Assembly (NCBI RefSeq): GCF_006345805.1
Contig: NW_021836652.1
Location: 1 to 23,067 of the forward strand
Direction: 5' to 3'
Length of the DNA stretch: 23,067 nucleotides
DNA from: Octopus sinensis
Taxonomy: Eukaryota
Shown here: piece after piece, positions 1 through 23,067 of the stretch
Numbering within the stretch: position 1 is the first letter of the stretch
How the letters are laid out: each line of letters begins with the position of its first letter
Notes under the pieces: model-generated
Told to the model about the DNA's origin: nothing
Database searches by the model: none
The model's input: the letters and a program-made list of their open reading frames with translations, nothing else
Program-made: the position numbers and the translations under genes

Positions 1-281
1 TCCCTCCCTCGTGAAGCTGTGGGGAAGGGAGTGTAAGGAAATCAACGTCGTAAAGCGTTGTCAAGGAGACCAGCGTTCTTTTAGAACAACGACTTCATGG
101 CTTGAAGACACCAAAACAGAAAATGTCTACGATGAATCAACGATTTAAAAAAAAAATTACCATAATTTTTTTTCCATTATTAATGCATTTTTTTTTTGCT
201 ATTTTTTGGCTATAACTCTCTAAAAATGCTTATATAGTAATTTCCCTTACAAACCCGAGCAACGCCGGGCGATACTGCTAG
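1..281 (+). mobile_element. Non-autonomous Helitron, 3' part (5' end outside window)
   Basis: Subterminal hairpin CCCGAGCAACGCCGGG (254-269), then CTAG (278-281) followed by T. 121-281 is nearly identical to 5928-6082. Confidence 0.85.
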
Positions 282-732
282 TTTCGTTATATTTCTATAA
301 CATCTTACCGATGTATGCTATATGCATTAATGCAAGTAGTGTTAAATGACCCCACCCAACAAACAAAAATCAGAAGATGTTTGTATAATTTAACTGATTC
401 TACATTAACAACGCCATGACATCGCATCAATCATTTGTCCGTAGGTCTTTAGTTGTGCAGCATTATTGCAGCAGTCACATAGAGTCATGTTAGCTATCGT
501 GCATCGAGATGCAATCTACAGAATTGCATTTCAGAGGTGTTCAGTGGAACGATACACTTTAACTGCTATTTCCCAAATGTTTAAGACACCATTCGCAGAT
601 ACAATACAACTACGTCTACGAAGAGGATATGATGAGGAAGGTTCTGTTTTGAATTTGTTACACCACTGTATATAAGAAATATACAGCTTTTACAGATTAA
701 ACTGTATCTTTACTCCCATTTACATACATACA

Positions 733-781
<49 letters not shown>

Positions 782-955
782 CACATTATATATATATACA
801 TATATAAAATGGGACAACAAAACATCCAGATAGACGATACAAAGAAAACAAGGACGGGTCATTCGAAGTTTTCTTTCCTCAGTCAAGTACCAGATTATCT
901 TCGTAATTTCGGCTGATTATACTTACAAGATTATATATATATATATATATATATA

Positions 956-1345
956 TCTTTTACTTGTTTCAGTCATTATGCTGGGGCACTACCTTGAATT
1001 TTCAGTCAATGAATCAACCTCGGTAGTTATTTTTTTAAATCTAGTACTTTTTGTATAGTTCTATTTTGCCGAACCGCTAAGTTATGGGGACGCAGACACA
1101 CCAACACTGGCTGTCAGGCGTTAGTGGTGGTGGTGGTGGTGGTGGTGGGACAAACACAGTCACAAAGGCACATACACAAGTATACATACATATTGACGGG
1201 CTTCTTTCAGTTTCCGTCTACCAAATCCACACACAAGGCTTTAGTCGGCCCGAGGCTATAGTAGAAGACACTTGCCCAAGATGCCACTCAATGGGACTGA
1301 ACCCGGAACCATGTGGATGATAAGCAAGCTTCGTACTACATAGCC
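956..1345 (-). mobile_element. tRNA-derived SINE family 1 (CORE-like, octopus OR-type), diverged copy
   Basis: Reverse complement of 8098-8460, including the GGTTCAGTCCC B-box and the ...GACTGAAACAAGTAAAAGA tail. Confidence 0.85.
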
Positions 1346-1872
1346 ATATATACAGATAGAAAGGAACCCTTTGTTACCGTTTTGCTGGGTGCTGAAGAGA
1401 GATCCACCTAGAAAAGTTATATTTCAGTTTTGGCAAGTGAGTAGAATATGCTTCTCTAAGAAAGTTTAATAAGGCTGAAACATGACCGTCACTTTAATCA
1501 GATTTACTCCAGCCTGCACTGTCAGATCTGTATTTTCCCAAAAGTCTGATCAACTTCTCTTACTAGACTTATTTCCCCAGAGGGAGGTTTTTCTTTTCTT
1601 TTTCTTTTTTATTACTAATTGCTTCAATTTGATGATTTCAGTAGATCGAAGTTTTCCACACGATATTACATATGTAATATTTCTCTCTCTCTCTCCACTC
1701 ATATACACGCACAAGCTGTATATATTGTATATACCGTGGTATCCACAAATATAAAACTATGGTTGTTTGAAATTCGCGTAATTTGTGGTTTAAAAAGCGA
1801 AAGGACTAGTTAGTCTTAAACAATTGCCTTTCCAATAAATCTCATGCGATAAACAGAACATATTTCCCTGGT

Positions 1873-2427
1873 ACATTATTTACATTTGACGAATATTTGG
1901 GATCTTTTCGGTTTGAACGGCAGTTTTTTCTAGTGGTGTCATATGAAATTGTCACCCATAATTATGACCCTAGTATCGATCTATTGCATTTCAATCTGTT
2001 TTAGGGTTAGGTTAGGGGTGGGGGGAAGGGTATCTTTTTTCTTCAGAAATGTAAATAAACCCAATCTGTTTCTTAAACGAGGGACATATTCATACGGCAC
2101 ATAATGTTTTCACCCCAAATGGACGTCATTGATTGGTTGAAATTGCAGAAATTGAAGAAAAACAACAACAAATATCTTACAAATTATAGAATTTTCTCAA
2201 TAAAGCCAAGAGAAAAATATATTTTATAAACACATTCTACCAGTATACGAAGTTTAAAAGTGTTTAGTTACGTGGAAATTATTTGAAAAAACTGCCGTTC
2301 AAACCGAAAAGATCCAATATTTGTCCTCATCTTGTTTGTTGTTAACAAAACGTTTCAGCTGATATATCCGTCAAATGTAAATAATGTAAATAATGCACAT
2401 AATTCCTCATCTCTTAAATATAGAACT
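1873..2427. mobile_element. Small foldback (Penelope-like) insertion with 13-bp TSD, interrupted by MITE A
   Basis: ATATTTCCCTGGT at 1860-1872 and 2428-2440. TACATTATTTACATTTGACG is inverted as CGTCAAATGTAAATAATGTA. A half-hammerhead GAAACGTT lies on the - strand. Confidence 0.65.
1900..2315. mobile_element. MITE family A (GG-terminal TIR, 8-bp TSD; Merlin/IS1016-like)
   Basis: TIR GGATCTTTTCGGTTTGAACGGCAGTTTTTT; perfect TSD AATATTTG at 1892-1899 and 2316-2323. Confidence 0.9.
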
Positions 2428-3038
2428 ATATTTCCCTGGTGTTCGTACATCTTATTATTATACAGATTCCCAGTTTCTTTCAACCCCCCCCCCGAATAAT
2501 TTGGGACTTGTAAAGGGAAAGCTTTGTATTACTCAGAACGTACGAAACCAGGGTTAACTAAAAACCTGAAAACAAGCATAGGACATTCAGGACAAACTTA
2601 TGAAAACGCTTTGGACAGGCGAAGGGTTAATGTCACAAATTGCTTCATTATAAAGACACATTTCATGTAACATAATTCACGAAAGTCATACTAAAACTGT
2701 CTCTAACAGAACTGCTTAACTTTTTGCATGTCCAGTGTAATCGTCTGATAAACAGGACATATTTCCCTGATGTCCATACATACGATACGCATTTCCAATT
2801 TTTTTTAATCATCAGAGTAACTTGATAGTCATGAAAACTAAGCTTTATGTTTACTCAGAACATACGAAACAAGAAACTAAAATTAATAATTACTGTTGTC
2901 CGACCATTTTTGATTTTTTTTTATTACATGACGGCAATCTATTGAAGACGTGGATTCTATCTAATATCGACACGAGAAATGCGAATTTGCTCTCAGAATT
3001 CTGTGATCACATTGAACAAACTGTTGGGATTCGACAGT

Positions 3039-3455
3039 GGCAATCTTTCGTCTCTAGTAGACCTTTCCGTCGATTTCCGTAAAAAATTTTTTTTTTTACA
3101 TATGGGCTTGCGGGAACTTTTGAAGTAATGAGAGCGAAAGAGACTAAGAGAAAGCGATTGTATGACGAGGGAAGTTCTTTTGAAGTTACCGTGCATGGGT
3201 AGCATTGATGTACATGTGTGTGTGTGTGTGTGTTTGATGGGGTGTGGGAGACAGACAGTATGTTGTGTAAGTGAAGTGCTTCTGTTAGTGTGTGTGAAGA
3301 GACAGAGTAATGTGTGAAAGAAAGAGATAACTGAAATTTTTTACTCGGTGTATGTGTATGTAAATTACTTCAAAAGTTCCCGCAAGCCCATAAGTAAAAA
3401 AAAAACTTTTTTTACGGAAATCGACGGAAAGGTCTACTAGAGACGAAAGATCGCC
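3039..3455. mobile_element. MITE family B (~90-bp TIR, GG termini, 8-bp TSD; Merlin-like)
   Basis: TIR GGC(A/G)ATCTTTCGTCTCTAGTAGACCTTTCCGTCGATTTCCGT...; TSD TCGACAGT/TCGACGGT (7/8). Confidence 0.9.
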
Positions 3456-3737
3456 TCGACGGTTTCTAAACTTTATCCGTTATTATTGACTAGGTTCGAT
3501 TATTATTATTATTATTTTTTTATCGTGAGAAGAATGGAGATGGAGGAATTAGGCAGACAAGACGTTCGTTTTCTTTTTGAGTCACAAATGAAAATGCTTG
3601 ATACATAGTGAAATGTAGCATGTTTAGGGTCGTTGCTCTGCATCAGGACCCATTTGAACGGTAAATGGTTATTGGAATAAAGAATATTTTCAAAAATATC
3701 TGCTCGCCCCCTCCATTAATAAAGTTTATATTTAACT

Positions 3738-3912
3738 TGATTCAGTCATTGAACTGCGGCCTTGCTGGAACCAGGCCTTGAGGGTTTTAGTCTAACAAAT
3801 CGACACAAGTACTTATTTTTTGAAGTCTGATACTTATTCTATCAATCCGCTTTGCCGAATCGCTAAGTCACGGGGATGTAAACAAATGAACTCCAGGTGT
3901 CAAGCGGTGGGA
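3738..3912 (-). mobile_element. SINE family 1, 3' fragment (similar fragments at 5150-5260 +, 5578-5625 -, 21470-21625 -, 21680-21735 +, 22715-22790 -, 23041-23067 -)
   Basis: Diverged matches to the CAGTCATT..GCGGCCATGCTGGAGCACCGCC tail or to the head. Confidence 0.75.
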
Positions 3913-3948
3913 TAAACGCGCGCGCATGATGGACTTCCTTGCACTTTC

Positions 3949-4366
3949 GGATCTTTTCGGTTTGAACGGCAGTTTTTTCAAATAATTTCCACCTAACTAA
4001 ACACTTTTAAACTTCGTATACTGGTAGAATGTGTTTATAAAACATCTTTTTCTCTTGGCTTTATTGAGAAAATTCTATACTTTGTAAGATATTTGTTGTT
4101 TTTTCTTCTTCAATTTCTGCAATTTCAACCAATCAATGACGTCTATTGAGGTGAAAACATTCTGTGCTGTATGAATATGTCCCTCGTTTAAGAAACAGAT
4201 TGGGTTTATTTACATTTCTGAAGAAAAAAAAAAAGATACCTTCCTCCCACCCCTAACCAACCCTAAAACAGATTGAAATGCAATAGATCGATACTAGGGT
4301 CATAATTATGGGTGACAATTTCATATGACACCGCTAGAAAAACTGCCGTTCAAACCGAAAAGATCC
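3949..4366. mobile_element. MITE family A, second copy, inverted relative to 1900-2315
   Basis: Same TIRs, and the internal sequence is the reverse complement of copy 1. TSD is degenerate. Confidence 0.9.
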
Positions 4367-4668
4367 TTTACTTTTTATAAAAAGTCACTCAATGCAACAA
4401 ATATCGAACAATCTCTAAACATACTTTTGTGCGTTTCCACCTTTATTTTTTAACTGTGACTTGATTCTTATGGTTTCTTAACTCCTTTTTCAACTAAGAA
4501 ATAAAAATATTTATATAGATGTATATAGATAGATTGATAGATAGATAGAGAGTTAATATAGAGTAGGTTCAAATGAATGTGAACTTAAAATGCGACTTCT
4601 TTATCCATAACCTGTCTATTTACTTTACTACCCCTCTCATATACATATATATACACACACACACACTT

Positions 4669-4722
<54 letters not shown>

Positions 4723-4954
4723 CAATTAAAAATGAGGGTGTCCGAGAGACACCATGTTAAAAATTATTAGCTTTGTACGGTATTTTTTCCATGCTGGCCA
4801 CTTGATAATATTGATACTTAAATATCGATATTATCCTCATATATAAATTTATATATATAAAGTTAATCCAAACATGAAAGCACAGAAACACAACAACGGG
4901 GGGATGTGGAACAAATATAGTATTATTGTATTATTGGACGCTCAGGAAAGAAGG

Positions 4955-4994
4955 ATGGTTTAACGTTTCGAGCGGAGCTCTTCGTCGGAAACAT
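4955..4994 (-). ncRNA. Putative minimal hammerhead ribozyme in a Penelope-like fragment (4861-5058)
   Basis: Minus strand GTTT-CCGACGA-A-GAGC TCC GCTC-GAAACGTT-AAAC: stem I GTTT/AAAC, stem II GAGC/GCTC, palindromic AACGTT in place of stem III. Confidence 0.5.
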
Positions 4995-5056
4995 AGGAGA
5001 AGGAAAGATCCAGAGAAGGGAAGACAGAGGAAAAAAATCGCCAACGGTATACACGC

Positions 5057-5098
<42 letters not shown>

Positions 5099-5686
5099 AT
5101 AATATATATATAATATATATATATCCCCATAACTACAGTTCAACAAAAGAAACCAGTAGAATAGGTACTATGCTTAAAAAAGTACCAGGGTCGATTGCTC
5201 GACTACACTCGTTTAAGGCGGTGCTCCAGCATGGCCGCAGTCAAATGCCGTGAGTAAAAAAATAACAAAATGAATATGTGTGTGTGTGTGTGGATATATT
5301 GTGAATCATTGAACAACAGTTGGCCAAGTCAGAGAGACACGACGTCAACATAGTTTTATTTACATTATGCCCTTTAATTAAGTTGTCGGATGTCGGTCAC
5401 TTCTAAAATATAACCGGCAGTCGGCGGTGCAACAGGTGTATATACGAATTTATGTATATGACACTGTGTAAACGACAAATAAATACACGGTGTGTATAGC
5501 TATTACATTACTAATTAAGATTAAAATGTCATTTGCAAAAGAAAAAAAAAAGCATTGTATATATATATGTGTGTGTTCTTTTACACGTTTCAGCGCAAAG
5601 GTTGTGGCCATGTTGGAGCACTGCCAGTATAAGTAACAATGGGCTTGTCCTCACGAAGCACATCTGCAGATTCAAGTGTGTGTATA

Positions 5687-6082
5687 TTTTTTATATATAA
5701 AAGAGAAGTTGTGTGTCTGTCTCCTACGATTTAGATTCCTAACTACTCCCACATTTTGCGGTGCAGTTTATCCAAAACCGGGTATCTTATAGTCGTGATT
5801 CATATCGAGCCCTTCTGGGTATTAGCGCGCGTCTACGATGAGTCTATGATTTAAAAAAAAATTTACAATAATTTTTTTCCATTTTAATGCATTTTTTCGC
5901 TATTATATAAGGGAAGTAACTCTCTAAAAATGTCTACGATGAGTCAACGATTTAAAAAAAATTTACCATTTTTTTTCCCGTTTTTAATGCATTTTTTTGC
6001 TATTTTTTGGCTATAACTCTCTAAAAATGATTATATAGTTATTTCCCTTACAAACCCGAGCAACGCCGGGCGATACTGCTAG
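5687..6082 (+). mobile_element. Non-autonomous Helitron (~400 bp) with an internal ~100-bp tandem duplication
   Basis: Same hairpin and CTAG|T 3' end (6079-6082). 5' end TTTTATATATAAAAG..GTGTGTCTGTC resembles a decayed TC-start. 5831-5931 is repeated at 5932-6029. Confidence 0.8.
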
Positions 6083-6410
6083 TAGATATATAAACCTTTT
6101 TTGCTATAAGCAGCCCTGCCCACTGTATCTACTTTTCCCTCTTCCTTTTCTTCACCCAATTCTTTTCCTACTTCACTTCCGTCGTCTTCTGATCGTTTTC
6201 CATTCCCGTATCATTATGCGTATCCATCCTCTTGACCCCCGCCACATAATATCTACCCCACATACTCATCCCGCATCCACACAATTTTTTTTTCCTCCCG
6301 ATATTTTCTTAATAACAAGGTCTGAAAGACGGACGCACAATATGACAGCCCACCTTTGGATGCAAGTCTGATGAAGTGCCTCTCCAATGTCTAGAACCGC
6401 AAATAGTCTT

Positions 6411-6944
6411 TACTTTAGGCACAAGGCCCAAAATTTCTGGGGCGGGAGCCAGTCGACTAGATCGACTCCAGTACGCAACTGGTACTTAATTTATCGACCC
6501 CGAAATGATGAAAGGCAAAGTCGACCTCAGCAGAATTTGAACTCGGAGCGTAAAGACAGGCGAAATACCTATTTCTTTACTACCCACAAGGGGCTAAACA
6601 CAGAGACAAACGGATTAAATCGATTACATCGACCCCAGTGCGTAACTGGTACTTTATTTCTCGACCCCGAAAGTACCAGAATTTGAACTCAGAGCATAGA
6701 GACAGGCGAAATACCTATTTCTTTACTACCCACAAGGGGCTATACACAGAGAGGACAAACAAGGACAGACAAACGGATTAAGTCGATTACATCGACCCCA
6801 GAGCGTAACTGGTACTTTATCGACCCCGAAAGGATGAAAGGCAAAGTCGACCTCGGCAGAATTTGAACTCAGAACGAAACAGCAGACAAAATACCGCTAA
6901 GCATTTCGCCCGGTGTGCTAACGTTTCTGCCAGCTCGCCGCCTT
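6411..6944 (-). mobile_element. tRNA-derived SINE family 2 (Nin/Deu-domain-like), compound with three bodies and two tail modules
   Basis: Head GGCGGCGAGCTGGCAGAAACGTTAGC, B-box GAGTTCAAATTC, central GCCTTTCATCCTTTCGGGGTCGATAAA..AGTACC resembling the Nin/Deu domain. Confidence 0.85.
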
Positions 6945-7090
6945 TAAAACCGCAAATATTACCTGATTTTTCATTTGGAATTTTCGCGTTGCAAATGGAG
7001 ATGGTTTGGAAACATTTGTAACTTATAATTAAGGATATGTTAAAGAATTTTCTTTGTCTTCTGCTTTTCATTACACGGATATATATATTT

Positions 7091-7264
7091 TTTTACTTAT
7101 TTCAGTCATTTGACTGCAGCCATGCTGGAGCACCGCCTTTAGTCGAACAAATCGACCCCAGGAAAACTTTCCGGGTATGAAAGGGGAGAGGAGTTTCTGA
7201 AAAACCTTGCGACTGGATTTGGTAGACGGAAACTGAAAGAAGCCCGTCGTATATATGTGTGTGT

Positions 7265-7299
<35 letters not shown>

Positions 7300-7535
7300 T
7301 TATAATGTGTATGTGTGTATGCATATGTTTGTGTCTGTGTTTGTCCCCCCCCCCACCGACATTGCTTGACAACCGATGTTGGTGTGTTTACGTCACCGTA
7401 ACTTAGCCGTTCGGCAAAAGAGACCGATACAATAAGTACTAGGCTTACAAAGAATAAGTTCTGGGGTCGATTTGCTCGACTAAAGACGGTGCTCCAGCAT
7501 GGCCGCAGTCAAATGACTGAAACAAGTAAAAGAGA
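7091..7535 (+). mobile_element. SINE family 1, 5'-truncated copy (7215-7535) preceded by an inverted tail fragment (7091-7162)
   Basis: 7091-7162 is the reverse complement of about 7460-7531. Body matches 8220-8460. Confidence 0.85.
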
Positions 7536-7564
7536 GACACATACACATGTGTGCTCCCCGCCCC

Positions 7565-8885
7565 TGACTGTTTCCTTATAACTTTCAGGGAAAAAAATGG
7601 ATAGTTTTCAATGAAAATGTCTACAAATCCCATTCAGCTGATGTAGATAACGATTATGTCGGAATTTAAATGTGAAAAAGAATTGTTAAGCGCACACACA
7701 TAAGTATATCTACAAAATAAAGCTCGAAATTAAAAAAAAAAAAAAAAATGGTGAAACGTACGTAGGAACTCCTAACATAAATGGCATACCTACACAAGAG
7801 TACCCCACCGATTTTATTTCCTCATGACTTCCAGAAAAAGATTTTTAATGGATCTTTTTTTACAAACACCCTTCATATTTTGATTGATTGTATCGGAATT
7901 CGTTGTGGAAAAAACTTTCCGGGTATGGGGAGAGGAGTTTCTGAAAATTCATTCGAGTTAGCGTTGTTTCCTCATAACATTAAGTAGGTAAATAACAATT
8001 GTACTGGAATTTGATGTGAAAAGAAAAATGGTAAGCACGCACACATACATACACACAACGCAATTTTTTTTTTTCGAAATTTCAAGTTTCACATTTTGCG
8101 CAGGAGTGGCTGTGTGGTAAGTAGCTTGCCTACAAACCACATGGTTCCGGGTTCAGTCCCACTGCGTGGCACCTTGGGTAAGTGTCTTCTACTATAGCCT
8201 CGGGCCGACCAGAGCCTTATGAGTGTATTTGGTAGACGGAAACTGAAAGAAGCCTGTCGGATATATGTATATATATATGTATGTGTGTGTGTGTTTGTCC
8301 CCCTAGCATTGCTTGACAACCGATGCTGGTGTGTTTATGTCCCCGTCACTTAGAATAAGTACTGGGCTTACAAAGAATAAGTCCCGGGGTCGAGTTGCTC
8401 GACTAAAGGCGGTGCTCCAGCATGGCCGCAGTCAAAATGACTGAAACAAGTAAAAGAGTATATATGATGTGTCAGTGTATGTGTGTGCGCGAAACCACCA
8501 TTAAAAAAAATTTTTTTTATCAGGTGGTGTTATTAAGTTAGACATAGTCTGGGCCTATATTGGCCGAAACTTATCAAAGTTATATGTAATTCCGATACAA
8601 CCGTAATCTACAAAATTCTGAAGGTTATTTCCAGAAAATTTCATCAAAAAATATCTATTTTTCTGAAAGTTATAAGGAAACAAAGATGACCGAGTGAATT
8701 TTCCGAAACTTCTCCTAACCCACAGAAGTTTCTTTTTTTTTTTTTTTCACAACAAATTCCCATATAAACCGAATCTACACCATCCGAAGTCTGTTTGTAG
8801 AAAAATTCATTAAAAAATGTCCATTTTTCTGGAAGTTGCAAGGAAGCAAAGTCGGTTGGGGCAAACTTGTGTAGGTATGCCATAG
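7565..8885. repeat. Old repeat family with ~120-bp subunits, arranged as inverted blocks (7565-8045 vs 8575-8885); related palindromic copy at 19600-19950
   Basis: ATGGCATACCTACACAAG at 7781 (+) and 8883 (-). Recurring AACTTTCAG..AAAATGGA..TTTT.AATGAA..TCTACAAA..TTCAGATG.TGTAGAT subunit. Confidence 0.7.
8098..8460 (+). mobile_element. tRNA-derived SINE family 1, near full length
   Basis: A-box TGGCTGTGTGG, B-box GGTTCAGTCCC, CORE-like CACCTTGGGTAAGTGTCTT, internal TA/TG microsatellite, tail GTAAAAGA. Many copies in the window. Confidence 0.9.
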
Positions 8886-9339
8886 TGCTTATCGACCATA
8901 AACAATGACCTCTCGCTACAAAACGGAATGGGGCCCGAATAGAAACAGCATGCTATATAATCTGTGAGACTTTTTCCAAAACTTCTAAACCATGGGGTTT
9001 CATTATCTATAAAATGTACAATAAAACACTAATTAAGTCGGTTTAATTAATCTTAGTAATTACAGGCTCTTGTGTCTTATAAAGTGTTATTTACATTAAG
9101 TGTGAAACCCCCACTTGGATATCTACAAAAATTCTAAGGCGTGTTGTTATATGTCTATGAAATATACTATACAACGGTGATTAACTCAGTTTAATTAATT
9201 TGGGCGGTCGTTGATGTAAAATGATAATGATTTATTTGTAAACTGGGGAATGTAATATATAATTTCCGATAACTTAAAACCCATCCAAACATTTATTTAT
9301 ATACACCAGAAACTTTAATAGTAATAATATTTGTACTAT

Positions 9340-10088
9340 AGGCGCAAGAGCTGGGTGTTAAGTGGGGGTGCTAGTCGACCACATCAGCTACAAGTGCTCG
9401 ACTGGTACTTAATTTATCGACCCCGAAAGGCAAAGTCGGTTTCAGTGGTATTTAAAATCAAAACGTAAAGCCGGAAGAAATACCTATTTCTTTACTACCC
9501 ACAAGGGGCTAAACACAGAGGGGACAAACAAGGACAGACATAGGTATTAAGTCGATTACATCGACCCCAGTGCGTAACTGGTACTTAATTTATCGACCCC
9601 GAAAGGCAAAGTCGACTTCAGTGGTATTTAAAAATCAAAACGTAAAGCCGGAAGAAATACCATTGAGTATTTTGTCCGACGCGCTCCAAGGCCGAAAGTT
9701 TTGAGGTAGAGTTTGGTCGATGACATCAAGCCCAGCACTTCACGGGTACTTTATTTTATCGACTCCTAAAGGATGGAAGGCAAAGTTAACTTGGGAAGAA
9801 TTCGAACCCAAAACAAAGCATATTTCTCTCAACGCTTTAACGACTCTGCTAACTCGTTTATCGTTAATAGTTGTGGTTTCCAATTTTGGCACAAGGCCAG
9901 CAATTTTGAGGGGGGGCAATTGAGTACATTGACCCCAGTACTTGACTCGGAGTTGATTTTATCGACCCTAAAAGGGTCGATAAAATAAAGGACAAATTTG
10001 ACCTCGACGGATTTGAACTCAGAACGTAAAGAGCCGAAAGAATTGCCGCTAAGCATTTTTGTTCGACTCGCTAACGATTCTACCAGCT
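9340..10088 (-). mobile_element. Cluster of family-2 SINEs (9340-9685 compound, 9688-9860, 9877-10088)
   Basis: Repeated TTTATCGACCCCGAAAGG..GGCAAAGTCGAC..ATTTGAACTCAGAACGTAA bodies in the same orientation. Confidence 0.8.
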
Positions 10089-10237
10089 AGAATTTCTTTT
10101 GAAACTTTTTCTTGAGGAAAAACGAATGCCAACGAAGTCTAGAACTATGCCTAAACATATTGTCATTTTGTCAAAGTTGACGTCCTGAAAAAAAAAATCT
10201 ATGACGAAATTTCCATGTCATTCCGACTCTTTTATAT

Positions 10238-10566
10238 AATAATAATAATAATGAAATTATTGTATACAATGCTCAGGTGCACCACAACTTGTCAGAAAGT
10301 GCATATAAAGTACATGCAGTAATGTAGAAATGTCTGGAAAGTGAACATGCTTGTGTGTGTATGGAGGGGAGAAAATCAAGTGTAGTGTTGGCGAATCTCA
10401 GGAAGCATGGAAGTTTTGAAGGATGCAGTGCTCCGACAACTAACAACCGATGCCGGCAGTTTGTTCCATGCTTCAGCAACTCTCAGCGTGAAAAAAATGT
10501 TTTCTGAAGTCATGGGAGCTGTGCTGTTTTCTTACTTTGTAAATATGTCCACGGGTGTTAGATGGG
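10238..10566 (-). mobile_element. CR1-type LINE 3' fragment (ORF2 C-terminus, 3' UTR, (ATT)n tail)
   Basis: Minus strand reads PSNTRGHIYKVRKQHSSHDFRKHFF/TLRVAEAWNKLPASVVSCRSTASFKTS..* with a +1 frameshift in the T7 run. TRGH..K and R...WN.LP..VV are typical of CR1 ORF2 C-termini. Confidence 0.85.
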
Positions 10567-11262
10567 TGGAGTTTATCACAGAAAATGCTTGAAAACTAGT
10601 AAAGAAGGCAGGAATTTTTAACATTCGGATCCGTTCAAAAGAAAATAATTTTTAATATAAACGCAAAACCAGATATTTTTCTTTTTGGAGAATGTATAAT
10701 TGATTAAACCGATACCAAAACTTGATTGGAACTTATTATCGATTCCGGAAGTGGACTACTTCTACAATCACATAGGCTTTACATTTCCTATTTTAAACTC
10801 TACCGAAGTCGATTTGCGTTACATCCTTCCAGGATCAATAAAATAAATACCAGTCAAACAATAGGATCGATATAAACGATCGTTTTCTACCCCCAGAGGC
10901 GTAGTAAGTGTGGGAGAAGGGCGCAGTCACCCCTGCCAGTTTCAAGTGCGAAAGGGGTACAAAATTTCCTCTGGCCTATCGCTTCACACTTTAATTAACA
11001 TAAAGTAGTGGTCGGTCACCTCAGCCAGATTTTCCAAATTGTTCATAGGCACAACTCTTGTGAATTAAGAGACGTTTTGCGCAATATTTCTCACAGTTAA
11101 CATACAATTGGAGAGCAAGTACTAAATCGAAAACTAAACAAACTTCTCGGCGTATAACAACAATGTCCACTAACTTATTAGTAATTTTGGCATGTGGGGA
11201 CGTCCGGCCATGAAACAATCTTTAATTTAGGACCGTAAAAACGCAATAAAAACACTAATTTG

Positions 11263-11673
11263 GGCGATCTTTCGTCTCTAGTAGACCTTTCCGTCGATTT
11301 CCGTAAAAAAATTTTTTTTTTACATATGGGCTTGCGGGAACTTTTGAAATAATATACATACATATACATCGAGTAAAAAATTTCAGTTATCTCTTTCTTT
11401 CACACATTACTCTGTCTCTTCACACACACTAACAGAAGCACTTCACTTACACAACATACTGTCTGTCTCCCACACCCCATCAAACACACACACATGTACA
11501 TCAATGCTACCCATGCACGGTAACTTCAAAAGAACTTCCCTCGTCATACAATCGCTTTCTCTTAGTCTCTTTCGCTCTCATTACTTCAAAAGTTCCCGCA
11601 AGCCCATATGTAAAAAAAAAAAAAAATTTTTACGGAAATCGACGGAAAGGTCTACTAGAGACGAAAGTTTGCC
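11263..11673. mobile_element. MITE family B, inverted copy, flanked by a 49-bp direct repeat
   Basis: Reverse complement of 3039-3455. Flanks 11214-11262 and 11674-11722 match at 47/49. Confidence 0.9.
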
Positions 11674-12054
11674 AACAATTTTTAATTTAGGACCGTAAAA
11701 ACGCAATAAAAAGACTAATTTGAACGTAGGGTTGTAAAAGCGAGGATAACCATATAAAGTGGGGACGTTAAAAGTCTCTTTTTTGCCCTGTGGTGCCGTG
11801 TTCTCTTGTTGCAACCACAATCCCAGTCACACGTAAAATGTGTGTCCTTGTGTCTAATCAATATCAAAAGGAACAGTTAATGTGCTCAGAGGTTTGACTC
11901 ACTGTCAATGTTTCGCCGATAAAAGAAGGCGGGTGGGGTCAAATAATGATATGACTAAACAAGCAACAACTATAGTAAATGCTAACACAATTTGTGAGAA
12001 TTCTGCGAGTCACCAGGAGGTTATTAATACAAATTATTTAACTGGCGATGCAAT

Positions 12055-12056
12055 AG

Positions 12057-12090
<34 letters not shown>

Positions 12091-12622
12091 AATAATGATA
12101 ATAATAATAATAATAATAATGATAATAAATGATAATGATAATAATAATGATAATAATAATATTAATAATAATAATAATAATATTAATAATAATAATGATA
12201 ATAATAAATAATAATAATGATAATAATAATATTAATAATAATGATAATGATAATGATGATAATAATAATAATAATAATAATATTAATAATGATAATAATG
12301 ATAATGATAATGATGATAATAATAATAATGATAATAATAATGATAATGATAATAATAATAATGATAATAATAATATTAATAATAATGATAATAATAATAT
12401 TAATAATATGATAATATAATATTAATAATGATAATAATAATAATAATAATAATGATAATAATAATATATAATAATAATGATAATAATAATATTAATAATG
12501 ATAATAATAATATTAATAATAATGATAATAATAATGATAATATAATAATATAATAATGATAATAATAATAATAATAATAATGATAATAATAATAATAATA
12601 ATAATGAAATAATAATAATAAT
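12055..12622. repeat. Compound (AAT)n/(GAT)n microsatellite, ~570 bp
   Basis: Directly visible; source of the spurious poly-I/N/Y ORFs. Confidence 0.98.
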
Positions 12623-12958
12623 ACAGATACACAACAAAAAAGTCGGTGTCGGACAGATGAATCGGTTTTTATCAAAAGTTGTTGAGTTTAAATGCAAACT
12701 AATTAACTTAAAGAAATAAAAAGCGAAATATAGACAGAATATCAAACTGATTAGACTTTTAAAGAAGGAATGGGGACCCGTTTCAACAGGTATCAATATA
12801 TAAAGATTTTGCTATTTGGTCGTTAAATCTTTATATATAATTATTTATAAAACAAGAAACCGACAGCGAAGAAGACTCTATGCTGCTAGAAATAACAGCC
12901 AAATCTATAACTGATAGGGGATAGCATATTTGCTAAGGCAATTAAAAGATATACAGAG

Positions 12959-13007
<49 letters not shown>

Positions 13008-13161
13008 ATATTTATAATCGCTAGTCCGATAAAATGATTATGAATTAAAAAATTTATTCACCCTCAGACTTATCTTTGAGTACTTATTCAAGTGGTCGAA
13101 CGTAGCTTCTTTTGAACTTGTTACCCCGAAAGGAAATATATATATATATACACACACATAT

Positions 13162-13352
13162 TTTATTTTATAGAAGGAGCTTCTACAGGACTAGAACTGT
13201 TTCATTCAGATGAAATCTTCAGCTTCCTGAAGATTTCATCTGAATGAAACAGTTCTAGTCCTGTAGAAGCTCCTTCTATAAAATAAATTACTTTACTCTG
13301 CTATGTATTGAGTACCTTGTTTACTGTGGTTAACCCCGACTCAACCCGGGAC
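13162..13352 (+). mobile_element. Penelope-like pLTR foldback remnant: perfect 61-bp inverted repeat plus unique tail
   Basis: Arms 13162-13222 and 13227-13287 with loop CTTC. Contains a hammerhead core, then AATAAA. The Penelope assignment is inferred from the HHR plus inverted partial repeat. Confidence 0.65.
13221..13271 (+). ncRNA. Putative type I hammerhead ribozyme
   Basis: Stem I AGCTTC/GAAGCT, core CTGAAGA, weak stem II TTC-ATCT-GAA, GAAAC, stem III ACAG/CTGT, GTA cleavage triplet (after 13265). Confidence 0.65.
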
Positions 13353-13483
13353 CTACATACACACACACACACATATATTGGGTGTTGTCACACTTAAAAC
13401 GTCGTTAATTATGGCTTAGTGAGAGTTGAACAAAATATAAAACTAAAATAAGTTATGATAGCCTTACCAACGAACACCCTTAC

Positions 13484-14207
13484 CTTGGTTTTCCAAATAA
13501 GCACGGCTGAATTTTTTTATCCTCCTATCTTCGCTTTCCAAGTTATATTCCCACCTGGCCGTTGTGTAATAATGTGGTATCTCCGCAGCACTCGAATATT
13601 CCGTAAATGTGTCGCTATCAAAGCTGTCTCGGTAGCTATCGTACCACTGATCATAAATTTCAAACAGTAAATCATCAAAGATAGAACCACGGGGTCGAGA
13701 TTGTCTGCAATATGTGGCCCCTCCATAACTATGATCCGGTAAATATCCAGTGTTTGTTGGACTAGACTCGCCCGTCTTGTCATGTTTCTCGTTAGAGTTG
13801 ATAGCAGAACAGTGGACTGGGTCTGCCTCTGAGACAGGCACCGCGGTTGAAGTTGATGTTGTAGTTGTCCCCGAAGTTAAAGCAGAAGCAGATACAGCTG
13901 GGTGCATGAAGGTCCCTTGTAAACGATCATCGACGGACGAAGTCTTGCCTCTGTGCGGACGGACTTTGCCGTTGCTGTCACTGAAGTGAGAGGAAGATTT
14001 CGCCAATCTGGGACTCGTAGAAGACATGAGTGGTGGACTTTTGCCAAACGTAGCGACGTTTGACCGACGTGTGGGTGGAGTGGTACCCGTGAGGAAAACA
14101 TCGTCGTCGGAGCTGTGTACCCTGTCCTGCCGACCTGATCTTTGTTCGCTGGTGACTGTTTCGTGTATGTTATCCAACTGAGTCTCCAACACTTTTTCCA
14201 TCATCAT
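13484..14207 (-). CDS. TBC1D30: First/5' coding exon of a TBC1D30-like Rab-GAP gene (low-complexity N-terminus plus start of a DUF4682-like region)
   Basis: The only long non-repetitive ORF (247 aa) and locally GC-richer. Phase-1 donor CAAG|GTAAGG at 13484/13483. Motifs RGSIFDDLLFEIY..RDSFDSDTFTEYSS..RAYLENQ parallel the human TBC1D30 N-terminus as I recall it (ASLVSGLLNELY..RDSLDSSTEAS..MLYLRQKD). The TBC domain itself is not in the window. Confidence 0.7.
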
Positions 14208-14686
14208 ACCATGTTGGCCTCACTTGGAGAAGAAAAGAAAAAACCAGAACTTACCCCAAGCTGTGCACTAGAGTTTAACACACAGCCGTGCGACTGCCGT
14301 GACAGTAGCAGGCATTATAAAAGTGTAGTATATGTCAGTGTATGTATGTGAAAAAAGAGAGAGAGAGAGAGGGAATAGTTATAGGTGTGTGTACTAGTAT
14401 ATATATATATATATATTTGTCGTTTTTATTTTACTAAGTACACACCAGCTGCTCGACTCGGCTACTCCTGATAACAATTATCATTATCATTATTATTATT
14501 ATGGCTCACAGAGTCGAAACTGGGACGATTTTCAACCTTGCAAAATCCACTATCCGTGCAATTCGCTGTTTGCTCAATTAAATGTCAAGCAATGTTTAGG
14601 CTTCGTCTCTTTACGTTCTGGGTTCAAATCCCATCGAAGTCAGCATTTTTTTTTTTTTAAATCGTTCTGGGATCGATAAAATTGAA

Positions 14687-15115
14687 GGCAATCTTTCGTC
14701 TCTAGTAGACCTTCCGTCGATTTCCGTAAAAACTTCTATTTTTTTTTTTTACATATGGGCTTGCGGGAACTTTTGAAGTAATGAGAGCGAAAGAGACTAA
14801 GAGAAAGCGATTGTATGACGAGGGAAGTTCTTTTGAAGTTACCGTGCATGGGAAGCATTGATGTACATGTGTGTGTGTGTGTGTGTTTGATGGGGTGTGG
14901 GAGACAGACAGTATGTTGTGTAAGTGAGTGCTTCTGTTAGTGTGTGGTGAAGAGACAGAGTAATGTGTGAGAGAAAGAGATAACTGAAATTTTTTACTCG
15001 GTGTATGTGTATATGTATGTATATTACTTCAAAATTCCCGCAAGCCCATATGTAAAAAAAAAAAAATTTTTTTACGGAAATCGACGGAAAGGTCTACTAG
15101 AGACGAAAGATCGCC
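14687..15115. mobile_element. MITE family B, third copy, nested in a SINE fragment
   Basis: Same TIRs; perfect TSD AAATTGAA at 14679-14686 and 15116-15123. Confidence 0.92.
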
Positions 15116-15250
15116 AAATTGAAGTACTAGAGTTGATCATCTCGACTCTATCTGTGACTCATGCCAATCATAAATATTATAATAAAATACTTCACGGCTG
15201 CAGCTATTTCTTTTTACGTTCTGAATTAAATCATAAATTTTGCTTCCCCC

Positions 15251-15732
<482 letters not shown>

Positions 15733-15864
15733 TCACCGGAGTCGATTTAAAATGTCAAGTCCCGGGTCGATTTAATCTACAACCCCAGCTCCCATTCCGA
15801 CTCATTAAACTTTCCGGCCCTGTGCTAAAATTAAAAGAATTAGGTTAGGGGGGGGGGGCAATAT

Positions 15865-16266
15865 TCTTTTACTTGTTTCAGTTTTGACTGTGGCCATGCT
15901 GGAGCACCGCTTTAAGTCGAACAAATCGACCCCAGAACTTACTCTTTGTAAGCCTAGTACTCATTCTATCGGTCTCTTTGTCGAACCGCTAAGTTTCGGG
16001 GACGTAAACAAACTAGCATCGGTTGTCAAGCGATGGGGGGGGGGACAAACAAACACACAAACATACACACACATAGGCACACACACACACATATATATAT
16101 GCATATATACGATGGGCTTCTTTCAGTTTCCATCTACCAAATCCACTCACAAGGCTTTGGCCGGCTCGAGGCTATAGTAGAAGACACTTGCCCAAGGTGC
16201 CACACAGTGGGAATGAACCCGGAACCATGTGGTTGGTAAGCAAGCTACTTACCCCACAGCCACTCC
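15865..16266 (-). mobile_element. SINE family 1, full length
   Basis: Reverse complement of the family consensus from head GGAGTGGCTGTG to tail. Confidence 0.9.
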
Positions 16267-16296
16267 AACACACAAATATACAAATATAAAAAGAAA

Positions 16297-16681
16297 GTGG
16301 AGGCGCAATGGCCCAGTGGTTAGGGTAGCAGACTCGTGGTCATAGGATCGCGGTTTCGATTCCCAGACCGGGCGTTGTGAGTGTTTATTGAGCGAAAACA
16401 CCTAAAAGCTCCACGAGGCTCCGGCAGGGGATTGTGGTGATCCCCGCTGTACTCTTTCACCACAACTTTCTCTCACTCTTACTTCCTGTTTCTTTTGTAC
16501 CTGTACTTCAAAGGGCCGGCCTTGTCACTCTCTGTGTCACGCTGAATATCCCTGAGAACTACGTTAAGGGTACACGTGTCTGTGGAGTGCTCAGCCACTT
16601 ACACGTTACTTTCACGAGCAGGCTGTTCCGTTGATTCGGATCAACCGGAACCCTCGTCGTCGTATCCGACGGAGTGCTTTC
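16297..16681 (+). mobile_element. tRNA-derived SINE family 3, full length with 11-bp TSD
   Basis: A-box TGGCCCAGTGG, B-box GTTTCGATTCC; ATAAAAAGAAA at 16286-16296 and 16682-16692. Confidence 0.85.
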
Positions 16682-16945
16682 ATAAAAAGAAATCTGGTTC
16701 TTCATAGGAAACTATTGCGTGTTGGTGTCGGACTGTGTCATCGGAGGTCACGAATGTTTTCGGCGACGCTGCTGTGGTCACTGGTTGAGTTGAAGAATGA
16801 AAATATGATTCTTAGGCTTCGTGAAGAAGTAACAGAAGAACACACACGAACATTCAACAGAAGATTTTGTTATCGCTTCATAAAGACAACCTGCGTTGGC
16901 CTTTTAACAGTTAACAACAGCAATAATTACATACTGCGAGAGAGA

Positions 16946-17175
16946 TACTTATTTGTTTACTACCCACAAGGGGCTAAACACAGAGAGGACAAACAAAGAC
17001 AGGCAAACGAATTAAGTCGATTACATCGACCCCAGTGCGTAGCTGGTACTTAGTTTATCGACCCCGAAAGGATGAAAGGCAAAGTCGACCTCGGCGGAAT
17101 TTGAACTCAGAATGTAACGGCAGATGAAATACGGCTATGCATTTCACCCGGCGTGCTAACGTTTCTGCCAGCCCC
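16946..17175 (-). mobile_element. SINE family 2 with tail module, single full copy
   Basis: Matches 6716-6940 over its length. Confidence 0.88.
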
Positions 17176-17353
17176 TCAGATACTACTCTGAGTTTTCCAA
17201 AAAGCTATTGCTACGGCAACATGCGACTCGTCCAACATATCTGAAAACACTTGTGCAACTTTCGTGGCAATGAAGGTTCCTGATGATCTATCTGCGCCAT
17301 CTGTCTTTGCTGCTTTCCTAGGTCGTCTGGCCGGACCGTCTGGTGTGACAATA

Positions 17354-17685
17354 ATCATCATCATCATCATCATCATCATTTAGCGTCCGCTTTCCACGCT
17401 AGCATGGGTTGGACGGTTCAACTGGGGTCTGTGAAGCCAGAAGGCTGCATCAGGCCCAGTCTGATCTGGCAGTGTTTCTACAGCTGGATGCCCTTCCTAA
17501 CGCCAACCACTCCGTGAGTGTAGTGGGTGCTTTTTACGTGCCACCGGCACAGGTGCCAGACGGAGCTGGCAAACGGCCACGAATGGATGGTGCTTTTTAC
17601 GTGCCACTGGCACGGGGGCCAGGCGAGGCTGGCAACGGCCACGAACGGATGGTGCTACGTGCCACTGGCACGGGGGCCAAGCGAG
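17354..17685 (-). mobile_element. SINE/retroposon family 4 with (GAT)n tail and internal ~58-bp tandem repeats
   Basis: Reverse complement contains GGCGTTAGGAAGGGCATCCAGCTGTAGAAAC..GCGGACGCTAAATGATGATG. About 2.5 copies of GTGCTTTTTACGTGCCAC.GGCAC..GGCCACGAA.GGATG at 17527-17680. Confidence 0.8.
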
Positions 17686-18155
17686 ACACATATTGCTCAC
17701 CTACCTCAACATTCTGCAAAGAGTGTAGGCGCCAAAAGCGGTTCTTTCATAGGGTGCAAAAAGAAGATTCTAGAAAATTTAATCACGCAATGGCTTGACA
17801 GTAATTGTTTGCTTAATAGACCAATCACATAAAAGTATTGTGGTTCGGTCGAGATGTCTGACCAGTTACCTGGCGATTAGGTTTCGAATCACCACAACAA
17901 AACTATAGAATCCTGCGTAAAACGTTTACCTTTCTTGCTCTTTATGTTGTTGCTTACCGCTGAATGTATTAATATACATGTTGCTGTTTATGTGACTGGG
18001 TGCAAAGCGAAGAAAAGGTTAAATACAAGAGGAATCTAGCTGAGAAAATAGAAATCCAAGTTACTGGAAGACAAACTAGGAATGGTATAAGTTGGAAATA
18101 GCGAAAGGTTTGCAAGGATTAATAAACAAACAAAAAAGAGAAAGAAAAACAATGT

Positions 18156-18552
18156 TGTGTGGTAAGTAGCTTGCTTACCAACCACATGGTTCTGGGTTCA
18201 GTCCCACTGCGTGGCATCTTGGGCAAGTGTCTTCTGCTATAACCCCGGGCCGACCAATGCCTTGTGAGTGGATTTGGTAGACGGAAACTGAAAGAAGCCT
18301 GTCGTATATATGTATATATATATGTGTGTGTATGTGTATGTGTGTGTGTTTGTCCCCCTAGCATTGCTTGACAACCGATGCTGGTGTGTTTACGTCCCCG
18401 TCACTTAGCGGTTCAGCAAAAGAGACCGATAGAATAAGCACTGGGCTTACAAAGAATAAGTCCCGGGGTCGATTTGCTCGACTAAAGGCGGTGCTCCAGC
18501 ATGGCCGCAGTCAAATGACTGAAACAAGTAAAAGAGTAAAAGAGTAAAAGAG
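18156..18552 (+). mobile_element. SINE family 1, near full length with (GTAAAAGA)n tail
   Basis: High identity to 8098-8460; three GTAAAAGA tail units. Confidence 0.9.
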
Positions 18553-18577
18553 AAATGTAAACAAGAAACGAAAGACT

Positions 18578-18833
18578 CTTGTACAATCAGATATTCCATT
18601 TGAATTTAAGACGCTTCAGTTTCCAGTCAAACTAAGTGTTGGTATTTCAATCAACAAATCTCAGGGTGAATCCCTCAAAGTAGTTGGACTTCATCTCTCC
18701 ACTACATGTTTCTCCCACAGCCAACTCTATGTTGGTTGCTCACGAGTTGGAAGCAGCAACAATGGATTCATTTGGACACCAACAAAAACATTACACAATG
18801 AATATTATTTATCCTGAGGTGCTTCAATATTGA
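18578..18833 (+). pseudogene. Decayed Helitron PIF1-family helicase C-terminus
   Basis: Translates as LVQSDIPFEFKTLQFPVKLSVGISINKSQGESLKVVGLHLSTTCFSHSQLYVGCSRV and, after a frameshift, TMNIIYPEVLQY*. This matches the PIF1 motifs INKSQG and HGQLYVA.SRV and the usual Helitron terminal N..YPEVL. Confidence 0.92.
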
Positions 18834-18894
18834 CAGATAGATTTTAAGTTCGAAATTCTATTATCATTACAATTTGGATATTTCTTTTATGAAA

Positions 18895-19288
18895 TACTCT
18901 TTACTCTTTTACTTGTTCAGTCATTTGACTGTGGCCATGCTGGAGCACCTCCCTTTAATCGAGCAACTTGACCCGGGACTTATTCTTTTGTAAGCCCAGT
19001 ACTTATTCTATCGGTTTCTTTTGCCGAACCGCTAAGTAACGGGGACATAAACACACACCAGCATTGGTTGTCAAGCAATGCTAGGGGGACAAACACACAC
19101 AAACACACACACATATATATATATATATATACATATATACGATGGGCTTCTTTCAGTTTCCATCTACCAAATCCACTCACAAGGCTTTGGTCGGCCCGAG
19201 GCTATAGCAGAAGACACTTGCCCAAAGTGCCATGCAGTGGGACTGAACCTGTAACCATGGGGTTGGTAAGCAAGCTACTTACCACACA
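18895..19288 (-). mobile_element. SINE family 1, near full length
   Basis: Reverse complement of 18156-18552. Confidence 0.9.
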
Positions 19289-19415
19289 TATTTTGAAATA
19301 ATTACGAAAAAAAAATATATCTTCATATTTATTGTTTACTAATTTGAATAATTACAGCAGCAATCAGAACAGCATCAGGTAATTCAGCTAGTAATTAATA
19401 TAGAACAAATATCAA

Positions 19416-19590
19416 GGCAGTGGGTTGAAAGAATCGTTAGCACGCCAGATAAAATGCTTAGCGGCATTTCATCTGTCTTTACGTTCTGAGCTCAAATTCC
19501 ACCATGATTGACTCTACCTCTCATTTTTTTGAGATCAATAAAATAAGTACCAGTTGTGCGCTGAGGTTGATGTAATCGACTTGCCCTCTC
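19416..19590 (+). mobile_element. SINE family 2, diverged copy (another fragment at about 14595-15146 is split by a MITE; tail at 15736-15840)
   Basis: GAATCGTTAGCACGCCAGATAAAATGCTTAGCGGCATTTC..TTACGTTCTGAGCTCAAATTCC..AAGTACCAG. Confidence 0.75.
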
Positions 19591-20047
19591 AAGTCAATTT
19601 GTTTCCTCAAACTTTCAGAAAATGCATATTGTTTTGAATGAAATTTCTACAAATGCCTTTCAGATGATGTAGACTATACTTTTTATTGAAATTATTGTGA
19701 AAGAAAATTGATGGCTGTGCAACATGATGTATATCAACAAATCACATATTTATCTAAAAAAATGAAAAATGAAATTTTGAAAACAATTATATCGGTATGT
19801 CCTGAAGCTATCACCAATTTTTATTTTTCATATTAAATTCTGATGTAATCTACACCATCTGAAAGTTATTTTCTAGAAGATTTCATGAAAAAAAAAATTA
19901 TCCATTTTTCTGAAATTTAAATGCAACAAAGTCAGCAGTGGCACATTTGTGTTAATTAATGGTTAATTAATGCTATATTTATATAATGACTAGCTTAGAG
20001 AGAGAGAGAGAGAGAGAGAGAGTTTGAAGTGGTGATATATATTGTAC

Positions 20048-20227
20048 ATTGAGAAAAAGGAGGCAGTCAGAATTTTGAATAATTCTTTATTAGCGCTTTT
20101 TTTTGTTATCGAACTGTCAAGATAAAATCAAAATGAATCATTTTGATTTTATCTTGACAAGTTCAATAAATAAACTAAAGCTCTAATAAAGAATTATTCA
20201 AAATTCTGACTGCCTCCTTTTTTCAAT
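20048..20227. repeat. Long imperfect palindrome (~89-bp arms, 1-nt centre at 20137)
   Basis: AAAAAGGAGGCAGTCAGAATTTTGAATAATTCTTTATTAG and TGTCAAGATAAAATCAAAATGA are mirrored. Confidence 0.9.
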
Positions 20228-20516
20228 ATGCATATATATATATATATTATCAAAATAAGCAACAAGAATGACTCCGGTAATTTGGTACAATTGTTTCGCA
20301 CTACATCATTTTATTAAAAGTTGTAAGTATTACAGCAGATTTAAGATGCTGAGTGCTCATCAGCCAATTATATAGGTTTTCCATAAATACAAAAGCTTTC
20401 AAATCAAGTAGCAACATTATAGAGAAGGTAGATATAGAGGCAAAGATGTAGATTAAAATTTTAAGAACATATGAGGTAGTGAAGTATATATATATATATA
20501 TATATATGCCAGACCC

Positions 20517-20885
20517 CTCTGGCACCTGTGCAGGTGGCACGTAAAAAACACCCACTACACTCGCGGAGTGGTTGGCGTTAGGAAGGGCATCCAGCTGTAG
20601 AAACACTGCCAGACTAGACTGGAGCCTGGGGCAGTCCCTAGCTCCCCAGACCCCGGTCGAAACCGTCCAACCCGTGCTAGCGCGGAAAACGGACGTTAAA
20701 CGATGATGATGATGATATATATATATACATCATGATCATGATCATCATTGTTTTACGTCCGCTTTCCATGGTGGCATGGGTTGGACGGTTTGACTAAGAA
20801 CTTTTGAGCCAGAGGCTGCACCAGGCTCCAATCTGATCTGGCAAAGTTTCTACAGCTGGATGCTCTTCCTAATGCCAACCACTCT
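20517..20885. mobile_element. Two family-4 3' fragments tail-to-tail (20517-20715 +, 20730-20885 -)
   Basis: Both match 17354-17550, in opposite orientations, and end in (GAT)n/(ATC)n. Confidence 0.8.
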
Positions 20886-22274
20886 GAGAGAGAGAGAGAA
20901 TTACCGAGAAACCAAGTGTATTGGTAGTGATCCTTGCCAAATGGCAACTGAGATAAATACAATAAACTCTTTGGTGTTTTCGATGTTGATGCTGTTTTGT
21001 GACATCGGTGGCGATGGTGACTGCTACTGCTACTGGCCATAGCTGGACAACCAAGAATTTTCTGTTATCGGATCAGAACTACTAAATGACCACTGTATTT
21101 GTCTGTTCTTTATATCTTATCAGAGTGACAGTGATATCATTGATTTATTTAATGGGAGAAAGTTTAATAAACAGGTTTGTGGTCGATGCCATATCAACGA
21201 AACAAACGTCTGGTTGGAAGAAATTTCACGAGATTCGTCTGCCACAATATAAGAAATAAATAATAATAATAAAGGACGGTGGGAGAAATATATTGAGAGC
21301 CAAGAGTTATGAGTCATGATCAAAAAGTGATGAGTGAACCAAGAGTTTTGGTTTCAAATCCTGGCCAGATATCTCGTTATACAATCGTGACCATCTCTTT
21401 TCCTTCAGATTCATTTCACCTGTGATCCAATGATCTATGTTCCATCTGTGGCCATCTACTTGATCTTCTGTTACTTATTTCAGTCGATAGACTGTGGTCA
21501 TGCAGGAGCACCGCCAAAACTAGTTTTAGTCCAACAAATCGCCCTCTATTTTCTAAGCCTTGTACTTATTTGTCTCTCCTGCTCAACCGCTGTGTTACTA
21601 GGGACGTAAATAAACCAACATCAACGACAGGCTATAGATAGATAGATAGTAATGCTGGTGTCTGTTTTCACTCAACTCTGTCATCGGTGTTGGTTTGTTT
21701 ACATCCTCAGTAACACAGCGGTTCGGCAAGAGAGATAGATTATAATATATATACTCTCTCCCTCTCTTCCACCTTTACTCTCTCTCGTTGCTCACACATG
21801 ACCTTCGTCCATCTTTCCTTTCCTCACGTGATTATCTTTCTTTTCCTTCAGTCTGTCACACAGACCAGACATATTCTTATCTGTCTCCTCTCCTATCTTT
21901 TCTCTTATCAAAGGATCTTCTTCCAGCGTTTGCTACCCTACCTCATCTGAGCCTAACAGCCCTCCCTGTTTGTCTTTGTTTTGTTTGGTTTGTTGTATGT
22001 CCTGTTTTTGTTACCAACATTGACGCTCTGCAAATCCCAAATTTTATTTCGGTTCGCGGAAGCAACTGCCTTCAAAGTCTTATTTTATCGTTCATTGCAC
22101 GAAATAAGGAGTAGAAAGACAGACGACAACTGATGAAGGGTCGTTTTTTATGTTACTTGTCTTGCTTTCCATTTGTTTCTCTCCTTCTTTGCGTACCCAA
22201 CTTTATTTTCATATTTCATGTTGTTTATGTTTTATGACGTCCTGTATATATATATATATATTCTTATATATATA

Positions 22275-22310
<36 letters not shown>

Positions 22311-22312
<2 letters not shown>

Positions 22313-22557
22313 AGAGTAAACACATAAATGTGAAACAAGGTGGAAAAAAGAATACTCAAATACCAGGGGTAGAGTATATATGCTTTATTTAAAGCAGCGA
22401 AGATTCAACAAAACCTGTTACTCTGAGTTTCACGTTCCCGTTCGTCGGACAGTTTTTGCTAGAATAGCAAATTTTTTCTTGCAAAAACTGTCCGACGAAC
22501 GGGATCGTGAAACTCTGAGTAACAGGGTTTGTTGAAGTTTCTGCTGCTTTAAATAAA
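22311..22557 (-). mobile_element. Penelope-like pLTR foldback remnant (~80-bp arms, 22384-22465 / 22477-22557)
   Basis: Inverted repeat with a hammerhead-like core in each arm. The unique tail (reverse complement AATAAA..TACTCT..GTATTTGAGTA..CCTTGTT) resembles 13281-13330. Confidence 0.65.
22483..22530 (+). ncRNA. Putative minimal type I hammerhead ribozyme, CCGACGA core variant (mirror copy on - strand at 22411-22457)
   Basis: CTGT-CCGACGA-ACG GGAT CGT-GAAAC-TCTGA-GTA-ACAG: stem I CTGT/ACAG, stem II ACG/CGT, quasi-palindromic stem III. Confidence 0.55.
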
Positions 22558-22563
22558 TAGTAT

Positions 22564-22597
<34 letters not shown>

Positions 22598-23067
22598 CAT
22601 ATATATTATTTATATTATTATATGATCGAACGTCACGCATCTATTTCCGAGTAGGTTTTTGGTGTGTGTGTCTGTGTGTGTCTGTGTGTGTGTGTGTGTG
22701 TGATGTATGTATATAGGCTGTGCAGTAGGACTGAACCCGAAACCAAGTGGTTGTAGAGCGAGCTTCTTAACTGCACAACCATGCTTGTGTCTACAAAACT
22801 CTTTGTTTTTCTATTTTTATGTAAAGCTAGGCAACGGAGATTGTTTGCCATCCACCCTTTTGACTCATAAATCAATTGTATCCGTTTATCAAATTACTAA
22901 GAAAATCAGCAGAACAACACGAGATTTTACCGTTTATCATCTCCTTTTACTGCTTCCATTTTATTGCCAATCTTTACCAAACATAATTCTCTTTCCTTTT
23001 CCTTCATTTCCTTTATTATTGCCCTTATTCCCTTCATTGCTCTTTTACTTGTTTCAGTCATTTGACT

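Follow-up and report, generated by a model that had tools for sequence, protein, structure and literature searches.

The window analysed here (23,067 nucleotides) is an entire 23-kb contig of the 2.7-Gb genome of Octopus sinensis. Its segment 9401-9661 comprises two near-identical stretches, 9401-9484 (84 bp) and 9577-9661 (85 bp), which are separated by 92 bp and differ from each other by 2 substitutions and 1 indel, exactly as the original prediction had read them. On the minus strand, the order of elements is an old SINE head remnant, a copy of the body of the host SINE, a young tail ending in GTAAAGAAATA, then GGTATTTC with the host body again, and finally an old B-type tail; the predicted contact between the end of the inserted module and a motif of the host SINE is therefore that of GTAAAGAAATA with GGTATTTC. 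The features of the locus, together with two further occurrences of the same family in the window, are the following:

9330..9400, minus strand: remainder of the old host body and a degenerate tail, typed B
9401..9484, minus strand: old host body, downstream copy, covering positions 48-138 less an 8-bp deletion and running on into the host tail
9477..9484, minus strand: landing site GGTATTTC, i.e. SINE position 48, between the A- and B-box-like motifs
9485..9576, minus strand: inserted piece, consisting of the 3'-terminal 92 nt (from about position 139 to 231) of a young SINE with an A tail and matching the end of solo full-length copies
9577..9661, minus strand: upstream copy of the same host body (the 84-bp duplication), with 8 host-private substitutions and the deletion in common with 9401-9484
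9577..9606, minus strand: 30-bp block in which host and young consensus are the same in the alignment, the putative crossover zone (positions 109-138)
9662..9685, minus strand: remnant of the old host head (positions 24-47), about one third diverged, read by eye
6405..6942 (left end approximate), minus strand: second compound in the window, with a full A unit, an A unit from position 48 and a B-type host from position 48, one head and an outer target-site duplication (TSD)
16950..17172, minus strand: solo A-tail copy with a non-SINE flank (AGTAT), the whole element being visible

The 8 substitutions and the 8-bp deletion are private to this host in comparison with the family consensus, and the copy-specific changes noticed originally are indeed present in both copies, the loss of ATGAAAG being this deletion. 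Between-locus controls gave no more than 5 shared differences in 31,600 draws. The two bodies are closer to each other than to the consensus, and the private marks in both of them indicate that the duplication was copied from the 9401-9661 locus itself. The host SINE is about 20% diverged, with positions 109-138 identical to the young consensus, and the place of the crossover was estimated from where the shared host marks end and the bases found only in the young element begin. The head remnant is assigned to the host because about a third of it is diverged. The inserted module exhibits 0 differences to its nearest copies (in L125 and L243).

Short-read contigs from other samples contain the alleles specific to each of the two copies (X2 over 9411-9498, 1 letter being different; X3 over 9590-9903), and none of them bridges the whole locus. 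The contigs of run X3 carry just the copy-B version over the duplicated stretch, at a depth of about 5, with no contig across the locus and no empty allele shown; a look-up of the empty allele in one raw-read run yielded a single read. Just upstream of the host, 9686-10088 holds two more old SINE copies (B- and C-type) in the same orientation, and the tail of the B-type copy adjoins position 24 of the host head. Within the module, the tail variant at 9538-9547 holds the reverse complement of the tail-plus-GGTATT junction, and a fold of the tail with its extension pairs the two; no link between this variant and the type of flank was evident. Elsewhere in the window, a 188-bp repeat occurs at 3087-3274 and 14740-14927; its copies are 99% identical, and an inverted partner lies near 11305-11623. 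The stretch 17526-17685 is a tandem repeat with 2.6 copies of 63 bp.

The full element, as established from ten solo copies, is 231 nt long. Its family possesses one common head and body (positions 1-166) and three tails, A, B and C, with a non-CpG divergence of about 3% for the young A subfamily, about 11% for B and about 13% for C; C48 copies are younger (0.030 vs 0.039). Exact 18-base tail ends are found 71,143 times in the genome, and in the 36 solo copies with a resolvable TSD the duplication starts 12-32 bases from the head, mostly 12-21. Hence the family is a typical SINE, being short, interspersed, of high copy number and flanked by TSDs of mostly 12-21 bp. A putative tRNA origin of the family is suggested by A- and B-box-like motifs (about 11-21 and 74-84) read by eye from the ten-copy consensus; neither ARAGORN nor Rfam identified a tRNA match. 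The family may be identical with the octopus OR1/OR2 CORE-SINEs. The 92-bp module, which had been regarded as the tail of a separate parasite, is the last 92 nt of an A copy, the A subfamily being a full-length member of the same family.

A fixed landing site at position 48

Exact pattern searches of the genome revealed 36,436 copies of a 32-mer of the tail, 16,292 of which (45%) are preceded on the plus strand by AAATACC; in other words, the tail adjoins GGTATTT, which is position 48 of the same SINE family. Reversed-pattern controls gave 0 such junctions. The junction is present in 14 of 30 among the loci listed and in 3 of the 11 tails in 200 kb fetched regardless of repeat, while among 283 tail ends in the fetched loci, a set enriched for the pattern, 158 join a SINE at position 48 and 8 do so at position 15, with 104 scored as adjoining no SINE. 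The 3' flanks are therefore far from random genome-wide, and the proposed fixed landing site inside other SINE copies is supported both by these counts and by the classic loci described below. As in SINEU-3, a large share of the copies occupies one position of a host repeat by independent insertions.

Genome-wide, position 15 (AGAAW, in the A-box-like motif) serves the GGGCAAT tail variant and B tails as a second landing site, and it matches the ends of these tails themselves (e.g. L006, L090, L126). The variant GGGCAAT/GGGCAGT has 31,772 copies, located at position 15 in 2,196 and at position 48 in 1,906 cases. There are also occasional insertions into the antisense strand of the SINE at GGTAYTT near 125-138 (L373, L376, L378, L379, L113), far rarer than those at 48.

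Searching for a host head followed at a short distance by another head, we obtained 65 exact pattern matches, which fall into 45 loci, here called classic (host head, short TSD, full insert, host body). Twenty-one loci from the first 30 of the 65 matches were examined, and 16 of them comprise a host head, a TSD starting from GGTATTTC, a full A copy and the host resuming at the same site; the other 5 did not fit. Host-specific bases are found on both sides of the insert in L163, L171, L175, L176 and L178, and the hosts at classic loci carry A, B or C tails. The classic loci at 45 sites therefore show that insertion into pre-existing copies occurs in DNA, and the three tail types of their hosts refute one fixed dimeric master as the source of the compound copies. 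Nor do the downstream bodies cluster in a way that would point to a single master: among 92 distinct B-type bodies, 3 pairs have 3 marks in common vs about 3.5 expected, and 78 pairs have 2 marks in common vs 56.5 expected. A dimeric family of the Alu type, with few masters and fresh TSDs, was considered and rejected on the grounds of the three host tail types, the unclustered bodies and the aged outer TSDs.

5' ends of the compounds

The sample of junctions and compounds comes mostly from contig C1 and was selected by pattern; it contains 293 junctions, 175 of which are first in their chain after removal of the loci selected as classic. Classic 5' ends with a short TSD are found in 3 of these 175. 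A contiguous duplication of the host is found in 1 of 99 simple two-unit compounds, namely in the window locus alone. At least 4 host-private differences are available in 65 of the 99, and outside the window 28 of 497 such differences are shared, scattered along the copies (controls, about 2-3%). The scattered sharing and the absence of a duplication elsewhere indicate that most compounds possess one in-register head and no duplication. A long target duplication was therefore rejected as the usual footprint of the element, contrary to what had been proposed from the window, and the ordinary TSDs are short. The idea that the 5' junction is completed by homology with the host fared better, as the window locus exhibits an in-register, homology-like 5' junction. 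Mostly seamless 5' ends, with few that duplicate the homology, are also the outcome expected of R2-like annealing and joining.

The heads of the compounds are mostly young-looking, and their divergence follows that of the upstream young unit (rho 0.18, p=0.026) and not that of the host (rho 0.03; n=147). On C hosts, 5 of 6 heads nevertheless exhibit the host-type T19. The upstream unit does not inherit the host marks at 61-63 (8/47 vs 10/62). Of the A-on-B/C compounds, 9 of 36 have outer TSDs with perfect 12-mers, compared with 21 of 39 among solo A copies (p=0.018) and 5 of 17 among solo B/C copies; within compounds, the quality of the TSD does not correlate with the divergence of the host (rho -0.03, n=47), so that the support of the outer TSDs for in-place insertion is moderate. 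We read this pattern, with moderate confidence, as in-place insertion, in which the cDNA anneals to and replaces the host head. Overwriting of the first host bases beyond position 60 by a long RNA extension was looked for and not seen.

Of 188 first junctions, 78 lead on to another unit. Units of about 184 bp from position 48 form arrays of 6-10 members in L149, L099, G000:C1:8970293-8971815 and C1:30020857-30022550, some of the arrays being homogenised (L149) and others made up of diverse units. Other arrays consist of SINE heads alone (about 1-63 plus AA, 65-67 bp; L164-L170, L179-L183, L396-L398, G000:C18, C3430); the head repeats of L170 have consensus rather than host bases, which hints at repeated jumps onto an RNA end at 63. 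In L021, a palindromic SINE copy is folded back near position 65, within a TA microsatellite.

Choice of the site and mechanism of insertion

The 18-base tail anchor (71,143 copies) is followed by GGTAT[ACG] in 4,150 cases vs [ACT]GTAT[ACG] in 518, which corresponds to an about 80-fold preference per site for the first G when scaled by word counts in 200 kb; the element thus favours GGTAT outside SINEs too. The SINE site follows the anchor about 19,000 times (GG in 86 of 100 among the matches listed of 22,096), with roughly 43,000-140,000 SINE sites available, and as a rough figure, array growth allowed for, its use per site exceeds that of other GGTAT words by a factor of at least about 50. 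C48 heads make up 45 of 100 intact sites among the matches listed, yet they account for 1 classic locus vs 45, although their lower age may contribute to this. In 16 resolvable non-SINE TSDs, which come from 60 loci selected by their GGTAT flank after SINE-hosted, truncated and unresolved loci had been dropped, the junction base is absent from the target at position 1 in 4/16, at position 2 in 1/16 and at positions 3-7 in 0/80 (p=0.0015). The flanks also differ between subfamilies: TATA is found in 14 of 31 G43/C48 copies vs 1 of 19 T43 copies, and AGAA in 19 of 47 GCAAT tails vs 3 of 49 GTAAT tails. The missing junction G and the subfamily-dependent flanks point to a 3' tag of the RNA, which, judging from the sequence patterns, would explain the choice of the site better than a site-specific endonuclease alone. 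The extra junction G could be a non-templated addition, and the subfamily flanks could reflect different enzymes at different times, C48 copies being younger. Of the sequence-specific retroposon that was suggested to nick or prime at this site, the fixed site stands, whereas its choice fits better with an RNA 3' tag.

A partner LINE did not emerge, neither one with the same 3' tail, whose search was advised in the original prediction, nor one with the same target, which is a part of the SINEU-3 type of system: no LINE ending in the SINE tails was identified among 50 reverse-transcriptase (RT) loci (the top 30 RVT_1 loci and 20 further chromosomal ones). Of 94 loci in which the sequence upstream of position 48 is neither tail nor head, 30 were screened, and they have no other element in common there; a rare LINE could escape this screen. 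The tail core with unrelated upstream sequence has only 5 matches genome-wide (exclusion pattern). The best 30 reverse-transcriptase matches (L251-L280) are all on high-numbered contigs, and 26 of them represent one near-identical family.

The observations to be explained are the fixed junction, the insertion into DNA copies, the three kinds of 5' end and the preference for GGTAT outside SINEs. We lean towards reverse transcription that is primed by a tag at a nick and favoured by homology with the host, the 5' end being made by annealing and the cDNA having likely passed onto the host DNA at the present locus. Insertion at position 48 would then probably come about because the RNA carries a short GGTAT tag at its end and pairs by it with the nicked target. 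A LINE protein would nick the target and reverse-transcribe; an RNA ending in ..GAAATA-GGTAT, its tag being deduced from the DNA, would pair with the nicked strand and serve as the primed template, and homology of the RNA or cDNA with the host would raise the success at SINE copies. Transcripts of nested copies may read a few bases into the host and hence carry the tag, which would make the process self-reinforcing. The 5' end could be joined (short TSD), annealed in the head (the usual outcome) or switched onto host DNA, and most cDNAs would anneal in register to the host head and replace it. In the window, the cDNA would have met 30 bp of perfect identity (109-138) in the diverged host and finished on host DNA, which would have been copied from the crossover back to the nick, i.e. 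over 84 bp. Several observations count against this mechanism. With a head divergence that tracks the young unit and an upstream unit without host marks, it needs a near-complete replacement of the host head, and dimeric RNAs fit these data equally. The quality of the TSDs within compounds is uncorrelated with host divergence, downstream body pairs with 2 shared marks exceed the expectation, there are 3 differences between the two 84-bp copies as against 0 between the module and its nearest copies, and the 50 RT loci and 30 of 94 screened loci contained no LINE with the tail or the target. More tentatively, and with chances that we put somewhat below even, the process may be an RNA-guided loop, in which the transcripts of nested copies carry the landing sequence as a 3' guide. 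Such a loop would account for the same site in thousands of copies, for young promoters over old heads and for the 184-bp arrays; subfamilies would inherit different guides, and the younger C48 copies, with a mutated site, would have largely escaped.

The protein alone could set the site, in keeping with the mechanism of the original prediction, if a Tx1- or R4-type LINE endonuclease recognised GGTATTTC together with its SINE context, the 5' end being resolved as above. The base-exact site with its strong need for G48 and the TSDs of mostly 12-21 bp are in line with such an enzyme, SINEU-3 with Tx1-Mar is described as a precedent (PMC4494074), and L1-Tx1 and Dong-R4 elements are described as recently active in an octopus genome (PMC13282606). 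We nevertheless regard it as doubtful, since the flank varies with the SINE subfamily, the junction G is sometimes missing from the target, and both searches, for another shared element at position 48 (30 of 94 screened loci) and for a LINE end matching the tail (50 RT loci), were negative. A different origin has to be considered for the 84-bp duplication, namely an ordinary nested insertion remodelled later by gene conversion or unequal exchange between adjacent units, which would leave it with no value as an integration footprint. Homogenised arrays do exist (L149, L099), further units frequently follow the first junction (78/188), and the 3 differences between the 84-bp copies would suit a later event. 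This route is nonetheless unlikely in our opinion: it needs a retained old head and a conversion of exactly positions 48-138 from an about 20% diverged host, and the duplication begins exactly at the landing site, whereas a single template switch is a one-step account with an analogue in the templated insertions of L1 (bioRxiv 2024.08.27.596794).

Most single-head compounds, the window being a separate case, might instead stem from rare nested insertions that were transcribed into the host and retrotransposed whole from the host tail, with very many masters. Mostly young heads, an upstream unit free of host marks and a TSD around the whole compound in many cases are what this would produce; it is made quite improbable by outer TSDs as decayed as those of old hosts, by the number of B-body pairs with 3 shared marks (3 vs about 3.5 expected), by the host-type T19 in 5 of 6 heads on C hosts, and by the classic loci and the window, which it leaves unexplained. 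A junction formed at the RNA level, by cutting the SINE RNA at 48 and ligating it to, or template-jumping onto, the 3' end of an A RNA, appears highly improbable. U6/L1 chimeras are a precedent for RNA ligation or template jump, the junction is fixed within a putatively tRNA-like head, the units form chains, and head repeats ending at 63 hint at fixed RNA ends; however, a DNA target is needed by the classic loci with their host-specific TSDs, by the host-private duplication, by the non-SINE GGTAT flanks and by the old outer TSDs.

Relation to known systems

Each ingredient of the preferred tag-primed mechanism has a precedent in the accessible literature: a repeat-preferring SINE, annealing and joining, templated insertion, TSDs linked to the RNA 3' end, and one-head arrays. 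In crocodilians, 313 of 347 copies of SINEU-3 are reported at one position of another repeat, with short TSDs and tandem insertions (PMC4494074). The strong preference for one position in a repeat, the short TSDs and the tandem insertions liken this system to the octopus SINE; in contrast, the host of SINEU-3 is a Mariner DNA transposon and its Tx1 partner is known, whereas the octopus SINE has its own family as the host, no partner was found, and its 5' end is merged by homology. The 5' junction classes resemble the 'anneal' and 'join' outcomes of R2/PRINT, in which the RNA 3' tail anneals to the nicked target and a homologous cDNA gives mostly seamless ends, with a minority that duplicate the shared stretch (PMC11371274, where U6/L1 chimeras are also mentioned). 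That system relies on a site-specific enzyme on 28S rDNA and on engineered homology, while the homology of the octopus SINE is natural because target and template are one family. The 84-bp duplication is matched in kind by templated insertions of L1, in which the cDNA departs from its RNA and takes DNA close by as its template (stretches of <250 bp, no more than 15 bp from the insertion site), a process likened to synthesis-dependent strand annealing (bioRxiv 10.1101/2024.08.27.596794); these are, however, random-site events of human L1, out of register with any homologous fixed-site host.

In retroposons of the RTE, CR1 and L2 types, priming by 3' microhomology is described, with the RNA 3' end correlated with the first TSD bases (PMC6007223). 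There, as in the octopus, the link between the RNA 3' end and the start of the TSD differs between near-identical SINE subfamilies, but guidance comes from a simple repeat (one to several bases), whereas the octopus guide would be a non-repetitive tag matching the SINE site. Tandem SINE arrays of the clam S. broughtonii (PMC11481361) and SINE-derived satellites of reptiles (PMC10702118) likewise begin with one complete head, after which come units cut off at a single position of the head, all within one TSD pair; they are ascribed to unequal recombination, involve about 3% of the clam copies, and site-specific insertion is not shown for them in the accessible parts of these reports. They may merit the same test as the octopus SINE. 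The octopus OR1/OR2 CORE-SINEs named in PMC4824008 and PMC5804259 are abundant tRNA-type SINEs with a conserved centre and exchangeable tails, and in this they resemble the present family with its putatively tRNA-like head. An annotation of octopus repeats lists 893 unclassified recently active SINE families, and the word 'nested' is absent from its accessible text (PMC13282606). In our search of the accessible literature, no SINE was described as inserting at a fixed site within members of its own family.

The phenomenon is real, genome-wide and larger than first seen from the window: a full SINE targets its own family, and the 84-bp duplication is a rare by-product. It amounts to tens of thousands of natural repetitions of non-LTR integration at a single site, with 5' outcomes that can be scored. 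The second half of LINE and SINE integration, which is poorly understood, can thereby be measured in a genome instead of an engineered system. Annotation of repeats is bound to break compounds of this kind up into many spurious families. The compounds suggest a route from a SINE to a short satellite, and the replacement of old SINE heads by young ones. If the tag model holds, a non-autonomous element would gain target specificity, and pass it on, via the end of its RNA, with the enzyme unchanged.
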